Source: an uncultured Planctomycetia bacterium (lineage in GTDB: Bacteria > Omnitrophota > Gorgyraeia > JABMRN01 > RBG-13-46-9). Taken from it: a DNA stretch of 64,000 nt. Shown here piece after piece: positions 1-64,000 of the stretch. Both the position numbers and the translations under genes were made by a program. The DNA lies in contig CAZYPU010000004.1 in assembly GCA_964649665.1 (NCBI GenBank), forward strand, positions 511 through 64,510, in the 5' to 3' direction. How positions within the stretch are numbered: position 1 is the first letter of the stretch; each line of letters opens with the position of its first letter. The notes below the pieces were generated by a model. The model was not told where the DNA came from, did no database searches, and was given only the letters and a program-made list of their open reading frames with translations.

Positions 1-549
1 TACGCGGTGAGCTGCTATTATATAATCGCTCCGGCGGAAGCAAGCTCCAACCTCGCCCGTTTTGACGGCGATCAGTACGGATTGAGGGAAGAAGCGAAAA
101 ATATAATTGATATGTACACAAGGACACGCACAAAAGGTTTCGGCGAAGAAGTTAAAAGGAGGATACTCCTGGGGACGTATTCCCTTTCCAGCGGCTATTA
201 TGACGCCTACTATTTGAAAGCGATGAAAGTAAGGACCATGATTAAAAACGACTTCCTGGAGGCCTTTAAAGCATGCGATTGCATTTTGACGCCGACGACT
301 CCTACGCCGGCGTTTAAAATAGGCGAAAAAGCCGGCGACCCGCTCAGCATGTATCTATCGGACATATTTACGATACCGGCGAACCTGGCGGGCATTCCCG
401 GAGTGTCCATACCATGCGGATTCACAAAAAATAATTTACCCATAGGCCTGCAGCTTCTAGCGAAACCGTTCGCCGAGGAGACGCTTATAAGGGTCGCGCA
501 TACGTTTGAACAAAATACGGATTTTCATAAACGCAAACCGAAGATATGA
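1..549 (+). CDS. gatA: Glu-tRNA(Gln) amidotransferase subunit A, C-terminal part (5' end outside window)
   Basis: Frame is open to the window edge. Amidase-family C-terminus ([23 protein letters not shown]). ATGA overlap with gatB. Confidence 0.9.
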
Positions 550-1982
550 ATAAATACGAAACAGTAATAGGCCTGGAGGTGCACGCCCACCTTTTGACGG
601 AGAGTAAGGCCTTTTGCGCGTGCAGCACGAAATTCGGGCTGCCGCCGAATAGCTCAACATGCCCCGTGTGCCTGGGACTTCCGGGCGTTTTACCTGTTTT
701 GAACGAAAAGGCGTTCCTTTATGCGCTAAAAACGGCGCTTGCCTTAAATTGTAAGATACGGGGGCTGATAAAATTTGACAGAAAAAATTATTATTACCCC
801 GACCTGCCGAAAAATTTCCAAATATCCCAGTACGATAAACCGCTCGCGTACGCCGGTTTCGCCGAAATCGAGCACGGAGGCAAAAAAAAGAAAATAAGAA
901 TAAACAGGGTTCACCTCGAGGAAGATGCCGGAAAATTAATACATGACGCCCGGAAGGCTGCAAGCTACATCGACTTGAACCGGACAGGCGTGCCGCTTCT
1001 TGAAATCGTAACCGAGCCGGATATGCGTTCGCCGGAAGAAGCCTCTGCCTATCTCCAGAGTCTAAAGGCCGTATTGCTTTGCCTGGGGGTGTCCAACTGC
1101 AACATGGAGGAGGGGAGCCTGCGATGCGATGCCAATATATCCGTAAGGGCGGCCGGGGAAAAAGCGCTCGGCGTAAAAGCGGAACTGAAGAACATGAACT
1201 CATTTAAGGCTGTGAGGGACGCCCTTTCCTATGAAGCAAAAAGGCAGGCTGAATTATTGCAAAAGGGAGAAAAGGTGGCACAGGAAACGAGGTTATGGGA
1301 CGCTGCTAAGGCGATAAGCGTGCCCATGAGGGCAAAAGAAGAAACCCACGACTACCGTTATTTTCCCGAGCCGGACCTGGTCCCGTTTACGGTCGAGAAA
1401 GGCACAATAGATAAGCTAAAAGGTGAGCTGCCGGAGCTGCCGCAGGCAAAGAAGAAACGTTTTATGTCAGAATACGCAATCGGCGAATACGACGCGGACG
1501 TATTGACGCGCGATATGGCCGTGGCGGATTTTTTCGAGAAAACGTTCCGATTTGTGAGAAGCCCGAAGGAAATAGCGAACTGGCTTCTGGGCGACATTGC
1601 CTCGATCCTGAAGGAAGGAAGAAGCTCTATCGGCGAAGTGCGCTTTAAGCCGGCGCACCTGGCCGAAATTATCAAGCTGATACAATCAGAAGAGATTACC
1701 GGCAAGATTGCGAAGGAAATCCTGCCGGAAGTTTTTAAAACAGGGGAGGCCCCGAAAAAAATCGTCGAGAAAAAAGGCCTGAAGCAGATAAAGGACCCAA
1801 GTGAACTTACCCCGTTTGTCGAGGCCGTCTTGGCGGAGAATGAAAAATCCGTAAGTGATTATAGAAATGGAAAGAAAGGCGCGCTCACGTTTCTCGTGGG
1901 ACAGGTTATGCGCAAGACCGGCGGTAAGGCGAATCCGCAGAAGGTTAACGAAATCCTCGGGAAGAAGCTGGAGGAGGCATAA
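546..1982 (+). CDS. gatB: Asp/Glu-tRNA amidotransferase subunit B
   Basis: 478 aa. N-terminus [16 protein letters not shown] and [10 protein letters not shown] are typical GatB. Coupled to gatA. Confidence 0.95.
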
Positions 1983-1983
1983 G

Positions 1984-3252
1984 ATGGCCAGATCGAAATT
2001 TTTATTTGCAAAGATCGTAGCTTGCGCGTTTTTAGTAGTGTGTGCTTCCGTTTACCTCGGCTGCTCCGGCGGGGGCGCCGCAGACGGCGACAGGGAGCTA
2101 TACAAGCAGGTGGAACTATTTTCTGACGCCGTAACGATTGTCCAGTCGGACTATATAAAAGAGGTGGAGCCGAAGAAACTTGTGTACGGCGCGCTTGAGG
2201 GAATGCTTTCTTCGTTAGACGGCTACAGCCAGTTCATGGATCCTGAAAGCGTCAGAGAGCTGGAGGTTGAGACGAAGGGCGAATTCGGCGGCCTGGGCCT
2301 CGAGATAGGCATAAGAGACGGCATCCTGACCGTCATAGCGCCTTTGGACGGTACGCCCGCCGAAAAGGCGGGGTTGAAATCCGGAGACAAAATAGTCAGG
2401 ATAGACGGCGAATCCACAAGGGATATCAAGCTTATGGATGCGGTCGAGAAGTTGCGCGGAAAGCCCCGTACCAAAGTTGAGCTCACAATCCTGCGCGAGG
2501 GCGAGGAAAAGCTGCTGCATTTTGTCGTAGAGCGCAGCATTATAAAGCTTGAGAGCATAAGCGCGGCAAGAGTGATTGAAGGTAAGGTGGGATACGTACG
2601 GCTTACGGAATTTCAGGAAAATACCCCGCAGCAACTCGAAGCGAAACTGAAGGAACTTAAAAAATGCGGCATGCAAGCGCTGATCCTTGACTTGCGTAAT
2701 AATCCCGGCGGGCTTTTAGACGTATCTTTTGAAGTCGCCGAAAAATTTCTGCCTAAAGATGCGGTTGTGGTTTCCCTGGAGAGCCGCCGGCCGGAACAGA
2801 ACAAGGTGTATAAATCCCGCGGGAAGAAAAATTTTCTGGATTTTCCCATGGTGGTCATGGTGGACGGCGGCTCGGCAAGCGCCTCGGAGATCGTTGCCGG
2901 AGCGCTCCAGGATAACCGCAGAGCCATAATTCTGGGCGCCAAGACATTCGGCAAGGGTTCTGTCCAGACGGTTATTTCGCTTAAAGATGGTTCTGCGGTA
3001 AGGCTTACGACCGCGGGTTACCATACGCCCAACGGCCGTTCAATAAACGATAAAGGCATAATTCCGGACGTGAAGGTAGACTTTAAACCGGAGCTGAAGA
3101 AAAAACCCGAGGAAAAAGAAGACGACATCTTTGACAAAGTGGAGGAAAAGCCGAAAGCGGAAGAGGAAATATATTGCGATAATCAGCTGCAGGCCGCGGT
3201 GGACGTGCTCAGGGGGATATTGATTTATTCCGCGGACAAAGATAGTATTTGA
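1984..3252 (+). CDS. ctpA: carboxy-terminal processing protease (S41 family, PDZ domain)
   Basis: Start moved to ATG 1984 (MARSKFLFAK..., hydrophobic anchor, LGCSGG), just after the gatB stop. PDZ-like GGLGLEIG, LDLRNNPGG, GSASASEI motifs. Confidence 0.85.
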   Translation: MARSKFLFAKIVACAFLVVCASVYLGCSGGGAADGDRELYKQVELFSDAVTIVQSDYIKEVEPKKLVYGALEGMLSSLDGYSQFMDPESVRELEVETKGEFGGLGLEIGIRDGILTVIAPLDGTPAEKAGLKSGDKIVRIDGESTRDIKLMDAVEKLRGKPRTKVELTILREGEEKLLHFVVERSIIKLESISAARVIEGKVGYVRLTEFQENTPQQLEAKLKELKKCGMQALILDLRNNPGGLLDVSFEVAEKFLPKDAVVVSLESRRPEQNKVYKSRGKKNFLDFPMVVMVDGGSASASEIVAGALQDNRRAIILGAKTFGKGSVQTVISLKDGSAVRLTTAGYHTPNGRSINDKGIIPDVKVDFKPELKKKPEEKEDDIFDKVEEKPKAEEEIYCDNQLQAAVDVLRGILIYSADKDSI

Positions 3253-3281
3253 TTTTTTGCGGGAATGAGGTATACTGAAAG

Positions 3282-4274
3282 GTGATTACTTTAGGGATCG
3301 AAACATCCTGCGACGAGACGGCGGCGGCCGTAGTTCGCGGCGGGCGGGTACGGTCCAGCGTTGTAAGTTCAAGCGTCCCGCTTCACGAGAAATACGGCGG
3401 CGTAATTCCGGAGATAGCGTCAAGGTTTCATATCGAATACATTAATCAGGTGACAAAAAAAGCTTTGAAGAAAGCAGGCGCGCGCCTTAAAGACCTTGAA
3501 TTGGTGGCCGTTACCGAAGAGCCCGGGCTTTCCGGTTCTCTTCTCGCGGGCAAGGCGTTTGCAGGGGCGCTTGCTTATTCACTCGGAATACCGCTGGTGG
3601 CCGTAAACCACCTGAGGGCTCACTTATTCGCGAATTTTTTGGCTAAGAAACCCCCGGATCCGCGGTTTCCTTTTGTCGGCGTAGTTGTTTCGGGCGGCCA
3701 CACTAATATATTTGTCTGTAAGTCGTTCAAAGATCTCCGGCTCATCGGGAGAACCAGAGACGACGCAATCGGCGAGGCATTCGATAAAGTGGCGAAAATC
3801 CTGGGCATAGGATACCCCGGTGGCCCGGCGATCGAAAAGTATGCGAGAAGATTTACGAAGAGACGTCCCATTAATTTTCCACGCGTCTACCTGGAGGGGG
3901 ATTCTTTTGATTTTAGTTTAAGCGGAATAAAAACCGCCGTTTTCTATTACGTAAGGGGTAAGAAGTTATCCCGCGGGGAGATTTCCAGAATTTCATGGTC
4001 GTTCCAGGAGGCGGTTTTTGACGTTCTGGCGGAAAGGCTGGTAAGGGCGTGCAGAAAATTCGGCCTAAAAGAAATTGTTCTGGGCGGCGGCGTTATCTCG
4101 AACAAAAGGCTGCGCGCGAAGCTTGGACACGCCTGCGGAAGACTCGGGTATAAACTTTTTTATCCACCGCCGGCATTATGCCTGGATAATGCGGCGATGG
4201 TTGCGGGTTTGGGGGAAGTGTTGTACGAGGAGAGTTTTAAAAACGAAACTCACGGGAACCTACGAAGGAGGTAA
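3282..4274 (+). CDS. tsaD: tRNA N6-adenosine threonylcarbamoyltransferase
   Basis: GTG start. MITLGIETSCDETAAAV and SGGHT motifs of the Kae1/TsaD family. Confidence 0.92.
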   Translation: MITLGIETSCDETAAAVVRGGRVRSSVVSSSVPLHEKYGGVIPEIASRFHIEYINQVTKKALKKAGARLKDLELVAVTEEPGLSGSLLAGKAFAGALAYSLGIPLVAVNHLRAHLFANFLAKKPPDPRFPFVGVVVSGGHTNIFVCKSFKDLRLIGRTRDDAIGEAFDKVAKILGIGYPGGPAIEKYARRFTKRRPINFPRVYLEGDSFDFSLSGIKTAVFYYVRGKKLSRGEISRISWSFQEAVFDVLAERLVRACRKFGLKEIVLGGGVISNKRLRAKLGHACGRLGYKLFYPPPALCLDNAAMVAGLGEVLYEESFKNETHGNLRRR

Positions 4275-4277
4275 GAA

Positions 4278-4814
4278 ATGGGCCTAAGAAGAAAAAACGA
4301 AGAGCCGAAGGAGAAGATTCTTGACGTAGACGCCAGCATGCAGGGAACGCTCGCGTTTAAGGACCCTGTAAACCTTCGCATTAACGGCAAGTTCGAAGGC
4401 AAACTCCAGACAAAGGGAAGCCTCACGATAGGAGAGCACGCGGTTGTAAAAGCCGACATAATCGGTGAAAACATCATTATCGCCGGCAGGGTCGAGGGCG
4501 ATATCGCGGCCGAGAACGCGATAAGACTGATCGCGCCGGCATGCGTTATCGGTAACATAAAAACCCCTGTCCTGAGCGTTGCCGAAGGGGCGGCCCTGGA
4601 GGGCTATTGCAATATGATGCGCGGGGAGAAACCGTCGCAAAGCGATATGGCCACGCTGACGATTGACGAAGTTGCGAAATATCTTGAGGTGGATAAGGGC
4701 ATGGTGCGGGAGTGGGCCGATACGGGCAAACTTCCCGCTGTTAAGGAAGGCTCGAAGTGGAAATTCGAAAAAACCAAAATCGAAAACTGGCTTACGAGTG
4801 AGAAAATAAAATAA
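4278..4814 (+). CDS. bactofilin-like protein with C-terminal excisionase-type HTH
   Basis: Residues ~20-115 look like a bactofilin beta-helix (repeated I/V-x-G-x-V/I, GKFEGKLQTKGSLTIGEHAVVKADIIGENIIIAGRVEGDI). The C-terminus LTIDEVAKYLEVDKGMVREWADTGKLPAVKEGSKWKF resembles an HTH_17/MerR-like DNA-binding domain. Confidence 0.6.
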   Translation: MGLRRKNEEPKEKILDVDASMQGTLAFKDPVNLRINGKFEGKLQTKGSLTIGEHAVVKADIIGENIIIAGRVEGDIAAENAIRLIAPACVIGNIKTPVLSVAEGAALEGYCNMMRGEKPSQSDMATLTIDEVAKYLEVDKGMVREWADTGKLPAVKEGSKWKFEKTKIENWLTSEKIK

Positions 4815-4817
4815 GCA

Positions 4818-5159
4818 ATGCCGGAGAAACTTTTAACGATAAGCGAAACGTCCAGGCTCCTTCGTATTTCCGAGCGGGAAGTAAAGAATCTTGTGCAAAA
4901 AGGGGAGCTGCCAGCTTATCAGGTGGGCGGGCGTTTTTTGCGTTTCCGCAAGGAGCAGATAGAGGCCATTCAAAATGAAATTCTGGTCAAGGCCGCGGGA
5001 AGGTCCGAAAGCCCGGCGAAGGAATTTCCGCGAAACCGGACGGAGGCGACGTATCCCGAATCAATTTCCGATAGGCTCGCAGATTTTTTTTATTTCAACG
5101 ATTTTTATATTATCGCCGCCACGATAGCCCTTTTGATCCTGTGGGTTATATTCAAATAG
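4818..5159 (+). CDS. excisionase-family HTH protein with C-terminal transmembrane helix
   Basis: LLTISETSRLLRISEREVKNLVQKGELPAYQVGGRFLRFRKEQI is HTH_17-like. Hydrophobic tail FYIIAATIALLILWVIF. Confidence 0.5.
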   Translation: MPEKLLTISETSRLLRISEREVKNLVQKGELPAYQVGGRFLRFRKEQIEAIQNEILVKAAGRSESPAKEFPRNRTEATYPESISDRLADFFYFNDFYIIAATIALLILWVIFK

Positions 5160-5193
5160 AAACACACCTAAGATCGCAGGGCAGGGAAAGCTG

Positions 5194-6147
5194 ATGTTGC
5201 GAAAAATTGCCGCGTATCTCCTTTTAAGCGTTTGCATTCTCCCGGGAGCGTTTGTTTCGGCTGACACGGTCAGCCTGAAAAGCGGAGAGGGCGTTAGAGG
5301 GAGTATCGTCGAAGAATACAAGGATAGGATTGTTATATCCACTTATGAGGGTGAAAAAGGAATCCTCAAGGAAAATATCCGCGAGATCCTGTATGACCTG
5401 CCCGAGCAGAATCTGGTGAAGCTGGGTGATGCATGTGTGGGCCGCCGCGAATATGAAAAAGCCTATTTTTATTACGAGAAAGCCCATCGCGCCAATTCGT
5501 CGCACCAGATTGCGCGCGATAAGATGAATTATGTAATGGGCTTCCTTTTCCGCAGGCGGGAACAGGACAAGCTGACCGACGTTAAGAGAAGAAGGGATTT
5601 CGATAACTGGCCCCCGCCGCCGGAATCAAAAGAGGACGATTTAGAAAAACAGCTTGAGGATGTTTTCGGGATATGCCTGGACGAGAAAAAAAACCGGATA
5701 GAAATAACGAATGTTCGCAAGCCTTCGATGGCCTTCGCGTCCGGTTTGAGAAGGAACGACGCCCTGATTTCCGTGTGGGGGCGCCTCACGGGTTACATGT
5801 CTATAGAAAGCGTCGCGCGCCTTCTACTGGAGGAGAATTTCGGGGAAGTTAAAATAGGCATCGAACGCGAAATAACGGTGGAAAAGGATGGGTCTTCCGG
5901 CGGGAGTTACACGAATATGTTGGGCGTCAAGCTCGATATGCCCATAGACGGCTTGACCGTTGCCGGCGTGACGCCTGAGGGCAAGGCCGCAAAGGCCGGC
6001 CTCATGAAAGGCGACTTGATTACCGCTGTTTGCGGAGTTTCAACCCGGTATACGCCGCTTAAAAAAGTGATAAAGATGATAGAAAACCGCCGGCGTGATA
6101 CCATAGCGTTTACCGCAAGGCGGGAAGTAACTATTTGGAGGAAATAG
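5194..6147 (+). CDS. secreted TPR/PDZ-domain protein
   Basis: Signal peptide MLRKIAAYLLLSVCILPGAFVSA. TPR-like segment (YEKAYFYYEKAHRAN). PDZ-like GLTVAGVTPEGKAAKAGLMKGDLITAV. Confidence 0.5.
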   Translation: MLRKIAAYLLLSVCILPGAFVSADTVSLKSGEGVRGSIVEEYKDRIVISTYEGEKGILKENIREILYDLPEQNLVKLGDACVGRREYEKAYFYYEKAHRANSSHQIARDKMNYVMGFLFRRREQDKLTDVKRRRDFDNWPPPPESKEDDLEKQLEDVFGICLDEKKNRIEITNVRKPSMAFASGLRRNDALISVWGRLTGYMSIESVARLLLEENFGEVKIGIEREITVEKDGSSGGSYTNMLGVKLDMPIDGLTVAGVTPEGKAAKAGLMKGDLITAVCGVSTRYTPLKKVIKMIENRRRDTIAFTARREVTIWRK

Positions 6148-6148
6148 C

Positions 6149-6586
6149 ATGGAGCAGAAGCCTTATAGGCGAAAGCATTATATCGTCAGAAAAAAATTTC
6201 AGCTGAAATATGTTGGCCTTATTGTGGCCGCTGTGCTCTTAAGCGTGTTAATCTCCGGGTATACAATATACTATAACTCGTGGGTGCTCTTGGGCAGCAA
6301 GCTGGCGAATGTGTATCCCCAGGGCATGCTCATGCAGATTTTCAGGTCAGTGAACACGAGGCTCGTTGTTACCATGGTCTTTGTTACGATGCTTTGCGCG
6401 GGAATCGGCATTCTTGCTTCCCACAGAATCGCGGGCCCGGTCTTCCATATGATAAGATTTTTGGGCAGCGTAACCAACGGCGACTACAGCAAGAGGCTTC
6501 ACCTCAGGAAAAAGGATGAACTGCAGGACCTGGCCGAGGCCATAAATAAGCTGGTGGATAAGTTGGAAAGCGAAAAAAAAACTTGA
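6149..6586 (+). CDS. membrane protein with HAMP domain
   Basis: Two predicted TM helices followed by HRIAGPVFHMIRFLGSVTNGDYSKRLHLRKKDELQDLAEAINKL (HAMP-like). Confidence 0.5.
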   Translation: MEQKPYRRKHYIVRKKFQLKYVGLIVAAVLLSVLISGYTIYYNSWVLLGSKLANVYPQGMLMQIFRSVNTRLVVTMVFVTMLCAGIGILASHRIAGPVFHMIRFLGSVTNGDYSKRLHLRKKDELQDLAEAINKLVDKLESEKKT

Positions 6587-6610
6587 CAAGCGTATTTTAC
6601 TGTGATAATC
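6583..6610 (+). promoter_or_regulatory. candidate sigma70 promoter upstream of polA
   Basis: TTGACA at 6583-6588, then TGTGATAAT (extended -10-like) at 6601-6609. The 15-16 nt spacer is slightly short. Confidence 0.35.
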
Positions 6611-6678
6611 TGATGACGGAAAGCATAATACCCTTCCTAGTTTATTAACCGAGAAGCCAAACCAGATGCTTTTTATCC

Positions 6679-9354
6679 ATGCCCGATAGACCAAATAAAA
6701 GATTTTTTGTCATTGACGGCAACTCGTTCTGTTACAGGGCGTATTACGCCATAAAGCACTTGTCAAATTCAAAGGGCCAGCCCACAAACGCCATATACGG
6801 GTTTATCGCCATGATCAGGAAGATTATCAAAGAGGAAAAACCCGACATGTTGGCGGTGGCGTTCGACCTTAAGGGCCCCACGTTCAGGCATGAAAAGTTC
6901 AAGGATTACAAGGGAACGCGGAAACCGATGCCGGAAGAACTGGTAAGTCAGATGCCTTACATAAAGCGGCTTCTTACCGCCTACAATATACCGATATATG
7001 AGGCGCAGGGTTACGAGGCGGACGATGTCCTGGCGACACTGGCGGAAAAATGCCGGAAAGCGAAGGGGATAGACACTTTCATAGTGACAAGCGATAAGGA
7101 CGCGATGCAGCTTGTGACGGCCGGAGTGAAAGTTTACAGTCCACACAAAGACGGGGTAATTTACGGTGAAAAAGAAGTCAGGGAAAGATTTGGCGTACCC
7201 CCGGAGCGGATAATTGACCTCATGGCGCTAATGGGGGATACCTCCGATAACATTCCCGGCGTTCCGGGCATAGGGGAGAAGACGGCGGTTCAGCTCATGA
7301 AGGAGTTTAAAAGTTTGGACAATGTGCTTAAAAACACGCATAAAATAAAAAGTGCCTCAAGGCGGAAAAAGATAGAGGAGTCAAGGGACCTGGCTCTCCT
7401 CAGTAGGGAGCTGGCGACAATCAAGAAAAATACCCCTATAGAGATTGATATGGACGAACTGGAGCTCAAGGAGCCCGACGAGAAAGCGCTGGCCGAGCTT
7501 TTTAAGGAGCTCGAGTTCAGAAAACTTTTGCAAGACATAGCGCCCGCTGAAAGGCCTAAAAGGTCCTACCTGCTGGTTGATTGCCCGGAAGAGTTTTTGA
7601 AGTTCGCGCGTGAGCTTAAACAGGCAAAAATATTCGCTTTCGATTTTGAAACGACGCACTGCGACCCGATGCGGGCGCGGGCCGTGGGCGTGTCCTTTGC
7701 CTGGAAGAAAAACGAGGCCTACTATATACCCTTAAATGCCCTGAAAGGCCTGGAAGAAAAGAAAGTCACGGAAACCCTTAAGAGCGTTTTTGAAGATGCT
7801 AACATAAAGAAAATCGGGCAGAACATAAAATACGACGCCCTGGTTCTCAAAAAAATGGGCCTCACCTTAAAAGGCATTGAGTTCGACACCATGGTGGCGT
7901 CATACCTTTTGAACCCCTCTAAATCAAACCACAACCTGAGCGACATATCGCTCGAGTATCTTGGATACGCGAAAAAATCGATCGAGCAGTTGATAGGGAA
8001 AGGGAAAAACGCCCTGACCATGGATCGGGTGGATGTCGGCGAGGTGCGCGATTACTGCTGCGAGGACAGCCTTATAGCGTTTAACCTGATGAGCGTTCTG
8101 GAAAAGCAACTGAAGGAAAAAGAGCTGGAGGAGCTTTTCTTCAAGGTCGAAATGCCCCTCATAGAGGTGCTCGCGGGCATGGAACTCTGCGGCGTTAGCG
8201 TGGACTCTGCTTACCTGAAGCGGCTTTCCGCGGAGATAGAAAAAAAAATAGCGTCCTGCGAGAAAAACATTCATTCTATGGCCGGGGAGACCTTTAACAT
8301 AAACTCCCCAAAGCAGCTCCGGGACATCCTTTTCGAAAAATTGAAAATGCCGGTTATTAAACGAACTAAAACCGGTGCCTCGACAAACGAGGAAGTGCTG
8401 AAAATTTTATCCGAAAAAGAAAAGCTGCCCCGTGAAATCCTGCGCTACAGGACTCTCGCGAAACTAAAATCAACATACGTGGACAGCCTCCCGGCCCTTG
8501 TAAACTCCTCGACCGGCAGGATACACACCTCGTTCAATCAGACCGTAACCGTGACGGGGAGGCTTTCATCCAGCAACCCCAACCTGCAGAACATCCCCGT
8601 GAAGACCGAGATGGGGAGGAAGATCCGGAAGGCCTTTATCGCTGAGAAGAAATCACACCTTATACTCTCGGCGGACTATTCCCAAATAGAACTGCGCATT
8701 CTCGCTCATCTCTCCGGCGACAAAAACCTGGTCGAGGCCTTTAACGAACAGCGGGACATACACGCGTTTACCGCTTCTTTAATCTACGGCCTGGAAGAAA
8801 AGGACATAACCGACGAGATGCGTCAGGCCGCGAAGACGGTTAATTTCGGCATTGTATACGGCATGAGCGCTTTCGGCTTATCGCGCGATCTTGGAATAGA
8901 TGTCCGCCAGGCAGCCAGGTTTATTGAATCGTATTTCGGGCGATACCCCGGTGTAAAGGCGTTTCTGGAAAAAACAATAGACGAAGCGCTCAAAAATGGG
9001 TTTGTAACCACGATCCTCGGAAGGCGCCGCTATATCCCGGAGATTAAAAGCGAAAACATACAGATAAGAAATTTTGCCCAGCGCGCCGCCGTAAATACTC
9101 CTATTCAGGGTTCCGCGGCTGACCTCATAAAACTGGCAATGATAAATATACACCGCGTAATCGGCGATTTTGACGCGAAGCTGATTTTGCAGGTGCACGA
9201 CGAACTGGTTTTCGAGGTAAGGGCAGGCGAGTTGCTGAAACTGGCGGGCGTTGTTAAAGAAAACATGGAAAACGTTATGCCGCTAAGGGTGCCTATCAGG
9301 GTAGGCCTTGAGTCCGGAAAGAACTGGCTTGAGATGGAGGAAGTGAAAGTATGA
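6679..9354 (+). CDS. polA: DNA polymerase I
   Basis: 891 aa with 5'-nuclease N-terminus, 3'-5' exo region and family A polymerase motifs (DYSQIELR, QVHDELVFE). Confidence 0.95.
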   Translation: MPDRPNKRFFVIDGNSFCYRAYYAIKHLSNSKGQPTNAIYGFIAMIRKIIKEEKPDMLAVAFDLKGPTFRHEKFKDYKGTRKPMPEELVSQMPYIKRLLTAYNIPIYEAQGYEADDVLATLAEKCRKAKGIDTFIVTSDKDAMQLVTAGVKVYSPHKDGVIYGEKEVRERFGVPPERIIDLMALMGDTSDNIPGVPGIGEKTAVQLMKEFKSLDNVLKNTHKIKSASRRKKIEESRDLALLSRELATIKKNTPIEIDMDELELKEPDEKALAELFKELEFRKLLQDIAPAERPKRSYLLVDCPEEFLKFARELKQAKIFAFDFETTHCDPMRARAVGVSFAWKKNEAYYIPLNALKGLEEKKVTETLKSVFEDANIKKIGQNIKYDALVLKKMGLTLKGIEFDTMVASYLLNPSKSNHNLSDISLEYLGYAKKSIEQLIGKGKNALTMDRVDVGEVRDYCCEDSLIAFNLMSVLEKQLKEKELEELFFKVEMPLIEVLAGMELCGVSVDSAYLKRLSAEIEKKIASCEKNIHSMAGETFNINSPKQLRDILFEKLKMPVIKRTKTGASTNEEVLKILSEKEKLPREILRYRTLAKLKSTYVDSLPALVNSSTGRIHTSFNQTVTVTGRLSSSNPNLQNIPVKTEMGRKIRKAFIAEKKSHLILSADYSQIELRILAHLSGDKNLVEAFNEQRDIHAFTASLIYGLEEKDITDEMRQAAKTVNFGIVYGMSAFGLSRDLGIDVRQAARFIESYFGRYPGVKAFLEKTIDEALKNGFVTTILGRRRYIPEIKSENIQIRNFAQRAAVNTPIQGSAADLIKLAMINIHRVIGDFDAKLILQVHDELVFEVRAGELLKLAGVVKENMENVMPLRVPIRVGLESGKNWLEMEEVKV

Positions 9355-9932
9355 CGCTTGTGGGCGTAACAGGCGCTCTTTGCGCGGGAAAAAGCACGGC
9401 CTGCGCGTTTTTCAGGGAGCTGGGCGCCCGCGTTATAGACGCGGATAAAATAGTGCACCGGTTATACAAAACCGACGGGGAAGTGGGCCGCCTTGTAAAA
9501 AAGAATTTTGGCAGCGGCGTTCTTACAAAAGGGAAAGTAGACACCGTGAAACTCGGAAAGGCTGCTTTTGCCGGCAAAAAAAACCTCGAGAAACTGTGCC
9601 GCATAGTTCACCCGAGGGTAATAAAAATAATGCGAAAAGAGGTTAAGCGGTCCCGTAGGCCCGTTACCGTTTTGGACGCCCCGCTTTTGATAGAGACGGG
9701 GCTATCGGAAGAGGTCGATTATGTGGTGGTGGTTTCCGCGCCCGCGAAAAAGCGGATTAAGCGGTGCGTGGGTAAAAGGCATACAAGAGAGGATATTCGC
9801 TTGCGCGAAGCCCGGCAAATGTGCCTTCGCGACAAGATAAGGCGCGCAGATTTCGTGATATACAATAACAGCTCAAAACAATATGTGAAAAAAGAGGCTG
9901 GGAGAATATGGAAAACGTTAAAGCGGAGGTAG
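9351..9932 (+). CDS. coaE: dephospho-CoA kinase
   Basis: P-loop [12 protein letters not shown]. About 190 aa. Classic position after polA. Confidence 0.85.
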
Positions 9933-9937
9933 GGATA

Positions 9938-11194
9938 ATGCAGAATATCAATATCGAAAAATTGAAGGCAATGAACATGACCGAGCTAAATAAGATCGCC
10001 AGGGACCTCAAGGTTAACCAGATAAGCGGCCTCAAAAAGCAGGATCTAATTTTTAAAATTCTGCAGGGAAAGACCGAAAAAGAGGGGCTGATCTTCGGAG
10101 AAGGCGTTCTGGAGGTGCTCCCGGACGGTTTCGGCTTTTTAAGGAGCCCGAAATACAATTATCTTCCGTGCCCGGACGATATTTATATTTCGCCGTCGCA
10201 AATTAGAAAATTCAGCTTAAGGACGGGTGATACTGTGAGCGGACAGATCAGGCCGCCGAAGGAAAGCGAGAGGTATTTTGCGCTTCTAAAGGTGGAGGCG
10301 GTGAACTTCGAAAGGCCGGAAAACGCCAAAGACAAGATTCTTTTCGATAACCTGACGCCGCTGTACCCCAACGAAAGATATGTGCTGGAAACAACGCCGG
10401 AAGAGATTTCCATGAGGGTAATGGACCTTCTGGCGCCGGTGGGGAAGGGGCAGCGCGGGATGATTGTCGCCTCGCCCTACAGCGGAAAGACGGTGCTGCT
10501 GCAGAAATTCGCTAACAGCATAAGCACGAACTATCCCGATGTGATCCTGATGGTTCTTTTGATAGATGAAAGGCCGGAAGAGGTTACGGACATGATAAGG
10601 TCGGTGAAAGGCGAGGTAGTAAGCTCGACGTTTGATGAACCGGCCGAAAGACATACCCAGGTAGCCGAGATGGTGCTGGAAAAGGCAAAAAGACTTGTCG
10701 AACACAAAAAGGATGTGGTGATACTGCTGGACTCCATAACGCGTCTCGCCAGGGCCTATAACGCCGTAATGCCGCATTCCGGTAAAATACTTTCCGGCGG
10801 CGTGGACTCAAACGCCCTGCAAAAACCGAAGAGGTTTTTCGGGGCCGCGCGAAACATAGAAGAGGGCGGGTCGCTTACGATAATGGGAACTGCGCTCGTC
10901 GATACCGGCTCCCGCATGGATGACGTTATATTTGAGGAGTTCAAAGGAACGGGCAACATGGAGCTGCAGCTGGACAGGACTCTCTTTCAGAGGCGCATCT
11001 ACCCGGCCATTGACATCAAAAAATCCAACACCAGAAAAGAAGAGCTGCTTGTCGAGGATAACGAGCTGAAAAAGGTGTGGCTCATGAGAAAAGCCCTCAA
11101 TGACCTGAATTCCGTGGAAGCCATGGAGCTCCTGATAGGGAAGCTGGGAAAAACGGAAAGCAATAAGGAATTTCTAAAGTCACTGAACAAATGA
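9938..11194 (+). CDS. rho: transcription termination factor Rho
   Basis: Start placed at ATG 9938 (GGAGG 9 nt upstream); the ORF track starts at 9908. Rho N-terminal, RNA-binding and ATPase regions ([40 protein letters not shown]). Confidence 0.93.
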
Positions 11195-11197
11195 AAA

Positions 11198-11274
11198 CAC
11201 AGATGAGCACAGATAATGTAATCTGTGTTAATCTGTGAAAACTATAGTTTAACGGAAATCTGTGCCGATCTGTG
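11198..11274. repeat. array of six CACAGAT/ATCTGTG heptamers
   Basis: CACAGAT at 11198 and 11208. ATCTGTG at 11221, 11231, 11258 and 11268. The first four form a two-step hairpin. Confidence 0.7.
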
Positions 11275-11294
11275 CACAAAAAAGGAGGTAGGAA

Positions 11295-11600
11295 ATGAAA
11301 GACAAAATACACCCCGATTATAAGGAAGCCACCATAGTTTGTGCCTGCGGGGAGGTAGTGCAGACACGGAGTACAAAGCAAAATATACATGTCGAAATCT
11401 GCTCGAAGTGCCACCCGTTCTTTACGGGCACGCAGAAATTCGTTGATTCCGCCGGAAGGGTCGACAAATTCAAGAAGAGATTCGAGAAGAAACGACCGAA
11501 GGAAGTCCCGAGCACCACAGCAAAAAGTACAGACCGTGAGGGGCGACCGAAGGAAAAGAAGCAAAAAAAGACAGCGGACGAAAATAAAAAGGATGTTTGA
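11295..11600 (+). CDS. rpmE: 50S ribosomal protein L31 (Zn-binding type) with K/E-rich C-terminal extension
   Basis: MKDKIHPDY...CACGE...[19 protein letters not shown]. The tail shares a motif with L3. Confidence 0.9.
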
Positions 11601-12654
11601 GAAGCTGGAAGAGAAATTAAAAAGGTTCGCGGAGCTTGAGCGTTTGGTTGCTGACCCGGCGGTTATCTCCAACCCGCGGGAATACAAGAAATGCGCCAAG
11701 GAGCTTTCGCTCCTGCAGAAGTTCGCCTCCAGGTATGTGGAATACAAGAGAATCGACGCTGAAATTTCCTCTCTCGAGATCATCTTGAAAGAAAAAGGCC
11801 ACGAGACGGATTTTTTGGAACTTGCGCGTGAAGAATTAAAAGAATTGAGAGCGAAGCGGGAAGCGCTCCGCAGGAAACTTGAGGAACTTCTCGCGGAAAA
11901 GGACGAAAACGCCGGTAAGGACATAATAATGGAGATACGCCAGGGCACCGGCGGCGTGGAAGCCGGGCTTTTTGCGCAGGATCTGTTCAGGATGTACTCT
12001 AAATACGCCGCCAGGAAAAACTGGAAAGTTGAAGTCATATCAACGAGCACGACCGAAAAGGGCGGTTTCAAAGAAGTTATATTTTCCGTATCCGGCGAAG
12101 GCATCTACGGCAGGCTAAAGTATGAAAGCGGCACCCATAGGGTCCAACGGGTTCCGGCCACCGAGGGAAGCGGCAGGATACACACTTCCGCGACAACGGT
12201 AGCGGTGCTGCCCGAGGCGGAAGATGTGGACATTGAGATAAAGGGCCAGGACTTAAAAATTGATGTTTTTCGGGCCGGCGGAAGAGGGGGGCAGCACGTC
12301 AACGTAACCGATTCCGCGGTAAGGATTACACACCTTCCAACGGGCCTTGTGGTGACGTGCCAGGACGAGCGATCGCAGCACAAGAATAAAGCCAAGGCCC
12401 TTAGAGTGCTCCGGGCAAGGCTTTTTGACAAAATAACGCAGGACAAGAAAAAAAAGCGTTCGCAGGAAAGAAAGGTGCAGGTCGGTTCCGGTGACAGATC
12501 CGAAAAAATACGGACTTATAATTTTCCCTCAAGGCGCGTAACGGATCACAGGATAGGATTTACCGTGCACCGCCTGGAAGAGGTTTTAAACGGCGATCTC
12601 GACGAGCTTATAGACGCGCTCCTGGAAGCAGACAGGAAGGCGAAGGTAAAGTGA
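11593..12654 (+). CDS. prfA: peptide chain release factor 1
   Basis: Start placed at ATG 11593 ([12 protein letters not shown]), overlapping the rpmE stop by 8 nt. GGQ motif [11 protein letters not shown]. Confidence 0.93.
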
Positions 12655-13346
12655 CCCCGCGCTTCCGCACGGGGAAGGCGAATATGGATAATATAGCGTA
12701 TTTTTTAGATTTTGAATTTGATACGGGAAATACAACCTTTTATCCCCGGCCGGAAACGGAGCTCCTGGTTGAAAAAGCCGTGGATTTATTATCTGCCGCG
12801 CGCGGACACCCCGCGCCGCAGCGGATAATGGACATCGGCACCGGCTGCGGAAGCATCGCAATAAGTTTGACAAAGTACATGCCTTCGAGTAGAATAGTCG
12901 CTACGGATATTTCCGATTCCGCGCTTCAAATTGCCGGAGAGAACGCTTTAAAATACGGCGTCTCCGACAGGATCGACTTCGTAAAAAGCGATCTTTTCGC
13001 GGACATAGGCAGGAATCGGTATAAAGATTTTTTCGATTTAATAATTTCAAATCCGCCCTATGTTTCACTCGAAGACTTTCCTTCGCTTTCCGCAAAAACG
13101 AAAGAAGATCCGTACATAGCGCTTTCGGGCGGCACCGGCGGCATGGATTTTTACAGGAGGATAAAGCTCGCCGCGCCGTTCTTTTTGAAGCAAAACGGAC
13201 TTCTATTAATGGAGATTGGTTATGACCAGTCTGCAAGCGTAAGGGGGATGCTGGAGAAATCCGGCACTTTTTCCCGTATAGAAATTTATAAGGATTATTC
13301 AGGTATCGACAGGATCGTAAAGGCTGAAAAATGGACAAGCTTGTAA
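12651..13346 (+). CDS. prmC: release factor glutamine methyltransferase (short form)
   Basis: NPPY motif (IISNPPYVS) and SAM-binding DIGTGCGSIA. Follows prfA. Start uncertain (GTG 12651 or ATG 12684). Confidence 0.75.
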   Translation: MTPRFRTGKANMDNIAYFLDFEFDTGNTTFYPRPETELLVEKAVDLLSAARGHPAPQRIMDIGTGCGSIAISLTKYMPSSRIVATDISDSALQIAGENALKYGVSDRIDFVKSDLFADIGRNRYKDFFDLIISNPPYVSLEDFPSLSAKTKEDPYIALSGGTGGMDFYRRIKLAAPFFLKQNGLLLMEIGYDQSASVRGMLEKSGTFSRIEIYKDYSGIDRIVKAEKWTSL

Positions 13347-14596
13347 TACACGGCGGAGCCCGGCTAAGCGGCACGGTCAGTATAAGCGGCGCTAAAAACG
13401 CGGCGCTGCCGATAATAGCGGCGTCCCTCTTGACCGACGATACATGTGTAATAAACAACATCCCCGCTTTAAAAGACATCGACACTATGCTGGAAATACT
13501 GCTGGCCCTTGAAACAAGTGTCGAAAGAAAAAAATCGAGCGTCGCCATAAACGGCCGCTCGGGCAATGTCAAAGCGCCTTATGGCCTTGTCAGTACAATG
13601 AGGGCCTCCGTATGCGTTTTGGGGCCGCTTCTCGCGAAGAATAAAGCTGCCGAAGTTTCCTTTCCCGGCGGCTGCATTATAGGGACACGCCCGATAGATT
13701 TACACTTGAAGGGCCTTGAAAGCCTCGGCGCCGAAATAAAAATAAAATCCGGATATATCGTAGCAAAGGCGAAAAAACTGAAAGGCGCGAAAATCTATCT
13801 GGGAGGACATTTTGGTTCCAGCGTTTTGGCGACGGCCAATACCATGATGGCTGCTACGCTGGCGGAGGGCACCACGGTTATAGAAAATGCCGCCTGCGAA
13901 CCGGAAATAGTGGACCTGGCCGATTTTCTGATTGCTATGGGCGCGAAAATTTCCGGCCACTCTACGCCGACTGTGAGAATAAAAGGCGTTAGAAAACTTC
14001 ACGGCGCCCGTCACACCATAATTCCGGACCGCGTGGAGACGGGAACCTACATGCTGGCGGGCGCGATAACCGGCGGCGATATATTTCTCAAAAACGCAAG
14101 GCCCGCGCATCTCTTGGCCGTTATTGACAAGCTGCGGGAGTGCGGGGCTCTTATAAGCGAACAAAAAAACGGTATAAGGGTAAGGCGAAGCGCAAAAAGC
14201 AAGATGCGCCCCACAGCCGTTACGACGCTTCCTTACCCGGGCTTTCCGACGGACATGCAGGCGCAGATGATGAGTCTTCTTTGTCTCTCGGACGGAATCA
14301 GCGTAATAACCGAAAAGATTTACCCCGAACGCTTTATTCATGTAAGCGAATTAAGCAGAATGGGAGCGCGTATTTTAATCGAGGGCCCTAACGCTATCAT
14401 AAATGGCGTGAAGCGCTTAAGCGGTGCCGAGGTAATGGCTTCGGATCTGAGGGCGTCGGCGGCACTTGTGCTGGCCGGCCTTGTCGCTAATGGAAAAACC
14501 AGCGTTCACAGGATTTACCACCTGGACCGGGGGTACGAGAGATTAGACGCGAAACTTGCAGGCGTAGGTGCGAGGATTTGGAGAGAGAAGGAGTAG
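13331..14596 (+). CDS. murA: UDP-N-acetylglucosamine 1-carboxyvinyltransferase
   Basis: 421 aa. MDKLVIHGGARLSGTVSISGAKNAALPI is a typical MurA N-terminus. Confidence 0.93.
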   Translation: MDKLVIHGGARLSGTVSISGAKNAALPIIAASLLTDDTCVINNIPALKDIDTMLEILLALETSVERKKSSVAINGRSGNVKAPYGLVSTMRASVCVLGPLLAKNKAAEVSFPGGCIIGTRPIDLHLKGLESLGAEIKIKSGYIVAKAKKLKGAKIYLGGHFGSSVLATANTMMAATLAEGTTVIENAACEPEIVDLADFLIAMGAKISGHSTPTVRIKGVRKLHGARHTIIPDRVETGTYMLAGAITGGDIFLKNARPAHLLAVIDKLRECGALISEQKNGIRVRRSAKSKMRPTAVTTLPYPGFPTDMQAQMMSLLCLSDGISVITEKIYPERFIHVSELSRMGARILIEGPNAIINGVKRLSGAEVMASDLRASAALVLAGLVANGKTSVHRIYHLDRGYERLDAKLAGVGARIWREKE

Positions 14597-14654
14597 TGAA
14601 TATAGTGTTATGAAGGACGAGGGACGACAGTAATTAAGCAAAAAGGAGACACAA

Positions 14655-14900
14655 ATGGCAGTAGTGTTAAGGCTAAAAAGAATGGGAACGAATAAGAAAC
14701 CGTTTTACAGGATAGTGGCTACGGAAAAAACAAGTCCGAGAGACGGGCGCTTCATAGAAGAAATAGGGCATTATGATCCCAAGACGGATCCGGCGGCCGT
14801 AAAGATCGACCGGGAAAAAGCGCTTTATTGGCTGAAAAACGGCGCCAAGCCATCCGTGACGGTTCGAAGCCTGTTAAAGAAGCAGGGAATAAAACATTAA
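14655..14900 (+). CDS. rpsP: 30S ribosomal protein S16
   Basis: [22 protein letters not shown]. Confidence 0.93.
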
Positions 14901-14927
14901 ATTCGAGGCATGAGAGTGCCGGGCGCT

Positions 14928-15638
14928 ATGAAAGTTGATATACTCACGCTCTTTCCAGGGATGTTCGAAAACGTGCTGAATGAATCCATGCTCAAAATCG
15001 CGCAGAGGAAGAAAAAAGTTATGGTAAAGGTGCGCGATTTGAGAAAGTGGACTTCGGACAGGCACAGGACAGCGGATGACAAACCCTACGGCGGGGGCGC
15101 GGGCATGGTTATGAAGATAGAGCCTATACACGCGGCTCTCGTGGGTGTGCTGGGCAAGCGGAAGATGAAAAAGCTAAGCGGCGGCGGAACCGCCAGGGGC
15201 ATAAAAATAGTTTTGCTGACACCCGGGGGCCGGCGTTTCAACCAGAGAACGGCCAAAAAATTTTCAAAGTCAAATCACATTATATTTGTATGCGGGCATT
15301 ATGAAGGGATCGACGAACGCGTCAGGGCGCTTGTGACCGATGAGATATCGATAGGCGATTACATAATGACCGGGGGTGAGGTGCCCGCCATGGTCATTTT
15401 GGATGCGGTGACGAGACTTGTGCCGGGCGTTCTGGGCGGGGGCGCGTCGCTGGAATGCGAATCGTTCGAAAACAACTTACTTGAGTACCCGCAGTATACG
15501 AGGCCGCGGGATTTTGCGGGGATGAAAGTTCCCGGGATACTGTTAAGCGGAAACCACGGCGCGATCAGGCGCTGGCGCAAAAAGGAATCATTAAAAAAGA
15601 CAAAAGAAATGAGGAGAGATTTGCTATGGAAAAAATAA
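14928..15638 (+). CDS. trmD: tRNA (guanine37-N1)-methyltransferase
   Basis: [14 protein letters not shown]-terminus (the ORF track starts at 14910). [13 protein letters not shown] motif. Confidence 0.9.
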
Positions 15639-15976
15639 AACAGGAAGTTTCGAAATTCAGCGTGGGCGATACGGTGCTTGTTTACGTCAAAATAAAAGAA
15701 GAAGGTAAAGCCAGGATCCAGAGTTTTGAGGGCGTCGTTATAAGAAAAAAGGGCTCGGGCGCCGGAGAGACGTTTACGGTCCGCCGGGTCTCTTACGGCG
15801 AAGGCGTCGAAAGGACATTTACTCTCCGTTCGCCTTTTATCGAAAAGATAGACGTGAAGAAAAAGGGCGCCACGCGCCGCGCAAAGCTTTATTACATCAG
15901 AAACAGGAAGGGTAAAAAGTCCAAACTTGCCGAACGCGTTGAAAAAAAAGATGCCTCCTCCGAAGCCGAGCGCTAA
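15626..15976 (+). CDS. rplS: 50S ribosomal protein L19
   Basis: [29 protein letters not shown]. Follows trmD as usual. Confidence 0.92.
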
Positions 15977-16004
15977 AGCCGGGCAGACAATTTGGCGTAG
16001 GAGA

Positions 16005-16604
16005 ATGCTTTACCACGAACGGAGGGCGCGTAAGGACGGCTATAAAAATATTGCCGGTATAGACGAAGCCGGCCGCGGTCCGCTGGCGGGCCCCGTTGTG
16101 GCCTGCGCGCTGTCCTTAAAACGCACCCGCTTTAATTGCAGGGTAGATGATTCGAAAAAGCTTACCCCTCGGATGCGCCTCATCGCCTACGACGAAATTC
16201 TTGAAAAGGCCCTCTTCGGGATCGGGATCATAAACGAGAAAATCATAGACCGGATCAACATATATAACGCGACGAAAAGGGCGATGCGCAGGGCCCTTGA
16301 AAGCTTGAGCGTAAAACCGGACCTTGTGCTTGTCGACGGGAATATCGCTTTAATTGCGCCGGGCGACAAGAAATATATTACGGGCGGCGACTCGAAAAGC
16401 CTTTCGATTGCCTGCGCTTCGATAATCGCCAAGGTTACGCGCGACAGGATAATGCTGAAATACCACGAAAAGTACCCCCGCTACGGCTTCTCCCGCCACA
16501 AGGGTTACGGCACAAAAGAGCATATGCGGCTTCTCCTAAAGCACGGCCCCTCACCGATCCACCGTCGCTCCTTCAATCCTGTCAAACAAATGGTTGCGCG
16601 ATAA
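16005..16604 (+). CDS. rnhB: ribonuclease HII
   Basis: GIDEAGRGPLAGPV motif. Start placed at ATG 16005 (AGGAG RBS) rather than 15927. Confidence 0.88.
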   Translation: MLYHERRARKDGYKNIAGIDEAGRGPLAGPVVACALSLKRTRFNCRVDDSKKLTPRMRLIAYDEILEKALFGIGIINEKIIDRINIYNATKRAMRRALESLSVKPDLVLVDGNIALIAPGDKKYITGGDSKSLSIACASIIAKVTRDRIMLKYHEKYPRYGFSRHKGYGTKEHMRLLLKHGPSPIHRRSFNPVKQMVAR

Positions 16605-16622
16605 ATAAGAAGAACTCAGGTG

Positions 16623-16651
16623 TTGACAGGATGCACATTATCGTATATACT
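16623..16651 (+). promoter_or_regulatory. sigma70-type promoter upstream of fhs
   Basis: TTGACA (16623-16628), 17 nt spacer, TATACT (16646-16651). Confidence 0.5.
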
Positions 16652-16721
16652 AAACACTTGCGGAAAAATAAATAGATTTATATTCTCTTAACATCCATAC
16701 GCAAAGAAAAGGAGAAGGTAC

Positions 16722-18422
16722 ATGAAAAAAGGCCAGCGCGGAAGAAAAAAATCGCAGAAACCGAACTTAAAACCCATAGAAGAGATTGCAAGGTCAGCCG
16801 GTATAAGGAAGAAGTATCTTGAACTGTACGGCCCGTACAAGGCCAAGGTATCGTTGGATATATTAAAAGCGATAGGGAGGGGGAAGAAGGGGAAATACGT
16901 TCTTCTTACTTCGGTTACTCCGACGCCGTTCGGGGAAGGGAAAACGCTGACCGCCATAGCGCTCTCTATGGCGTTTAAACGGCTGAAAAAAAAAGCGATT
17001 TCCTGCATAATGCAGCCTTTTTTGGGAGGAATTTTTGGAATAAAAGGGCCGGGCACCGGCGCGGGATTATCCAGGGTATTTCCTTCAGACGAGGCCAATC
17101 TCCATTTGACGGGCGATATGCACGCGGTCATGTCAGCGCACAATCTATGCGCCGCTTACCTTGATAATTCCATTTTCAGGGGAAATCCCCTGGGGATTGA
17201 CCCGGCATCTATCGTGTGGACGCGCGTGATAGACACAAATGACCGTTCTCTAAGAACGATCAATACGGGGCTCGGTTCAAAAAGCGACGGCATCTCGCGA
17301 AAGACCGGCTTTGAAATAGTTCCGGCGAGCGAACTCATGGAAATTTTGACGCTGGCCGAAAGCGTGAAAGACTTAAGGGAGCGCATAGGGAGGATCATTG
17401 TCGCTTTCACGGCGAAGGGAAAGCCGATAACGTGCGACAATATCAAAGTCGCCGGCGCCATGACAGTGCTTTTAAAAGACGCACTGAAGCCGAATCTGCT
17501 GCAGACGACGGAGCACACCCCGTGCTTTATGCACCTGGGTTCCTTGGCGAACACTTCGCTCGGCTCAAGCTCGCTTATCGCGGATAAAATTGCGTTAGGC
17601 CTTTCCGATTACGTTATTACGGAAACAGGGTTTGGCACTGATATGGGCGCGGAAAAGTTTTTCGACATAAAATGCAGGGTAAGTGGTTTCAAGCCGGACG
17701 CCTGCGTAATAGTGTGTTCCACACGCTCTTTCAAGGCGCACAGCATCGATTTTGACGTAAACACGGGAAAATTGCCGCGTGAACTTTTGCGGGAGAATGT
17801 CTCAGCGGTGGAAAAGGGGCTCTCGAACCTGGAAAAGCACATCGAAAATCTCCGGACTTTCGAGGTGCCCGTCGTCGTGTGCATAAACCGTTTCCAGGGG
17901 GATACCGAAAAGGAGATTAACGTGATCTCGCGCAGGGCTCAGGGCCTCGGCGTTTTTGCCGTCGCCGTGAGCGACGCCTTTGCGACAGGCGGCCAGGGCG
18001 CAATAGCCCTTGCCGAATGCATAATACGCGCCTGCAGGGAAAAGTCCGGCTTCAGATTCCTTTACCCCCTCGATATTCCGCTAAAGGATAAAATAAGGAG
18101 AATCGCAAAGACGATTTATGGCGCTAAAGAGGTGACGTTTTCGGAGGAGGCGAACAAAAAAGTGCTCGCTCTCAAGAAGCTGAAACTGGACAACCTCCCG
18201 ATATGCATGGCTAAAACGCACCTTTCAATTTCACACAATCCAAAGCGAAAGGGGCGGCCGCACGGTTTTAAATTTCCCATCGAAAATATCGCGATCCATA
18301 ACGGTGCCGGCTGTATAACGACGTACTCGGAAAACGTAAAAAAGCTGCCGGGCCTGCCGAAAGTTCCGCGCGGAGCAAGAATCGATATCGACGAAACAGG
18401 AAGCGCGGTCGGCCTCTTTTAA
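16722..18422 (+). CDS. fhs: formate-tetrahydrofolate ligase
   Basis: 566 aa. TPTPFGEGKTLT and MAKTHLS motifs typical of FTHFS. Confidence 0.93.
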   Translation: MKKGQRGRKKSQKPNLKPIEEIARSAGIRKKYLELYGPYKAKVSLDILKAIGRGKKGKYVLLTSVTPTPFGEGKTLTAIALSMAFKRLKKKAISCIMQPFLGGIFGIKGPGTGAGLSRVFPSDEANLHLTGDMHAVMSAHNLCAAYLDNSIFRGNPLGIDPASIVWTRVIDTNDRSLRTINTGLGSKSDGISRKTGFEIVPASELMEILTLAESVKDLRERIGRIIVAFTAKGKPITCDNIKVAGAMTVLLKDALKPNLLQTTEHTPCFMHLGSLANTSLGSSSLIADKIALGLSDYVITETGFGTDMGAEKFFDIKCRVSGFKPDACVIVCSTRSFKAHSIDFDVNTGKLPRELLRENVSAVEKGLSNLEKHIENLRTFEVPVVVCINRFQGDTEKEINVISRRAQGLGVFAVAVSDAFATGGQGAIALAECIIRACREKSGFRFLYPLDIPLKDKIRRIAKTIYGAKEVTFSEEANKKVLALKKLKLDNLPICMAKTHLSISHNPKRKGRPHGFKFPIENIAIHNGAGCITTYSENVKKLPGLPKVPRGARIDIDETGSAVGLF

Positions 18423-18503
18423 TAGACACAGATGAGAACAGATGTTATTGCGAGGCGCGAAGCCCCGAACGAATTCCGCAGATTAGCGCAAATTCCGCCG
18501 ATA

Positions 18504-19268
18504 ATGCAATTTCTTATCGCGGCGCTCGTCTTGGCGCCTCTTGCAGGCTGCGCGGAAAACACCCGCCTTGCCAAAAATATCCCGCTTATGGATACGTTTG
18601 TCCGCGTAGAGCTCAGAGATGCCGGTAATAGAAAGCTGGCGGTAGGGGCGATAGACGAAGCAATCAACCGGATGAGAAAACTCGCCGCGCAGCTTGATTA
18701 CAAGTCCGGTAAATGCCAAGAGACCGCGGATACGCGAAAAGTATTGAATGAGGCGGCGCGCTTGAAGGAAATGACAGAGGGCGCTTTTGACGTTAATTTT
18801 GAAGGCGGCAGCGAAATAGACCTGGGAGGCATAGCCAAGGGGTTTATCGTCGATGAGGGAATCCTGGTTTTAAAAAAGCACGGCATAAGGGAAGCTATTA
18901 TAAATGCGGGCGGGGACATGTACTGCATGGGGAAATACAGGATTGGCGTAAGAGACCCGGGCCGCCGGCGCAAAATTATCGCGGTGCTTTTGGCGCGCGA
19001 TAAAGGCATTGCGACCTCGGCCGATTACGAAAGGGGAGCCCATATAATCGATCCGCGAAAAGGGCAGGCCGTTATAAAACCCGGAAAGAGCGTAACGGTT
19101 ACGGCCGAAACCTGCATGCGGGCGGATGCATTAGCGACCGCACTGTACGTAATGGAGCCCCGCGAGGGCCTTTCGCTTATCGAAACCATAACCGGCGCCG
19201 AATGTTTTATCGTGGACGAAAATGGAAAGACCTATGTCTCGGGCGGCCTTAGACTGGAAGAGAAATAA
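18504..19268 (+). CDS. apbE: ApbE-family FAD:protein FMN transferase lipoprotein (short)
   Basis: Start placed at ATG 18504, giving the lipobox MQFLIAALVLAPLAGC. GGIAKGFIVDEG and ATSADYER motifs. Confidence 0.7.
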   Translation: MQFLIAALVLAPLAGCAENTRLAKNIPLMDTFVRVELRDAGNRKLAVGAIDEAINRMRKLAAQLDYKSGKCQETADTRKVLNEAARLKEMTEGAFDVNFEGGSEIDLGGIAKGFIVDEGILVLKKHGIREAIINAGGDMYCMGKYRIGVRDPGRRRKIIAVLLARDKGIATSADYERGAHIIDPRKGQAVIKPGKSVTVTAETCMRADALATALYVMEPREGLSLIETITGAECFIVDENGKTYVSGGLRLEEK

Positions 19269-19308
19269 AGTGGTCCCTCGCCCCGTCTCGCGGGGTTTAG
19301 GACCGAAT

Positions 19309-19341
19309 AAAAAAGCGCCGCAGTATTCAGTAGCGCTTTTT
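19309..19341. terminator. bidirectional hairpin terminator between apbE and tRNA(CAU)
   Basis: AAAAAGCGC-14 nt loop-GCGCTTTTT, flanked by A-run and T-run. A second GC hairpin lies at ~19271-19303. Confidence 0.55.
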
Positions 19342-19346
19342 ATGTG

Positions 19347-19423
19347 TGGTAGCGGGGGAGAGATTCGAACTCTCGACACTGCGGGTATGAGCCGCATGCT
19401 CTAACCAGCTGAGCTACCCCGCC
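19347..19423 (-). tRNA. tRNA with CAU anticodon (elongator Met or lysidine-dependent Ile2; not resolvable by eye), CCA encoded
   Basis: Reverse complement is GGCGGGGTAGCTCAGCTGGTTAGAGCATGCGGCTCATACCCGCAGTGTCGAGAGTTCGAATCTCTCCCCCGCTACCA. Cloverleaf folds. The anticodon stem lacks the initiator GGG/CCC. Confidence 0.9.
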
Positions 19424-19443
19424 GCATTGTAAGATTTTACACA

Positions 19444-19472
19444 ACTATATAGCATACTCGCAGTTTTGTCAA
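19444..19472 (-). promoter_or_regulatory. sigma70-type promoter for tRNA(CAU)
   Basis: On the minus strand: TTGACA (19472-19467), 17 nt spacer, TATAGT (19449-19444). This lies ~20 nt upstream of the tRNA 5' end. Confidence 0.5.
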
Positions 19473-19505
19473 GTTAAGAGTGAGGGGGGTAATGTCAAGA
19501 TAATT

Positions 19506-19630
19506 GGGCACTTTGCTTCTCCGTCATTGCGGGCCCTTGACATCAAAGATGCCAAGGGCGAAGCAATCTCAAACTAGGAGATTGCTTCGGTCTGCTTCGC
19601 AGACCTCGCAATGACATGTTGGAAGTGCCC
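19506..19630. repeat. 125-nt nested palindromic element (outer two-part stem enclosing three hairpins)
   Basis: GGGCACTT/AAGTGCCC and GTCATTGCG/CGCAATGAC enclose the hairpins GCCCTTG..CAAGGGC, CGAAGCAATCTC..GAGATTGCTTCG (12 bp, perfect) and GTCTGC-TTC-GCAGAC. Confidence 0.6.
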
Positions 19631-19671
19631 GCAATATTTTACATTATCGTGAGGGGGATACCAGGGGTAAT

Positions 19672-20652
19672 ATGCAGCTAAGGCAGCAGGTCATAAACAC
19701 CATAAATCGCTACCGGATGATTGAAAGGGGCGACAGGGTACTCGTAGGCGTTTCCGGCGGGCCGGATTCCGTATTCCTTTTGCATATTTTAAACGGACTC
19801 AAAAACACCCTCGGCATAAAAATATATGTAGCGCATCTGGATCATGGGGTAAGGCCCGGGCAGTCGCGGCGCGACGCGCGGTTTGTAAAAAAACTTGCGA
19901 AGAAACTGGGCCTTAAGGCGGCCTTTAAAGAATTGAAACCGACAAACCTGAAATCAAAACTTTCGCCGGAAGAAGCGCTCAGGGAAAAACGCTACGACTT
20001 TTTCGAAAAAACGGCAAGAAAATTCCGCTCCGGTACCGTCGCGACAGCCCACACACTGGACGATCAGGCGGAAACGGTTATGATGCGCCTTATAAAAGGC
20101 GCGTCGCTGAAAGGCGCCGTCGGAATACACCCGGTAAGAAGAGGGAAAAAGCAGAAATTCGTAAGGCCGCTCTTCGAGTTGGAAAAGAAGGACATCCTGG
20201 CATTTCTGAAAAAAGAAAAGATCGCTTTTCGCCTCGACCGCACAAATGCGGACGAGAGGTTTTTGAGAAACAGGGTGAGGAGAAAAGTGCTCCCATATTT
20301 GGCGAAGATTAACCCGCGCATAAAGAGAGCCCTTTTTAATCTGGCTGAGTCATTGCGCGAGGATTTTCAGTTCATAGAGCGTGAGAAAGAAAGAAGGAAG
20401 AAAATTATTAAAAGCGGCAAGCATTTTTTTTATATCGAACTTTGCGACATGCTTTCGCAGCCGAGGGCGCTGCGCAGGGAAATCGTGAGGGAGGCGCTTC
20501 GCGCCTCCGGGGGAAACATTAAGAAACTGACATACCGCCACTGGAAAGACATCGATGATTTCATAAGAGTGAAGCAAAGAGGAAAATCCATGGACCTTCC
20601 GGGCGGGGTTCGGATGGTAAAGGCGCGCGACAGATTGCTTTTTGCCGGATAG
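19672..20652 (+). CDS. tilS: tRNA(Ile)-lysidine synthase
   Basis: PP-loop VGVSGGPDSV. About 326 aa. Precedes ftsH, as in many bacteria. Confidence 0.88.
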   Translation: MQLRQQVINTINRYRMIERGDRVLVGVSGGPDSVFLLHILNGLKNTLGIKIYVAHLDHGVRPGQSRRDARFVKKLAKKLGLKAAFKELKPTNLKSKLSPEEALREKRYDFFEKTARKFRSGTVATAHTLDDQAETVMMRLIKGASLKGAVGIHPVRRGKKQKFVRPLFELEKKDILAFLKKEKIAFRLDRTNADERFLRNRVRRKVLPYLAKINPRIKRALFNLAESLREDFQFIEREKERRKKIIKSGKHFFYIELCDMLSQPRALRREIVREALRASGGNIKKLTYRHWKDIDDFIRVKQRGKSMDLPGGVRMVKARDRLLFAG

Positions 20653-20674
20653 TATGGTATAATATTAAACTGAT

Positions 20675-22579
20675 ATGAAGACTGCGCCACCCACTCAGAA
20701 AAAGGGCCAAAAAAATCCGCCGCAGAACGGCAGGAACCTCATACTCCTGCTCCTTCTGATATTCGGAACTACCTATCTTATCCAGTGGGCGTCGGTGACG
20801 TTCGAAAAAGCGCCGCAGGAGATCTCTTACAAAGAATTTTACGACATGCTGCGGGAAAACCGCGCAAAACAAGGCATTGCCTCCGCTTTTAAAACGGACA
20901 GCAGAATAAGCGGAAAATTCGCCGACGGCCAAGGGTATATTGTTAACGTGCCGCAAGAGGATCCCGCGCTTCTTGAGCTTCTGAGAAAAAATGTAAATAC
21001 ATTCGATATCAAACCGCCGCGAACCTTCTTCACAAATCTTTTCTACTCGCTCGGCCCGATGATTCTTTTCATGCTGTTTTTGTGGTTTTTTATTTACCGC
21101 GGTGCGGCTGCGGGAGGCGGCCGGGTTTTTTCGTTCGGGAAATCCCGCGCCAAGCTTGCCACCGAAGAGCACCTGCTCGTTACCTTTGACGACGTCGCCG
21201 GCGTTGACGAGGCGAAAGAAGAACTTAAAGAAGTCATAGAGTTCCTTAAAGATCCGAGGAAATTCCAGCGGCTTGGCGGAAAAATGCCGAAGGGCATACT
21301 TGTCGTGGGGCCGCCGGGCTGCGGGAAAACGCTTTTAGCGAAAGCGGTGGCGGGAGAGGCGAAGGTGCCGTTTTTCAGCATCTCCGGTTCTGATTTTGTG
21401 GAAATGTTTGTCGGCGTAGGAGCGTCGCGAGTCAGGGATTTGTTTGAGCAATCAAGGAAAAGCGTAAAGCTTATGAAAAAAGGGTGTATTATATTTCTTG
21501 ACGAGATTGACGCTGTGGGCAGGCAGAGGTTTGCCGGTATTGGCGGCGGACATGACGAAAGAGAGCAGACGCTCAATGCGCTGCTTGTCGAGATGGACGG
21601 CTTTGATACCCAGGAGGGCGTGATTCTGATAGCGGCCACCAACAGGCCGGACGTGCTGGACCCGGCGCTTCTCCGGCCGGGGCGGTTTGACAGGCATGTC
21701 GTGGTTGACCGTCCCGACATAGTCGGCAGGGAAGCAATATTGAAAGTGCACGTGCGCAAAGTAAAAATGGCGAAAAATTCGGATCTGAAGAGAATCGCAA
21801 GCCAGACGCCGGGTTTTTCCGGCGCTGACCTGGCAAACCTTGTAAACGAAGCGGCGCTTCTCGCTGCGCGTAGAAACAAGGACGTGGTAGAGCAGGTGGA
21901 TTTGGAAGAATCTATCGAACGTGTTATGGCGGGCCCGCAGAGAAAGTCCCGCGTTATAACGAAAGAAGAAAAATCCATCATTGCCTGTCACGAGTCGGGC
22001 CATGCGCTGCTCTCGCTTGTCACGCCCGGAGTAAGCCCGATGCATAAGGTAACGATTATTTCCAGAGGCATGGCTTTGGGCTATACCATGATTCCGGACC
22101 AGGACAAACATATACACACCAAAGAGCAGCTAATGGCGCAAATGGTTGTTTCGCTCGGCGGAAGAGCCGCCGAAGAGATAACGTTTAAACACATCTCCAC
22201 CGGCGCTCAGGATGATATCGCCAAGGTGTCTGACCGTGCGCGCCACATGGTCACGCAATTTGGCATGAGTGAAAAACTGGGCCATTTAACTTACGGCAAA
22301 AGGCACAACAATATTTTTCTCGGAAGGGATATTCACGAAGAGAAAAATTACAGTGACGAGACGGCAATGATTATAGACCGGGAGGTAAAGTGCATCGTCG
22401 ATGACTGCTACGCGACGGCAAAGAAGCAGCTTCTCGAGCACAGGGACAGGCTGAAGCTTCTTGCCGATGCATTGCTGGAAAAAGAAGTCATGGATGACAA
22501 GGAAGTGCGCAAACTCCTTGGACTGAAAGAGGAAAAAGAAGGTGGCAGTAGCAATAAAACCGTCAGCGAGAACGCTTGA
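20675..22579 (+). CDS. ftsH: ATP-dependent zinc metalloprotease FtsH
   Basis: Walker [15 protein letters not shown] region, HESGHA zinc motif. Confidence 0.95.
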
Positions 22580-23420
22580 ACTTAGCTCCGGCAGATTTTC
22601 GCTTGAGTTAGGCAAGAGGACGCATGTCATGGGCGTTTTGAACAGAACGCCCGATTCGTTTTCAGACGGAGGAAAATTCATGGATGAGAAAGCCGCTATT
22701 TTGCGGATTAGGGAAATGGCCCGTGACGGCGCCGACATAATAGATATAGGCGGCGAATCCACCCGGCCCGGTTCCGAAGGAATCAGCGTATCCGAAGAAC
22801 TGGAGCGGACCATACCTTTGATAGAAAAGATGTCGGGCGAGTTCGAAGTCCCCATATCTATCGACACCTTGGAACATGAAGTTGCCCGCCGGGCTATACG
22901 GATGGGCGCCGCGATCGTGAACGACATTTCAGGCCTTAAGGCCGATCCGGAAATGGCCGGGGTAATTGCCGAATCGGGAGCGGCTGTCTGCGTTATGCAT
23001 ATGAAAGGCACCCCGAAGGATATGCAGGACAGTCCCGTATACGCCGAGATCATGGATGAAATCATGGATGGCTTAAGGGAATCGATAGACATAGCGGAGA
23101 AAGCCGGCATCCCCCCTGATAAAATCATTATTGATCCGGGCATAGGTTTCGGCAAGACCGTTTTGCACAATCTGACCATAATAAACCGGCTCGGGGAGCT
23201 TAAGGCGCTTGGCAAGCCGATACTCGTCGGTACCTCCAGAAAATCTTTTATAGGCAAGGTCCTGGACAAAGCTGTCGGGGACAGGATAATGGGCACGGCC
23301 GCTACATCAGCACTCGCTATAAAAGGAGGCGCGGACATCATAAGGGTCCACGATGTCAGGGAGATGGTTCTGGTGGCGAGGATGTCCGATGCCGTTAAGA
23401 CGGCGAAGGCGGAAAAATAG
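22542..23420 (+). CDS. folP: dihydropteroate synthase
   Basis: MGVLNRTPDSFSDGG and DIGGESTRPG motifs. Start uncertain (overlaps the ftsH end by 38 nt). Confidence 0.88.
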   Translation: MAVAIKPSARTLELSSGRFSLELGKRTHVMGVLNRTPDSFSDGGKFMDEKAAILRIREMARDGADIIDIGGESTRPGSEGISVSEELERTIPLIEKMSGEFEVPISIDTLEHEVARRAIRMGAAIVNDISGLKADPEMAGVIAESGAAVCVMHMKGTPKDMQDSPVYAEIMDEIMDGLRESIDIAEKAGIPPDKIIIDPGIGFGKTVLHNLTIINRLGELKALGKPILVGTSRKSFIGKVLDKAVGDRIMGTAATSALAIKGGADIIRVHDVREMVLVARMSDAVKTAKAEK

Positions 23421-23422
23421 CC

Positions 23423-24232
23423 ATGGCTTTTAACTACGTCGAACTTTGCAAATTCCTTATAGAGCTGGCGATACTGTGGTTTGTTTTCTACATGCTTCTT
23501 TTGTTCATAAAAGGCACGCGCGCCGTGCAGGTTCTGAAAGGCATCATCATAATCGTCATCATATTCCTCATCACCAAGGAGATGCGTCTGGAGACGATCA
23601 ACTGGATACTTACGAAACTTTTTACCATTTCCGTTATAGCGTTCCTTATTATATTTCAGCCGGAACTGAGGCGCGGCCTGGCGAGGATAGGGCAGTTCGG
23701 CATGTTTTCCCGTCAACAGCAGACGCTTGACGAAATAGTCAAGGCGGCGCTTATTCTCTCAAAGAAAAAGATAGGCGCCCTCATCGCCATAGAGCGCGAG
23801 ATAGGCCTGAAGCCCTATATCGAAAGCGGGATAAGGACGGATAGCCACGTTTCAAGCGAGCTTTTAAACACGATATTTACGCCGAATACGCCTCTGCACG
23901 ACGGCGGGGCAATAGTGCAGGGTTCCATTATCGTGGCTGCGGGATGCCTTTTCCCGCTTACCCAGAACCCGCATATCGCCAGCACGCTCGGCACAAGGCA
24001 CAGGGCGGCGATAGGCTTGAGCGAGGAGACCGACGCCGTTGTGGCCATCATAAGCGAAGAAACTGGAGATATGTCGATTTCCGTAAACGGCCGGCTTACG
24101 CGGCACCTTGACGAGAAGGAATTCGGGCGGGTGTTAACGAATATTTTTAGGCCGAAGAAATCCAGGAAATCGATATTTGACTTCTGGAATAAGATTATTT
24201 CCAGAATGGTAGGTGGAAACGCGGCACAATGA
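23423..24232 (+). CDS. cdaA: diadenylate cyclase CdaA (membrane-anchored DAC domain)
   Basis: Three N-terminal TM helices. DGAIV, GTRHRAA and SEETG motifs of the DisA_N/DAC domain. Confidence 0.9.
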   Translation: MAFNYVELCKFLIELAILWFVFYMLLLFIKGTRAVQVLKGIIIIVIIFLITKEMRLETINWILTKLFTISVIAFLIIFQPELRRGLARIGQFGMFSRQQQTLDEIVKAALILSKKKIGALIAIEREIGLKPYIESGIRTDSHVSSELLNTIFTPNTPLHDGGAIVQGSIIVAAGCLFPLTQNPHIASTLGTRHRAAIGLSEETDAVVAIISEETGDMSISVNGRLTRHLDEKEFGRVLTNIFRPKKSRKSIFDFWNKIISRMVGGNAAQ

Positions 24233-24669
24233 AGATAAAAAAGATATTGTTGAACAACATAGGACTGAAGGTGCTGGCGCTGGTTCTGGCTCTTGTAACA
24301 TGGTTCTATATTGGCGAGATAACCGAGGAGGGTACGAACCAGACGATTGTTCAGCGGTTTCGTTCGCCGTCTTATTTTGTTTCGAAAAAGCTTTCCATAC
24401 AGCCGAATTTCGTGGGTGAGGTACCTCCCGGCTACATGCTTATACAGGATGACATCAAGGTTGACCCGGAGTACATGGTGGTTCTCGGGCCGGAGACAAT
24501 ACTGTCGAAAAAAGAATTTATATACACAAAGCCCATTGACTTAAGCGAATATACAAAAACCAAGACGCTGGATGTCGGCCTGGAACGCATTTCGCACGAG
24601 ATAAGGATCCAGAAAACCGACGTAAGCATTTTTATACCCGTTAAAAAAATTACAGAGAAGGGGAAGTAG
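24229..24669 (+). CDS. YbbR-domain protein (CdaR-like), short form
   Basis: N-terminal TM helix followed by a single YbbR-like beta-rich domain. Translationally coupled to cdaA. Confidence 0.5.
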   Translation: MKIKKILLNNIGLKVLALVLALVTWFYIGEITEEGTNQTIVQRFRSPSYFVSKKLSIQPNFVGEVPPGYMLIQDDIKVDPEYMVVLGPETILSKKEFIYTKPIDLSEYTKTKTLDVGLERISHEIRIQKTDVSIFIPVKKITEKGK

Positions 24670-24682
24670 CCGAATCGCCGCC

Positions 24683-25396
24683 ATGCCCAAGTTAGGCGTC
24701 AACATTGACCACGTAGCGACGATAAGAGAGGCAAGGAAGATCGATTACCCCGACCCCGTGGAAGCGGCGCTCCTGTGCCAGTCAGCGGGTGCCGACTCGA
24801 TTGTATGCCACCTGCGGGAAGACCGTCGCCATATCCAGGATAAGGATCTGTATCGGCTGAAGGAAGCGCTCAGCGTGAAACTAAACCTGGAAATGGCCTG
24901 CTCCGACGAGATAATTGAGATAGCGGCCGATGTTAAACCCTGCCAGGTGACTCTCGTGCCGGAAAAAAGAAGGGAGCTCACGACTGAGGGGGGCCTGGAC
25001 GTCCATTCCCTTAAAAGCCGCGTAAAAAAAACGTTGAGGAGAATGGAGAAATCGGATATCGTCGCCAGTCTTTTCATAGACCCCGATGCGCGGCAGATTA
25101 AGGCCGCGCAGCGGGCAGGCGCGCGCATTATAGAGCTGCATACGGGAGAGTACGCGAACGCGAAAAATAAAAAAGCGGCTAAACGCGAATTCGCCGCTTT
25201 AGAAAAGGCCTCGGCTCTGGCGGAAAAGATAGGACTTCTGGTTTTTGCCGGCCACGGCCTGAACTACAAGAACACAAAACCGCTGACAAAAATTACTGAA
25301 ATCGCGGAGTATAACATTGGCCATTCGATTATCGCGCGCGCGGTATTTATAGGCCTTCAGCGGGCAGTGAAGGAAATGAAGGCGCTTTTGAGATGA
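24683..25396 (+). CDS. pdxJ: pyridoxine 5'-phosphate synthase
   Basis: LGVNIDHVATIREAR and HLREDRRHI motifs. Confidence 0.92.
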   Translation: MPKLGVNIDHVATIREARKIDYPDPVEAALLCQSAGADSIVCHLREDRRHIQDKDLYRLKEALSVKLNLEMACSDEIIEIAADVKPCQVTLVPEKRRELTTEGGLDVHSLKSRVKKTLRRMEKSDIVASLFIDPDARQIKAAQRAGARIIELHTGEYANAKNKKAAKREFAALEKASALAEKIGLLVFAGHGLNYKNTKPLTKITEIAEYNIGHSIIARAVFIGLQRAVKEMKALLR

Positions 25397-25782
25397 TAGT
25401 GGCAACCGGCATAGATATAGTGGAGATATCCCGCTTTAGAAAGGCGAAGAAAAAATGGGGAAAGAATTTTCTCGGTAAAATTTTTACCAAAAACGAGATT
25501 GACTATTCCAGAAAGCGCAGATTTCAGGAGCAGCATTTCGCCGCGAGATTCGCGGCGAAGGAAGCGGTGCTCAAGGCCTTCGGAGACAAACTCACCAGCA
25601 TAAATAACTGGCAGGACATAGAAGTACTGAACGATAAAAGCGGGAGGCCCTACGTCCGTTTTCACGGAAGCGCCAAGAGGCTGAAGGCGAAGGAAAAAAT
25701 TAATGACGTGGTCCTGAGCATGTCGCATTGCAAGGCCCACGCGGTCGCGAACGCAATTTTAATACGGGGTAAAAAATGGTAA
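25393..25782 (+). CDS. acpS: holo-[acyl-carrier-protein] synthase
   Basis: GIDIVEISRF and FAAKEAVLKA motifs. Follows pdxJ as in E. coli. Confidence 0.88.
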   Translation: MIVATGIDIVEISRFRKAKKKWGKNFLGKIFTKNEIDYSRKRRFQEQHFAARFAAKEAVLKAFGDKLTSINNWQDIEVLNDKSGRPYVRFHGSAKRLKAKEKINDVVLSMSHCKAHAVANAILIRGKKW

Positions 25783-26633
25783 AAGAGCACCTGTCAACAA
25801 TTCCGTCGAGAAAAGAAGATACGCATAAGGGGGATTTCGGGCATGTCTTTGTGGTGGCCGGCTCGCGCGGCATGACAGGCGCCGCGTACCTGGCTTCACA
25901 GGCGGCGCTCGTTTCCGGAAGCGGCCTCGTAACCTGCGGCATACCCTTGAGCCTTAACGCGGTTATGGAAGCAAAGCTTACGGAGGTTATGACACTATCG
26001 CTCCCTGAGACAAAAGATGCGTCTCTTGCCTCGTCGGGCGAAAAAGAAATAGCGGAGTTTGCTAAAAAAGCCGGCGCCGTGGCCATAGGGCCGGGCCTGT
26101 CCGGTAATGCCGATACGCAGAAACTGGTAAAAAAATTATTAAAAAACATAAATAAACCGATTGTGCTTGACGCTGACGGCATAATGGCCCTTGTCGGCAA
26201 TTGCGACATACTGAAAAAACGAAAAGCGCCGACTATCCTGACGCCGCATCCGGGGGAAATGTCCCGCCTTATCGGTAAGGACATAAGCGCGATCCGGCGT
26301 AACCGGGAAAAGACTGCGCTTGCGTTTGCAAAGAAATACGGCGTGACACTTGTTTTAAAGGGCCGCGGAACCGTTGTGGCGACTTCAAAAGGGGATGTTT
26401 ATATCAATCAAACCGGTAACTCGGGTATGAGTACCGCAGGCGTAGGCGATGTGCTGACAGGCATGATAGCGAGTTTCGTTGGCCAGGGGATCAACCCGTA
26501 TAGCGCGGCTGTGATCGGCGTACATCTTCACGGTTTAGCGGGGGATATCGCGGCGAGGGAAAAGGGCCAGTTCAGCATGATAGCCGGCGACCTTTTGGAG
26601 AAACTGCCGCAGGCGATACAGGAAGTGTTGTAG
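25776..26633 (+). CDS. nnrD: ADP-dependent NAD(P)H-hydrate dehydratase (YjeF C-terminal family)
   Basis: KGDFGHVFVVAGSRGMTGAAYL, LTPHPGE and GSGDVLTG-like (GVGDVLTGMIA) motifs. Confidence 0.85.
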   Translation: MVKEHLSTIPSRKEDTHKGDFGHVFVVAGSRGMTGAAYLASQAALVSGSGLVTCGIPLSLNAVMEAKLTEVMTLSLPETKDASLASSGEKEIAEFAKKAGAVAIGPGLSGNADTQKLVKKLLKNINKPIVLDADGIMALVGNCDILKKRKAPTILTPHPGEMSRLIGKDISAIRRNREKTALAFAKKYGVTLVLKGRGTVVATSKGDVYINQTGNSGMSTAGVGDVLTGMIASFVGQGINPYSAAVIGVHLHGLAGDIAAREKGQFSMIAGDLLEKLPQAIQEVL

Positions 26634-26709
26634 GCTAGCGTAGCTCAGCTGGTAGAGCACCTCACTTGTAATGAGGATGTCGTCAGTTCGACCCTGACCG
26701 CTAGCTCCA
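26634..26709 (+). tRNA. tRNA-Thr (anticodon UGU), CCA encoded
   Basis: GCTAGCGTAGCTCAGCTGGTAGAGCACCTCACTTGTAATGAGGATGTCGTCAGTTCGACCCTGACCGCTAGCTCCA. Starts directly after the nnrD stop codon. Confidence 0.93.
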
Positions 26710-26874
26710 ATTCCGCCTTAGGCGGAATTGATCCTGAAGCAATGAAGAAAATGCGATGAATAAGAGTATTTTCCGTTGCTATCGCAAAAATTAAGGTACT
26801 TCGGAATGGCAGATCCTCCCACAGGTCGGATTTGCGCCATTCATCAGTATCAAGATTTCTCAAAGTGAAATTTT

Positions 26875-26958
26875 GGGGAGATGCCGGAGCAGCTAAACGG
26901 ACCAGACTGTAAATCTGGCGGTCTTTGACCTACGGAGGTGCGAATCCTCCTCTCCCCA
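26875..26958 (+). tRNA. tRNA-Tyr (anticodon GUA), long variable arm
   Basis: GGGGAGATGCCGGAGC...CCAGACTGTAAATCTGG...GGAGGTGCGAATCCTCCTCTCCCCA. Confidence 0.92.
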
Positions 26959-27012
26959 CTCTATAAGGTGCGGCCTCGGAGAAAAAAGTGAGAAAAGATT
27001 TGAGCATGCTCG

Positions 27013-27104
27013 AGGACGAGAGCAGGGAGAAACTCGCGGGCGTAGCCCTTCGCGTGGCTGAGGCCACGCTCAGGACGAGAGCAGGGAGAAACTCGCGGGC
27101 GTAG
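27013..27104 (+). repeat. 33-nt direct repeat (27013-27045 and 27072-27104) that includes the first 10 nt of tRNA-Gly
   Basis: AGGACGAGAGCAGGGAGAAACTCGCGGGCGTAG occurs twice. The copies are separated by the hairpin GCGTGGC-TGAG-GCCACGC. Confidence 0.85.
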
Positions 27105-27165
27105 TTCAATGGTAGAACGGTAGCCTTCCAAGCTACACACGGGGGTTCGATTCCCCCCGCCCGCT
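27095..27165 (+). tRNA. tRNA-Gly (anticodon UCC)
   Basis: GCGGGCGTAGTTCAATGGTAGAACGGTAGCCTTCCAAGCTACACACGGGGGTTCGATTCCCCCCGCCCGCT. Confidence 0.92.
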
Positions 27166-27177
27166 CCGGAATAAATT

Positions 27178-28488
27178 ATGAAAAAAATTAAACTGCAGTA
27201 CAGGGTTACCGTTCTCATAGCGGGGCTGTCCCTCTTATTAATAGTCGTTTTTACCACGATACAGCTTCGCAACCATCTCGAGAGATTGCGCTCCTACAAT
27301 AGGTACCGCGCGCGCGTGGGCACGATCATAGTAAAAACCACTCTTGAGATGATGCTCCGGGCCGTGCCATCCGAAGAGGCGCTCTCCGGTGTATTCGGAG
27401 CCGCGGTAGCGTCGTTTGCCAGAGAGGGTGTGGCCGAGAAGATCTCCATCATGACCCCTGACGGGCAGGCCGTAGCGACAAACGACCCCCTTGTCAAAAA
27501 ATTCGGCGAAACAAAAAAAGACATCGTGGCATACTCGCGGCTCTCAAAAGCCGCCGGTAAAGACGCCTGGTTTTTCTCCGTGATAAATAAGAAAACCCAG
27601 AACATAGATATTTATATACCGCTTAACATAAGCCCGGCCCTCACGTATATCGCCAAACTCTCGTTTTCCATAGGTAATATACGGGAGGCCATGTTCGATA
27701 TACTCGTCCCCGTTACCATAACCTGCGTTTCGATAATAGTCGCCAATATCATCCTGGGATTTATATTGTCGCGCACGGTGGTGCGGCCGATAAATATTCT
27801 GAACATGGCCACCAAAGATATTGCCTCGGGCAATCTCGATTGCAGGGTCGCCATACATACCAACGACGAAATACAGGAGCTGGGGGAGACGTTTAATACC
27901 ATGACTATCGCGCTCAAGAAAATGAAGGACAGGGCCGAGAACGCGAACCCCTTGACCCGCCTTCCCGGCAACAACATGATAAGCGAAGAAGTTGAAAACC
28001 GGATACGAAAAGGCCTCAAGTTCGTGGCCATGCACGCGGACCTGGATAATTTTAAGGCATATAATGACCGCTATGGTATCGCCAGGGGCGACGAGGTCAT
28101 AAAATTCACAAGCGAGGTGCTAAAAAACGCTATAAAAGAAAATGGGAACCGCAGGGACTTCTTAGGTCACGAAGGAGGGGATGACTTTTACGTCATAACG
28201 ACCCCGGATAAGGCCGAGAGCGTCGCGGACAAAATACTCGCTGATTTCGATTCAAAAATAAGGAGCTTTTACACGAAAGATGACCGGGAGGCCGGATGCA
28301 TACACGAAAAAGACAGGAAGGGCGAGATGGTAAAATTCCCATTAATGACGATGTCGCTCGCCGGCATTACAAACCAATTCCGTAAGATCTCCAGCTACGG
28401 AGAGCTTACAAACATCGCCGTAGGGGTTAAGGCGAAAGCGAAAGAGATAAATAAGAGTATCTTTATTCTGGACAGGCGCAAGGCCTGA
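27178..28488 (+). CDS. membrane sensor with HAMP domain and GGDEF-family cyclase domain carrying a GGDDF motif
   Basis: N-terminal TM helix, periplasmic-like segment, second TM helix, then HAMP (RPINILNMATKDIASGNL...). Cyclase domain: LTRLPGNNMI, DLDNFKAYNDRYG, HEGGDDFYV (codons 28174-28188). Confidence 0.75.
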   Translation: MKKIKLQYRVTVLIAGLSLLLIVVFTTIQLRNHLERLRSYNRYRARVGTIIVKTTLEMMLRAVPSEEALSGVFGAAVASFAREGVAEKISIMTPDGQAVATNDPLVKKFGETKKDIVAYSRLSKAAGKDAWFFSVINKKTQNIDIYIPLNISPALTYIAKLSFSIGNIREAMFDILVPVTITCVSIIVANIILGFILSRTVVRPINILNMATKDIASGNLDCRVAIHTNDEIQELGETFNTMTIALKKMKDRAENANPLTRLPGNNMISEEVENRIRKGLKFVAMHADLDNFKAYNDRYGIARGDEVIKFTSEVLKNAIKENGNRRDFLGHEGGDDFYVITTPDKAESVADKILADFDSKIRSFYTKDDREAGCIHEKDRKGEMVKFPLMTMSLAGITNQFRKISSYGELTNIAVGVKAKAKEINKSIFILDRRKA

Positions 28489-28521
28489 ATGTTAAAATAT
28501 CAAAAAGGTAGCATGCCGCTC

Positions 28522-28549
28522 TTGACAATCCCGGCACATAGTATATACT
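28522..28549 (+). promoter_or_regulatory. sigma70-type promoter driving the leader of the secreted repeat protein gene
   Basis: TTGACA (28522-28527), 16 nt spacer, TATACT (28544-28549). Confidence 0.55.
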
Positions 28550-28555
28550 TGTATT

Positions 28556-28783
28556 AGGGGAACGAAAAGGCACACCATCTGAAAGGGTGGGTCCCCTGCT
28601 TCGCTGAATTGCTTACGCGTTCAGCTTCGCAGGGCTCTTTGAAGCCACACGCGAAAGCAATGTGGCGAAGAAGAGGCAAAGCTCAAGAGCCCCGTGCATG
28701 GGGTAGTCAGCTGCCGAGGCTCAGAGAAGCGGACCTGTTCAGACAGACCTATTCATGCAGATGTGTGTGGATAGGTTTTTTTT
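28556..28783 (+). promoter_or_regulatory. ~230-nt structured 5' leader ending in a hairpin plus T8 (riboswitch/attenuator candidate, class unknown)
   Basis: Successive hairpins: GGGGA..TCCCC enclosing a CCATC-TGAAAG-GGTGG hairpin; CTGC-TTC-GCTGAA..TTCAGC-TTC-GCAG; GGCTCTT(T)GA..TCAAGAGCC enclosing GCCACA..TGTGGC; CCCC-GTGCAT-GGGG; ACCTAT..ATAGGT followed by TTTTTTTT (28776-28783). The RBS and start codon follow ~40 nt later. Confidence 0.5.
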
Positions 28784-28833
28784 GCGTGATTATCTAAAGG
28801 TTTTGAAAAGTTTTAAAGTGGAGGATGGCTAAG

Positions 28834-31395
28834 ATGAAGACCCTGATGCGTAAGATGAAGAAAGTCTGCGTACTCATAACCATAGCGGCTTTCGGGTCGC
28901 TTATGCCCGGGGTCGCGGTTTACCCTCAGGAGGACTCCGTAGAAAGGCACATGCAAAACGGCTCACGCGTTATGGCTCCGGGTTGGCTTAACGTCGACAA
29001 TCAGAAGGGCCGGGCCTTTAAGGAGCAAGTCCTGCAAAAGGGAGTTTCCGCCGAAAAGCAAATGAAAAGGATAGGCGCTGACCTTGAAAGAAGCCTTCTC
29101 GAAAGAACCACAGATACAGTTAAGCCGGATCTGAAGAAAAAAACGGCCAAGGTAAGTTCGGCGGCCCCGACAGGCGTCGCAACCTTCGAGACGTTGGTTA
29201 TACAGGCAGATAACGTGATTGTCGAACAGGCCCTGGTCGAAATAGCCGAAGCGGAAGGCATAGAACAAGGCGCCATAGACTATGCCGCATTGACCACGGG
29301 GGACATCGTGTTTACATGGCAAAAAGACGGCGCGATTTATGGGCGCGTGTACGATGACACGGGGGCTATTTCCGGAGATGCGGATGCCGCATTTCAGAGC
29401 GCGCTTTTTACCCCCGGACAGAACGTTGACTATGTGATCCAGGCATTGTATGACGGAGGATTCGTTGTTGGGTATTCCTCATCAAATGACGGGTGGGATT
29501 CATCAACATCCATCTATACGACTTTCTTCAGCAGATTCGATTCTCAAAACAACACGTTTACCGGCTTTTCGGTGGGCGGCGGTTCCGGAAAAATAACTTC
29601 TATAACCGGTTTATCCGACGGGCGTTTCGCGGCGGCATGGGACGGAGGATATTTCGACACCAGCTACTTCAGAATAATAGGCGCGGATAACAACTTCGGA
29701 AGCGAAATATACCTGGGCTCCAGCTACTACCAGTCCAACTACGGATATACGCGCAGCATGCGCCCGCAACTTGTCACATTGACTAATGGCAATATAGCCG
29801 CCGCGTGGTACACAGAGAGCCATTATAACTACCCAATTATCGGCTACAGTTTCAGCGGTTACTATTCCGTATATAATCCTGATAACAATGGCATGCTGTC
29901 CTACACCTCGATAGACGGCTCGTATGGGTTTAGCCCGAACGTAATCTCTCTTTCAAACGGCGGGTTTGCCATTTCGTGGTCTAACGCCAGCGACACAATG
30001 TATTTCCGGACTTTTGACGCTTCGGGCGGTTACGACAGCTCCAGGATAGAGATAGCGAGCTTTCAATATGATTATTACACCACCTCACCCACTGGGTTTG
30101 ATCAACGTTATTGCGCGCCTACCATGGTTGAGCTTTCGAACGGTAAAATCGCGGTTGTTTACGGCAATATAGCGCTTGACGGGTATCGTCTGAGCGTGTA
30201 CGGGGAGGACGGTACATGGATTACCACGGCTGCCAGACTCACTTATTACGAGTGGGACCGGAACTTGCGAGTTCACGCGCTTGAAGGTGATACACTTGCG
30301 ATATCATATGAACATGGGTACGATTCTCCTTGGGCTTATGGCCAGTACAGCGCCACCGGCGAAGTTTTTGGATCAGAGCAAATATTTGCCATGCCCACAG
30401 AGACGCGGACACGCGTCTCGGCCGCCGCGGATTTCGATATGAGAGGCGCCAGCGATACAAGCGCTTTTTCGAGGTTAGATGATGGATATGCCCCGAATTT
30501 ATTTGCCACTCTGTCTTTCGGCAATGAATACGGCGAACCGTTAGGCGCCCGCACGCTTATATCCGCCTTCAGGGGCCTTTTGGAATTGAATAGCGCCGGC
30601 ATGCTGAACGCGGAGGGAATGCCGGATGGCGTGTTGGACCCGGCGCTTCTTGCGGAGCTCTTAGCGGGAGTATTAGAGGAATCAGCGTTTATGGCGTCGA
30701 TGGGTGAGCTGACATCCCAGGAGATGCAAATGGTAATGATGCTGGCAAGTATAATAAATAACCCCACGATCGAACAGCAGGAAATTCTTGACGTATTGGA
30801 AGCGCTTATCAGCCAGGTACAAAAGATGGCAGAAGATACCGGCAGCGCCCCCGAGCTTGAGCAGACTTCGGACGACTTTACCCAGATGGTTGCCGCCGTC
30901 CTTTTGGCCCAGGCCCTGCCGGGACTTCTTAAGGAAGGGGATATGTCGAATGTAAAAGGCATATTTGGCGATCTCGATAGGGAAAAATCCAATATCCTGC
31001 TTCAATACGGACAGCAGGCAAGCAGGTACTACGAGCTTATAGCGGAGGAACTCGCGGCCAATATGACCACACTTCAGATTAAGGGCCTGTTGAAAAAGAA
31101 CATAACGGCAGAAGAGGAGCTGACAAAGCTTCCTTTTGATCAAATAGATGCAATCGTAAAGAAAATACGCAACGCAAAAGACAAGACCATAACCGAAGAG
31201 CGCGTATTAAAGGCAGAGGCAAAATACAGGGAAGAACATCTTATGCCCGCCAAACGGATGCTCGAACAAAATATGAAAACGCTCCTTCAGGGCTTTACCA
31301 AGAAGCTTTTCGGCGTCCTTGACGGCGCGGGCCTTGTGAAGGAGAAGGCGGAACAGGGCAAGCCGGTACTTAACATAGACTTATCGGCGAAATAA
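28834..31395 (+). CDS. secreted protein with beta-propeller-like repeats and an alpha-helical C-terminal region (function unknown)
   Basis: Start placed at ATG 28834 (GGAGG 9 nt upstream); the ORF track starts at 28825. Signal peptide. About 7 degenerate repeats of the form L-[ST]-[ND]-G-x-[FI]-A-[AIV]-x-[WY]. The last ~330 aa are A/E/L/M-rich. Confidence 0.7.
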   Translation: MKTLMRKMKKVCVLITIAAFGSLMPGVAVYPQEDSVERHMQNGSRVMAPGWLNVDNQKGRAFKEQVLQKGVSAEKQMKRIGADLERSLLERTTDTVKPDLKKKTAKVSSAAPTGVATFETLVIQADNVIVEQALVEIAEAEGIEQGAIDYAALTTGDIVFTWQKDGAIYGRVYDDTGAISGDADAAFQSALFTPGQNVDYVIQALYDGGFVVGYSSSNDGWDSSTSIYTTFFSRFDSQNNTFTGFSVGGGSGKITSITGLSDGRFAAAWDGGYFDTSYFRIIGADNNFGSEIYLGSSYYQSNYGYTRSMRPQLVTLTNGNIAAAWYTESHYNYPIIGYSFSGYYSVYNPDNNGMLSYTSIDGSYGFSPNVISLSNGGFAISWSNASDTMYFRTFDASGGYDSSRIEIASFQYDYYTTSPTGFDQRYCAPTMVELSNGKIAVVYGNIALDGYRLSVYGEDGTWITTAARLTYYEWDRNLRVHALEGDTLAISYEHGYDSPWAYGQYSATGEVFGSEQIFAMPTETRTRVSAAADFDMRGASDTSAFSRLDDGYAPNLFATLSFGNEYGEPLGARTLISAFRGLLELNSAGMLNAEGMPDGVLDPALLAELLAGVLEESAFMASMGELTSQEMQMVMMLASIINNPTIEQQEILDVLEALISQVQKMAEDTGSAPELEQTSDDFTQMVAAVLLAQALPGLLKEGDMSNVKGIFGDLDREKSNILLQYGQQASRYYELIAEELAANMTTLQIKGLLKKNITAEEELTKLPFDQIDAIVKKIRNAKDKTITEERVLKAEAKYREEHLMPAKRMLEQNMKTLLQGFTKKLFGVLDGAGLVKEKAEQGKPVLNIDLSAK

Positions 31396-31468
31396 GCGGC
31401 ATTTATTTCAAGGGACCGTTCCGCTTTCTCCTTATTTTTATGCCTTTTTCCGTAAACAGCTCGCACAA

Positions 31469-31505
31469 CAGGACTCCCTACAGCCACTTGCCAGCGGCTC
31501 ACACA
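31469..31505. repeat. solo arm of the rod-like element family
   Basis: CAGGACTCCCTACAGCCACTTGCCAGCGGCTCACACA is near-identical to the reverse complement of 31750-31786. Confidence 0.7.
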
Positions 31506-31577
31506 ATCAGGGCAAGGTGCCTGGCACCTCAGGGCACCTCTCGCAAACTCTACCAAAGCTTTTGGGGATGTACTTTG

Positions 31578-31786
31578 CAGGACTCTCTTTGGTCATTTGC
31601 CAAGCGGCGAATGCTCTCGACCGTAGAAGTTCGCAATTTGCGAATCGGACATGCAGAGGAAGTCTCTGAGTTAAAGGTTAAAACTAACATACACACCTTC
31701 CGATTAGCAAATTGCAGAAATTCAAGGGAGAGAGCTTTACGCAATTTTTTGTGTGAGCCGCTGGCAAGTGACCAAAGGGAGTCCTG
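31578..31786. repeat. 209-nt rod-like palindromic element, copy A
   Basis: ~30-bp terminal stem (CAGGACTCTCTTTGGTCATTTGCCAAGCGGC / GCCGCTGGCAAGTGACCAAAGGGAGTCCTG). Conserved core motifs CGACCGTAGAA, AATTTGCGAATCGGA, TCCGATTAGCAAATTGCAGAAATTCAAGGGAGAGAGC. Confidence 0.8.
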
Positions 31787-31833
31787 CCTCAATCGCGCCT
31801 GTGAAGGGAAGTAAAAAAAAGTTAAAAAAACCC

Positions 31834-31861
31834 TTGACAAAAAATTTATTTATGGTATAGT
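31834..31861 (+). promoter_or_regulatory. sigma70-type promoter upstream of the LAGLIDADG-like ORF / tRNA-Thr / tuf
   Basis: TTGACA (31834-31839), 16 nt spacer, TATAGT (31856-31861). Confidence 0.55.
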
Positions 31862-31914
31862 GATGAACTTGTTTGCACTAAGCGGACCAGTTTCGCCTAC
31901 AGAAGAGGATATGG

Positions 31915-32586
31915 ATGCAACTACGCGATATCGTAGTAAGTTACGAAAAGGGAAATTCCATAAACGAGATAGCTTCCGCGTTCGGCCTCTCGACGAGGAA
32001 GATCAGGGGCATATTATCCACTAATAATATAGTCATGCGAAATCACAAAGAAGCCTCATACCTAAAAAACAACAAAGACGGCGACCCGTTCGACATATTG
32101 ACCGAACTTACGCCGGAAGAAGAGCACCTGAAAGCAATGGCGCTCGGGCTTTACCTTACGGAAGGAAACACAAAAAACAAAAATTCCGTACGCTTTTCCA
32201 ATTCGGACCCGGCGCTTGTAAAGATATTCGTTAAATTTTTAAAAGCTGTCTGTGGTGTTGAAAATGACAAGATAAGGATGTCGTTAATCGTGTATCCGGA
32301 TGTCCCGCAAAAAGCGGCAAGGGAGTACTGGGCGAATTTCCTGGGTCTTCCAATAATTCAGTTTACGAAAACAACCGTTTTAAAAAACAGGAGTAACCAC
32401 AGTTCAAAAAGACACTCGGAATTCGGCACCATTACTATATATGTGCACAATACAAAGCTCCTGGGTATCATAAAAGAGTGGGCGCGGGAATATGCCCATA
32501 TAGCTCAGTTGGTAGAGCACATCCATGGTAAGGATGAGGTCGTCGGTTCAACCCCGACTGTGGGCTCCGCTATTAAAAGGAGGTAA
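31915..32586 (+). CDS. HTH plus LAGLIDADG-like (homing-endonuclease-like) protein; the 3' end reads through tRNA-Thr
   Basis: N-terminal HTH ([22 protein letters not shown]). [13 protein letters not shown] followed by [18 protein letters not shown] resembles a single LAGLIDADG motif and core. There is no stop codon before the tRNA at 32494. Confidence 0.45.
32494..32566 (+). tRNA. tRNA-Thr (anticodon GGU)
   Basis: GCCCATATAGCTCAGTTGGTAGAGCACATCCATGGTAAGGATGAGGTCGTCGGTTCAACCCCGACTGTGGGCT. Lies 22 nt upstream of tuf. Confidence 0.92.
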
Positions 32587-32588
32587 AG

Positions 32589-33785
32589 ATGGCTAAAGCA
32601 AAATTTGAACGCACAAAGCCGCACGTAAATGTCGGCACAATAGGGCACATAGATCACGGAAAGACCTGCCTTACGAGCGCCATAACCCAGGTCCTCGCAT
32701 TAAAGGGCCAGTCAACCGCGAAAACCTATGCGGAAATCGCGAAAGGCGGAGCCGTAAGGGATAAGTCAAAGATTCTCACCATAGCGGTCGCGCACGTGGA
32801 ATACGAAACAGAAAAGCGCCATTACGCGCATATCGACTGCCCGGGCCACGCAGACTATATAAAGAACATGATAACGGGAGCGGCCCAGATGGACGGAGCG
32901 ATCCTTGTCGTATCGGCGGCCGACGGCCCGATGCCCCAGACAAGGGAGCACATTCTTCTTGCAAGGCAGGTAAATGTGCCCGCGATAGTAGTATTTTTAA
33001 ACAAGGTAGACCTCGTAGACGACAAGGAGCTGCTTGACCTTGTGGAGCTTGAAGTAAGGGAGCTTCTCACGAAGTACAAGTTCCCGGGAGAGAAAACACC
33101 CGTCGTAAAGGGAAGCGCGCTTAAAGCTATGCAGAAACCCGAAGACGCGGAAGCCGCAAAGCCCATATTCGAGCTCCTGAAAGCGGTAGACGATTTCATC
33201 CCTATCCCAAAAAGAGACATCGACAAACCTTTCTTAATGCCAATCGAAGACGTATTCTCAATCACCGGAAGGGGAACTGTCGGCACGGGCCGCGTGGAAA
33301 GGGGCCAGGTAAAAACGGGGGAAGAGATTGAAATCGTGGGTCTTAAAGACACAAAAAAAAGCATCGTAACAGGCGTTGAGATGTTCAGGAAGATCCTGGA
33401 CTCGGGCCAGGCAGGGGATAATATAGGAGTCCTCTTAAGAGGCGTTGAGAAAAAAGACCTCATGCGCGGACAGGTCCTCGCAAAGCCCGGAACCATAAAA
33501 CCGCATAAAAATTGCAAGGGCGAGGCCTACATCCTGACCAAAGAGGAAGGCGGCCGCCACACGCCGTTTTTTAACGGCTACAGGCCGCAGTTCTACTTCA
33601 GGACCACCGACGTAACCGGATCCGTCACGCTTCCCAAGGATGTCGAAATGGTTATGCCGGGTGACAACGTTACGGTAGAAATAAGCCTCATAGAGCCCAT
33701 CGCTATGGAAAAGGGTCTGAGGTTCGCTATACGCGAAGGCGGCCACACCGTCGGCGCGGGCGTAATAACGGAGATAAACGAGTAA
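32589..33785 (+). CDS. tuf: elongation factor Tu
   Basis: [26 protein letters not shown]. 398 aa. Confidence 0.97.
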
Positions 33786-33786
33786 T

Positions 33787-34128
33787 ATGCCGGCAAAGGC
33801 AAAAACAATAAAAGCAAAACCGGGTATCGCGGTAAAGATAAGGATAAGGCTTATGGCCTATGACCATAGGATTTTGGACTTATCCTGTGAGGAGATCGTT
33901 GAAACCGTGAAAAAAACAGGGGCGGTCATTTCGGGGCCGCTGCCGCTTCCCACGAGAAGGGAACTCTTTACGGTTCTGCGCTCGCCGCATATCGACAAGA
34001 AATCGAGGGAGCAGTTTCAGATTAAGACGCATAAGCGGCTCCTGGAGATAATAAATCCGACGGCGAAGACTATCGACGCCTTAAGGAGGCTCGATTTGCC
34101 GGCCGGGGTGAACGTGGAAATAAAGTAA
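33787..34128 (+). CDS. rpsJ: 30S ribosomal protein S10
   Basis: [14 protein letters not shown]. First gene of the S10 operon. Confidence 0.93.
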
Positions 34129-34136
34129 ATGAGGGC

Positions 34137-34226
34137 ACAACTTACGTCAGCCATAGTGGTTGACGTAAGTTGTAAGCCCGAATTTATCCTGAGGCACCGA
34201 AGGTGCCGAAGGATCTAAAGGATCTC
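34137..34226 (+). promoter_or_regulatory. structured spacer between rpsJ and rplC
   Basis: Perfect 13-bp hairpin ACAACTTACGTCA..TGACGTAAGTTGT (34137-34173). GGCACC-GAA-GGTGCC hairpin (34193-34207). Tandem AAGGATCT x2 from about 34209. Confidence 0.5.
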
Positions 34227-34241
34227 AATTAAAAGGTGAGT

Positions 34242-34931
34242 ATGAACGGAATACTCGGAAAAAAAATAGGCATGACAAATATTTTTGACCAGGAGGGCCG
34301 CTTTGTCCCTGTGACGCTTATAGAAGCGGGCCCCTGTCTTGTCCTGGATACAAAGACGAAAGAAAGATGCGGGTACTCCGCCGTGATTTTGGGATATGGG
34401 CAAAAAAAGCCCGCACGGGTAAAAAAACCGCAAAAAAAATGGCCTGTCCGCGTTATAAAGGAAATAAGGATGGAGCCTCCCGCGGCCGTTAAGGCCGGCG
34501 ACAGGATCGGGGTAAACTTGTTCAAAAGCGGCGATTACGTGGACGTAACGGGAACTACTATCGGGAAGGGATTCCAGGGCGGCATGAAGCGATGGGGCTG
34601 GCGCGGAGGAAGAAAATCCCACGGCTCTATGTTTCACCGGGCACCGGGTTCTATCGGAGCCAGCTCCTATCCGTCAAGGGTACACAAGGGCAAGCACCTC
34701 CCCGGCCATATGGGCGCGGTCAAAAGGACAACCCAGAATTTAAAAATCATGAGCGTCGACGAAGAAAAAAATATACTTAGCGTAAAAGGGTCCGTGGCCG
34801 GTCACAGGGGAAGCTTCCTCGTAATAAAGAGCGCGAAGAAACGACCACAGGAAGTCCCGAGCACCACAATAAAAAATACAGACCGCGAGGGAAGGCCGCC
34901 GAAAGAAAGCGTTACATCCGTAAACCCGTAG
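34242..34931 (+). CDS. rplC: 50S ribosomal protein L3 with C-terminal extension
   Basis: MNGILGKKIGMTNIFD (ATG 34242; the ORF track uses GTG 34236). The tail KKRPQEVPSTTIKNTDREGRP is shared with L31. Confidence 0.92.
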   Translation: MNGILGKKIGMTNIFDQEGRFVPVTLIEAGPCLVLDTKTKERCGYSAVILGYGQKKPARVKKPQKKWPVRVIKEIRMEPPAAVKAGDRIGVNLFKSGDYVDVTGTTIGKGFQGGMKRWGWRGGRKSHGSMFHRAPGSIGASSYPSRVHKGKHLPGHMGAVKRTTQNLKIMSVDEEKNILSVKGSVAGHRGSFLVIKSAKKRPQEVPSTTIKNTDREGRPPKESVTSVNP

Positions 34932-34946
34932 AGGAGTGAAGAATAC

Positions 34947-35603
34947 GTGGTAGATACAAAGACCAAAGCGACTATAAACCGAATACCCCTGTTTGACTCT
35001 AAAGGGAAAAAAGCGGGAACGCTGGATTTAAACAAGGACATTTTTACCGGGGAGTGCAATAAATCGCTCCTCTACCAGGCGCTCGTTATGTACAGGGCCA
35101 ATCAGCGAAAGGGTACCGCCAGCACTAAAACACGGGGCGATGTAAGAGGCTCCGGTAAAAAACCCTGGCGGCAGAAGGGCACGGGACGGGCGAGGGTCGG
35201 TTCAAAACGAAACCCCGTCTGGCGGGGCGGCGGCATCGCGTTTGGTCCGCACCCGCGCGATTTCCGGTATTCACTTCCCAAAAAGATGCGAAAAGGGGCG
35301 CTTGTATCCAGTTTAAACACGAAACTGACAAGCGGAAAGGTCATCGGCGTCACGGACCTGGCTTTGGGTGAGCCGAAAACAAAAAAGATTTCGGCGCTTC
35401 TTTCGGCTTTGGGCATAGACACGAGGGTTCTCTTGCTGGTAAAAAATCCAGACAGAAATCTTGTCCTTGCGAGCAGGAACATAAAACGCCTTGTGTTAAA
35501 AAAGGCTGACGAAGCTACGGCGCTGGATGTTCTCTCCAGCGACAACATCGTTATCACAAAAGAGGCCGCAGAGGGGCTCTTGAGCAAAAAGGCCGGAAAA
35601 TGA
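34947..35603 (+). CDS. rplD: 50S ribosomal protein L4
   Basis: Operon position. KGTGRARVGSKRNPVWRGGG motif. Confidence 0.93.
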   Translation: MVDTKTKATINRIPLFDSKGKKAGTLDLNKDIFTGECNKSLLYQALVMYRANQRKGTASTKTRGDVRGSGKKPWRQKGTGRARVGSKRNPVWRGGGIAFGPHPRDFRYSLPKKMRKGALVSSLNTKLTSGKVIGVTDLALGEPKTKKISALLSALGIDTRVLLLVKNPDRNLVLASRNIKRLVLKKADEATALDVLSSDNIVITKEAAEGLLSKKAGK

Positions 35604-35878
35604 AAAGCCCGTATTCGGTAATCATAAGCGCCATAAGGACAGAAAAGGGCACGCGCCTTCTACCTTTAAACAAGTACCTTTTCTGGGTTGATATGGCCGC
35701 GAATAAGACGGAAATCAAAAACGCCGTAAAAGAAATTTACAAGGTGAAGGTCGAAAAGGTAAATACCGTGAAGGCGAGAGGAAAAAAAAGGCGCGTAAGA
35801 TACGTGGAAGGAAAAACAGCGGACTGGAAAAAGGCGATAGTAACGCTTAAGCAGGGCGAAAAGATAGATATTACGTAA
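35600..35878 (+). CDS. rplW: 50S ribosomal protein L23
   Basis: Operon position. Typical ~92-aa L23 sequence. Confidence 0.92.
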   Translation: MKSPYSVIISAIRTEKGTRLLPLNKYLFWVDMAANKTEIKNAVKEIYKVKVEKVNTVKARGKKRRVRYVEGKTADWKKAIVTLKQGEKIDIT

Positions 35879-35899
35879 TGACAATGCTAAGGTAAAAAA

Positions 35900-36721
35900 A
35901 TGGGAATAAAGAAATATAAACCGACATCGCCGGGGCGGAGATGGGGAAGCGGCTATACTTTCGAGGAAATTACAAAGGATTTTCCGGAAAAGCGGCTTAC
36001 CGTAGCGCTGAAACGAACGGGCGGAAGAAATGTGTATGGAAGGATAACGTCCCGGCATAGAGGCGGCGGGCACAAGAGAAAATGGCGCATAATCGACTTT
36101 AGAAGGAATAAGTGCGATGTCCCGGCGAAAGTTATCGCTATCGAGTACGACCCGAACAGGAGCGCGCGCATTGCCCTCCTGGAATACCGGGACGCGGAAA
36201 GGCGCTACATCATATGCCCGGACGACCTGAAAGTCGGCGACGAGGTAATGTCCTCGGAAAACGCCGAAATCAAGGCCGGCAACGCCCTTCCTCTTGAAAA
36301 AATACCGCTCGGTATCCCTATTTACAATATAGAATTCAAGAGGGGCCAGGGCGCAAAAATCGCAAGATCCGCCGGGAGCTTAGCGGTCGTAGTGGCCAAA
36401 GAAAAGGGGTTCGCGCATATCAGGATGCCGTCGAGCGAGATCCGCCTCATTAGACTCGATTGCTTCGCGTGCATAGGCCAGGTCGGCAATATCGAACATG
36501 ACAGTATATCTATCGGCAAAGCAGGCAGATCAAGACATCTTGGTGTTAGGCCTTACTCCCGAGGCGTCGTAAAAAACCCTGTCGACCACCCAATGGGAGG
36601 CGGTGAAGGCAAATCTTCGGGCGGAAGGCACCCGACCACGCCCTGGGGCAAGCCGACGAAAGGCCTAAAGACAAGAAAGCCCAAAAATTCGGATAAATAC
36701 ATATTAAAGAGGAGAAAATAA
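35900..36721 (+). CDS. rplB: 50S ribosomal protein L2
   Basis: [28 protein letters not shown]. Confidence 0.96.
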
Positions 36722-36724
36722 CGA

Positions 36725-37009
36725 ATGTCGCGCTCTACAAAAAAAGGTCCTTTTATAGACGAAAAACTGTTAATGAAGGTCCAGAAAGCCGAGAAGGCGC
36801 GCGACAGGAAGCCCATAAAGACGTGGGCGCGCCGGTCCACAATACCGCCGGACTTTATCGGGGTTACGTTTATGGTCCACAACGGCAGAAAGTTTTTGCC
36901 GGTTTTTGTCACGGAGAACATGGTCGGGCATAAGCTCGGAGAATTCGCGCCGACGCGGCTCTTCAAGAAGCACGGCTCGGCAACCGAGGTTTCGCTGGAG
37001 AAAACGTAA
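36725..37009 (+). CDS. rpsS: 30S ribosomal protein S19
   Basis: [12 protein letters not shown]...[11 protein letters not shown]. Confidence 0.95.
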
Positions 37010-37053
37010 TTCAGGGATAAGTGTTAAAGGATAAGCGATAAGAAGGATTAAAG

Positions 37054-37440
37054 ATGATTACCAGAGCCTTGGCAAAATACATAAAGATCGCGCCGAAGAA
37101 ATTGCAGCCGATAGCGAGGCTTCTGCGCAATAAAAGGGTTGAGGAAGCCGTCTATCTTTTGGCTAACATGAATAAAAAAGGGGCGTCGATTTTAAGGATT
37201 GCCGTAGAGTCCGCCCTCAACAACGCCAAGAGGATACCGGAAAAAAAGTTCAACGAAACTGATCTTTATATTTCAAAAGTCGTTATAAACGAGGGGCCGG
37301 CGCTTTCGCGGCACAGGGCAATGTCGATGGGGCGGGCCGGCACGATAAGAAAAAGAACGAGCCACGTGCTGATCGAGCTCAACGCGAAAGAAACAACGAA
37401 AAAGGCAAAAAAACCGATTAAGGCAAGGAAGAAGGGGTAA
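37054..37440 (+). CDS. rplV: 50S ribosomal protein L22
   Basis: Operon position. L22-like sequence with a basic tail. Confidence 0.9.
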
Positions 37441-38150
37441 TGGGTCAAAAAGTTCATCCATATGGTTTGAGAGTCGGGATAATAAAGGACTGGAGGTCAC
37501 GCTGGTTCGCGAGGAAAAGCAGTTTTCATTTTACGCTTATCGAAGACCTGAAAATTAGAAAATACGTTAAAGACAAGCTGCGCACGGCGGCGGTTTCGAA
37601 TATAGAAATAGAGCGAACGGGAGAGCGCATAAGGGTACTCATACATACCGCCAGGCCCGGCGTTGTAATAGGACGCAGGGGCGCCGAAATTGAGGCGTTA
37701 AAAGAGGATCTTCAGTCCATGTTAGGCGAGAAACAGCTATTTATAGACATAAGGGAAGTCAGGCAGCCCTCGCTGGAAGCGCAGCTTATTGCCGAAAACA
37801 TTGCCTTGCAGCTCGAAAGAAGAATGCCGTTCAGGCGCGCGATGAAAAGATCTCTCCAGCAGGCGAAGGACGCCGGCTGCGAAGGAATGAAAATGAAAAT
37901 CTCCGGAAGACTGGGCGGAGCTGAAATCGCAAGAAAAGAATCGTTGAAATACGGGAAAGTTCCGCTTCAGACATTACGGGCGGACATAGATTACGGTTTT
38001 ACGGAAGCGCATACAACATACGGCCTCATAGGTGTTAAGGTATGGGTTTATAAGGGTGAGAAAATCGTCGGCGGCACAAAAGAAGACATTAAAAACGAGT
38101 TCAGGGCGAAGAATGCGCCCCGCGCGGCAGATGGAAGAAGGAGAGGATAG
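37440..38150 (+). CDS. rpsC: 30S ribosomal protein S3
   Basis: [16 protein letters not shown] domain. Confidence 0.95.
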
Positions 38151-38155
38151 CGGAA

Positions 38156-38569
38156 ATGGGCTTGATGCCAAAACGGGTTAAATACCGCAAAGCGCAAAGG
38201 GGCAGAAGAAAAGGAACCAGTTTTGCCGGCTCAGAGCTCAGTTTCGGCGAATATGGCCTTAAAGCCCTGGGCAATACCTGGATCAGGGACCGGCAGATAG
38301 AAGCGGCGCGCGTTGCCCTTATGCGCCATACAAGACGCGGGGGCAAGGTGTGGGTGCGTATTTTTCCCGATAAGCCCGTTACTAAAAAACCGGCTGAAAC
38401 GCGAATGGGAAAAGGCAAAGGCGCGCCCGATCATTGGGTCGCTGTCGTAAAGAAGGGCCGCATACTTTTTGAAATGGAAGGCATTCCCCTTGAGCTTGCG
38501 AGGGATTCGATGCGTTTGGCGGCACATAAACTTCCGATAAGAACGAAATTTGTAGTGAGGTCGCATTAA
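38156..38569 (+). CDS. rplP: 50S ribosomal protein L16
   Basis: [14 protein letters not shown]...MGKGKG. Confidence 0.94.
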
Positions 38570-38571
38570 TT

Positions 38572-38775
38572 ATGGGTCTTAAGCCGAACGATATAAGAAA
38601 TATGACCGAAGATGAGATAAATAACAAGATTGCTTCGTTGCGAGAGGAGCTTTTTAAACTGCGGTTTGAGCAGAAAGCCGGCAGGGTCGAAAAGCCTCAC
38701 CGCATAGAAGCGGCAAGGCGGGAAATTGCGCGCTGCTATACAATCTTGGTGGAGAAAAAGAATGAAAAAAAGTAA
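38572..38775 (+). CDS. rpmC: 50S ribosomal protein L29
   Basis: [12 protein letters not shown] motif. Operon position. Confidence 0.9.
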
Positions 38776-39028
38776 GAAGCGCCACGCGGGAAAAGAGGTC
38801 TTCGGAACTGTCGTAAGCGATAAAATGGACAAGACGATAGTGGTTGAAGTGGGCAGGGTGACGGTGCACCCCATATTTAAAAAGACGATGCGGCGGCGGA
38901 GCAAGGTCAAGGCGCATGATGAAAAGAACTCAGCGAAAACCGGGGACACCGTAAAATTGAGAGAAGCGAGGCCCGTTTCTAAAGACAAGTGCTGGCGCCT
39001 GGCAGGGGTAATCAGGAAAGCGGAATAG
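38762..39028 (+). CDS. rpsQ: 30S ribosomal protein S17
   Basis: Start placed at ATG 38762 ([28 protein letters not shown]); the ORF track starts at 38726. Confidence 0.9.
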
Positions 39029-39036
39029 TTTAAAAA

Positions 39037-39405
39037 ATGATTAGAATGCAGACAGTACTGGATGTGGCCGATAATACGGGGGCCAAAAAGGCTTCATGTA
39101 TCGGCGTTATCGGGCGTTCCGGAAGGCGGCATGCCGAACTTGGCGATGTGATTACCTGTAATATTAAAGAGGCTACCCCGGAGGCGGCTGTAAAAAAAGG
39201 CGAGGTAGTAAAGGCCGTTATCGTAAGATGTGCTTTTCCGACAAGAAGGCACGATGGCTCCTACTTAAAGTTTGACAGAAACGCGGTAGTTATAATTGAT
39301 GTGCAGGGCAACCCCAGGGGAACGCGAATATTCGGGCCCGTGGCAAGAGAGCTGAGGGAAAAGAACTTTCTTAAAATTGTTTCACTTGCGCCGGAGGTAA
39401 TTTAA
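39037..39405 (+). CDS. rplN: 50S ribosomal protein L14
   Basis: [17 protein letters not shown]. Confidence 0.95.
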
Positions 39406-39406
39406 A

Positions 39407-39718
39407 ATGGCAAAGATCAGAAAGGGCGACACAGTTGCGGTTCTCGCCGGCCGGGACAAGGGTAAGACCGGCAAGGTTCTCGCCGTGTTGCCGGTGAGGG
39501 ACGGCGCCATAGTCGAGGGTGTAAATTTCGTGAAAAAACACGCCCGGCGCACCAGGGAAGATGAAAAAGGCGGGATAATATCCAAGGAATCTGTTATACA
39601 CCTCTCCAGTCTCGCGCTTTTCTGTAAAGGGTGCAACCGCCAGACGAAAATAGGCGTTGACGTGCTGAAAGACGGCACGAAGACAAGATTCTGTAAAAGA
39701 TGCAAGGAAGCATTCTGA
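39407..39718 (+). CDS. rplX: 50S ribosomal protein L24 (with CxxC...CxxC pair)
   Basis: MAKIRKGDTVAVLAGRDKGKTGKV. KOW motif. Confidence 0.93.
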   Translation: MAKIRKGDTVAVLAGRDKGKTGKVLAVLPVRDGAIVEGVNFVKKHARRTREDEKGGIISKESVIHLSSLALFCKGCNRQTKIGVDVLKDGTKTRFCKRCKEAF

Positions 39719-40260
39719 TGGCGCCCAGGCTTAAAGAAAAATACAAAAAAGAGATTGTTCCGAAGATGATGGAGCGCTTCGGGTTTAAAAACGCGCTGGA
39801 AGTTCCGCGCATTTCAAAGATCGTGGTAAACGTTGGACTCGGGGAGGCGGTTGCCGACAAGAAACTCCTTGACGTTGTCGTCAAAGAGATGGCGCAGATT
39901 ACCGGCCAAAGGCCCGTTATTACGAAAGCGAAAAAAGCCATTGCCGGATTTAAAATAAGGAAAGACTTGCCTGTCGGCTGCAAGGTGACCCTCCGGCGCG
40001 CGCACATGTATGAATTTCTGGATCGGCTCCTCAACGTGGCACTGCCCAGGATCAGGGACTTCAGGGGCGTGCCTCGGAATTCTTTCGACGGAAGCGCGAA
40101 TTACTCGTTCGGCATTAGCGAACAAGGTATTTTTCCGGAGATAGACACCGACGAAGTCCGGCTGGTGCACGGTATGGACATAACCATCGTGACAACAGCG
40201 AAAAAAAGGGAAGAGGGTTATGAACTTTTGAATCTTTTCGGAACCCCGTTTAAAAGGTGA
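39718..40260 (+). CDS. rplE: 50S ribosomal protein L5
   Basis: Start placed at ATG 39718 (MAPRLKEKYKKEIVP), overlapping the rplX stop. Confidence 0.93.
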   Translation: MAPRLKEKYKKEIVPKMMERFGFKNALEVPRISKIVVNVGLGEAVADKKLLDVVVKEMAQITGQRPVITKAKKAIAGFKIRKDLPVGCKVTLRRAHMYEFLDRLLNVALPRIRDFRGVPRNSFDGSANYSFGISEQGIFPEIDTDEVRLVHGMDITIVTTAKKREEGYELLNLFGTPFKR

Positions 40261-40263
40261 AAA

Positions 40264-40449
40264 GTGGCGAAAAAGTGTCTTGTTGTAAAGGCAAAAAGAA
40301 AAGCAAAATTTAAGGTAAGGGCGTACCACCGCTGCGAACTTTGCGGCCGTAGACGCGGCTACATGCGCAGATTTAAGCTTTGCCGCATATGCTTCAGGGA
40401 ATGTGCCTCAAGAGGCGAAATTCCCGGCATTGTCAAAGCCAGCTGGTAA
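40264..40449 (+). CDS. rpsN: 30S ribosomal protein S14 type Z (zinc-binding, 61 aa)
   Basis: [23 protein letters not shown] start. Confidence 0.92.
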
Positions 40450-40467
40450 GTTCAAGGAGAGCAATAA

Positions 40468-40866
40468 ATGCCGGTAACTGATCCGATAGCTGATATGCTC
40501 GTGATTGTAAAAAACGGTGTAATGGCGCAGAAGGAAAGCGTTATTGTGAAAGGCTCTAAACTTAACGAGAGCATTCTGGAGATATTAAAGAAAGAAGGAT
40601 TTATCTTAAACCACAAATTCGTCGAGGATAAAAAGCAGGGCACGATCAAGGTATACCTCAAATACGAAAGCGATAAGCGCCCGGCGCTTGCGGGTTTGAG
40701 GCGGGTTTCGAAACCCGGCCTGCGGATTTACGCGAAGAACGACGAGATTAAAAGCGTTTACGGCGGGATAGGCATAGCGCTTATCTCCACATCAAAAGGC
40801 GTTGTAACGGATAGAGAGGCGAGAGAAAAGAAAATCGGCGGGGAAATTCTCTGCGAGATCTGGTAG
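40468..40866 (+). CDS. rpsH: 30S ribosomal protein S8
   Basis: DPIADMLVIVKNG. Confidence 0.94.
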   Translation: MPVTDPIADMLVIVKNGVMAQKESVIVKGSKLNESILEILKKEGFILNHKFVEDKKQGTIKVYLKYESDKRPALAGLRRVSKPGLRIYAKNDEIKSVYGGIGIALISTSKGVVTDREAREKKIGGEILCEIW

Positions 40867-40873
40867 GTGCAAC

Positions 40874-41416
40874 ATGTCACGCATTGGCAAAAAACCGGTT
40901 GATATACCTGGCAATGTAAAGGTTGAGATAAAGGACGGGATAATTTCCGTAGAGGGCCCCAAGGGGCGCCTTGAGTACCGCGCCTCGGGCGGCATAAAGG
41001 TATCGCTGAAAGACAACAAGCTTTTTATCGAGAGGTCGTCCGACGAAAAAAAGGAACGCTCGCTTCACGGGTTGACGCGAGCAATTCTTTCAAACTTCAT
41101 AAAGGGCGTTACGGAAGGATATAAAAAGGAACTGGAGATCAAGGGCGTTGGCTTTAAAGCGCAGATCCAGGCTGAAGGTAAGATGCAGATAATCCTCGGG
41201 TTTTCGCACCCCGTGATATACGCCATTCCGGAAGGCATAACCATAACGACGCCGAAGCCCACGCAGATAGTCCTGACCGGTATCGACAAAGTCAAAGTTG
41301 GCGAGGCAGCGGCCGAGATAAGGGATTACTTCAAGCCTGAGCCCTACACGGGCAAGGGCATTCGCTACGTCGGCGAATACGTCCGCCACAAGGCGGGAAA
41401 AACGGTAACGAAATAA
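40874..41416 (+). CDS. rplF: 50S ribosomal protein L6
   Basis: MSRIGKKPVDIPGNVKV. Confidence 0.94.
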   Translation: MSRIGKKPVDIPGNVKVEIKDGIISVEGPKGRLEYRASGGIKVSLKDNKLFIERSSDEKKERSLHGLTRAILSNFIKGVTEGYKKELEIKGVGFKAQIQAEGKMQIILGFSHPVIYAIPEGITITTPKPTQIVLTGIDKVKVGEAAAEIRDYFKPEPYTGKGIRYVGEYVRHKAGKTVTK

Positions 41417-41502
41417 TGACCCATTCGACGCGGCCGCCTTTGTGGCGGCCTTGCTCAGGGTCATCCCGAGCGGACGCAATCTAAGGCAAGAGGAGTCGGG
41501 GG

Positions 41503-41859
41503 ATGAAGAAAGTAAAAGGCAGAATAAGGCGGCACAAGATTCTTCGCAAGAAAATAATGGGGACGTCCGCCAAACCGCGGCTTTGCGTTTTCAGGAGCGG
41601 CAAGAACCTGTACGCCCAGCTGATAGACGACATAAAGGGGCACACCCTTTTTTCCGCGTCTACAAACGGCAAGACCATTAAAAATAAAGTTCGCTACGGC
41701 GGCAACGTAAAGGCAGCCGCGATTCTGGGGGAAGAATTTGCCAAAGGTGCACAGGAGAAAGGGTTTGCTAAAATAACATTCGACCGCGCCGGTTACCTTT
41801 TCCACGGCCGTGTTAAGGCATTTGCGGAATCAGCGCGGAAAAACGGTCTGATTTTTTGA
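41503..41859 (+). CDS. rplR: 50S ribosomal protein L18
   Basis: [18 protein letters not shown]...[17 protein letters not shown]. Confidence 0.93.
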
Positions 41860-41866
41860 GGTAAAA

Positions 41867-42325
41867 ATGAAAGATGAAACCGGAATAATAGAAAAAGTAG
41901 TAAGCATAAGAAGGGTTGCCAAGGTCGTTAAGGGCGGCAGAAGGTTTTCCTTCAACGTCCTTGTAGTGGCGGGAAACGGTAAGGGTGCAGCCGGCATAGG
42001 TTTCGGGAAGGCGAATGAGATAGCCGCCGCTATAACCAAAGCGCTGAGTAACGCGAAGAAGGCCTTCGTTTCCATACAGATGAAAGGCTCCTCCATACCG
42101 CACGAGGCTATCGGCAAATTCAAGGCCGGCAAGGTTCTTCTTAAACCCGCCGGTCCCGGCACCGGCGTCATAGCCGGCGGTTCGGTACGGGCCCTATGTG
42201 AAGTGTTCGGGATAAAAGACATACTAACAAAATGCCTGGGTTCCAGGAATCCCATAAATACCGTGAAAGCGGCTATGGTTGGACTGCAGGGCCTCAGGCT
42301 CTACAGGACTAGGACTACGCAATGA
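41867..42325 (+). CDS. rpsE: 30S ribosomal protein S5
   Basis: [15 protein letters not shown]...[14 protein letters not shown]. Confidence 0.94.
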
Positions 42326-42786
42326 AAATACAGGATGTTGGGATGCCAAAAGGCGCCAATCGTTCGCCGAAGAGGGTAGGGCGCGGCTCCGGTTCCGGCC
42401 ATGGAAAGACCTCCGGACGCGGTTCAAAAGGCGCCAAAGCGAGAAAGGGCGGAGCGCTGCGAATAGGTTTTGAAGGCGGACAGATGCCCCTTATGCGGAG
42501 AGTTCCTAAGCGCGGTTTTACCAGCGTAATGAAAAAAGTTTATCAGATCGTGAGCGTTGAACGCCTGAATCATTTCAGGAAGGATTCTTCTGTGGACAAG
42601 GCGGCCATGGAAGAAGCAGGATTTATAAAAAAAGCCGAGTGGCCCGTAAAGGTTCTCGGGGACGGCAATATTTCCAAGCCCCTCAGTGTCTGCGCCGATG
42701 CTTTCTCGGAGAGCGCAAAGAAGAAAATTACCGACGCCGGCGGAAAAACAGAGATATTAAAGAGAGGGGAGCGGGGAAAAAAGTAG
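42322..42786 (+). CDS. rplO: 50S ribosomal protein L15
   Basis: [20 protein letters not shown]. Directly overlaps the rpsE stop, with no L30 gene between them. Confidence 0.93.
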
Positions 42787-44133
42787 ATGTTGGGCGCATT
42801 TGTCAATTTGTTCAAAATACCGGACCTAAAGCGAAAGGTCCTGATAACGGCGGGCCTGATCGCTGTTTACAGGGTAGGCGCGTTTATACCAACACCCGGT
42901 ATCGACGGAGCGAAACTGGCGCAATTTTTCGACAATATCGCAAAAACGCAGGGCGGAACCCTTTTCGGAATGATCAACATGTTTTCGGGCGGCGCCATAC
43001 AGAGGCTGACAATTTTTGCGCTGGGAATTATGCCCTATATTTCCGCCTCTATCATTCTCCAGCTTCTTACGGCGGTCGTACCCTCGCTTGAGAGAATTTC
43101 GCGCGAAGGGGAAGAGGGCCGCAAAAAAATTATCCAGTACACGAGGTACGGCACCGTTCTCCTGGCAGTGATACAGTCATTTTTCATAGCACTTTGGCTG
43201 GAAAATCCGGCCAGGTTTCAGGGCATGCAGATCGTGCAGTTCCCCGGCTGGTGGTTTCGGGTCCTCACGGTGATAACCCTTACGAGCGGGACGGCTTTTA
43301 TAATGTGGCTTGGTGAACAGATCCAGGAATACGGCATAGGAAACGGCATATCGCTTATAATCACCGCCGGTATCGTCTCGAGGATACCCGCGGCGATAAG
43401 CCAGCTTGCTCAACTGGTAAGTTTCGGCGCGCCTCTAAAGGCGCAGATACAGCCTTTTACGCTTCTTTTTATGGGGGCAATGCTTATCGGCGTTGTTCTG
43501 GCGGTAGTGGCGATTACGCAGGGCCAACGAAAGATTCCCATTCAATACGCCAAGAGGGTCGTCGGCAGAAAAATTTACGGCGGACAAAGTACATATATAC
43601 CTCTTCGCGTGAATCAGGCCGGCGTTATTCCGATTATATTCGCGCAAAGCATAATTCTTTTCCCCGCCACAATAGCGGGGCTCATACCGAGCGCGGCAGT
43701 GCAGAATATCGCCTCCATGCTTACGAGGGAGACATTTGTCTACAATATTGTTTACTCGCTTTTGATTATCTTTTTCTGTTATTTTTATACCGCGATAACC
43801 TTTAATCCCATCGATATCTCGAACAACATGAAAAGGTTTGGAGGATTTGTTCCGGGAATCAGGCCCGGAAAGCAAACCGCGGAGTATCTCGATTTTATCA
43901 TGACAAGAATTACCCTGCCGGGCGCGGTATTCCTGTCAATTATTGCGGTTCTCCCAAGCATCATCTCCCGCTCGCTCAAAATTCCGTATCTTGTGGCCAG
44001 CTTTTTCGGCGGCACAGGGCTCTTAATTATAGTAGGAGTGATGCTGGACACGGTGAGGCAGATAGAATCACACCTTCTTGTCAGGCACTACGAAGGATTT
44101 ATGAAAAAAGGGCGTATCAGGGGGAGGAAGTAA
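42787..44133 (+). CDS. secY: preprotein translocase subunit SecY
   Basis: 448 aa, multi-pass membrane protein. FALGIMPYISASII motif. Confidence 0.95.
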   Translation: MLGAFVNLFKIPDLKRKVLITAGLIAVYRVGAFIPTPGIDGAKLAQFFDNIAKTQGGTLFGMINMFSGGAIQRLTIFALGIMPYISASIILQLLTAVVPSLERISREGEEGRKKIIQYTRYGTVLLAVIQSFFIALWLENPARFQGMQIVQFPGWWFRVLTVITLTSGTAFIMWLGEQIQEYGIGNGISLIITAGIVSRIPAAISQLAQLVSFGAPLKAQIQPFTLLFMGAMLIGVVLAVVAITQGQRKIPIQYAKRVVGRKIYGGQSTYIPLRVNQAGVIPIIFAQSIILFPATIAGLIPSAAVQNIASMLTRETFVYNIVYSLLIIFFCYFYTAITFNPIDISNNMKRFGGFVPGIRPGKQTAEYLDFIMTRITLPGAVFLSIIAVLPSIISRSLKIPYLVASFFGGTGLLIIVGVMLDTVRQIESHLLVRHYEGFMKKGRIRGRK

Positions 44134-44136
44134 CCC

Positions 44137-44793
44137 TTGAATATTGTGTTGTTAGGGCCTCCGGGCGCCGGCAAGGGAACTCAGGCAAGGGTTCTCTGCG
44201 AGAAGTTCGGATTTTTACACGTCTCAACGGGCGATATGCTGAGAGAAGCAGTGAAAAACGGGACAAAAATCGGGGAAGAAGCGAAAGCATATATGCAGAG
44301 GGGCGAACTCGTGCCGGATGAAATCGTTACCACCATTGTAACCGGGCGCATTTCCCGGGTCAAGAAAGGGACGCCTTTTCTGCTGGACGGGTTCCCGAGG
44401 AATGAAGCGCAAGCAGGCGAGCTCGATCGCGCCCTCGAAAAAATTAAAAAAAATCTTGATATGGTTTTATACCTTAAAACATCGCCTCAGGTTTCGATTG
44501 AGCGGCTTTCCGGAAGGCGCGTCTGCGTACGCTGCGGCGCGAACTTCCACACAAAGAATATGCCTCCCAGGAAAGAAAGTATCTGCGATTATTGCGGCGG
44601 CGAGCTTGTCCATAGGGCGGATGACAGGGAAGAAACGGTTAAAAAACGGCTCACGGTATATGAGAATGAAACGAAATCACTTATCGATTATTACAGAAAA
44701 AAAGGCATACTGCAGGAGGTTTCAGGCGACCTCGATGTTCAGCGGCTTTTCAGGGAAATAAAAAACCTTTTCTCGAAAGAGAGGGTTGGATAG
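44137..44793 (+). CDS. adk: adenylate kinase (zinc lid)
   Basis: TTG start. MNIVLLGPPGAGKGTQ. CVRCG...CDYCGG lid. Confidence 0.94.
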   Translation: MNIVLLGPPGAGKGTQARVLCEKFGFLHVSTGDMLREAVKNGTKIGEEAKAYMQRGELVPDEIVTTIVTGRISRVKKGTPFLLDGFPRNEAQAGELDRALEKIKKNLDMVLYLKTSPQVSIERLSGRRVCVRCGANFHTKNMPPRKESICDYCGGELVHRADDREETVKKRLTVYENETKSLIDYYRKKGILQEVSGDLDVQRLFREIKNLFSKERVG

Positions 44794-44798
44794 GCGCG

Positions 44799-45542
44799 AT
44801 GGCAACGATTTTATCGGATATTCAGCGGGGGCTTATCAGGGAAGCGGGCGCGATTTTAAAAGAGTGCATGGATAGCCTGGCGAAAGGGGTGAAGCCCGGC
44901 GTCAGCACAAAGTCGCTTGAGCGAAAGGTCGACGAGTTTATCGCCTCGCGCCGCGCCAAAGCGGCTTTTCGCGGCTACAAGGGCTTTCCCTCCAGCATAT
45001 GTTCGTCACGAAATGAGGTCATCGTGCACGGCATACCGCGGGAAGACGAAATCCTGAAAAACGGCGACATTATAAGCATAGATATCGGGATAAAATACAA
45101 GGGTTATTGTACCGATTGCGCCAGGACTTTCGCGGTAGGAAAAATCTCCGACGAAGCCCGGCGCCTGGTTTCAGTAACAAAAGAATCCCTCGATAGGGGT
45201 ATAAGAATGGCAAAAACGGGCAATCACGTTCAGGATATATCCTGGGCGATACAGTCATTCGTCGAATCCAACGGCTTTAGTGTCGTGCGGGCATTTGTAG
45301 GCCACGGTATAGGCGCGAAAATCCATGAAGAACCGGAAATTCCGAACTTCGGCAGGGCGAATAGGGGTACGGTTCTTGAGGACGGGATGGCGCTGGCGAT
45401 AGAGCCGATGGTAAACGCCGGCACGCCAGATGTTAAGATCATGGACGACGGCTGGACGGCCGTGACGAAAGACGGGCGTCTTTCGGCGCACTTTGAAGAC
45501 ACGGTTATCGTAAACGGCGAAAAACCGGAGATTATAACATGA
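44799..45542 (+). CDS. map: type I methionine aminopeptidase
   Basis: [30 protein letters not shown] motifs. Confidence 0.93.
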
Positions 45543-45757
45543 GTTCGAAAGAAGAAGGCGTTATTGTAGAGGGGAAGGTCCTGGAAACGCTGCCAAACGC
45601 GATGTTCAGGATAGAGATCGAGAACGGCCATAAGATACTTGCGCATGTTTCCGGAAAAATGCGAATGCATTTTATAAGAATTCTGCCGGAGGACAGGGTG
45701 ACCGTGGAGCTTTCGCCTTATGACCTGGCCCGCGGAAGAATTATACGTAGGGGGTAA
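45539..45757 (+). CDS. infA: translation initiation factor IF-1
   Basis: [33 protein letters not shown]. Confidence 0.95.
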
Positions 45758-45762
45758 CGGAC

Positions 45763-45876
45763 GTGAAGGTAAGATCCAGCGTAAAGAAAATATGTTCCAA
45801 GTGTAAAGTTATAAGACGAAAAGGCGTTTTGAGGGTCATCTGTAAAGACCCTAAACACAAACAGAGGCAAGGGTAG
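45763..45876 (+). CDS. rpmJ: 50S ribosomal protein L36 (not in ORF track; 37 aa)
   Basis: Hand translation from GTG 45763: [37 protein letters not shown], stop TAG 45874-45876. Canonical position between infA and rpsM. Confidence 0.9.
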
Positions 45877-45880
45877 ACAT

Positions 45881-46285
45881 ATGCCGAGAATAGTGGGAAT
45901 TGACATACCAAAAGAAAAAAGAGTGGAGATCGCGTTGACGTATATCCGCGGCATAGGTCGCTCGACTTCGAATAAAATCTTAAAAAGCGCCGGTATAAAC
46001 CCGGGCACGCGTGCCAAGAATCTCTCGGAAGAAGAAGTTTCGCGCATAACCCGAACGATACAGAAAGACTGCAAGGTCGAGGGTGATCTGAGGCGCGAAG
46101 TTTCCGCAAATATCAAGCGCCTGATGGAGGTCGGTTCGTATAGGGGCTTCAGGCACAGGAGAAGCTTGCCAGTAAGGGGACAGAGGACCCAGACCAACGC
46201 CAGAACCCGCAAGGGCCCGAGAAAGACCGTAGGCGTCACACGCGCCCAGAAACAAACCACGGTGCCTGTTAAACAAGAAGGTTAA
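45881..46285 (+). CDS. rpsM: 30S ribosomal protein S13
   Basis: [26 protein letters not shown]. Confidence 0.95.
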
Positions 46286-46286
46286 A

Positions 46287-46676
46287 ATGCAGAAGAAAAA
46301 AGTAAAAACGAAGAAAAAGATTACAAAAAATGTCCCGAAAGCGATAGCCCATATACTGGCTACATTTAACAACACGCTAGTGACAATCACCGACCCCAAG
46401 GGCGATACGTTATGCTGGGCCTCGACGGGAACGGTTGGTTTTAGCGGATCCAAGAAATCGACTCCCTTCGCAGCCGGCCTCGCCGCGGAAAACGCGGCCA
46501 GGAAAGCCAGGGATTTCGGAGTGAGAGAATTAGAGGTTTTAATAAAAGGTCCCGGCTCGGGCCGGGAAAGCGCTATCAGGAGCCTGCAGGGCGCCGGTTT
46601 GGCTATAAGGTCAATAAAGGACGTAACGCCCATACCGCACAACGGCTGCAGGGCGCCGAAGCGGCGAAGGGTTTAA
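46287..46676 (+). CDS. rpsK: 30S ribosomal protein S11
   Basis: [26 protein letters not shown]. Confidence 0.95.
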
Positions 46677-46691
46677 AGAAAAGGAGCGGGG

Positions 46692-47318
46692 ATGGCACGG
46701 GAAACAGACGCAAAATGCAAGCTCTGTCGCGCATACGGCGAGAAACTGTTTATTAAGGGGACCAAGTGCAATACGGAAAAGTGCCCGGCAGCAAAAAGGC
46801 CTTACAGGCCGGGGCAGCACGGAAAGCGGAGAAGAAAGGAATCCAACTATGGCATGCAGCTTCGCGAAAAACAGAAGGCCAAGAGAATTTATGGGCTGCT
46901 TGAGCGGCAGTTCAAGAGATACTTCAAGCTTGCCGAAAAAGCCAGGGGTGTAACGGGTCATATACTGCTTCAGTTCCTGGAGAGACGGCTGGACAATGTT
47001 GTTTTCAGGCTTTGTTTTGCGTATTCACGCTCACAGGCACGGCAGCTGGTCGGTCATAACCATGTTTACGTTAACAGCAGAAAAGTTAATATCCCTTCGT
47101 ACATCGTTAAAAAGGGGGACACCGTGGAAATGAAGGGAAAAGAAAAAATGATAAAAAAAATAATCGAAATACGCAAGGAGTTAAAGGAAAGGATTGTCCC
47201 GAAATGGCTCGAAAGCGAAAAGGAGCTCTTGAAGGGCTCCGTCAAGCGGCTTCCCGAAAAAGATGATTTGGATTTCTCGATTCAGGAACAGGCAATCGTT
47301 GAATTGTATTCTAAATAA
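46692..47318 (+). CDS. rpsD: 30S ribosomal protein S4
   Basis: CKLCRAYGEKLFIKGTKC...YGMQLREKQK. Confidence 0.94.
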   Translation: MARETDAKCKLCRAYGEKLFIKGTKCNTEKCPAAKRPYRPGQHGKRRRKESNYGMQLREKQKAKRIYGLLERQFKRYFKLAEKARGVTGHILLQFLERRLDNVVFRLCFAYSRSQARQLVGHNHVYVNSRKVNIPSYIVKKGDTVEMKGKEKMIKKIIEIRKELKERIVPKWLESEKELLKGSVKRLPEKDDLDFSIQEQAIVELYSK

Positions 47319-47363
47319 GTAGCATTTTTTTCTCACGTTACAAAAAAAGGGGGGGGTTTATCG

Positions 47364-48350
47364 ATGGGGGTTAAACTCAGAAATTTTGAAATGCCTAAAA
47401 AGCTGACTTGCGAGGAGTCTAGCTTTACGCCGACATACGGCAAGTTTACAGCCGAACCGTTTGAACGGGGCTACGGCATGACCATAGGGAATTCCTTAAG
47501 GCGCGTGCTCATATCTTCCATAGAGGGCACAGCTGCGACTTCAGTCAAAATTGAGGGCGTCGCGCACGAGTTCTCTACGATTAAAGGCGTTGTTGAGGAT
47601 GTCCCTCAGATCATGCTTAATATCAAAAAACTCATCCTGAGGTCACATTTTAAAAACCCGAAGTCCATGTTTCTTAAAGTCGATAAGAAAGGCGCCGTTA
47701 CGGCCAAAGATTTCAAGACGGATGAGACCGTCGAAATCCTGAATCCGGGCCTTCACATCGCTATGCTTACAAAGAAGACGAAACTGGAAATGCAGCTCGA
47801 GATATCGCGCGGCAGAGGATATGTCCCGGCGGAAAAGAACAAAAAGGAAAACGCACCTATCGGGATCATACCGCTTGACGCCGTATTTTCGCCCGTAAAG
47901 AGGGTCAGTTTTTCCGTAATCAATACGCGCGTCGGGCAGATAACCGATTACGACAAGCTGATCCTGGAAATATGGGCAAACGGAAGCCTTGATCCGAAAG
48001 AGGCGCTTCTCTACGCCTCCAACATACTTCAGCGCCACCTCGATATCTTCGTGGAATTCGGGGAGATCCCGGAGGAAATCATCGAGGAAGAGGAATCCAA
48101 GGAAGAAAAAGAACTCCAGGAAAAACTAAAAATGCCCATCACGGAACTTGAGCTTTCCGTGCGCAGCTCCAATTGCCTGCGCGACGCCAAGATAAAAACG
48201 ATCGGCGACCTTGCGAGAAGGAGCGAGATGGAGATGTTGAAATACAGGAACTTCGGGAAGAAGTCGCTGACGGAAATCAACAAAATACTGGGCGAGATGG
48301 GGCTTCAACTCGGCGCGCTCGCAGATAAAAAAGAAGAAAAGAAAAAATGA
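47364..48350 (+). CDS. rpoA: DNA-directed RNA polymerase subunit alpha
   Basis: FTAEPFERGYGMTIGNSLRRVLISS. C-terminal domain ELSVRSSNCLRDAKI. Confidence 0.95.
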   Translation: MGVKLRNFEMPKKLTCEESSFTPTYGKFTAEPFERGYGMTIGNSLRRVLISSIEGTAATSVKIEGVAHEFSTIKGVVEDVPQIMLNIKKLILRSHFKNPKSMFLKVDKKGAVTAKDFKTDETVEILNPGLHIAMLTKKTKLEMQLEISRGRGYVPAEKNKKENAPIGIIPLDAVFSPVKRVSFSVINTRVGQITDYDKLILEIWANGSLDPKEALLYASNILQRHLDIFVEFGEIPEEIIEEEESKEEKELQEKLKMPITELELSVRSSNCLRDAKIKTIGDLARRSEMEMLKYRNFGKKSLTEINKILGEMGLQLGALADKKEEKKK

Positions 48351-48955
48351 GGCACGGAAAAAGAAGAACGAGATTCGGCAGACAATCCGCGCATCGCATA
48401 GCTACGTTAAAGTCGCTCGCAAAAGCTGTGTTTTTGCACCAGCGGATAAAGACAACGCGCACAAAGGCGAAAGAGGCCTCTCGTCTTATCGAAAGCCTGA
48501 TTACGCTGGCGAAAAAAAATTCTCTCGCAGCGCGCAGGAAGGCGTTCTCCGTCCTTGGCGACAACGCCCTGGTACGAAAACTTTTCAGAGAAATAGCACC
48601 GCTTTTTTCCGGTAGAAAAAGCGGGTATACACGGATAATACCCTTTAACTTCCGCAAGGGCGACGGCGCAAGCGTTGTTTTTCTGGAGCTGACGGAAAAG
48701 AAACCTGAAGAAAAGAAAAAGCCCGATAAAAAAACGGCCAAAGGTGTCAAAAAACCTGAGAAGGCCGAGAAGGCCGCACCCGCAAAACCCGAACGCCCCA
48801 CCGCGGTCCCGGAAGCAGCGTCGAGGGTAAAAGAGGAAAAGGCCGAGAAGGAAGTCAAGAAGGAAAGGGTGAAAAGGGAAGACAGGAAAATCGAAAAGCA
48901 GAAGGGCTTCCTCAAAAAAGTCCGCGGCTTCTTCCGCCGTAAGACCAATATGTAA
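48347..48955 (+). CDS. rplQ: 50S ribosomal protein L17 with long K/E/P-rich C-terminal extension
   Basis: MRHGKRRTRFGRQSAHR. 202 aa, compared with ~120-130 aa for typical L17. Confidence 0.92.
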   Translation: MRHGKRRTRFGRQSAHRIATLKSLAKAVFLHQRIKTTRTKAKEASRLIESLITLAKKNSLAARRKAFSVLGDNALVRKLFREIAPLFSGRKSGYTRIIPFNFRKGDGASVVFLELTEKKPEEKKKPDKKTAKGVKKPEKAEKAAPAKPERPTAVPEAASRVKEEKAEKEVKKERVKREDRKIEKQKGFLKKVRGFFRRKTNM

Positions 48956-48975
48956 CTCTCCTTACGCACCCACCC

Positions 48976-49219
48976 ACAAGAAGAAGAAAGCCGGGGTTCT
49001 GTCTGCAAAAAAATTTTTCATCCACTCCTAATTCATGACCGTCTTTTACCTCGCTTTTTAGAGGGGATGGCGGAACTCGCCCCACACCCAATGGTGTGGG
49101 GCTCAAACAACCGCCATCCTTTTTGTATCAAAACTTGTTACAAAGAAAACCTCTAAAAATCTCGGATAAAAGACTAAAATTTTTCAATTGCATCCAGACC
49201 CCCGGCTTTCTTCTTCTTG
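48976..49219. repeat. 244-nt rod-like palindromic element downstream of rplQ
   Basis: Perfect 21-bp terminal inverted repeat ACAAGAAGAAGAAAGCCGGGG / CCCCGGCTTTCTTCTTCTTGT. Inner pairings TTTTTAGAGG/CCTCTAAAAA and GTCTTTTA/TAAAAGAC. Apical nested hairpin GGATGGCGG..CCCCACACC-CAAT-GGTGTGGGG..CCGCCATCC. Confidence 0.75.
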
Positions 49220-49315
49220 TAGCAGCGATGCCGCTTGGCAGGCATCGCCCGGAGGCTTATTCAACACCGCCTCCTGACTACTCCCATTCCCTTTCTTTTC
49301 TCTTCGTTAATAAGG

Positions 49316-49388
49316 CTAAGGTGCCTGGTTTACCGGAGGTGCCAGGCACCCCTGGTAAACTCATCTAAGGTGCCAGGCACCTCCGGTA
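49316..49388. repeat. cluster of GGTGCC(W)GGCACC palindromes
   Basis: CTAAGGTGCC at 49316 and 49366. GGTGCCAGGCACC at 49338 and 49369. 13-bp inverted repeat TACCGGAGGTGCC (49331) / GGCACCTCCGGTA (49376). Confidence 0.7.
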
Positions 49389-49512
49389 CTGAGCGTAGTC
49401 AAGGACCACAAAATTCGCCGGAAGGGCGCTTACTGCCGGATGTCGCTTCACTTTTCGCTTGTTTATACAATAATATTATGATATATTAGAAAGGCTATAC
49501 GGAGGAGAGCAT

Positions 49513-50676
49513 ATGAAACTTGCGGATAGGGTATTACATCTTAAGCCCTCGCTTACACTTGCGATAACGGCAAAGGCGAAGGCCATGAAGAAACAGGGCC
49601 TCGACGTCATCGGATTCGGGGCGGGCGAACCTGATTTCGACACTCCGATCAGCATAAAAAAGGCCGGAATCCGGGCAATAGAAAAGGGCTTCACGAAATA
49701 TACCCCGGCTTCAGGGACAGCCGAGCTTAAGGAGGCTATTGCGCGGAAACTAAACAGGAAAAACAAGCTTTCGTATACGCCCGAAGAGGTAGTGGTATCC
49801 TGCGGGGCAAAGCACGCTTTATACAACATATTTCAGGTGCTGTGTGGGCCGGGAGATGAAGTTATCATTGTTTCGCCATACTGGGTAAGCTATCCGGAAA
49901 TGATAAAACTTAGCGGTGCTGTGCCGCGTATCGTGGAGGCAAAGGAGGAAAACGGATTTGTGCCGGAGATTGCGGCTATCGAGAAGGCTATCACAATGCG
50001 TACAAAAGCTATAGTGATAAACAGCCCCTCGAATCCGACGGGCGCCGTATTCGGAAAATCTATACTTGAGAAGTTGGCGAAATATGTCGTGTCAAAAAAG
50101 ATTATTGTCATAAGTGACGAGATATACGAAGAGTTTATATACGGTGATGAAAAACATTTTTCCATCGGCGCGTTAAATAATGAGATTCTCAAACAGACAA
50201 TCACCGTGAACGGTGTTTCCAAAACATATTCAATGACCGGATGGCGGATAGGCTATGCAGCGGGGCCCGTTGAAATTATGAAGAAAATTGCGGCCTTGCA
50301 GAGCCACTCCACGTCAAATCCGGCGTCGATATGTCAAAAAGCCGCCGTAGAGGCGCTTCAGGGCGGCGGAAGCGAAGCTGAAAAAATGAAACAGGAATTC
50401 GCCAAAAGAAGGGATCACATGGCCGGGCGCATAAATTCCATGGGAAAAGTGTCGTGTGTAAAGCCGAAAGGCGCGTTCTACATTTTCTGCAATATTAGAG
50501 GCACGGGAATTGATTCGATAACGTTTGCCGAGAGACTTTTAGAGGAAGCGCACGTCGCCTGCGTGAGCGGTATCGCTTTCGGATCGGACACCCACGTGCG
50601 GTTGAGTTTCGCGACGGACTTGAAAAACATTGAGAAAGGGCTCGATAGGATTGAAAAATGGCTGCAAAGATTGTAA
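49513..50676 (+). CDS. aspC: aspartate/aromatic aminotransferase (class I PLP enzyme)
   Basis: GFGAGEPDFDTP, SPSNPTG, SKTYSMTGWRIGY motifs. Confidence 0.85.
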   Translation: MKLADRVLHLKPSLTLAITAKAKAMKKQGLDVIGFGAGEPDFDTPISIKKAGIRAIEKGFTKYTPASGTAELKEAIARKLNRKNKLSYTPEEVVVSCGAKHALYNIFQVLCGPGDEVIIVSPYWVSYPEMIKLSGAVPRIVEAKEENGFVPEIAAIEKAITMRTKAIVINSPSNPTGAVFGKSILEKLAKYVVSKKIIVISDEIYEEFIYGDEKHFSIGALNNEILKQTITVNGVSKTYSMTGWRIGYAAGPVEIMKKIAALQSHSTSNPASICQKAAVEALQGGGSEAEKMKQEFAKRRDHMAGRINSMGKVSCVKPKGAFYIFCNIRGTGIDSITFAERLLEEAHVACVSGIAFGSDTHVRLSFATDLKNIEKGLDRIEKWLQRL

Positions 50677-51941
50677 AGCAAACAATTGCGGAAAAAATAT
50701 TGAGCGCTCACGCCCAAAAAGAGCTGAGGGCGGGGGAAATAGCAATCTGCGAAGTGGACTTCTGTTTGGGGCAGGACGGGACAAGCTCTTTGATAATAGA
50801 GAACTTTGAGAAACTGGGCACCGGCAAGGTCTTTAACGCATCGCAATTTACCATGTTCATTGACCATAGCGCCCCGAGCCCGAATACCGGCGTATCAGCC
50901 ATACATAAGTTAATGCGCGGGTTTGCCGCCAAGCATTCGGTGAAAATATCCGATATCGGCCGCGGTATATGCCATCAGTTGATGATTGAATCCGGCAGCA
51001 TAACCTGCGGCAACCTTGTCGTGGGAGCGGATTCACATACCTGCACTTATGGCGCGCTTAACATATTTTCCACCGGCGTCGGTTCGACGGACCTCGCTAT
51101 CAGCCTTGCAAGCGGCAAGAACTGGTTTAGGGTTCCGGAAACAATAAAAATAGTCATAAAAGGCAAATTACCCGTAGGCGTCTACTCAAAAGATGTGATC
51201 CTGCGGATAATAAAAACAATTACTTCCAAGGGCGCGAACTATAAAGCGCTCGAGTTCTGCGGGGACACCATCGGGAGAATGAGCCTTGACGCCCGTTTTA
51301 CAATCGCGAACATGTCCGTTGAGATGGGAGCGAAATGCGGCATATTCGAGGCGGATAAAAAAGTTTTGGACTGGATTACAAGGCGCACAAAGCGAAAACC
51401 GAGCCCCGTTACAGCAGACGAGGGCTCATCATACGAGGGGGTTAAGGAATATCACGTAAGCTCCATGACGCCGCAGGTTGCCATGCCGCACGAAGTTGAC
51501 AATGTTGCATCGATCGGAGATGTTGAGGGTACGCGCATTGATGAGGTTTTCATAGGGACGTGCACGAACGGCCGCCTGGAAGACCTTGAGGTCGCCGCCC
51601 GTATTCTTAAAAACAATAAGGTTCACCCTGAAACGAGGCTTATGGTTGCGCCCGCCTCGCGGGAGGTTTTTCTAAGCGCGGTTAAAAAGGGCTACGTCGA
51701 GACTTTTATAGACGCGGGGGCCGCCCTATTGGGGCCCGGATGCGGACCGTGCGTCGGCACGCATAACGGCGTTCCTGCCGATGGGGAGAATGTCATTTCC
51801 ACGGCAAACCGCAATTTCAAAGGGAGAATGGGCAATCCCAACGCGAATATATTCCTCGCAAGCCCGGCCACCTGCGCCGCCTCGGCCCTCGAAGGCAAGA
51901 TTTCCGACCCGCGGGCATTTTCGAGAAGGCTTTCGCAATGA
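50658..51941 (+). CDS. aconitase-family hydro-lyase large subunit (LeuC/HacA type)
   Basis: 427 aa. [36 protein letters not shown] cluster-binding motifs. Confidence 0.8.
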
Positions 51942-52447
51942 GCAACCTGGCGCACCGCTTAAAAAAGCTGCAAAACAATGTAAACACCGACTATATAATT
52001 TCCGGGCGTTATAAATTTCGCATACGCGATGCCAGGGAACTGGCAAAATATGTTTTCGCGGACCTGGAAAAAGATTTCTATAAAAAGGTGGCAAGAGGTG
52101 ATTTTTTGGTAAGCGGGGAAAATTTCGGCTGCGGCTCGTCAAGGGAACAGGCGCCGCAAGCCTTAAAGGCCGCAGGCCTTAGGGCGGTTGTGGCGAAAAG
52201 TTTTGCGCGAATTTTTTACAGGAACGCCTTGAACCTCGGGCTTCTGCTTCTGGAGTGTAATACCAATTACATAGACGATCATGACGAGTTGGAATTAGAC
52301 CTGGGCAGGAATATAATAAAGAACAAATCGAAAGGGCTCAATATTGCGTGTAAGCCCATAGCCCCTCTGGCGAAAAAAATTCTCGCCGAAGGGGGCATGG
52401 TAGAGTATTTCAAAAAACACAAAGGACAGCTTGAAATTGAAGCATAA
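51938..52447 (+). CDS. aconitase-family hydro-lyase small subunit (LeuD/HacB type)
   Basis: 169 aa. [21 protein letters not shown]. Coupled to the large subunit. Confidence 0.8.
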
Positions 52448-53516
52448 CATAACGTTAATCCCGGGAGACGGCATAGGACCGGAAATAAGCGAAAGTGCCA
52501 GGCGCGCGGTCGAGGCAACAGGTGTAAAGGTAAAATGGGACATCGTAGAAGCCGGCGGCGATGTTATTAAAAAGCACAAAACCCCGCTTCCGGACTCTGT
52601 AATCCGGTCAATAAGAAAAAACAAAATCGCCATAAAAGGCCCCATTGTAACGCCCGTCGGTTCGGGCTTCCGGAGCGTGAACGTAAAAATACGACAGGAA
52701 CTCGGCCTGTTTGCGTGCGTAAGGCCATGCAAGCTCTATAAAGGCGTGCGGTCGAATTACAAAAACGTGGATATCGTGATTATCAGGGAGAACACCGAGG
52801 GCCTCTATTCCGGCATCGAGTTCGAGAAAGGCACGAAAGCCCTTGATGAAGTTCGCGCCGCTATACAAAAAAATTCGGGCATCAAAATAAGGCCCGACGC
52901 TGCGCTCAGTATTAAACCTATTTCCGAAGGCGGCTCAAGAAGAATCGTGGAATTTGCTTTTAAGTATGCCCGGGAATTTGACCGCAAGAAGGTTACCGCT
53001 GTCCACAAAGCCAATATCATGAAATACACTGACGGGTTATTTCTCGATGCTGCGCGGCGCGCGGCGAAAAAATTTCCGGATATTGAGTTTGAAGACAGAA
53101 TCGTGGATAACATGTGCATGCAGCTTGTGCAGAAGCCCCAGCTCTATGACGTGCTGGTTGCGCCCAACCTTTATGGGGATATACTGTCGGATTTATGCGC
53201 CGGACTGGTCGGGGGACTGGGCGTGGCGCCGGGAGCTAACCTGGGAAGGGATATCGCCCTTTTTGAGCCGACACACGGAAGCGCTCCGAAGTATAAAGGG
53301 CAAAACAAAGTCAACCCTGCGGCCATGCTGCTATCGGCCGTGCTGATGCTGCGGCATATAGGCGAAAAAAAAGCCGCACGCTCACTCGAGAACGCCGTCG
53401 CGTCCGTGATAAGTGAAGGTAAGTACGTAACATACGATTTAAAAGAAGACAGGAATGATCCGACAGCCGTTGGCACAACGGAAATGACGGATGCCATTAT
53501 AGGCCGACTAAAATGA
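52431..53516 (+). CDS. icd: isocitrate/homoisocitrate-type beta-decarboxylating dehydrogenase
   Basis: [67 protein letters not shown]. Confidence 0.8.
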
Positions 53517-54427
53517 AAGTATCAATTATAGGCGCCGGCAATGTAGGTTCGGCGCTGGCAGAGCGCGTCCTGACGCGCGGCCTGGCGGAGGTTGTCCTGG
53601 TAGATACCGTGGGCGATTTAGCCAGGGCAAAGGCGCTTGACCTCACGGATGCCCGGCCGCTTATGGGGTATAAAAAAAGTGTGCTGGGAACAAATAATTA
53701 CAGGGACACAAGCGGCTCGGAAATAGTCGTTGTGACAGCGGGCTTCCCCAGGCAGCCGGGAATGTCGCGGGATGACCTTATAAGCAAAAACCGAATGATC
53801 ATAAGCGCCGTCGCCAAGAGCGTAAAGGTGTTTACGCCCGGGGCCATCCTCGTTATAGTTACAAATCCCCTGGACGTGATGACGTACCTGGCGTACAGGG
53901 AAACAGCGTTTGACCGTCAGAGAATTATCGGAATGGCCGGCAATCTGGATACGGCGAGATTCAAGGCGCTTCTCGCACAGGAAACCGGCGCGTCGCCGGA
54001 GAAGATAGAGACGTTTGTGCTGGGAAGCCACGGCGATACGATGGTGCCGCTGATCTCAAGGACACGCGTGGAAGGAAAGCCGCTGGATAAGGTATTAAAG
54101 CGGGATGTGATCAAACGACTTGTAGAAAATACAAAAATGAGGGGCGGCGAAATAGTAAAGCTTTTAAAATCCGGGAGCGCTTATTTTTCGCCGAGCGCGG
54201 CGTGTCTTGAGATTCTGAGCGCACTTATACTCGACGAAAAGAAAGTGATACCGTGTTCGGCGATTACAAACGGTGAATACGGGATAAGGGATTGTGCTAT
54301 CGGCGTCCCGGCGAGAATAGGCAGGAGCGGCGTTTCGGAAATCCTTGAATGGGATCTGGCCGAAGGGGAGCTTGCCGCTCTACGTAAATCGGCGAGTGCG
54401 GCACGGGAAGCTTTGGATAAATTATAA
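53513..54427 (+). CDS. mdh: malate dehydrogenase (LDH-like family)
   Basis: [25 protein letters not shown] with Arg at the substrate-specificity position typical of MDH. Confidence 0.85.
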
Positions 54428-54439
54428 GAGGGAGACGGT

Positions 54440-55624
54440 ATGCAGGAAGCAAACAGGTTAAAACGATTGCCGCTTTATCTCTTTACCATCATTGACAACT
54501 TAAAAGATGAAGCGAAAAAGAAAGGCCTTGATGTCATAGATCTTGGGATGGGGAATCCGGACCAGCCGACGCCCAAACACATCGTGAGTGAGCTCCGAAA
54601 GAGATCGCTCGTAAAAGAAAACTACAGATATTCAAGGTCAATAGACACTTCCGAGATAAAGCTGAGGAGGGCAGTCGCAAAATGGTACGATAGGCGGTTT
54701 GGAGTCAAACTGGAACCCGATTCGGAGGTCCTTCCCCTTATCGGCTCCAAGGAGGGAATCGCGCATCTCTCGCTGGCTTTTCTGAACAACGAGGATGTGG
54801 CGCTGGTCCCGAATCCGGCATATCCGGTCCATTTCAACGGCGTGCTTATAGCCGGCGGCATACTTCATAACATACCGATTTACGAAAAAGATGGATATCT
54901 CCCGAATTTGAGAAAACTGCCGAAGGACATTACCAGGCGCTCCAAGCTTCTTTTTTTAAGCTACCCTCATAACCCTACTACGGCAATTGCAACGCCGGAA
55001 TTCTTCCGCGATGTTGTCAGCTGGAGCGCGGGAAAAAATATCATAATCGGCCATGACCTGGCCTATTCCGACATAGTTTTTGATAACTATAAGGCGCCCA
55101 GCATCCTCCAGGTGAAAGGGGCAAAGAAAACCTGCATAGAGTTTCACACCTGTTCCAAGTCGTATAACATGGCGGGCTGGCGTATGGGTTTTGCCGTCGG
55201 GAACCGCGATATCCTAAGAACGCTCGCAAAGACAAAAAGCTATATAGATTTCGGTATTTTCAAGCCGATACAGTACGCTGCCATAAAAGCGCTTCTCGGG
55301 CCGCAGGGATGTGTAAAGAAACTTGTTTCAATGTACGAAAAAAGGCGCGACACCCTTGTGGAAGGGCTTGCGGAAATCGGCTGGCACGTTCCCCTGCCCA
55401 AGGCGACTTTCTACGTGTGGGCGCGCATACCGGATAAATACAGCGCGTTGACTTCAATGGAATTCGTAGCGCTTCTTATAAGGGAAACAGGTGTCGCCGT
55501 CGCGCCCGGGACGGGATTCGGGGAATACGGCGAGGGGTACGTAAGGTTTGCCCTCGTTGAAGATACAAAGCGACTCCGGGAAGCCGTAAAAAGAATAAAA
55601 CGGCTCCTGGAGATGGAAACCTAA
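54440..55624 (+). CDS. class I/II aminotransferase (AspC/DapL-like)
   Basis: DLGMGNPDQPTP, YPHNPT, SKSYNMAGWRMGF motifs. Confidence 0.75.
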   Translation: MQEANRLKRLPLYLFTIIDNLKDEAKKKGLDVIDLGMGNPDQPTPKHIVSELRKRSLVKENYRYSRSIDTSEIKLRRAVAKWYDRRFGVKLEPDSEVLPLIGSKEGIAHLSLAFLNNEDVALVPNPAYPVHFNGVLIAGGILHNIPIYEKDGYLPNLRKLPKDITRRSKLLFLSYPHNPTTAIATPEFFRDVVSWSAGKNIIIGHDLAYSDIVFDNYKAPSILQVKGAKKTCIEFHTCSKSYNMAGWRMGFAVGNRDILRTLAKTKSYIDFGIFKPIQYAAIKALLGPQGCVKKLVSMYEKRRDTLVEGLAEIGWHVPLPKATFYVWARIPDKYSALTSMEFVALLIRETGVAVAPGTGFGEYGEGYVRFALVEDTKRLREAVKRIKRLLEMET

Positions 55625-55630
55625 TGGGGT

Positions 55631-56752
55631 ATGGATAAGAAACGCGTTCTTTTGATGTACATCTCCGAAAATTCGGGGCATCACCATGCGACGCTCGCCA
55701 TCGAAAAGGCCTTCCACAAAGCGTGCTGTGATATTGAAATACTCAACGTAAATTCCTTCAATTATACTAATCCCATTCTCGAGAAAATAATAAATAGGGC
55801 CTACATGAGTATCATAAAACGCAGGCCCGAGGTATGGGGATATCTGTACGACAATCCCGGGGTCATAAGAAAAACACAGCGATTAAGGGAGGCGATACAC
55901 AAATACAACTCGCAAAAAATGAGAAACCTCCTTGACGGCTTCCGGCCGCATGCGGTTATCTGTACCCAGGCTTTCCCTTGCGGGATCGTGGCGGACTGTA
56001 AAAAAAAGGAAGCGCGCAATTTTGTGCTCGCCGGGGTCCTCACGGATTACGCCCCGCATTATTATTGGCTGTACGACAGCGTTGATCTCTATTTTGTTCC
56101 CTCGGAAAGAACGGGGGACAGGCTTATTTTAAACGGCATATCCGCGGATAAGGTAAAGATAACGGGTATCCCGATCGACCCCAAATTCAACGATGTTGTC
56201 GATGGGGAGGCGGTACGCAACTCTCTGGGCCTCGCGCAAAACACACCTGTAATCCTTATAATGGGGGGGAGCCAGGGAATCGGCCCGGTAATGGAGATAG
56301 TGAAGATCTTAAACGCTCTAAAAACGGAATTGCAGATCGTGGTCGTCGCCGGCGGAAACAAAAAACTCTACCGCATGCTTAAAAAGAAAGAGGGGCGGCT
56401 TACGAAAAAGATGATTGTTTTCCCGTATACGGAAAATATCGAGGAGCTTATGGAAATATCCTCCGTGATTGTCACAAAGCCCGGAGGCATCACGGTGAGC
56501 GAATCGCTAGCCAAGGGCCTGCCCGTATTGATAGTTAAGCCCATCCCCGGGCAGGAGCAAATGAACACCGAACATCTGATAAAAGATAAAGTGGCGATCA
56601 AAGCCGATAACCTGCACGATGTGGGCGTTTTTGTTACAGAATTATTTTCGAATCCCGCATCCCTTAAGAATATGCGCGACCGCGCAAGGGCGCTTTCGAA
56701 ACCGAAAAGCGCCCAGGACATAGTTGATACCGTATTGAAAAGGATTATGTAA
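55631..56752 (+). CDS. MGDG-synthase-family glycosyltransferase (GT28, diacylglycerol glycosyltransferase-like)
   Basis: N-terminus SENSGHHHATLAIEKAF. C-terminus VTKPGGITVSESLAKGLPVL. Confidence 0.7.
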   Translation: MDKKRVLLMYISENSGHHHATLAIEKAFHKACCDIEILNVNSFNYTNPILEKIINRAYMSIIKRRPEVWGYLYDNPGVIRKTQRLREAIHKYNSQKMRNLLDGFRPHAVICTQAFPCGIVADCKKKEARNFVLAGVLTDYAPHYYWLYDSVDLYFVPSERTGDRLILNGISADKVKITGIPIDPKFNDVVDGEAVRNSLGLAQNTPVILIMGGSQGIGPVMEIVKILNALKTELQIVVVAGGNKKLYRMLKKKEGRLTKKMIVFPYTENIEELMEISSVIVTKPGGITVSESLAKGLPVLIVKPIPGQEQMNTEHLIKDKVAIKADNLHDVGVFVTELFSNPASLKNMRDRARALSKPKSAQDIVDTVLKRIM

Positions 56753-57603
56753 TGCTATACTTGCTTTACAGAGTGGGGAGACGGTTTGCTTTATTGCTTC
56801 CCATCGGGGCGTGCTACGCGATGGCCGTCTTCATGGCGGACGTATACTATCTTTTTGCGCGGAGGGATAAAATTGACCTAGAATATAACCTTAGGGTTGT
56901 GCTGGGAAATGACGACAAGAAATTAATCCAAAAACATGTCAGGGGCATATTCAGAAATTTCGCCAAATACCTCGCGGACTTTTTCAGATTTGCAAAATTG
57001 GACCGGGATTATATAATGAGCCATATTACCGTAGAGGGCAAAGAAAACGTGGACAAGGCGCTCTCGAAGGGAAAAGGGGCGCTTCTTGTGGCGGCCCACA
57101 TGGGAAACTGGGAGCTCGGCGGCGCGGTCGTAGCAAGCCTCGGGTATCCGCTTTATGCCATTGTGCTTGGCCACAAGGACAAGAAAATTAACAGTTTCTT
57201 CCTCGAACAGCGCACCATTGCCGACATGAAGATAATACCCGTCGGCGCCCAGCTTAGGAACTGCTTCAGGATTTTAAGGCAAAATAATCTCATCGCAATC
57301 GTAGGGGACAGGAACTTCTCAAATCACGGCGTGATGGCAAATTTCTTCAATCGGGAAGCTGTCCTTCCCAGGGGGCCTGCATTTTTCAGTTTAAAAACGG
57401 GGGCCCCTATTATACTCACTTTAATGATTCGCACAAAAGGTGATAATTTTAAGCTGATTTTCGAGAAGCCGATAGAAAGCGTTCCCCAAAAAACCGATGA
57501 AGCCGGCATAAAGTCGGTCATGCAGCGTTATGTGCCGCTGCTTGAAAAATATATAAAGGCCTATCCCGACCAGTGGTACGCCTTCCGGAGGGTGTGGCAG
57601 TGA
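56752..57603 (+). CDS. LpxL/HtrB-family lysophospholipid/lipid A acyltransferase
   Basis: LVAAHMGNWELGG and YPDQWYAFRRVW motifs of the lauroyl acyltransferase family. Confidence 0.7.
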   Translation: MLYLLYRVGRRFALLLPIGACYAMAVFMADVYYLFARRDKIDLEYNLRVVLGNDDKKLIQKHVRGIFRNFAKYLADFFRFAKLDRDYIMSHITVEGKENVDKALSKGKGALLVAAHMGNWELGGAVVASLGYPLYAIVLGHKDKKINSFFLEQRTIADMKIIPVGAQLRNCFRILRQNNLIAIVGDRNFSNHGVMANFFNREAVLPRGPAFFSLKTGAPIILTLMIRTKGDNFKLIFEKPIESVPQKTDEAGIKSVMQRYVPLLEKYIKAYPDQWYAFRRVWQ

Positions 57604-58274
57604 TGAAAACGTGTGTTTTGATACCGTCCTATAACGTAAGCTCCACTATCGGGGGCATCGCAAAAGAAATAAAAGATATGGGGTTTGATGTTATCGTAGT
57701 GGATGACGGCTCTACGGATAATACCGAAAGGGCCGCAGCCGATAACGGCGCAATTGTTATGCGGCACGTGAAAAACCTCGGCAAAGGCGCTTCCCTCAAG
57801 GAGGGGTTTGATTTCATACTTAGGATGACAAACTTTGATTTTGTCGTAATAATGGACGGTGACGGCCAGCACAGCCCGAAAGATATCCAGAAATTTATAG
57901 CGCACGCCCGCGAGCAGAGTGATGACATAGTAGTCGGAAACCGCATGGGCCTCACAAGGAATATGCCCTTTGTGAGGAATATGACGAACAGGATTATGTC
58001 TTCGGTGCTCTCGACGTTGTGCGGGCAGCGCATCCCGGACACGCAATGCGGATTTCGGCTCATAAGGCGCGGCGTTCTTGAAAAAATAAAACTTGAATCA
58101 AGCAAATATGACCTGGAATCGGAGCTTCTCATAAAGGCCTCTCGCAGGAATATGAAAATCGCCTCCGTGCCCGTAGAAAGCATTTACAGGGACGAACTGA
58201 GCCGCATACACCCGGTAAAGGACACCATCAGGTTTATGAGCCTTCTTTTGAAATCATATTTTGAGAAAAAATGA
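57603..58274 (+). CDS. family 2 glycosyltransferase (polyprenol-phosphate glycosyltransferase-like)
   Basis: Start placed at ATG 57603 (MKTCVLIPSYN), overlapping the previous stop. VVDDGSTDNT, MDGDGQH. Confidence 0.75.
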   Translation: MKTCVLIPSYNVSSTIGGIAKEIKDMGFDVIVVDDGSTDNTERAAADNGAIVMRHVKNLGKGASLKEGFDFILRMTNFDFVVIMDGDGQHSPKDIQKFIAHAREQSDDIVVGNRMGLTRNMPFVRNMTNRIMSSVLSTLCGQRIPDTQCGFRLIRRGVLEKIKLESSKYDLESELLIKASRRNMKIASVPVESIYRDELSRIHPVKDTIRFMSLLLKSYFEKK

Positions 58275-58912
58275 ATTACACGGAGCTTCGTCGGGAAATG
58301 GTTGAGCGACAGCTCTTGGGGCGCGGCATAACCGATGCGCGCGTTTTAGAGGCCTTTCGCGAAGTTGAGCGCCATGAATTTGTTCCCGAGGATGTGCGCA
58401 AAAGCGCTTACGAGGATCATCCACTTCCTATCGGCGAAGATCAGACCATATCCCAGCCGTACATGGTCGCCCTGATGACCGGGTGCCTACGCCTCAAAGG
58501 CGACGAGAAAATCCTTGAAATCGGAACGGGCAGCGGCTACCAGTCGGCGATCCTGTCCGCTCTCGCGAAAAAGGTTTATTCACTGGAGCGTATCGCTTCG
58601 CTCGCGGAAAGGGCCGAGGGTCGCTTAAAAAGCCTCGGATACAGCAATGTAACATGCGGGGTAGGGGACGGGACTTTGGGCTGGAAAGAACACGCACCCT
58701 ATGACGGTATTATCGTTACTGCGGCGGCGCCAAAAATTCCCGACGCTTACACCGGGCAGCTTGCCGCCGGCGGAAGACTCGTAATCCCGCTTGGTTCGTC
58801 TTTCAGCCAGGTATTAACCGTTATCGAAAAAACTCCTGGAGGCCTTACGACTTCGGAGATATGCGGCTGCGTCTTCGTCCCGCTTCTCGGCAAGGAAGGC
58901 TGGAAAGAGTAG
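58271..58912 (+). CDS. pcm: protein-L-isoaspartate O-methyltransferase
   Basis: TISQPYMVALM, LEIGTGSGYQSAIL. Confidence 0.9.
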   Translation: MNYTELRREMVERQLLGRGITDARVLEAFREVERHEFVPEDVRKSAYEDHPLPIGEDQTISQPYMVALMTGCLRLKGDEKILEIGTGSGYQSAILSALAKKVYSLERIASLAERAEGRLKSLGYSNVTCGVGDGTLGWKEHAPYDGIIVTAAAPKIPDAYTGQLAAGGRLVIPLGSSFSQVLTVIEKTPGGLTTSEICGCVFVPLLGKEGWKE

Positions 58913-58918
58913 TTCGAT

Positions 58919-59054
58919 CGGCAGCTGACAGCAGGCGCCCTTCCGGCGAATTTTGTGGCTCGCTGCAATTGATGTGTTGAAGATTTCATTCACTCAATTG
59001 CGACGCTCGCGCACAAAATTTGTCGCCTCCAGGGCATCCTGCTGCCAGCTGCCG
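58919..59054. repeat. 136-nt long imperfect hairpin
   Basis: ~57-nt arms (CGGCAGCTGACAGCAGGCGCCC...GCAATTGA / TCAATTGC...CCTGCTGCCAGCTGCCG) with spaced mismatches and a 21-nt loop. Confidence 0.7.
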
Positions 59055-59138
59055 TAAACGACTCGACGTTAACGCCTTCCTAGTCGAAGCAGTACTTAAG
59101 GTGGTTAAAAAAAGGAAAAACAAAATTCAAAGGGCCCC

Positions 59139-59621
59139 ATGCTAGAACAGATTACGAATTCGCTGGTGGCGTTTAACAAAGAGATCGCGGTGGTCGCCCT
59201 GGCGGCGATGCCGGTTTCAGAGCTGAGGGGCGCGATCCCACTCGGGCTGGCGATGGGTTTCTCACCGCTTAAAACCTATTTACTTGCGTTTTGCGGGAAT
59301 CTTTTGCCGGTCATACCGCTTCTATTTTTACTGCAGCCCATAACCAACAAACTTCGCCATATAAAGATATTCGAGAGATTCTTTAACTGGCTGTTCGAAA
59401 GGACAAGGAGAAAAGCGACGCTTGTGGAGAAATTCGAGGCGCTCGGCCTTATCCTGTTCGTAGCGATACCACTGCCCATAACCGGAGCGTGGACCGGATG
59501 CGTCGCTGCCACGCTTTTTAAAATACGGTTTCGTTACGCGTTCATCGCGATCGCGCTCGGCGTTTTTATTGCCGGATTTATTGTTTTGGGATTAAGTTTA
59601 GCGGGAAGGGCACTCCTGTGA
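59139..59621 (+). CDS. small integral membrane protein (COG2426-like, putative small multidrug export family)
   Basis: 160 aa, ~4 TM helices. PVSELRGAIPLG motif recalled from this family. Confidence 0.45.
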   Translation: MLEQITNSLVAFNKEIAVVALAAMPVSELRGAIPLGLAMGFSPLKTYLLAFCGNLLPVIPLLFLLQPITNKLRHIKIFERFFNWLFERTRRKATLVEKFEALGLILFVAIPLPITGAWTGCVAATLFKIRFRYAFIAIALGVFIAGFIVLGLSLAGRALL

Positions 59622-60133
59622 AAAAGGGCCTCGTTCAAATCTATACCGGTAACGGAAAAGGCAAGACAACAGCGGCACTCGGCCTTGCGTTAAGGGCCGC
59701 CGGCGCAGGGCTATCCGTTTATATATTGCAGTTTCTAAAAACCGCCGCTTACAGCGAAATGAAGGCGCTTAAAAAAGTAGAGAATATCAAGGCCGAACAA
59801 TGCGGCAGGGGATGCCTTATAAAAAGAAAGGCAAAAAAAATCGACATAGATTGCGCCGTAAAGGGCCTTATGCGCGCGCGAAAAATTATACTCTCGGGTA
59901 AACACGATATCGTCATACTCGACGAGGTAAACGTCGCGCTGCGGCTCGGTTTAATCAAATCCGGGGATATTATCGATATGATAAAACAGAAACCCCGCCA
60001 TGTGGAGCTTATTCTTACCGGAAGGTATTGCCCGAAAGTCCTTATGCAACGCGCCGATCTCGTAACGGAAATGCGGGAAGTAAAGCACCCCTACCGAAAA
60101 GGCCTGAAGGCGCGGCCGGGCATCGAATATTAA
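59618..60133 (+). CDS. cobO: ATP:cob(I)alamin adenosyltransferase (CobA/CobO/BtuR type)
   Basis: GLVQIYTGNGKGKTTAALGLALRAAG, ILDEVN, HPYRKG-type C-terminus. Confidence 0.85.
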   Translation: MKKGLVQIYTGNGKGKTTAALGLALRAAGAGLSVYILQFLKTAAYSEMKALKKVENIKAEQCGRGCLIKRKAKKIDIDCAVKGLMRARKIILSGKHDIVILDEVNVALRLGLIKSGDIIDMIKQKPRHVELILTGRYCPKVLMQRADLVTEMREVKHPYRKGLKARPGIEY

Positions 60134-60138
60134 AAATC

Positions 60139-60807
60139 ATGAAAGAAAAAGTGCTGCTTTCATGGAGCGGCGGCAAGGATAGCGCCTTTGCCCTTCACGA
60201 AGTCCTGAAAAACAAAAGGTTCGAAGTAGCGGCGCTTTTGCAGACAGTAACCCGCGACTACCGGCGTTCCAGCATGCACGGCGTGCGGCGTATTCTACTC
60301 AAGCGGCAGGCCCGCTCAGTGGGCATACCGCTGGAAGAAATACAGATTTCAAAAAACATCACTTCCGAAGAATACGCGAGGGTAATGAGAAAAGTCCTCA
60401 AAAAGCATCTCGCAGGCGGTATTTCATCGGTGGTTTTCGGGGATGTTTTTCTGGAGGACGTGAGGAAATACCGCGAAAAAAATCTTTCGGAACTGGGCAT
60501 GAAAGCCGTGTTCCCGATATGGCAAAGGGATAGCGCCCAACTCGCCCGCTCATTTATAAAGCTGGGATTTAAGGCGATTACCACATGTGTCGACGGAAAA
60601 TTTCTCGACAAAACATTTGTCGGCAGGCAGTTCGACGAACGGTTTCTGTCGGAGCTGCCCAAAAGCACCGACCCGTTGGGCGAAAACGGCGAATTCCACT
60701 CATTCGTATACGACGGCCCGCTCTTACGCGAAAGGGTCCGCTTTAAAAAAGGCGCGATCGTCCTGCGCGACGGGCGCTTCCACTACTGCGACCTCCTTCC
60801 GGAATAA
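60139..60807 (+). CDS. DUF71/COG2102 PP-loop ATP pyrophosphatase (Dph6/MJ0570-related), paralog 1
   Basis: Start placed at ATG 60139 (MKEKVLLSWSGGKDSAFAL); the ORF track starts at 60028 inside cobO. ENGEFHSFV motif. Confidence 0.75.
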   Translation: MKEKVLLSWSGGKDSAFALHEVLKNKRFEVAALLQTVTRDYRRSSMHGVRRILLKRQARSVGIPLEEIQISKNITSEEYARVMRKVLKKHLAGGISSVVFGDVFLEDVRKYREKNLSELGMKAVFPIWQRDSAQLARSFIKLGFKAITTCVDGKFLDKTFVGRQFDERFLSELPKSTDPLGENGEFHSFVYDGPLLRERVRFKKGAIVLRDGRFHYCDLLPE

Positions 60808-60888
60808 TTTTCATCGCCATTTATGTGTTAGTGCCTTGTGGCTAAGCAGAAGGAAGTGTTCCAGAGCTGCTTAAACCATAAGTAAGCT

Positions 60889-61097
60889 ATATAAGCCTCC
60901 GGGGGTACTTGCCGGCGGCTCACACAAAAAGTTGTGTAAAGCTCTCTCCCTCGAATTTCTGCAATTTGCTAATCGGAAGGTGTGAATATTAGCCTTCGTC
61001 CTCTTCGTAGTTTACCCCTGTATGTCCGATTCGCAAATTATGAAATTCTACGGTCGAGAGCATTCACCGCCTGGCAAGTACCCCCGGAGGCTTATAT
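60889..61097. repeat. 209-nt rod-like palindromic element, copy B1 (inverted relative to copy A)
   Basis: Terminal stem ATATAAGCCTCCGGGGGTACTTGCC / GGCAAGTACCCCCGGAGGCTTATAT. The reverse complement aligns with copy A across both conserved core blocks. Confidence 0.8.
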
Positions 61098-61118
61098 TAT
61101 CGTGGACTTTTATTTCCT

Positions 61119-61266
61119 AAGGGGACGTTTCACTTTGTCCTAACTCTTTATGTGGCAATGAGTTACGAGCGGTCGTTTTCCACTCTTTTACACCTTGCAA
61201 TCCGGAAAACGACGTGTTGTAACCCCTGTACTGACAACGAGTTATATCAAAGTGAAACGTCCCCTT
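61119..61266. repeat. 148-nt palindromic element: 19-bp outer stem enclosing three hairpins, followed by a T-run
   Basis: AAGGGGACGTTTCACTTTG / CAAAGTGAAACGTCCCCTT. Inner hairpins TAACTC..GAGTTA, GTCGTTTTCC..GGAAAACGAC, GTTGT..ACAAC. Confidence 0.75.
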
Positions 61267-61273
61267 TTTCTTT

Positions 61274-61478
61274 AAGACAGGATGAGGCGCAGGGCTCCGG
61301 CGAATATTTTCGACCGTAGAATTTAGTAATTTGCGAAATTGCAATACCAGAAAATGCCATGCAGCTCTGCTGCAGGGCCACTCCTTTTGTGCAATGAGCA
61401 AATTGCATAAATTCAAGGGAAAAAATCTTGGCATAATTTTTTATGCTGAGCCGGAGACCCTGCGCCTCATCCTGTCTT
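61274..61478. repeat. 205-nt rod-like palindromic element, copy B3 (divergent, same orientation as copy A)
   Basis: Terminal stem AAGACAGGATGAGGCGCAGGGCTCCGGC / GCCGGAGACCCTGCGCCTCATCCTGTCTT. Core CGACCGTAGAATTTAGTAATTTGCGAA and AGCAAATTGCATAAATTCAAGGGA. Confidence 0.8.
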
Positions 61479-61511
61479 TCCTGGTACAGATATCGCTCAA
61501 TACATTTTTTG

Positions 61512-61540
61512 TTGACAAATACGGGGGGATTTGATATTAT
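61512..61540 (+). promoter_or_regulatory. sigma70-type promoter for the cobalamin riboswitch / receptor transcript
   Basis: TTGACA (61512-61517), 17 nt spacer, TATTAT (61535-61540). Confidence 0.55.
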
Positions 61541-61564
61541 ACAACCGCTCTTTAACATTACGTT

Positions 61565-61729
61565 CTATACAGGTGCCCGTTGAGGGCTTGAAAAGGGAAG
61601 CTCGTTTAAATCGAGCGCGGTCCCGCCGCTGTAATCGGGGACGAAACCACAGTGAGCCACTTATCGCATTTCGCGATTGGGAAGGCGTGGAAGTAGAAGG
61701 ATCCGAGAGTCAGAAGACCTGCCTGTATA
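61565..61729 (+). promoter_or_regulatory. cobalamin (B12) riboswitch aptamer
   Basis: P1 TATACAGG/CCTGTATA. GGTGCC..AAAAGGGAAG. GCGCGGTCCCGCCGCTGTAATCGGGGA (consensus CCCGCCACUGU-like). B12 box GAGTCAGAAGACCTGCC at 61707-61723. Confidence 0.85.
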
Positions 61730-61776
61730 TTAAGGTGTCGCCGGAACACCGCATATAAGGGATGAAGAAAACGGGT

Positions 61777-61815
61777 ATAACCCTATGCCACAAGGTATAG
61801 GGTTTTTTATTTTTG
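61777..61815 (+). terminator. intrinsic terminator (riboswitch expression platform)
   Basis: AACCCTAT-GCCACAAGGT-ATAGGGTT followed by TTTTTATTTTT. The RBS and TTG start follow at 61832. Confidence 0.75.
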
Positions 61816-61831
61816 AGAAAGGAATAAAAAG

Positions 61832-63841
61832 TTGAAGAAAATATTTTTAATTTTGTTCGCGTGTTTCTTAAGCATCGGATTTGTTTTTGCCGAGGAGAAA
61901 GATGAAGAGAAAAGCCTTTTAGGTGATACAAAACTGGATAAAGTTATTAAAGCTTTAATCGACCCTATGGAAAAAGTGGTTTCTCCTATTATGGAATTAG
62001 GCACTATCGTCGTGACACCTACTAAAACTAAGGAAAAATTAGGCGCTCAGTCAAGCGCCGTCACCGTAATAGGAGAAACAGAATTCTATAGAGAAAAGGC
62101 GGATTACGTTAAGGATGTCTTGAAAAACGAAATGGGTTTGGATGTTGTGGAAAGCGGGGCGTTTACGGGGCAAACGTCGGTTTTTATGCGGGGGGCCAAC
62201 TCAAACCAGACGCTGGTTATGATCGATGGGGTAAAGGTATATGATCCCACTTCACCAAACGGGGCATTTAACCTCGCTCATTTGACGCTGGACAATCTTG
62301 AGCGAATCGAAATAGTGCGGGGCTCGCAAAGTACATTGTACGGCTCCGATGCAATGGGCGGCGTTATAAATATTATAACCAAGAAAGCGGAGAAAGCATT
62401 TTTTAACGGTTTTTTCGAAACAGGCGCGTTTTCGACATTCAGGGAAGGTTTTGACATGGGTGCGAAAACGCACGGATTCCACTACACCATAGGAGGATCT
62501 TTTGTCAAAAGCCGGGGCATATCCCAGGCGCAGGCTAAAAACAATAATCCCGAACTTGACGGATATGAACAATACGCTCTTTCGGCGAGAGTGGATTATG
62601 ATGTTAACGAAGACCTTACGGTGGGGGGAACGTTCAGAAATACCTCTACACTTTTTCATTATGATCAGGGGAGGCGTGATGATGCCGATTTGTACCAGAA
62701 AGATTTCCAGACGCTTTTTACACAATATGTTGAGCACAAACCGGTTGATTTTTATAGTTATTACATAAAGCTGGGGTGGATGAATACGTTTCGAAGAGAC
62801 GCTGACGGAAATAGCGGCGGCGCCACAGACTATCTGCGAGACTGGTATAAAGGTTATGAGTTCAGGCTCGATTACAGGAACAATATTCACCTGTTCGACG
62901 TAGACACCTTTACCATCGGTTACGAGTTTACCAAGGAAATTGGCGATTCCTATTATTTCGTAGCGTGGGGTCCGGGCGTTGCGCAGAACAGCGAAAGCGA
63001 CATGCCCAAAGTTTTTTCAAGGAACCACGCGCTCTATCTACAAAATAGGCTTAACTTTCGCGATCGGTTAACGGCGACTCAGGGCATGAGGATAGATTGC
63101 CACTCTCTTGCCGGGACACACATAACTTACAAGGTGGATGGCTCCTATCTTTTTCCTACAGGAACAAAGGTAAGGGGAGGATGGGCAACTGGTTTTAAAG
63201 CGCCGACGCTTTATCAGCTCAATGCCACTTTGGTATTGCCCCAATGGGGGTGGTTTGGCTTCGGCGGCGGAAACCCCAATCTCGAACCCGAAACAAGCAA
63301 TTCTTATGAAATCGGCCTGGACCAGTACGCTTTCGGGGAAAAGCTTTTGTTACACGCAACTTACTTCCATTACATGTTTCACAGCCTGATAGGTACGACC
63401 ATGGACGCGAGGTTCAATGTTTCGCAATATCGAAATCTGGGCAAGGCCCATTCGCACGGCATTGAATGCGGAACGAAATTTAAGCCACTGGATAATTTCG
63501 AAGCGAGGTTTTCCTATACCTATGATTACACCAAGGATTACAGTACCGACAGGCCTTTGCTCCGAAGACCTCAGCATAAATTTAAAATAAATACCTATTG
63601 GGAAATAGTCCCAAAGTGGAATGTGAACCTCGAAATCCGATATAGCGGCTTACGCTATGATAGTAATGTTGACAAAATGAAGCCCTATGCAGTTGTTGAT
63701 TTTAATACCGACTACAACCTACTAAAAAATCTAAACGTTTATTTAAAGGTCGCCAACTTGTTTGATAAGCGCTACGAAGAGGTAAGGGGTTACGGAACAA
63801 GTCCTTTCGCCGTATATGTAGGTACAAAAGCTGAATTTTAA
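61832..63841 (+). CDS. btuB: TonB-dependent outer-membrane receptor, BtuB-like
   Basis: TTG start. Signal peptide. Plug-domain motifs (IVVTPTK, VFMRGANSNQTLVMIDGVKVYD, IEIVRGSQSTLYGSDAMGGVINIIT). C-terminal Phe. Lies downstream of the B12 riboswitch. Confidence 0.85.
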   Translation: MKKIFLILFACFLSIGFVFAEEKDEEKSLLGDTKLDKVIKALIDPMEKVVSPIMELGTIVVTPTKTKEKLGAQSSAVTVIGETEFYREKADYVKDVLKNEMGLDVVESGAFTGQTSVFMRGANSNQTLVMIDGVKVYDPTSPNGAFNLAHLTLDNLERIEIVRGSQSTLYGSDAMGGVINIITKKAEKAFFNGFFETGAFSTFREGFDMGAKTHGFHYTIGGSFVKSRGISQAQAKNNNPELDGYEQYALSARVDYDVNEDLTVGGTFRNTSTLFHYDQGRRDDADLYQKDFQTLFTQYVEHKPVDFYSYYIKLGWMNTFRRDADGNSGGATDYLRDWYKGYEFRLDYRNNIHLFDVDTFTIGYEFTKEIGDSYYFVAWGPGVAQNSESDMPKVFSRNHALYLQNRLNFRDRLTATQGMRIDCHSLAGTHITYKVDGSYLFPTGTKVRGGWATGFKAPTLYQLNATLVLPQWGWFGFGGGNPNLEPETSNSYEIGLDQYAFGEKLLLHATYFHYMFHSLIGTTMDARFNVSQYRNLGKAHSHGIECGTKFKPLDNFEARFSYTYDYTKDYSTDRPLLRRPQHKFKINTYWEIVPKWNVNLEIRYSGLRYDSNVDKMKPYAVVDFNTDYNLLKNLNVYLKVANLFDKRYEEVRGYGTSPFAVYVGTKAEF

Positions 63842-63843
63842 CT

Positions 63844-64000
63844 ATGCTTGAAACGAAAAGGGCGTTCTGTTCGTGGAGTGGCGGCAAGGAAAGCGCTTTG
63901 GCGCTTTATCTGGCAAAAAAGTCGGGGATTGACGTTGCCCATTTACTGAATATGATTTCCGAACACGGGGAATATTCGCGCAGTCACGGAATCAAAACTA
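63844..64000 (+). CDS. DUF71/COG2102 PP-loop ATP pyrophosphatase, paralog 2 (3' end outside window)
   Basis: Hand translation from ATG 63844: MLETKRAFCSWSGGKESALALYLAKKSGIDVAHLLNMISEHGEYSRSHGIKT. Open to the window edge. Confidence 0.65.
   Translation, partial: MLETKRAFCSWSGGKESALALYLAKKSGIDVAHLLNMISEHGEYSRSHGIKT

Follow-up and report, generated by a model that had tools for sequence, protein, structure and literature searches.

A probable c-di-GMP-I riboswitch with an aptamer split by two inserted hairpins upstream of a secreted-protein gene

Riboswitches of the c-di-GMP-I class (GEMM-I; RF01051), such as Vc2 of Vibrio cholerae, contact c-di-GMP, in the Vc2 crystal structures, through positions G20, A47 and C92. 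Two variants, c-di-GMP-I-GGC (RF03167) and GEMM-Ib, differ at these ligand contacts (A47G or G20A), the cGAMP-sensing GEMM-Ib having A20. The first GEMM hairpin consists of a 2-bp and a 6-bp stem around a 3-nt internal loop, with a GNRA cap; the linker between the hairpins is nearly always AAA, and about 50% of GEMM RNAs are without the tetraloop receptor, which is therefore not obligatory (PMC1950547). The hairpins called P1 and P2 in that 2007 paper are named P2 and P3 here. Among regulatory layouts, the pilM leader is of the ON type (PMC1950547), and in the Cd1 OFF switch of Clostridioides difficile the aptamer and the terminator are separate (PMC9262584).

The leader described here spans approximately positions 28557–28783 of the 64,000-nucleotide stretch of DNA that was analysed (the window). 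It lies downstream of a sigma-70-type promoter and consists of hairpins and a terminator, followed by the ribosome-binding site (RBS) of the gene at 28834. Judged from its sequence, it is probably a transcriptional c-di-GMP-I riboswitch with an insert-split aptamer and a proposed OFF-type mechanism. The features of the locus are as follows.

27178–28488, plus strand: gene for a transmembrane HAMP and GGDEF-like protein with a GGDDF motif, a putative diguanylate cyclase (domain matches, homologues)
28490–28512, plus strand: conserved box TGTTAAAATATCAAAAAGGTAGC adjoining the −35 hexamer on its 5′ side (same box in relatives, by eye)
28522–28549, plus strand: sigma-70-type promoter TTGACA-16-TATACT (11 of 12 consensus matches; position kept in L090, L087, L089 and L001)
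28557–28564, plus strand: 5′ strand of P1, GGG 28557–28559 and CG 28563–28564 (partner 28715–28722)
28569–28593, plus strand: G20 equivalent (28569), 5′ strand of the 2-bp P2 base (28570–28571), ACA internal loop, P2 stem and GUC strand (covariance model R1, partial RF03167 match)
28594–28634, plus strand: inserted hairpin B, with a 6-bp outer stem, UUC/UUC internal loop and 7-bp inner stem (two outer-stem pairs change on both sides among the window, L090 and L173)
28635–28675, plus strand: inserted hairpin C, with a 6-bp outer stem, GAA/GAA internal loop, 6-bp inner stem and GAAA-containing loop (double-sided pair changes)
28676–28680, plus strand: 3′ strand of the P2 base (GC 28676–28677) and AAA linker (aligned to GCAAAGC of RF01051)
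28680–28712, plus strand: P3, with AGCU/AGCU base, CAA loop, GA/UC, AG bulge (28705–28706), 5-bp distal stem and GUGCAU loop (Rfam alignment; three double-sided pair changes)
28713–28722, plus strand: G28713, C28714 (C92 equivalent) and the P1 3′ strand CGAGGCUC (aligned to gCCgaa of RF01051)
28733–28742, plus strand: GACCUGUUCA, a tandem near-copy of the terminator 5′ strand (sequence; absent from L090 and L173)
28747–28783, plus strand: intrinsic terminator, 13-bp stem 28747–28776 with a GAUG loop and eight U at 28776–28783 (five pairs change on both sides)
28820–28836, plus strand: RBS GGAGG (28820–28824) and ATG (28834) of the regulated gene (sequence)
28834–31395, plus strand: regulated gene, encoding an 853-residue signal-peptide protein (start 28834; no Pfam match)

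Transcription would start at about 28556–28557, and from there five hairpins follow in succession: P2 (28575–28590), B, C, P3 and the terminator stem. The leader folds with a z-score of −2.7, and none of 200 shuffles equals its folding energy. The T8 run is 37 nt away from the GGAGG site. An earlier sequence-only reading had described this promoter, about five consecutive hairpins and a terminator stem (ACCUAU..AUAGGU) ending in eight T residues, and had taken the whole for a transcription-attenuating, riboswitch-like leader akin to GEMM-I; the description holds for every listed feature except one junction (see below), and the interpretation is supported in part, though not as to an unknown class. 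A 62-residue open reading frame within the leader (28609–28797, TTG start) overlies covarying RNA helices and was rejected as spurious. The box at 28490–28512 was also found, by eye, before the homologous promoters in L001 (two copies), L005, L087, L089 and L090. Its form is TGTTAAA(C/A)ATA..AAAAAG(T/G)TAGC (L001 3118–3140 and 5760–5782; L005 about 85–107), and it stands at every orthologous or paralogous secreted-protein promoter, even where the leader differs. It is possibly an UP element or a transcription-factor site.

P2 consists of a 6-bp stem with a GAAA tetraloop, and its internal-loop strands are ACA (AAA in GEMM-I, the middle C being the difference) and GUC (28591–28593). The 23-nt P2 pattern GGCANACCATCTGNAAGGNTGGG occurs at more than 119 metagenome loci, nearly all of them canonical c-di-GMP-I aptamers (more than 100 GEMM-I aptamers), of the form ...AAAGGCAAACCAUCUGAAAGGAUGGGACGCAAAGCC...; the P2 of the window is thus a common GEMM-I P2, and the likeness of the first hairpin to GEMM-I proposed from the letters is borne out. 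The ACGCAAAGC junction, which the same reading had judged absent, is in fact present as GGCAAAGC at 28675–28682, shifted 82 nt downstream by hairpins B and C. It is invariant in L090 and L173 and contains the linker as GC-AAA-GC; GGCAAAGCUCAAGAGCCCC, which covers the 2-bp P2 base strand and the linker region, is identical at 19 of 19 positions in L090. Between the GUC strand and the GC strand of the P2 base lie exactly the two hairpins B and C, with zero linker nucleotides. Thus, the aptamer is split by an 82-nt insertion (28594–28675) that enters P2 where the internal-loop strand gives way to the strand of the 2-bp stem, a point of difference from GEMM-I. Given this position, the 2-bp helix must close a four-way junction, and we infer that 28570–28571 pair with 28676–28677 across the insertion, which would complete the first GEMM hairpin with its 2-bp and 6-bp stems, 3-nt internal loop and GNRA cap. 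These pairs never vary in the three long-form sequences, so covariation cannot demonstrate them.

In alignments with the consensus from Rfam and with 52 canonical aptamers, G28569, A28678 and C28714 are the equivalents of G20, A47 and C92 and have the same residue identities. The window shares its fold with RF03167 and GEMM-Ib but keeps the canonical G, A and C; position 28569 is G, not the A of GEMM-Ib. P3, the first base of which is A28680, is shortened and has a stem with an AG bulge and three compensatory pairs. The 11-nt tetraloop receptor is absent from it although the P2 loop is GAAA, and the distal part is a plain 5-bp stem. The receptor is also absent from L090 and is present, as CCUAA..UAUGG, in L094, L197, L114 and L131. 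P1 is weak: its CG/CG pairs are paired in all cells and its 3-bp extension in 87.5% of cells (three sequences).

The Rfam scan that the sequence-only reading had proposed returned no match in the leader region at gathering thresholds, but it did return RF01051 below threshold. This best RF01051 match in the window (28654–28718) scores 23.9 bits (E = 0.013) against a gathering cut-off of 35 bits, and contains GAGGCAAAGC and then P3. At the permissive threshold, a P2 of the RF03167/c-di-GMP-I type was matched at 28560–28604 with 17 bits. The two matches therefore cover one aptamer half each, in the correct order. Other sub-threshold matches were set aside: that to OmrA-B reflects the terminator hairpin only, and those to snoRNAs and miRNAs are noise. 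A covariance model (R1) built from the 52 canonical aptamers, in which P3 covariation is strong, found this locus only in the 64-kb window, again as two halves (27.6 bits, E = 1e-4, for the P2 half, and 12.8 bits). A model spanning the insert was dropped, as cmalign placed inserts in the P2 loop and gave wrong alignments; instead, 28594–28675 was removed in silico and the remainder was compared with a profile HMM of the canonical set (nhmmer). With the insert removed, the window aligns over positions 8–90 of 97 with 44.3 bits. On the same profile, the 5′ half of the window alone scores 26.3 bits, 200 shuffles reach at most 0.6, L114 with its insert removed scores 55.0 and the training set 51–79.5.

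Relatives of the locus behave in the same way. Uninterrupted leaders of the subfamily exceed the RF01051 cut-off (L094, 71.7 bits; L197, 62.7), as do several insertion-bearing aptamers (L095, 44.5; L114, 42.9; L146, 40.7; L155, 38.1), all as full-length model matches. Longer inserts bring the score below it (L173, 34.7; L182, 33.0; L090, 30.3; L126, 27.7; window, 23.9), so that forms with inserts of 48–60 nt pass and the 84–94-nt forms, including the window, fail. Eleven of the 14 insert-bearing loci that were scanned are not called at the gathering cut-off, with L090, L173, L126, L133 and L182 at 26.8–34.7 bits. From its sequence, the leader appears to be a split, receptor-less member of the c-di-GMP-I class, a new structural variant and not a new class.

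The sequence-only reading had envisaged collecting homologous leaders through orthologues of the 28834 gene. As the downstream protein has only two homologues in 5.8 billion proteins, leaders were obtained instead from contigs encoding close relatives of the upstream GGDDF protein. L090, with 80% identity in that protein, has a homologous long-form leader. L001 and L007 share the promoter, leader start and terminator with the window and carry a 115-nt internal deletion (in L001, at 5820–5935, it joins GGCACACCA to the distal P3 hairpin and the terminator is kept). L087 (1640–1700) is cut off after P2, with the RBS directly next, and the leaders of L089 and L091 are different or short (L091 3740–3815 is a short hairpin plus terminator). 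The locus thus evolves fast among close relatives, and the long form is nonetheless shared. Twelve distinct leaders form a subfamily with GGCA[C/U]ACC, a P3 of the type AGCU..GAGCC..GGCAGUCAGYURCCGAAGCU and a conserved terminator; L197 was placed in it by sequence only. One lineage of GEMM-I aptamers (L120, L121, L130 and L174) has long P3 insertions rich in CGUACAGCG-like repeats and a conserved CCGUGG..CCACGU 3′ of the aptamer.

Covariation was assessed with a 62-pair model on three long-form leaders (window, L090 and L173), in which 96.7% of cells are paired, compared with 33–43% when partners are slid by 1–3 columns. Sixteen pairs changed on both sides: two in the outer stem of B, five in the outer stem of C and one in its inner stem, three in P3 and five in the terminator. 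One further candidate, C28573/G28713 in the window versus U/A in L090, was rejected, because other subfamily members combine C with A and 28573 and 28713 consequently do not pair. The leaders of the window and L090 are 77.8% identical, whereas identity is 48% at the four-fold degenerate sites in the neighbouring gene, a difference that points to continuing selection on the long form in its entirety, junction included. The long-form leader is a structure under selection.

This evidence bears on the best-surviving alternative, namely that the leader is a decayed relic of a c-di-GMP-I riboswitch that has lost ligand binding and now acts as a constitutive or otherwise controlled attenuator. The sub-threshold RF01051 score, the lost receptor and the 82-nt interruption are what such a relic might display, and the neighbouring lineages have decayed (L087 ends after P2, L001 has its deletion and L091 only a remnant gene), so that loss of function in the window lineage is conceivable. 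However, the residues at the three ligand contacts are all kept, as are the AAA linker, AG bulge and GNRA loop, and neither the 16 compensatory changes nor the excess of leader identity over neutral sites, with a junction identical at 19 of 19 positions in L090, is what decay would leave. We regard a relic as unlikely.

The insert itself is structured. Folded alone, 28594–28675 forms two hairpins (z = −5.3). Among the window, L090 and L173, the B and C hairpins of which are homologous, the UUC/UUC and GAA/GAA internal loops are constant and the surrounding stems vary. The two loops are complementary to each other. The window alone has complementary terminal loops in B and C as well (10 of 11), and as a consequence all of 28594–28675 can refold as a single long hairpin; the minimum-energy structure of the entire leader in the window takes this form. 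A kissing interaction between the terminal loops was rejected: L090 offers at best 6 bp with two G-U pairs, and in L173 the complementarity is essentially lost (by inspection). Neither B nor C matches an Rfam family. A search with blastn found no other copy of the leader in the window or in any fetched locus, ruling out a mobile repeat (MITE or REP) as the source of the insert.

Insertions at this exact site recur. Of about 112 distinct aptamers with this P2, 17 (about 15%) carry 45–94 nt there, including L114, which has a 60-nt two-hairpin insert. Each of the 17 inserts folds alone into stable adjacent hairpins (z from −3.9 to −8.9), with two terminal hairpins in 15 of the 17. Like the window, these metagenome GEMM-I aptamers (L114, L095, L146, L155, L173, L090 and others) have two or three stable hairpins at the same site, and their insert sequences are unrelated between lineages. 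We did not find this insertion architecture described for GEMM-I aptamers in the literature, and the 2007 GEMM paper makes no mention of it (PMC1950547). The recurrent two-hairpin insertion is a structural variant for which we found no description.

What the hairpins do is a separate matter. It is possible, though we hold it doubtful, that the recurrent insertion, here B and C, is an additional domain with a function and not just an expansion that the RNA tolerates, turning the three-way junction into a five-way one (P1, P2, B, C and P3), possibly as a substitute clamp or a second input, and defining a distinct c-di-GMP riboswitch subclass. In the window lineage, the insert may replace the lost tetraloop–receptor clamp through its UUC and GAA loops, or may add a second regulatory input. 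Another reading is that specificity has changed or that a second input was added: the RNA would respond to another cyclic dinucleotide made by the GGDDF enzyme, or B and C would bind a protein or second ligand. The substitution of GGDDF for GGDEF/GGEEF in 115 of 120 family members would fit this, as would the constant internal loops within covarying stems and the insertions at one site in 17 of about 112 aptamers. Yet G20, A47 and C92 form the canonical c-di-GMP set, the cyclase-like protein keeps its guanine-specifying N and D, the inserts of other lineages are unrelated in sequence, and B and C match no Rfam family, all of which make altered specificity or a second input improbable. The remaining possibility, the 'unknown class' of the sequence-only reading with only a superficial likeness to GEMM-I, has in its favour that nothing in Rfam matches at gathering thresholds, but it is refuted by the insert-free sequence, which aligns with canonical GEMM-I from end to end, and by orthologous leaders (L094, L197 and L114) that are bona fide RF01051 matches above the cut-off, and we give it virtually no weight.

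For the split c-di-GMP-I riboswitch, a mechanism can be proposed. With 28722 as the last aptamer position and 28747 as the first of the terminator, the two do not overlap and could coexist, as in Cd1 (PMC9262584) and in contrast to the pilM layout (PMC1950547). Each P2 strand has a complement in the terminator. For the P2 3′ strand GGGUGGGUC it is the 5′ strand of the terminator, GACCUAUUC (−12.6 kcal/mol, p = 0.02); for the P2 5′ strand CACACCAUCUG it is the terminator loop together with the 3′ strand, CAGAUG.UGUGUG (−12.1 kcal/mol, p = 0.04). Of 10 subfamily leaders, 8 show the latter complementarity at a significant level, compared with 2 of 48 other GEMM-I leaders; in L090 it is not significant. 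From the absence of overlap and the complementarity of both terminator strands to P2 strands, we infer an OFF switch. In the absence of ligand, the emerging terminator 5′ strand would invade the aptamer and pair with the P2 3′ strand (in the window, with the P3 loop too); the P2 5′ strand, once released, would capture the terminator loop and 3′ strand, allowing RNA polymerase to read through. Binding of c-di-GMP, presumably supplied by the adjacent GGDDF cyclase-like protein, would lock P2 and P3, allowing the terminator to form and lowering expression of the secreted-protein gene. The polarity, with c-di-GMP promoting termination, is drawn from thermodynamic predictions and is the weakest part of this account.

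Folding of partial transcripts gives a varied picture. When transcripts are cut just 5′ of the terminator 3′ strand, 6 of 10 relatives have a minimum-energy fold in which the P2 3′ strand is paired to the 5′ strand of the terminator. In the equivalent window transcript, this pairing has a mean ensemble probability of 0.43; at minimum energy, the terminator strand there pairs with the P3 loop (UGCAUG with CAUGCA). The predicted invasion probability is low in L173 and L094. In full-length folds of L114, L131, L211 and L112, the state with P2 and terminator and the cross-paired state differ by about 0.1–3.3 kcal/mol. In Cd1, too, readthrough needs an antiterminator made from part of the aptamer and the terminator 5′ strand (PMC9262584), as predicted for the window; however, the Cd1 antiterminator uses the aptamer 3′ strand, whereas that predicted here uses both P2 strands (plus the P3 loop) in a four-strand exchange. 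In the window, the terminator 5′ strand is doubled at 28733–28756 (GACCUGUUCA-GACA-GACCUAUUCA). The 5′ strand of the terminator is likewise a complement of the P2 3′ strand in unrelated GEMM-I leaders with the same P2 (L211 4250–4290, L095, L146, L112 and L126), and the L211 terminator is approximately a copy of P2 (CCCAUCUGAAAAGAUGGG). P2-based antitermination may be more widespread.

The genes on either side of the leader form a conserved unit with it. The gene upstream had been called a variant cyclase gene, and its product is indeed a HAMP and GGDEF-like protein with a GGDDF motif, a putative cyclase by sequence. With E < 1e-60 as the limit, its family comprises 489 matches, many of which carry the source name Candidatus Omnitrophota, and GGDDF instead of GGDEF/GGEEF is found in 115 of 120 homologues. 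The closest solved structures are diguanylate cyclases, and our own reading of the sequence finds the guanine-specifying N and D residues (FKAYND...RGD). The 853-residue protein has no Pfam or NCBIfam match, and its only two real homologues among 5.8 billion proteins were noted above. Its N-terminal approximately 120 and C-terminal approximately 300 residues are conserved; the centre is hypervariable, with repeats of the form L[ST][ND]G.[FI]A..W (by eye). The position of the leader in the 5′ UTR of a secreted or surface protein gene is shared with GEMM-I. The order GGDDF gene, leader, secreted-protein homologue is kept in nine loci (L087, L090, L001, L091, L131, L173, L116, L114 and L106, wherever the contig is long enough), in which the cyclase-like protein is 61–84% identical to that of the window; a secreted-protein homologue also follows the L094 leader. 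The module of cyclase-like gene, sensor RNA and secreted-protein gene that had been hypothesized is therefore conserved. The secreted-protein gene is tandemly duplicated in L001 (3226–5499 and 6001–8595), and a remnant is found in L091 (3793–4160).

Several other RNA features lie in the window. Three tRNA genes (26634–27165) are located between an NAD(P)H-hydrate dehydratase gene and the GGDDF gene, and a further tRNA (32494–32566) lies just 5′ of tuf (EF-Tu, 32589–33785); the open reading frame 31915–32586 overlaps this tRNA and is probably spurious. A cobalamin riboswitch (RF00174, 113 bits) is found at 61554–61740.

Because of the recurrent insertion inside the aptamer, Rfam misses a subset of c-di-GMP riboswitches, leaving an annotation gap. 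Should the inserted hairpins prove to be a functional domain, the forms that bear them would be a distinct structural subclass of c-di-GMP riboswitches, under-detected by current family models. The leaders also offer a natural test of the structural interruption that the GEMM-I fold tolerates, and the predicted pairings suggest an antiterminator built from P2 strands instead of P1. For the uncultivated bacteria that carry it, the locus points to a conserved three-part c-di-GMP module composed of a GGDDF cyclase-like sensor, a putative riboswitch and a hypervariable secreted protein.

Follow-up and report, generated by a model that had tools for sequence, protein, structure and literature searches.

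We found that the window analysed here, a 64,000-nt stretch lying on a 65-kb contig of a metagenome-assembled genome (MAG), carries three full copies of an element of ~200 nt whose centre is strongly conserved and whose ends vary in sequence yet stay paired. The element is an asymmetric three-way-junction rod and not a symmetric palindrome, since every copy has a side hairpin on its 3′ arm together with asymmetric internal loops, and one particular strand is the selected folded form, which fits an RNA and also fits a single-stranded DNA (ssDNA). As the best explanation, to which we give about even chances, we propose an undescribed family of non-autonomous, rod-shaped intergenic repeats, similar to REPINs and MITEs and recognised through the core. 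The window comes from a Candidatus Omnitrophota MAG, and every one of the nearest named homologues of its TonB-dependent receptor belongs to Candidatus Omnitrophota.

Copies in the window and their fold

The first-pass annotation of this DNA had described three elements of ~205-209 nt, and all three were recovered by folding, nhmmer and a covariance model, each containing the core blocks that had been quoted: copy A (209 nt, 31578-31786, sense on the + strand), copy B1 (209 nt, 60889-61097, sense on the - strand) and copy B3 (205 nt, 61274-61478, sense on the + strand). Searches with nhmmer and a covariance model of the 123-nt core returned no further full copy within the 64-kb window, which holds in total three full copies and two remnants. 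One remnant, a 38-nt piece of 3′ arm in the opposite orientation (31469-31506, - strand), lies 72 nt upstream of A and consists of an A-type outer stem followed by GAGCCGC and TTGTGTG, 89% identical in reverse to positions 172-209 of A. The other (49236-49260, - strand; TGGCAGGCATCGCCCGGAGGCTTAT, with 0 occurrences expected by chance) is the probable solo end of a B1-type copy and adjoins the hairpin element X. A and B1 were 84% identical over positions 20-196, and B3 has only the two core strands in common with them. The locus of copy A was also present in a JGI contig (L018).

Each copy had been said to fold end to end into one long hairpin, and the folds agree, with minimum free energies far beyond those of shuffled controls (A, -114.1 kcal/mol, z -12.0; B1, -110.3 kcal/mol, z -11.0; B3, -110.5 kcal/mol, z -13.5). 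Copy A was equally exceptional when folded with DNA parameters (z -12.4). The label 'rod-like' is apt for this long end-to-end hairpin, but the structure is not a plain rod, having the 3′-arm side hairpin and the asymmetric internal loops.

The outer stem, P1, measures 17-30 bp; its innermost CGGC/GCCG is conserved, its middle part is common within subfamilies and its outermost part is subfamily-specific. In copy A the 5′ arm of P1 (31578-31608, + strand) pairs with the 3′ arm (31756-31786, + strand), two U·G wobbles included, and the inner part of this 5′ arm, TTGCCAAGCGGC (+ strand), is common to B1 and the metagenomic copy L014, the sequence outside it being copy- or subfamily-specific. Inside P1 lies the three-way junction, with joining strands GAAU, UUU and GA. 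From there, P2 (CUYUC/GARAG, with CG-to-UA covariation) is followed by a tandem GA/GA loop, a 2-bp CC/GG step and a 3x2 loop, GUA/RA, and both of these internal loops are invariant in all copies. Next come P4, a 16-bp helix (GAAKUY..AAUUUGC over GCAAAUU..RAAUUC), a GAA/(U)GA loop, P5, a helix of 5-8 bp with full covariation (UCGGA, AUUGCA, GUUUG and UUAAAAAA), and a variable apex of 45-110 nt. The 5′ core strand of copy A, TCGACCGTAGAAGTTCGCAATTTGCGAA (31617-31644, + strand), contains GTAG, includes invariant columns and has GA and GUA as unpaired loop residues, while its 3′ core strand, TAGCAAATTGCAGAAATTCAAGGGAGAGA (31705-31733, + strand), has RA and GA as unpaired loop residues.

The third arm of the junction is P3, a small side hairpin on the 3′ arm only (ACACAA-UUUU-UUGUGU), folding in copy A from ACGCAATTTTTTGTGT (31739-31754, + strand). 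A side hairpin of the ACACAAUUUUUUGUGU type was found in every copy and shows a CG-to-UA compensatory pair (alignment columns 210/308); in the closed Omnitrophota genome L001 its loop carries a nested hairpin of ~95 nt. The two arms of the element are ~70% alike as inverted repeats, and the differences between the arms are themselves invariant across lineages. On one arm only, CCGTAGAA stands before the 16-bp helix in nine copies, the tag being TTAG in L014 and ATAG in a divergent copy in L011. Only copy A has a perfect version of the local palindrome TTCGCAA-T-TTGCGAA, which the other copies do not conserve. We rejected a kink-turn reading of the GUA/RA loop, as GAAUU has its G paired with C, within a Watson-Crick helix that covaries.

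Conservation, covariation and strand asymmetry

Mean pairwise identity across eight lineage-level copies was 90% in the 5′ core strand and 84% in the 3′ core strand, 36% in the apex, and 27 and 33% in the two outer stem arms (outer 30 nt). In the core alignment, 95% of the pair cells held standard pairs, versus 22-51% when partners were slid by 1-3 columns; changes on both sides were seen in 9 of 28 pairs, and the observed covariation score was reached by 0 of 500 shuffles. Double changes affected 14 of the 38 pairs of the full alignment, and compensatory changes occur in all helices; because some of the ~11 copies available, from ~6 lineages, are related, neither these counts nor the G·U counts given below are independent events. 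B1 and L014, which come from different samples, differ in their 18-bp outermost stem by three double substitutions that restore pairing and by one change left uncompensated. Such compensatory changes confirm the earlier impression that pairing is kept despite sequence change.

Taking as sense the strand with GACCGTAGAA on the 5′ arm, we found the sense fold to be the more stable one in 9 of 9 canonical copies; the divergent L011 copy was the exception, its antisense fold being slightly more stable (-103.1 versus -100.7 kcal/mol). The long-range stems of the sense strand hold 19 G·U versus 2 A·C oppositions and those of the antisense fold 4 versus 7, an asymmetry (binomial p ~2e-4) that is indicative only, the copies not all being independent. 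This excess of G·U over A·C on the sense strand indicates that one specific single strand is the selected folded form. The wobbles of A lie on the + strand and those of B1 on the - strand, and the bias thus follows the orientation of the element rather than the chromosome strand, which makes a mere mutational bias of the replication strand less plausible. In ssDNA, too, G·T is the mildest and best-tolerated mismatch, and for this reason the asymmetry does not single out RNA.

Genomic context

The copies lie next to housekeeping genes, namely groES/EL, leuCDB-asd, a putative MoxR-type ATPase operon (assigned by sequence) and btuB, and no conserved neighbouring gene was found among 10 copies, of which four are co-oriented with their neighbours and six antisense. 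Several copies are only ~20-45 nt from both flanking genes, and some sit in operon spacers, antisense to both neighbours. None of the 10 copies is flanked by a target-site duplication (TSD), and neither a conserved flank nor a flanking target motif was seen at the copies examined. Consensus scans gave no element-owned promoter upstream, and no terminator downstream, of A, B1 and B3; strong promoters of the form TTGACA-N16/17-TATAGT/TATTAT, at 31834 and 61512, drive the downstream operons.

Within the window the family is confined to three mosaic clusters (31400-31790, 48976-49390 and 60889-61478), which also hold the elements B2 and X and a REP-like 16-mer, and strain contigs break inside the repeats. 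B2 (61118-61268, no strand assigned), flanked on either side by the 5′ ends of B1 and B3, is an unrelated hairpin repeat, a mosaic partner and not a family member. The composite of B2 and B3 with 23 nt of right flank recurs at 98% identity in the metagenomic contig L011 (448-835), with unrelated flanks beyond, and such near-identity at two loci, a recent duplication, supports repeat DNA. Compared with near-identical strain contigs over 2.8 kb, all four SNPs fell inside B3 (61279, 61347, 61355 and 61405); in a second set all five fell inside tuf (32840-32966), a gene apparently in two copies as judged from SNP clustering alone. The confinement of SNPs to repeated sequence suggests gene conversion or cross-copy assembly mixing.

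A relative (L022) has the same arrangement of promoter, ORF, tRNA-Thr and tuf as that beside copy A and no element there; its upstream gene content differs, and no junction is definable. No family member was present in loci of 18-22 kb from closer relatives, whose BtuB is 65-69% identical. Two relatives with a syntenic CobO-btuB spacer (BtuB 67-69%) carry different long hairpins in that spacer (L027, 9444-9700; L031, 9100-9700), just upstream of the riboswitch promoter and unrelated to the element family, and Omnitrophota inter-operon spacers seem generally to be colonised by rod-like repeats. Taken together, the occurrence in both orientations, the operon-spacer positions, the mosaic clusters and the absence in a relative are the behaviour of repeat DNA and not of a conserved RNA gene.

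Among the annotated neighbours, in ~300 kb around the copies, we found no transposase, RAYT, Y1 or other candidate enzyme, and the copy-bearing loci held no autonomous IS with the same ends. Retron and bridge- or omega-RNA readings were discarded, as no RT, IS110, TnpB or IscB-type gene adjoins any copy.

Distribution beyond the window

An exact-pattern scan that took in one genome per species returned true copies in only two genomes, the closed Omnitrophota chromosome L001 and a MAG labelled Planctomycetia, which has four copies on three contigs (L002-L004) and whose LeuC, LeuD and LeuB are only 36-43% identical to those of the window (LeuC, 43%). Additional copies came from a metagenome scan (L008, L011 and L014, with a truncated one in L013); the collection scanned is incomplete, as the JGI contigs carrying copy A (L018) were missed, and prevalence is therefore underestimated. 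The remaining pattern matches (L005-L007, L009, L010, L012, L015 and L016) were chance hits with a single arm and no hairpin. Plasmid and phage collections gave no match by BLAST, and pattern scans of viral contigs gave no copy, their sole match (L017) being due to chance.

That the core is not a recognised RNA family, as first noted, was borne out by Rfam, which at the gathering threshold over the whole window gave no match on the elements and at E values up to 10 gave only noise of <17 bits. Hammerhead and other ribozymes, 5S, SRP and 6S RNA were set aside for want of an Rfam signal, and the junction strands of the element presumably do not fit any of them. The core sequence occurred in literature text only as unrelated primers, and a search for published descriptions of Omnitrophota structured RNAs or MITEs found nothing relevant.

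Alternative explanations

The first-pass annotation had offered insertion into pre-existing palindromes as one way to account for outermost stems of 17-25 bp that differ completely between copies. They do differ between A, B1 and B3, because the window samples three subfamilies, but every type has a counterpart at another site: L014 and L011 (1-262) have the B1 type, L011 (609-814) the B3 type and the partial arm at 31469-31506 the A type. The four copies of the Planctomycetia-labelled MAG have in common a diverging, compensated outer stem. Since the types recur at other loci and in other samples with compensatory changes, the stems belong to the element rather than to unique target palindromes, and, judging from these sequences, they are probably not target DNA. 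Similarity fades progressively towards the ends, with no sharp fixed junction, and the stems are seamless, lacking spacers or TSDs. In ~300 kb around the copies we saw neither a core-less version of any outer stem nor an empty palindrome. A model in which a short mobile core enters the middle of pre-existing palindromes, with outer stems supplied by the target, would be workable only with targets that formed a multi-copy palindrome family of their own, and we regard it as quite improbable. In its favour, nested palindromes are real in this genome (X is bare in L011 and lies inside an extra 33-bp inverted repeat in the window), and another palindrome, of 13 bp, encloses the L014 copy. The side-hairpin loop of L001 has received a hairpin insertion, and A and B1, whose outermost 17-25 bp show no relationship, agree over the 12 bp that follow inward. 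With nested palindromes nearby, palindrome insertion may still act as a secondary process.

An ordinary MITE, that is, a deletion derivative of an IS moved by a transposase that binds the terminal inverted repeats, would explain why the element is of this size, intergenic and multi-copy, with arms that are ~70% alike as inverted repeats. We consider it very improbable, as the pattern is indeed the reverse of a classical MITE, as had been suggested: the termini, unrelated between A, B1 and B3, are the least conserved part (27-33% identity versus 84-90% in the core), all 10 copies lack a TSD, and plasmid, phage and viral-contig collections are without a match. A symmetric transposase site would, moreover, not require the arm differences to be invariant across lineages, and the strand asymmetry likewise speaks against it. 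A stand-alone family of structured non-coding RNA genes, transcribed in sense as a ~200-nt three-way-junction rod with stems under selection at the RNA level and GA-rich internal loops that might bind a protein or another nucleic acid, must be taken seriously as a rival, given how elaborate the conserved loops and junction are, although on the whole we think it rather unlikely. It is favoured by the invariant unpaired residues and asymmetric side hairpin, kept between lineages with LeuC 43% identical, as well as by the compensatory changes in all helices, the G·U over A·C bias that follows element orientation and the greater stability of the sense fold in all nine canonical copies, and with no Rfam family matching, such an RNA would be new. 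Set against this are the lack of a promoter-like site upstream and of a 3′ terminator at A, B1 and B3, the two orientations with some copies antisense to both neighbours in operon spacers, the absence of the element from the comparable site in L022 and from the syntenic loci of other relatives, the remnants, nested insertions and mosaic clusters typical of repeat DNA, and the tolerance of G·T in ssDNA. The early proposal of a structured RNA under pairing selection is strengthened by the strand asymmetry and the conserved asymmetric loops and weakened by the failure to find a promoter or terminator of its own and by the repeat-DNA context. Unpaired loop residues and a three-way junction kept across lineages are more elaborate than what is known from REPs and MITEs and would also fit a dedicated RNA, and the two readings are not mutually exclusive.

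Proposed mechanism

If the family is, as we propose, one of non-autonomous repeats, its functional module would be the internal, asymmetric core of ~60 nt, made of two strands that form the 16-bp helix, flanked by the GA/GA, GUA/RA and GAA/GA loops, together with the 3′-arm side hairpin. This core would be read on one specific folded single strand, either as ssDNA during mobilisation or as a transcript. Pairing would be all that is needed of the outer stem (17-30 bp) and of the apical stem, which would only zip the rod and would for that reason drift and split into subfamilies. Within a genome, copies may spread or duplicate; between distant lineages, their spread may be patchy. They would accumulate in inter-operon spacers just upstream of strong promoters, nested or juxtaposed with other hairpin repeats, and read-through from neighbouring transcription would turn them into very stable RNA rods. 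Since no insertion junction, empty site or TSD was recovered, mobility is something that we infer rather than observe.

By analogy, the core could be read by a structure-specific enzyme of the HUH/Y1 type, RAYT or IS200-like (for the HUH context of IS200/IS605-type ssDNA-hairpin systems, see PMC6006769). Such an enzyme is a candidate because GTAG adjoins the hairpin; the motif serves as a lead only, since two copies deviate from it and the loci examined showed no enzyme of this kind. A further idea, which we hold to be unlikely but worth stating, is that the core is a new structured three-way-junction module, with tandem G·A and GUA/RA loops, read by a trans-acting protein. The module would then belong either to a new class of ssDNA-hairpin mobile element, recognised by an internal core and not by its ends, or to a new scaffold or regulatory RNA that repeat DNA carries and that passes between Omnitrophota and Planctomycetota.

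Were the proposal correct, the recognition logic of the family would be the reverse of that of MITEs and REPINs, with the centre conserved, the ends free and one folded strand selected, in a little-studied candidate phylum with small genomes. The family would offer a clean test case for distinguishing RNA-level from ssDNA-level selection on hairpin repeats, and the core could serve as bait for the enzyme or binding protein that reads it. On the practical side, these repeats break Omnitrophota metagenome assemblies and attract spurious ORF calls.

Comparison with known systems

The closest parallels are REPINs and REP-BIMEs, which are mobilised by RAYT, an HUH/Y1 transposase whose gene the repeats typically flank, and which carry a GTAG or CGTC tag beside the stem. 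Like the element, they are non-autonomous, multi-copy and intergenic, occur in both orientations and form a long hairpin as ssDNA or RNA; REP-BIMEs also share its placement in mosaic clusters. The non-recognition segments of the element vary yet stay paired, as in REPINs, where segments variable in sequence nevertheless preserve the hairpin (PMC3337134). The GTAG beside a stem of the element recalls the cleavage of ssDNA REPs at GTAG by RAYT (PMC3733652), although in the element it is on one arm only and not strict. The layout departs from that of a REPIN in having one conserved module, placed internally, as opposed to two terminal inverted REP units, each a short imperfect palindrome, and in arms that are not conserved small palindromes; the element also has 2-3 times the length, contains a three-way junction and keeps conserved loops of the GA type, and no RAYT was found in ~300 kb around its copies. 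Its layout is unlike that of a MITE because the ends are least conserved.

ERIC/IRU, the Correia elements of Neisseria, RUP and BOX are intergenic, imperfect palindromes of 100-200 bp that are co-transcribed and form RNA hairpins, and some of their variants carry internal insertions. When read through, REP, ERIC and Correia elements form very stable RNA rods. The element resembles ERIC/IRU, Correia, RUP and BOX as an intergenic imperfect-palindrome hairpin with internal-insertion variants. In these families the terminal inverted repeats are conserved, and TA or similar duplications of the target accompany several of them, whereas in the element the termini are most variable, there is no TSD and the core is common to very distant lineages.

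With rod-like Rfam RNAs such as 6S and SRP RNA, the element shares the long imperfect hairpin, the conserved internal loops and the covarying stems. 6S RNA, SRP RNA and the long-hairpin motifs of metagenomes come from single-copy genes that keep their synteny and have promoters of their own; the element, in contrast, is multi-copy and mosaic, its presence varies between genomes, and no Rfam model matches it.

Non-autonomous derivatives of IS200/IS605 (PATEs) and integron attC sites are recognised as a folded single strand, in a strand-specific manner, have conserved unpaired or extrahelical bases in their stems and require no terminal inverted repeats. The element is similarly strand-specific, with conserved unpaired bases in the stem, and by analogy may likewise be recognised as a folded strand. 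The ends of IS200/IS605 are two different short subterminal hairpins, with a conserved tetra- or pentanucleotide target 5′ of the left one, whereas the element is one rod of ~200 nt without distinct left and right subterminal hairpins or a conserved flanking target motif. attC sites conserve their outer R and L boxes and vary inside, the opposite of the layout seen here, with its conserved core and variable outside.

Other features of the window

B2, the mosaic partner of B1 and B3, is a separate hairpin repeat of ~150 nt (z -8.2) with a second copy in L011 (448-600), beside B3 there, and a left-arm remnant at 31405-31445, following the stop codon of an 856-aa gene that lies upstream of copy A. 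Element X (48976-49220) is a nested palindrome, a hairpin inside a hairpin: its inner hairpin of ~138 nt (49036-49173) is homologous to the bare copy in L011 (297-430), and the surrounding 33-bp inverted repeat (48976-49008 / 49188-49220) is absent from L011. The REP-like 16-mer palindrome AAGGTGCCWGGCACCT has three sites (31514-31530, 49336-49352 and 49367-49383; 0.02 expected by chance), all inside the hairpin-repeat clusters and nowhere else in the window.

A 46-aa ORF (MSKLHKFKG...) called by JGI on the 3′ arm of B3 (L019, 234-374, equivalent to 61394-61534 of the window) is most likely a spurious call on the repeat, because a protein search gave no match but the ORF itself. Downstream of copy A, between the promoter at 31834-31861 and tRNA-Thr/tuf, lies a conserved ORF of ~220 aa (31915-32586; 14173-14838 in L022), which overlaps the tRNA gene, is called in the relative L022 and was left uncalled by JGI in L018. 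Pfam returned only weak N-terminal HTH matches for it, and part of it resembles, by eye, a putative homing-endonuclease motif.

All plausible protein genes of the window (1-64000) lie on the + strand, and only tRNA-Met (19347-19423) lies on the - strand. Downstream of B3, the TTGACA-N17-TATTAT promoter at 61512 precedes a cobalamin riboswitch (61554-61740, 113 bits), which stands ahead of the TonB-dependent, BtuB-like receptor gene (61832-63841).

Follow-up and report, generated by a model that had tools for sequence, protein, structure and literature searches.

A reading frame that continues into tRNA-Thr(GGU) ahead of tuf: comparative evidence for a dual-coding overlap in an unannotated tRNA-adjoining gene family

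Overlaps between protein-coding and tRNA genes in bacteria are usually dismissed as gene-calling errors. The window considered here, a 64,000-nucleotide stretch of DNA, raises the question of whether such an overlap may be a genuine part of a protein. An ORF on the forward strand (31,915–32,586; ATG start, 223 aa, TAA stop at 32,584–32,586) reaches a tRNA-Thr(GGU) gene without a stop codon and is read into it from position 32,494, and both the coordinates and the frame given for this arrangement in the initial annotation were confirmed.

Layout of the ORF, tRNA-Thr(GGU) and tuf

All features of the window described below lie on the forward strand. Codons 1–193 (31,915–32,493) are outside the tRNA and encode a helix-turn-helix (HTH; residues ~2–52) followed by an alpha/beta domain of ~140 aa carrying a GLYLTEG...FSNSDP motif. 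In the following dual-coding segment (32,494–32,520), nucleotides 1–27 of tRNA-Thr, which form the acceptor 5' strand and the D arm, coincide with codons 194–202 (AHIAQLVEH), tRNA nucleotide 1 being the first base of codon 194 ((32,494 − 31,915)/3 = 193). A read-through extension (32,521–32,586, codons 203–223) covers the remaining tRNA and the tuf ribosome-binding region up to the TAA stop. The tRNA-Thr(GGU) gene itself (32,494–32,568 with ARAGORN, 32,494–32,566 with Rfam RF00005, at a score of 66 bits against a 29-bit threshold) is apparently intact, intron-less and uncut. It is followed by tuf (EF-Tu; 32,577–33,785), with a Shine-Dalgarno (SD) sequence AAGGAGG at 32,577–32,583 and an ATG at 32,589. 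The ORF stop sits within the tuf SD-to-ATG spacer (AAGGAGG TAA AG ATG), 2 nt before the tuf start, a geometry that would permit termination-reinitiation coupling and is not kept in all relatives. Further upstream, a cluster of tRNA-Thr(UGU), tRNA-Tyr and tRNA-Gly genes (26,634–27,167) corresponds to the immediate upstream neighbour of the ORF in related loci.

The ORF was also proposed initially to have its own promoter and ribosome-binding site, which the comparative data bear out. A strong sigma-70-type promoter (31,812–31,861) comprises an A-tract UP-like region, a −35 TTGACA (31,834–31,839), a 16-nt spacer and an extended −10 TGgTATAGT ending at 31,861, the scan giving 11/12 matches for the 31,834–31,861 core (TTGACA, TATAGT with TG). 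Across the 14 related loci of alignment A5, neither TTGACA nor TG-n-TA..T varies, and the UP-like sequence, the 5' UTR and the SD are conserved as well; within the 5' UTR, the motif CCTACAGA (31,896–31,903) and the SD GAGGA that follows it (31,905–31,909) fall in columns of A5 that are at least 90% conserved. Since no terminator-like site was found by scanning between this promoter and tuf, the promoter probably serves tRNA-Thr and tuf in addition to the ORF.

Conservation of the junction and selection on the shared codons

An open frame of 31 codons has a probability of about 0.2 of arising by chance in a single sequence, and what makes the frame that enters the tRNA significant is that all homologues keep both the junction and the frame. 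The search for homologues returned 81. None of the 75 full-length homologue clusters (57–88% identity, Candidatus Omnitrophota) has a stop codon ahead of the tRNA. In 52 of these clusters, hereafter fused, the frame reads A[HL][VI]AQLVEH and continues, whereas the other 23, hereafter uncoupled, end after a nine-residue tail. The junction GAA TAY|GCCC occurs in the same frame in 16/16 fused loci, with tRNA nucleotide 1 directly following the Tyr codon. The ORF has a dN/dS of 0.06–0.16 and a pN/pS of 0.26, with synonymous sites saturated, and the whole gene is thereby shown, at the level of sequence comparison, to be under purifying selection. Past Tyr193, the tail of fused homologues ranges from 26 to 43 residues without a conserved end, and codons 203–223 are probably an unselected tail. 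Members of the wider family normally reach 8–15 residues past the conserved Trp189.

These data bear on the possibility, put forward initially, that the gene had lost its native 3' end on insertion or was decaying, so that its run into the tRNA would be the accident of a recent stop-loss or of a pseudogene. A 31-codon open stretch is indeed not improbable in one sequence, and residues 207–223 are predicted to be disordered (pLDDT <50, AlphaFold2) and are unconserved. However, alignment of homologue ends revealed none before residue ~190, 16 loci agree exactly in junction and frame, the dN/dS values are those of a constrained gene with saturated synonymous sites, and the wider family normally runs past the equivalent of residue 193. 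Both the loss of a native end and decay were thus abandoned, and an accidental origin of the overlap is regarded as extremely improbable.

The protein is confidently modelled across the junction. The AlphaFold2 model of the full protein has a pLDDT of 85, and that of the domain alone (residues 57–202) a pLDDT of 88 and a pTM of 0.84; a predicted C-terminal helix (residues 180–206) crosses from the ORF-only codons into the shared ones, with a pLDDT of ~87 for residues 191–200.

Within fused clades, the sequence of the overlap is fully accounted for by tRNA constraint, from which any selection on the protein is inseparable. The uncoupled clade provides a natural separation of the two. Its members carry a private nine-codon copy of tRNA nucleotides 1–27, encoding [ST]Y[VI][AS]Q[IL]VE[HR] and then a stop, and the complete tRNA-Thr begins 2–6 nt after this tail (113 nt in locus L109). 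In six uncoupled loci the tail codons are TCN TAY RTN KCN CAR ATH/TTG GTN GAR CAY/CGN/AGR, followed by the stop, with variation at 9/9 third positions and at only one second position. In a neighbour-joining (NJ) tree, the 23 uncoupled clusters are monophyletic and nested between two fused clades, with fused outgroups, and on this topology the fused state is shown to be ancestral. As the freed private copy was retained while its third positions changed, the nine overlap codons (194–202) are shown by this comparison to be under protein-level selection. Reciprocally, D-loop variation in fused loci is limited to synonymous TTG/CTG exchanges, whereas indels or TCG occur in 4/7 uncoupled loci; variants altering frame or amino acid thus number 0/16 in fused and 4/7 in uncoupled loci (Fisher p = 0.004, kinship ignored), showing at the same comparative level that the tRNA D-loop is constrained where it is also coding. 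The argument for protein-level selection draws on one uncoupling event (one clade of 23 clusters) together with this D-loop test, in which kinship is ignored.

A different account would have the functional protein stop at Tyr193, with RNase P cutting the transcript, ribosomes being rescued and the conserved frame reflecting nothing but tight packing against the tRNA. Processing of tRNA 5' ends by RNase P is universal, the overlap sequence of fused loci can be explained by the tRNA, and many ORFs of a related subfamily borrow tRNA U8-A9-G10 as their stop, giving a 10-nt overlap which suggests compaction. On the other hand, the uncoupled clade retains the same nine codons, which have turned over synonymously and are closed by a fixed stop, D-loop changes in fused loci are synonymous only, and the predicted helix continues with good confidence through residues 194–206. 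In addition, tmRNA tagging normally leads to destruction of the product, as would be expected for such a protein. Termination of the functional protein at Tyr193 is therefore considered improbable. The proposal that the ORF is translated into the tRNA has gained in precision, in that at least nine tRNA-encoded codons are shown by comparative evidence to be selected as protein; translation into the tRNA is accordingly taken to be real on evolutionary grounds. Both features expected of the proposed category of same-strand dual-coding CDS/tRNA overlap, a conserved frame and junction and independent protein-level selection, are present at this locus.

The preferred explanation, with a probability of roughly 0.7, is that the ORF is functional and has long resided at this locus, that it belongs to an unannotated tRNA-adjoining family, and that nucleotides 1–27 of tRNA-Thr both form part of the tRNA and encode the end of the protein's C-terminal helix. 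The frame passes from Tyr193 directly into tRNA-Thr(GGU), the last nine helix residues (A-H/L-V/I-A-Q-L-V-E-H) being supplied by these nucleotides, and the remaining ~21 codons would be an incidental disordered extension that runs until a stop is met in frame, which in this copy happens in the tuf ribosome-binding region. One strong promoter would drive the ORF, tRNA-Thr and tuf; full-length protein would be made only if a precursor transcript is translated ahead of RNase P cleavage at tRNA +1, and the cleaved transcripts would be non-stop mRNAs dealt with by ribosome rescue. The initial expectation that tRNA processing would sever the mRNA upstream of its stop codon is sound as reasoning. Through this cleavage and rescue, protein output may be low despite the very strong promoter and coupled to tRNA processing. 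The family itself may have originated as a tRNA-locus-targeting, homing-endonuclease-like mobile gene which, in Omnitrophota, would now descend vertically together with tuf; the putative catalytic Glu has been lost in at least one clade. A more elaborate version, in which nucleotides 1–27 are selected as both tRNA and C-terminal helix, competition between ribosome and RNase P serves as a throttle or sensor for the expression of an endonuclease or regulator resident at the tRNA locus, and the family consists of tRNA-gene-targeting mobile genes partnered with ORF-less tRNA-Thr(GGU) group I introns and also present in giant virus or phage tRNA arrays, is put forward tentatively and is, as a whole, less likely than not.

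Such an arrangement recalls mitochondrial gene/tRNA overlaps and ‘tRNA punctuation’, in that a CDS abuts or overlaps a same-strand tRNA without a complete upstream stop and the mRNA 3' end would be set by tRNA 5' processing. Unlike the mitochondrial case, the overlap lies on a bacterial chromosome, the frame runs on through the tRNA rather than being completed by polyadenylation, and protein-level selection acts on the overlapped codons themselves. As the natural uncoupling shows that the codons are kept as protein, the locus would clearly exemplify a piece of DNA that is selected at once as an RNA gene and as coding sequence. It also makes directly testable what follows when translation and tRNA processing compete for one transcript, and whether ribosome rescue sets protein yield.

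Domain content and likeness to LAGLIDADG proteins

The N-terminal HTH of the family is matched in Pfam, NCBIfam, PDB and PHROGs, the Pfam HTH matches of the window ORF being below threshold, and it resembles the HTHs of phage HNH endonuclease families. The remainder of the protein was initially described as LAGLIDADG-like, a description borne out at most at the level of the motif. Within the GLYLTEG motif of the ORF, conservation of E83 and G84 reaches at least 90% in a set of 65 diverse members. The motif would share with LAGLIDADG homing endonucleases such as I-DmoI and I-CreI a hydrophobic-x-x-acidic-Gly helix end (GLYLTEG against GLYVAEGD in I-DmoI); after it, as in those enzymes, come a short beta element and then a helix patterned xxDPxLxxxFxxFL. 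An hhalign comparison with the second motif of I-DmoI gave E = 1.2e-3 over 37 columns at a probability of 19.5%, and no match was obtained with I-CreI.

Unlike LAGLIDADG homing endonucleases, the family scores below threshold, has another predicted topology and does not keep the acidic residue universally. No Pfam LAGLIDADG model (LAGLIDADG_1/2/3 or LAGLIDADG_WhiA) reached its gathering score with the window ORF, and LAGLIDADG was absent among the 25 Pfam families most often matched by the 65 diverse members, all of which were HTH-type or unrelated; the best LAGLIDADG score was that of a distant relative (L023; LAGLIDADG_3, 16.4 bits, cut-off 22.5, E = 0.011). The order of elements predicted in both AlphaFold2 models is alpha-beta-alpha-beta-alpha-beta-beta-alpha, versus alpha-beta-beta-alpha-beta-beta-alpha for LAGLIDADG, and 16/77 Omnitrophota clusters, although still under selection, have His, Asn or Gln in place of E83. 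Foldseek searches with these two confident models returned no LAGLIDADG structure among the best 50 PDB matches, the best of which were weak (OmpA-like YfiB and IspF, TM ≤0.4), and LAGLIDADG-named matches of the full model in BFVD had E ≥0.1 and TM ≤0.27. The LAGLIDADG assignment would thus be one of motif, with no support from Pfam or Foldseek. More generally, no nuclease domain was found at threshold in Pfam, NCBIfam, PDB or PHROGs for the ORF, the 65 diverse members or the distant relatives, apart from matches in the HTH region and one weak PHROGs match (phrog_4645 ‘endonuclease’, E = 7e-4), and nuclease activity is unsupported by any family model or fold match.

WhiA, which combines LAGLIDADG-derived domains with an HTH, offers a possible model of a domesticated endonuclease scaffold without catalytic residues. 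Its domain order is opposite to that of the ORF, which has one core domain rather than two, and no WhiA-type match in sequence or fold was obtained for the ORF.

A family beside tRNA genes: possible mobility or domestication, and locus history

The ORF belongs to an unannotated family of >900 clusters from Omnitrophota, Patescibacteria-like contigs, Actinomycetota and large viral contigs; the source names retrieved for ten clusters read only ‘hypothetical protein’, and a literature search found no description of the family or of the CDS/tRNA overlap. In 72/80 metagenome loci, a tRNA-Thr(GGT) gene starts −27 to +133 nt from the end of the ORF core, and the ORF overlaps a tRNA in 39 of the 80 (38 tRNA-Thr and one tRNA-Tyr), by exactly 10 nt in 27 of these 39. 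Neighbours in other phyla are tRNA-Arg, tRNA-Trp or tRNA-Gly, and across the family the adjoining tRNAs are of many identities and on either strand. Viral-contig relatives sit in the tRNA arrays of large viral contigs, with a tRNA within 100 nt in 19 of 22. Neither the ORF nor a viral relative had a tblastn match among GenBank phages. Like free-standing homing endonuclease genes, the family is found within or beside tRNA genes.

Many relatives further adjoin a split tRNA gene. Counted with the T-arm-paired pattern, at least 30 of these 80 loci, and with the 5'-half pattern about 41, carry an ORF-less structured intron of ~190 nt in tRNA-Thr(GGU), inserted after anticodon nucleotide 36, with the ORF lying ~36–46 nt upstream of the intron. 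The intron has a U.G pair at the 5' splice site in 27/28 sequences, a terminal G and an invariant GACUG/CAGUC helix, with compensatory changes in 38/67 pairs. These features suggest a group-I-like intron, and Rfam RF00028 (group I intron) gave no match in the split tRNA-Thr genes even at E ≤1. An anticodon-arm comparison between intact and split tRNAs, as a test of immunity of the endonuclease target, revealed no clear pattern.

Together, these observations invite a reading in which the copy in the window still acts as a free-standing homing endonuclease, cutting tRNA-Thr(GGU) loci that are without the ORF (or without an intron) and spreading through gene conversion. A position hard against the tRNA would maximize linkage to the cut site, the family occurs in tRNA clusters of several bacterial phyla and in viral tRNA arrays next to tRNAs of many identities on either strand, ORF-less sites exist, and both the LAGLIDADG-like motif with its conserved Glu-Gly and the likeness of the HTH to those of phage HNH endonuclease families would fit. 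The ORF upstream of an ORF-less tRNA-Thr(GGU) intron, seen in at least 30/80 related loci, resembles collaborative homing (PMC3984707), although the window tRNA is intron-less and cleavage of the intron site by the family is putative. A precedent inside a phage tRNA cluster is T4 SegB, the product of a GIY-YIG free-standing homing endonuclease gene (PMC2330249). In both cases the ORF resembles an endonuclease, includes a DNA-binding module, sits between tRNA genes and is missing from some relatives, and distant relatives of the ORF are found in tRNA arrays of large viral contigs; unlike SegB, the ORF family is without a GIY-YIG or HNH domain, its nuclease activity is putative, and in Omnitrophota the gene lies on the chromosome, always at one site, and passes down vertically. 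SegB is not known to share codons with a tRNA.

Several points speak against current activity of this kind. No nuclease family or fold is matched, the putative catalytic Glu is replaced in 16/77 clusters under selection, and the window tRNA is neither split nor cut. ORF identity tracks EF-Tu identity within Omnitrophota, where a single locus is occupied throughout and the ORF lies between tRNA-Gly and tRNA-Thr in the window and in all loci; such long vertical inheritance at one locus, combined with transcription from a strong operon promoter, is unusual for an active selfish endonuclease. An active homing endonuclease in the window is thus judged unlikely. A family of >900 clusters tied to tRNA loci may account for some of the instability of tRNA clusters and for some of their introns. 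If its proteins turn out to be nucleases, they would add a new supply of enzymes specific for long sites.

Domestication is a stronger candidate, and is viewed as a real possibility at somewhat less than even odds. The protein would then be a DNA- or RNA-binding host factor, for instance one that autoregulates through the tRNA-Thr–tuf promoter or leader, or one that chaperones a tRNA or an intron, and the overlap a matter of gene packing. An HTH domain is present, inheritance has been vertical for long under purifying selection, the conserved 5' UTR motif is a candidate operator, the acidic residue was lost in one clade without relaxed selection, the gene is the first in a highly expressed operon, and WhiA, a LAGLIDADG-derived transcription factor, would be a parallel. 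Nevertheless, at least one related Omnitrophota genome (L114) does without the gene, and the scatter of the family across many tRNA identities and viral arrays fits mobility better than a single host role. ORF-less sites are known from L114 and from a Paceibacterota genome (L025); no ORF remnants were found at L114, such that loss and never having gained the gene are indistinguishable from sequence relics.

A lineage-specific insert (27,178–31,395) separates tRNA-Gly from the ORF promoter in the window and is not part of the ORF/tRNA unit. It encodes a HAMP-GGDEF protein (27,178–28,488) and an 856-aa protein without a Pfam match (28,825–31,395). The initial suggestion that the ORF was a driver or remnant of this island was rejected because the GC content of the insert (about 0.50) is like that of its flanks and because relatives carry the ORF without the island: the insert is missing at the equivalent place in L001, L004, L008 and L019, where the ORF likewise lies between tRNA-Gly and tRNA-Thr, and in L107 tRNA-Gly lies ~200 nt upstream of the ORF.

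The ORF-tRNA junction and its conservation

The ORF (31915-32586, + strand) starts with ATG, encodes 223 aa and ends with TAA at 32584-32586. The initial annotation had described it as lacking a stop before tRNA-Thr, with the frame open through the tRNA, and this description stands; both genes are real and the tRNA-Thr(GGT) gene (32494-32568, + strand; Rfam, 66 bits) begins exactly at codon 194, directly after ...KEWAREY. The ORF stop sits between the tuf Shine-Dalgarno (SD) sequence and the tuf ATG (32589), 2 nt ahead of the latter (TAA AG ATG; 32577-32591). In several clade members, including the related loci L007, L009, L012 and L014, the stop overlaps the first tuf codons (ATGGCTAA), a geometry which is not universal, since L008, L010, L013 and L015 differ. 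The arrangement of ORF stop and tuf start is compatible with translational coupling to tuf.

The promoter and good ribosome binding site previously assigned to the ORF are both supported. A scan predicted the promoter at 31834-31861 with 11/12 matches and an extended -10, and an alignment of 14 related loci (window 31812-31909) revealed common UP-like A tracts, an invariant perfect -35 TTGACA, TGnTAnnnT and a conserved SD, directly preceded by a conserved 8-nt 5' UTR motif, CCTACAGA. This motif is at least 90% conserved across clades with saturated synonymous sites and may serve as an operator or RNA element. No terminator-like site was found between promoter and tuf in the window scan. It is proposed that a single strong promoter would transcribe the ORF, tRNA-Thr and tuf, and that ribosomes behind the polymerase would read through the still-unfolded tRNA sequence and stop 2 nt before the tuf start. 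Once folded, the tRNA would be cut by RNase P at +1, leaving an mRNA ending ...GAA UAU-3' with no stop, the translation of which would lead to ribosome rescue. The output of complete protein would be low and set by the race between translation and processing.

A search covering 5.8 billion proteins retrieved 81 homologues (57-88% identity; those named are from Candidatus Omnitrophota MAGs), six of them fragments, and none has a stop ahead of the tRNA. In 52 clusters, A[HL][VI]AQLVEH is followed in frame to give a tail of 26-43 residues in all, two of them stopping after 11, and in 23 clusters the protein ends after a tail of exactly nine residues. All 16 loci with the fused arrangement, in which the frame continues into the tRNA, share ...GAA TAY|GCCC(A/T)TRTAGCTCAG, with the Tyr codon abutting tRNA nt 1 in an identical frame. 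Codons 1-193 are under strong purifying selection, with an overall pN/pS of 0.26 and, in pairs whose synonymous sites are not saturated, dN/dS of 0.06-0.16. It had been suggested that the gene lost its native 3' end or is decaying, and that homologues ending well before residue 190 would point to a recent stop-loss; the aligned homologues do not end there, and the stop-loss or decay reading is ruled out by the homologue 3' ends together with the purifying selection.

Selection on tRNA-derived codons

The DNA of the 201-203-aa class was sampled at six loci (L002, L018, L107-L110). These uncoupled loci encode nine codons of their own and a stop, followed after 2-6 nt (113 nt in L109) by a complete tRNA-Thr(GGT). 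The six tails, TCT TAT GTT GCT CAG ATA GTT GAA CAC; TCT TAT ATC GCC CAG ATC GTG GAG AGA; TCA TAC GTA TCT CAG ATC GTA GAA CGT; ACG TAT GTA GCC CAG ATC GTA GAA AGA; TCA TAT GTT GCT CAA TTG GTC GAA CAT; and TCG TAT GTA GCC CAA TTG GTT GAA CGC, are homologous to tRNA nt 1-27 (GCC CTT GTA GCT CAG TTG GTA GAG CAC, encoding ALVAQLVEH). Third positions vary in 9/9 codons and second positions in 1/9, and Arg is encoded by both AGA and CGY; the peptide [ST]Y[VI][AS]Q[IL]VE[HR] and the stop position are constant in 23/23 uncoupled clusters. Since synonymous turnover accompanies a constant peptide and an immobile stop, the tail is, judging from its codons, conserved by selection at the protein rather than the RNA level, a conclusion drawn from one uncoupling event (23 clusters, six DNA sequences).

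In a simple NJ tree built from residues 1-193, the uncoupled clusters form a monophyletic clade flanked by two fused ones, and outgroups further away (protein clusters P0082-P0086) are fused as well, which argues that fusion is ancestral. On this topology, the tRNA 5' end was partially duplicated once, in an event that freed the protein and kept the tRNA-derived residues; the clade shows that the arrangement is escapable. After uncoupling, the first two tail residues went from A-H/L, set in fused loci by the tRNA acceptor stem, to invariant S/T-Y (L002:8612-8688; L110:3163-3240), and the freed tRNAs gained D-loop length variants. Both changes are consistent with release from mutual constraint.

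The D-loop of the 16 fused loci varies only between TTG and CTG, both Leu. Seven tRNAs are untranslated, six from the uncoupled loci and one from a locus without the ORF, and in four of them the D-loop contains an insertion of 1 or 2 nt or reads TCG. Frame-shifting or residue-changing variants are thus found in 0/16 fused versus 4/7 untranslated tRNAs (Fisher p = 0.004, phylogeny ignored). The single DNA segment 32494-32520 is shown to be selected at both levels, tRNA and protein.

An AlphaFold2 model built with 73 homologues (pLDDT 84.9) places a helical HTH at residues 2-52, a core of alpha67-83, beta91-96, alpha99-112, beta121-126, alpha132-143, beta150-155 and beta172-178, and a C-terminal helix (180-206) spanning the CDS/tRNA junction, with pLDDT of about 87 at residues 191-200 and below 50 at 207-223. 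Proteins of the uncoupled class terminate within this helix, at the position matching residue 202, and distant family members mostly run 8-15 residues beyond the conserved Trp189, which together indicate a working protein of about 202 residues. According to the model and the alignments, its last nine residues come from the tRNA gene in the window, and the other 21 are probably an unselected appendix. The idea that the ORF is translated through the tRNA is supported by the uncoupled clade for the first nine tRNA codons.

Protein identity and the wider family

The HTH assignment is solid: the sequence matches entries in Pfam and NCBIfam, the PDB structures 2lvs and 8vd6, and PHROG families that are annotated as HNH endonucleases, in their HTH portions. 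The LAGLIDADG label proposed initially is not established. In its favour, the protein contains a LAGLIDADG-like motif, GLYxxEG...NSDPxhxxxFxxFL, in which E83 and G84 (32161-32166) are conserved in at least 90% of diverse family members; one relative has a sub-threshold LAGLIDADG_3 match, and an hhalign match to the second I-DmoI motif has E = 1.2e-3 and a probability of 19.5%. However, no Pfam LAGLIDADG match reached threshold in 65 members, the predicted topology differs from alpha-beta-beta-alpha-beta-beta-alpha, and the top Foldseek matches for two confident models included no LAGLIDADG structure, the best being OmpA-like YfiB and IspF (TM <=0.4). In 16/77 clusters, E83 gives way to His, Asn or Gln (GLYA[ST]HG, GLYVSHG, GLYATNG, GLFLTQG; among P0034-P0058, mostly one fused clade), and the proteins lacking this putative catalytic Glu are otherwise still conserved.

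A profile search of 1.84 billion representatives (E <= 1e-10) yielded 951 family clusters, typically of about 200 aa, with profile matches ending at positions 186-198; the ten clusters sampled all lack an informative name. Genome scans for distant relatives in other phyla (L021:5716-6445; L022:5854-6633; L024:5592-6222) identified a Peribacteria ORF whose 38-nt overlap with tRNA-Arg(UCU) lies in another frame, another ORF ending 25 nt upstream of tRNA-Trp, and Actinomycetota copies 25-200 nt downstream of tRNA-Gly(UCC), one of them frameshifted. The L024 copy is split across several frames and looks decayed. Among 80 metagenome loci of one subfamily (L027-L106), tRNA-Thr(GGT) starts -27 to +133 nt from the ORF core end in 72, and 39 ORFs overlap a tRNA (38 tRNA-Thr, one tRNA-Tyr). 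The overlap is exactly 10 nt in 27/80 loci (L030, L046, L049, L061, L064-L069, L072, L073 and others), so that the stop codon is the tRNA's own conserved U8-A9-G10 (..CCG ATG TAG CTC AG..), which RNase P cleavage would remove here also. In IMG/VR, 22 distant relatives (24-36% identity; L116-L137, contigs up to 527 kb) abut or overlap tRNAs Cys, Ser, Val, Glu, Pro, Thr and Met on either strand, 19 lying within 100 nt of a tRNA and mostly inside dense tRNA arrays on large viral contigs. With opposite-strand tRNAs, ORF and tRNA overlap at their 3' ends. No relatives were found in GenBank phages.

In about 41/80 metagenome loci, tRNA-Thr(GGU) is split after anticodon nt 36 by a structured insert of about 190 nt (e.g. 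L029:3119-3378; L035:1381-1647), and such genes are missed by ARAGORN. Of the 28 aligned inserts, 27 form a U.G pair at their 5' junction; the set also shares a terminal G and an invariant GACUG/CAGUC helix, and compensatory changes occur in 38/67 predicted pairs. The insert resembles a small group I intron without an ORF, with no match to Rfam RF00028 (group I intron); an earlier paper noted group I introns within CPR tRNAs (PMC8172020). Like free-standing homing endonucleases such as T4 SegB (PMC2330249), the family abuts tRNA genes in many hosts and viral tRNA arrays, and as in collaborative homing (PMC3984707), it is often paired with an ORF-less intron, with ORF-less sites also existing. 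These three features lead us to favour an origin as a mobile gene targeting tRNA loci. That the Omnitrophota copies are resident, perhaps domesticated, is suggested by their vertical inheritance and strong promoter and by the acidic residue that one clade has lost.

Locus context and inheritance

The gene order in relatives is Carb_kinase, tRNA-Thr(UGU), tRNA-Tyr, tRNA-Gly, ORF, tRNA-Thr(GGU), tuf, with only 170-900 nt between tRNA-Gly and the ORF. In the window, a lineage-specific insert (27178-31395; 4.6 kb extra between tRNA-Gly and the ORF promoter) carries two genes, one for a HAMP-GGDEF protein (436 aa) and one for an 856-aa protein unmatched in Pfam and NCBIfam. The ORF had been considered a plausible driver or remnant of this island; as relatives carry it without the insert, the GC content of which equals that of its flanks, the ORF is neither its edge nor its driver. 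The close relative L006 has a comparable insert set (proteins of 757, 75, 864 and 441 aa, with Laminin_G_3 in the 441-aa one) and L012-L014 have other inserts inside the same tRNA cluster, which marks the cluster as a variable hotspot.

ORF identity tracks EF-Tu identity (pairs across clades 92.7/76.7, 90.9/81.3, 84.4/59.1 and 76.8/56.5%), and this correlation indicates long co-inheritance with tuf. In an Omnitrophota genome that lacks the ORF (L114; EF-Tu 84% identical), the order is a similar promoter, a 225-nt leader, tRNA-Thr(GGU) and tuf, and a search of this locus found no ORF remnant. At 32589-34931 of the window, the S10-L3 operon comes after tuf; in the relatives compared (L001, L002, L004, L111, L113), the tuf linked to tRNA-Thr precedes tRNA-Trp-secE-nusG-L11. 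L111 has fusA-tuf-tRNA-Trp-secE, and L113 and L114 have two tuf copies encoding identical proteins. From these differing neighbours and identical proteins, it appears that recombination in the window's clade exchanged the downstream contexts of tufA and tufB.

Follow-up and report, generated by a model that had tools for sequence, protein, structure and literature searches.

A scattered hairpin-forming repeat with a conserved internal core in an uncultured Omnitrophota-like bacterium

The repeat and its closest described counterparts

In REPs, an unpaired GTAG lies beside an imperfect, bulged palindrome, which is read as folded single-stranded DNA (ssDNA) by TnpA(REP); these elements are found in the PVC superphylum, mostly downstream of genes and in both orientations (PMC3733652, PMC8266576). 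By definition, a REP is a palindromic unit of 20 to 40 bp or, in the form of a REPIN, an inverted doublet of about 100 nt (PMC3733652). The region from 61274 to 61478 of the 64,000-nucleotide stretch of DNA analyzed here (the window) is one copy, referred to as B3, of an undescribed, scattered, hairpin-forming repeat of an uncultured Omnitrophota-like bacterium. With REPs, REPINs, and BIMEs it shares an intergenic location, mostly just downstream of genes, in either orientation and with no target-site duplication; with BIMEs, the head-to-head clustering with other palindromic units, the arrangement B1-B2-B3 resembling a BIME; and with REPs, the strand-specific folding. The resemblance to the GTAG tag of REPs is partial: GACCGTAG is invariant, and its GTA stays unpaired at the base of a conserved imperfect helix with a bulged A, but a larger hairpin encloses this tag. 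In a variant of copy B1 found in the L009 strain, one arm carries ATAG and the other CTAC. Different from REPs and REPINs, the Omnitrophota unit measures 205 to 235 nt and contains a three-way junction, which places it outside the REP size definition, and whereas REPIN ends are conserved, the outer arms are here the variable part.

The elements of the ERIC/IRU, Correia (NEMIS), RUP/BOX, and MITE-like types are likewise imperfect intergenic palindromes of 100 to 250 nt in both orientations, with presence or absence between relatives, subfamilies, and possible folding within cotranscribed mRNA. However, in all these families the terminal inverted repeats are conserved, and a short target duplication, for example TA, usually accompanies them. 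In the repeat described here, an internal module of asymmetric loops and helices is the most conserved part, conservation of the termini is limited to the B3 subfamily (B3, L007, and L017), those of the A/B1 and MAG copies being unrelated, and no direct repeat flanks any of nine distinct copies. As in IS200/IS605 ends and integron attC sites, it is the folded hairpin of one strand that matters, with structure, bulges, and extrahelical bases kept while the stem sequence varies; different from these systems, there is a single complex hairpin instead of separate left-end and right-end hairpins, and no tnpA/tnpB or intI lies nearby. With regard to attC features, neither R''/R' boxes (RYYYAAC/GTTRRRY) nor a cassette array was found; the ends are AAGAC...GTCTT or others, and the copies are isolated or inverted. 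Finally, 6S RNA, SRP RNA domain IV, and retron msr-msd resemble the unit in their length of about 200 nt, the end-to-end closing stem, and the G/A-rich conserved internal loops, but the element is multicopy, occurs in both orientations, matches no Rfam family at an E value of up to 10, and lacks a promoter and a terminator. Moreover, it lacks the large central bubble of 6S RNA, and no reverse transcriptase adjoins the copies, different from a retron. A search of the literature on palindromic repeats in Omnitrophota returned nothing relevant.

Three copies of this single element, B3, A, and B1, lie in the window. The left-arm motif of the core, CGACCGTAGAA.TT...AATTTGC, occurs three times, against 0.00 expected from shuffled sequences, and the three copies share one fold, with z-scores from -10 to -13.5. 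Copy B3 (61274 to 61478, plus strand, 205 nt) comprises an outer stem, a three-way junction, a long conserved arm, and a small hairpin, and its predicted fold has an energy of -110.5 kcal/mol (z = -13.5). Its ends coincide exactly with the stretch in common with a paralogue at a different locus with unrelated flanks (L007, positions 6990 to 7197; 96% identity). Copy A (31578 to 31786, plus strand) and copy B1 (60889 to 61097, minus strand) are both complete units of the A/B1 subfamily, with 84% identity across 174 nt. Copy A follows the stop codon of an 856-amino-acid gene and precedes a promoter at 31834, and B1 is antisense to the genes on both sides. The outer arms of B1 match perfectly over 25 nt, and B1 folds at -110.3 kcal/mol, against -104.4 kcal/mol for its complement. 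Upstream of copy A we noticed an extra arm of 38 nt (31469 to 31506, plus strand), 89% complementary to the 3' arm of copy A (31749 to 31786) including half of the small hairpin, which appears to be the 3' end of another copy, inverted and truncated; in the minimum-free-energy fold of 31469 to 31786, this extra arm ousts the proper 5' arm of copy A.

Nine additional copies were found in other assemblies. The scan of species-representative genomes gave four, all in a single MAG labelled "uncultured Planctomycetia bacterium" (L001 to L003). The scan of metagenome contigs gave four true copies (L005, L007, L008, and L009), and it is incomplete, as it missed L014 and L018, where exact motifs are present; five further matches (L006 and L010 to L013) have the left motif only, with no right arm, and were discarded as chance. 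The loci reached through neighboring proteins added L017, which belongs to an Omnitrophota MAG, the B1 variant of L009, and, in L015, a decayed copy. The counts obtained, in part from fragments of genomes, are 3 copies in the 64 kb of the window, 4 or more loci for its species, and 4 motif matches in the whole MAG. The closest named homologue of the Dph6-like gene beside the elements is from Candidatus Omnitrophota. No copy was found in the viral contigs, plasmids, and phages searched, and a phage or plasmid origin was dropped on this ground.

Fold, covariation, and folding strand

The unit is a long imperfect hairpin, in which an outer stem of about 20 to 33 bp leads into a three-way junction carrying a long arm (P2) and a small A/T-rich hairpin (P3), the latter standing immediately before the 3' outer arm. 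The copies fall into three subfamilies, namely, A/B1, B3 with L005, L007, and L017, and the MAG copies; the sequence of the outer stem varies by subfamily, and its pairing is always kept. In B3, whose features are all given on the plus strand, the 5' arm of the outer stem (AAGACAGGATGAGGCGCAGGGCTCCGGC, 61274 to 61301) pairs with the 3' arm (GCCGGAGACCCTGCGCCTCATCCTGTCTT, 61450 to 61478), with perfect complementarity over 21 nt, or over 28 nt if one bulged A is allowed. The termini AAGAC(A/C)GGATG(A/G)GGC are common to B3, L007, and L017, the last from a relative with 74% amino acid identity.

The base of the long arm begins with a GA/GA tandem mismatch, after which CC pairs with GG; then come a GUA/RA loop, a helix of 16 bp that contains a bulged A, and, last, another G.A/A.G pair. 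This base follows helix P2a, whose 5' strand (61306 to 61311) reads ATTTTC in B3 and GCTCTC in A/B1 and whose 3' partner (61421 to 61426) reads AAAAAT and GAGAGC, respectively. The internal loop is made up of an invariant 5' segment, GACCGTA (61312 to 61318), that is, GA, CC, and GTA, of which the GTA(G), where the conserved helix starts, has no pairing partner, and an invariant 3' segment, AAGGGA (61415 to 61420), that is, (A/G)A, GG, and GA. The former is identical in 11 of 12 aligned sequences, and its CC pairs with the GG at 61417 to 61418 in all 12. Together, the two segments form the GA/GA tandem mismatch, the CC/GG pair, and the GUA/RA loop on the element strand only. Purine-rich loops of this kind on one strand (tandem G.A, GUA/RA loop, and bulged A) are typical protein-binding RNA motifs, and the GUA/RA loop, alongside the tandem G.A, may resemble a bulged-G/loop-E module. 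A reading of the internal loop as a K-turn was rejected in favor of this putative loop-E-like one, the order of the G.A strands and the 3-nt bulge not fitting the canonical K-turn.

The conserved helix that follows is formed by GAATTT-AGT-AATTTGC (61319 to 61334) and GCAAATT-GCAT-AAATTC (61398 to 61414), the latter with the bulged A at 61407. Only its middle three positions vary, and they covary with 61405, 61406, and 61408 (CG/AU, GC/AU, and CG/UG/UA), so that the covarying pairs flank the conserved bulge. In alignments A2 and A3, the invariant or nearly invariant strands read TC-GA-CC-GTA-GAATTT-nnn-AATTTGC-GA on the 5' side and GA-GCAAATT-nnAn-AAATTC-(A/G)A-GG-GA on the 3' side. Beyond them lies a variable distal arm (61335 to 61397), with a GA/GA mismatch pair (61335 to 61336 with 61396 to 61397), a helix ATTGCA/TGCAAT (61338 to 61343 with 61390 to 61395), and an apical hairpin (61356 to 61378). 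The sequence of this arm is wholly different among the A/B1, B3, and MAG subfamilies, yet it is paired in each of them, as exemplified by GAAATTGCA/TGCAATGA in B3, which corresponds to GAAGTTGCA/TGCAACGA in L005. The hairpin P3 (61430 to 61447, GGCATAA-TTTT-TTATGCT) is followed by a conserved GAGCC that opens the outer stem. As for a coding role, open reading frames of 46 to 105 amino acids overlap B3, but the apex is unlike between subfamilies and no open reading frame is conserved; this possibility was rejected.

An earlier note on this DNA, made from the sequence alone, had proposed that the left and right arms of the core pair in A and B1 and again, with other bases, in B3, and our analysis bears this out, except that the right arm of B3 had been misread. 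In A/B1, GCTCTC is followed by GACCGTAGAA on the left, and TTC(A/G)AGGGA is followed by GAGAGC on the right; in B3, ATTTTC is followed by GACCGTAGAA, and TTCAAGGGA is followed by AAAAAT. Three changes from A/B1 to B3 affect both sides of this helix (G-C to A-T and, twice, C-G to T-A), and in alignment A3, pairs 39/245 and 41/243 alternate between UA and CG, five and three sequences, respectively, having both bases of the pair changed. The right arm of B3 contains a run of six A, not five, between G and T, so that either the closing C stands opposite an A, with the GA/GA loop of the other copies kept, or one A is bulged. The covariation that the note had seen in the small hairpin is indeed there (ACGCAA/TTGTGT in A, ACACAA/TTGTGT in B1, and GCATAA/TTATGC in B3), as is the single G.T pair that this hairpin requires on the plus strand in copy A. 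The covarying pairs of P3 in the alignment are 255/264 (UA or CG, with five double changes) and 257/262, and the G.U of copy A is at 254/265.

For the covariation analysis, 12 sequences from 6 assemblies were aligned and 34 pairs were placed by hand in unambiguously aligned columns only; the sample is small, being made up of about nine independent sequences, related to each other, in three subfamilies. In this structure, 95.3% of the cells are paired, and 12 of the 34 pairs (38 cells) show changes on both sides. The observed covariation was reached in 0 of 500 shuffles, and when the partners were slid by one to three columns, just one to three pairs had changes on both sides. Furthermore, RNAalifold predicted 41 pairs from 10 sequences, and 17 of the 41 show compensatory changes. 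Where B3 departs from A/B1, the changes are therefore truly compensatory within a conserved secondary structure, as the note had supposed, and not random; the evidence that base pairs are kept in this way is good but not overwhelming, and its direction is unambiguous. Covariation, however, does not tell RNA from folded ssDNA.

The stems of the distinct copies contain, in their minimum-free-energy folds, about 14 G.T (G.U) wobbles on the element strand against one isolated A.C; the core holds two more C.A oppositions, one at the closing pair of B3 and one in L017 (column 63/221). The element strand is also more stable than its complement in nine of nine distinct copies, with RNA as well as DNA parameters, and the copies placed antisense to genes show the same asymmetry. 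From the excess of wobbles and the nine-of-nine stability, it follows that the strand in the A/B3 orientation is the one that must fold, and the hint given by the G.T pair of copy A is thereby generalized. As regards the RNA in this orientation, for which the earlier note saw weak evidence, it is thus the strand that stands, while the step to RNA is unsupported: a strand-specific ssDNA form accounts for the observations at least as well as RNA does.

Genomic setting and turnover among relatives

In the Rfam search of the whole window at the gathering score, only a cobalamin riboswitch and tRNAs passed, none of them over the elements; at an E value of up to 10 in the interval from 60800 to 61560, the matches to CRISPR-DR41 and snoRNAs were below threshold (E values of 1.6 to 4.2), at chance level. 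The search for promoters and terminators revealed none belonging to the element and none that is conserved, the good promoters nearby being those of the downstream genes only, at 31834 and 61512. The sequence outside the hairpin is unconserved, and the flanks differ from copy to copy. About five copies are in the sense orientation relative to the neighboring genes and about six are antisense (B1, L001, L003b, L005, the B1 variant of L009, and the decayed copy of L015). The neighboring genes are mutually unrelated housekeeping genes: a Dph6-like gene and a gene for a TonB-dependent receptor with a B12 riboswitch, between which B1 and B3 lie; the gene for the 856-amino-acid protein, which precedes copy A, and tuf; and cysS, asd, an MscS-like channel, DUF58/BatD, and GGDEF/LptD-like genes. 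Among the genes beside nine copies, we saw no HUH/Y1 or other transposase, tnpA/tnpB, intI or integrase, RAYT, or reverse transcriptase. The copies cluster with other long hairpin repeat families of the window, namely, B2 (61119 to 61266), C (48976 to 49220), and D (58919 to 59054), and short GGTGCCWGGCACC palindromes are also present. With no Rfam match, no promoter or terminator of its own, mixed orientation, and a repeat-like turnover, the reading as an RNA gene is not supported, and this label is not established for the repeat family.

The comparison of close relatives showed that copies are gained, lost, rearranged, and partly homogenized. In a relative with 81% amino acid identity and full synteny (L015/L016), the gap between the Dph6-like and the receptor genes is 355 nt long, with nothing in it but the promoter and the riboswitch, against 1,025 nt in the window, where it contains B1, B2, and B3. 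In the same relative, copy A is absent from its site (L020) with the downstream promoter conserved, and a decayed copy is present at another place (L015). In the relative with 74% amino acid identity (L017), the same place is occupied by a different set, consisting of a C-family hairpin and one copy of the family. The L009 strain, 98% identical across B2 and B3, carries an extra C-family repeat and the variant B1, and its downstream flank differs from that of the window from 14 nt past B3 onward. Insertion polymorphism is thus present, with empty sites in L015/L016 and L020 and altered repeat content in L017 and L009.

Exchange between copies could also be recognized. Between L008 and the window there are 4 differences in 2,840 nt, all of them within B3, and three of the four match L007, a paralogue from the same sample. 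At the pair 61279/61473, the window has A-T, L008 has C.T, L009 has A.G, and L007 has C-G; since the L008 differences match L007, the half-compensated states are most simply explained as mosaic exchange between paralogues. In the MAG, the interior of the unit (TGAGCAGCC...GGCTG.GA.) is identical across about 190 nt between L001 and L003a, whereas the outer arms of 17 to 19 bp differ at about 40% of positions. The boundary is sharp (...TTG followed by TGAG... on the left and ...GA(G/A) followed by CAA... on the right), and this sequence pattern suggests either that the core may have been inserted into preexisting palindromes or that conversion may have been confined to the interior. The B3 subfamily behaves differently: at three loci in two species (B3, L007, and L017), the last 15 nt at the outer end of the stem move with the unit.

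Possible identities of the element and their implications

On the whole, we lean toward considering B3 a copy of a structurally unusual, low-copy, interspersed, noncoding palindromic repeat of Candidatus Omnitrophota-like bacteria, comparable to REP/REPIN/BIME, ERIC, or MITE-like elements, and rate this as somewhat probable. It is possible to hypothesize that selection would act on the hairpin into which the element's own strand folds when single stranded, and that a trans-acting protein responsible for copying or maintaining the repeat would bind this hairpin as its ligand. The single-stranded form would most likely be ssDNA exposed in replication or repair, which is favored because the strand preference is the same in sense and antisense copies and the element has no promoter of its own. 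Recognition could be similar to that by HUH/Y1 enzymes (RAYT or the TnpA of IS200/IS605), by analogy with their GTAG-tagged, bulged hairpins. If cotranscribed with the upstream operon, A and B3 might also form very stable 3'-untranslated-region hairpins, as a side effect of the kind proposed for REPs. RAYT-associated REPs typically flank a cognate HUH/Y1 transposase gene (PF01797) and number tens to hundreds per genome. Against the REP-like reading stand the neighborhoods of the nine copies, which contain no transposase gene, the length of the unit (5 to 10 times that of a REP), the position of the GTAG inside a larger hairpin and not at the end of the element, and a copy number that looks low, at least four per genome and not hundreds. 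Moreover, a simple model in which the whole hairpin transposes misses the MAG pattern, in which the interior is about 100% identical from copy to copy and the outer arms differ at about 40% of positions. Against ssDNA in particular, the invariant loops are purine rich on one strand only, and RNA tolerates G.U more than DNA tolerates G.T.

These last observations are what a family of structured noncoding RNA genes in the A/B3 orientation would explain, with loops that bind a protein or make tertiary contacts and a closing stem serving as end protection or as an RNase III site. The covariation in every helix, the excess of G.U together with a fold that is, in every copy, better on one strand, and the invariant tandem G.A, GUA/RA loop, and conserved bulged A, purine rich on the element strand only, are all in line with such genes, as is a core kept among organisms at just 74 to 81% protein identity and in a differently labelled MAG. 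We nevertheless regard this explanation, although it carries real weight, as doubtful, given that Rfam gave no match, that nothing is conserved beyond the hairpin, where no promoter-like or terminator-like site of the element's own was seen, and that half of the copies are antisense to the sole evident transcription. In addition, presence and absence, rearrangement, decayed copies, and exchange between paralogues are unusual for a functional RNA gene, and unrelated hairpin repeats nearby have the same lifestyle. At the other extreme, the repeat could be a DNA palindrome with no single-strand function, whose arms are matched by quasi-palindrome template switching or by gene conversion, be it from arm to arm or from copy to copy, with the compensations as a by-product. 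The outer stems are indeed nearly perfect (21 to 25 nt with zero mismatches), the paralogues share variants in a mosaic, in which the half-compensated states are paralogue alleles, and several unrelated long palindromes are present in the same genome. However, double-stranded or templated processes are strand symmetric and do not predict about 14 G.T against one A.C or a strand bias in nine of nine copies; besides, asymmetric loops would tend to vanish, yet they are the most conserved part across subfamilies and organisms, and we hold this explanation to be very improbable. A further possibility, which we consider unlikely, is that the mobile unit is the conserved interior, inserting into the center or loop of existing palindromes (terminators, REP-like hairpins, or other repeats), so that the outer stems would be target DNA. 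Besides the contrast between interior and arms of L001 and L003a in the MAG, where the outer arms all finish in TTG and resume in CAA, this would fit with the nesting and clustering of the repeats and with family C, whose inner part has the same outer stem in the window and in L017 but lacks it in L009. On the other hand, the outer stem moves with the unit in B3, L007, and L017, which have their outermost 15 nt in common, and the roughly 330 kb searched contained no palindrome that has matching arms but lacks the core.

A more speculative proposal, which we would not expect to be correct, is that the repeat is a strand-specific module not yet described, being either the site of an enzyme that places the core into the centers of palindromes, in a new form of hairpin-targeted mobility, or a repeat-like, multicopy, functional RNA of Omnitrophota. 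If so, the phylum Omnitrophota would thereby gain its first defined family of structured repeats. Under the favored reading of a palindromic repeat, the identification of a cognate enzyme would extend the recognition known from REP/RAYT to a larger substrate with a three-way junction, through the core of GTAG and bulged helix. Omnitrophota are uncultured and their noncoding DNA is essentially uncharted, and the family offers an alignable example in which both the structure and the folding strand are constrained. More generally, covariation and G.U bias are routinely taken as proof of RNA, and here they sit on an element resembling mobile DNA, which makes the repeat a general test case. Finally, hairpins of this type break assemblies and mark rearrangement hot spots in MAGs, as seen where the contigs of L017 and L018 end and in the rearranged flank of L009. 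The contig end at L017 also has an apparent inverted flank.

Further hairpin families in the window and in relatives

The interval between two copies of the studied family, B1 (60889 to 61097, minus strand) and B3 (61274 to 61478, plus strand), is occupied by B2 (61119 to 61266), a 148-nt hairpin whose outer stem consists of 19 perfect base pairs. The core of the studied family is absent from B2, and a piece 77% identical to B2 is found in metagenome contig L007 (4531 to 4608); together, these observations identify B2, as judged by its sequence, as a repeat family distinct from the studied one.

Family C is represented in the window by a 245-nt hairpin (48976 to 49220; z = -13.8), whose inner part occurs again, with different flanks, in metagenome contig L009 (297 to 430). 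Furthermore, the Omnitrophota MAG L017, a relative at 74% amino acid identity, carries a complete family C unit with 33-nt outer arms (10678 to 10915) at a locus different from that of the window. The architecture of family C is that of the studied family, with a conserved interior and an optional outer stem. Family D comprises a 136-nt hairpin (58919 to 59054) flanked by the PCMT and small-exporter genes, a related arm 9.5 kb from it (49406 to 49445), and a site in the 81% relative L015 (8869 to 8909). In L017, a 420-aa HTH/HNH-repeat gene stands in place of the family D hairpin.

Variant and terminal copies of the studied family

Copy A (31578 to 31786, plus strand) has a second 5' arm at 31469 to 31506, complementary to its 3' arm and to half of the small hairpin P3, which provides two alternative closing stems for the copy. 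Going by its sequence, this extra arm appears to be the 3' end of another copy, inverted and truncated. The 72-nt segment separating the extra and the proper 5' arms contains a short REP-like palindrome, GGTGCC(T/A)GGCACC (31515 to 31535), three consecutive examples of which lie near 49.3 kb (49318 to 49390).

A B1-like copy on the minus strand of L009 (1 to 262) features altered core loops (GACAATAG on the left, CTACGGA on the right) and a much longer apex, 41 nt of which match the apex of the L017 copy at 95% identity. Both arms carry a GTAG-like tag, which brings the L009 region closer to a palindrome. At the contig end of L017 (11158 to 11222), the family copy is followed by 65 nt that repeat its upstream flank in reverse complement (ATCGG...CCGAT, then the C repeat in inverted orientation). 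Either the locus is a genuine giant palindrome with the element at its centre, or the assembler turned back at the 30-bp perfect stem. At the "empty" orthologous site of L015 (10672 to 10686), GTGCCGGATGAGACA lies directly 3' of the stop codon and includes CCGGATGAG, common to the B3, L007 and L017 terminus; GTGCCGGATGAGACA could be a solo arm left behind by a lost copy, or the resemblance could be due to chance.

Family copy counts are lower bounds: the metagenome scan was non-exhaustive, because JGI contigs Ga0212124_10002618 and Ga0208325_1000233 (L014 and L018), with exact matches to the scanned pattern, are absent from its output.

Genomic surroundings

A corrinoid adenosyltransferase gene (59618 to 60133) lies just upstream of the region comprising a near-consensus promoter (61512 to 61540) and, downstream of it, a cobalamin riboswitch (61554 to 61740, 113 bits), which is followed by a TonB-dependent receptor gene (61832 to 63841). 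The usual tRNA-Thr/Tyr/Gly ... tRNA-Thr-tuf cluster is split in the window into two parts (26634 to 27167 and 32494 to 33785), between which lie a HAMP-GGDEF gene, the gene for an 856-aa protein, copy A and a small HTH-like ORF. No Pfam domain was found in the 856-aa protein, which has very few homologues (three at E<=1e-50). Finally, a 67-nt direct repeat, probably in coding sequence, occurs at 11483 to 11549 and, 23 kb apart and 85% identical, at 34832 to 34898; it is also matched by L014 (4050 to 4126).
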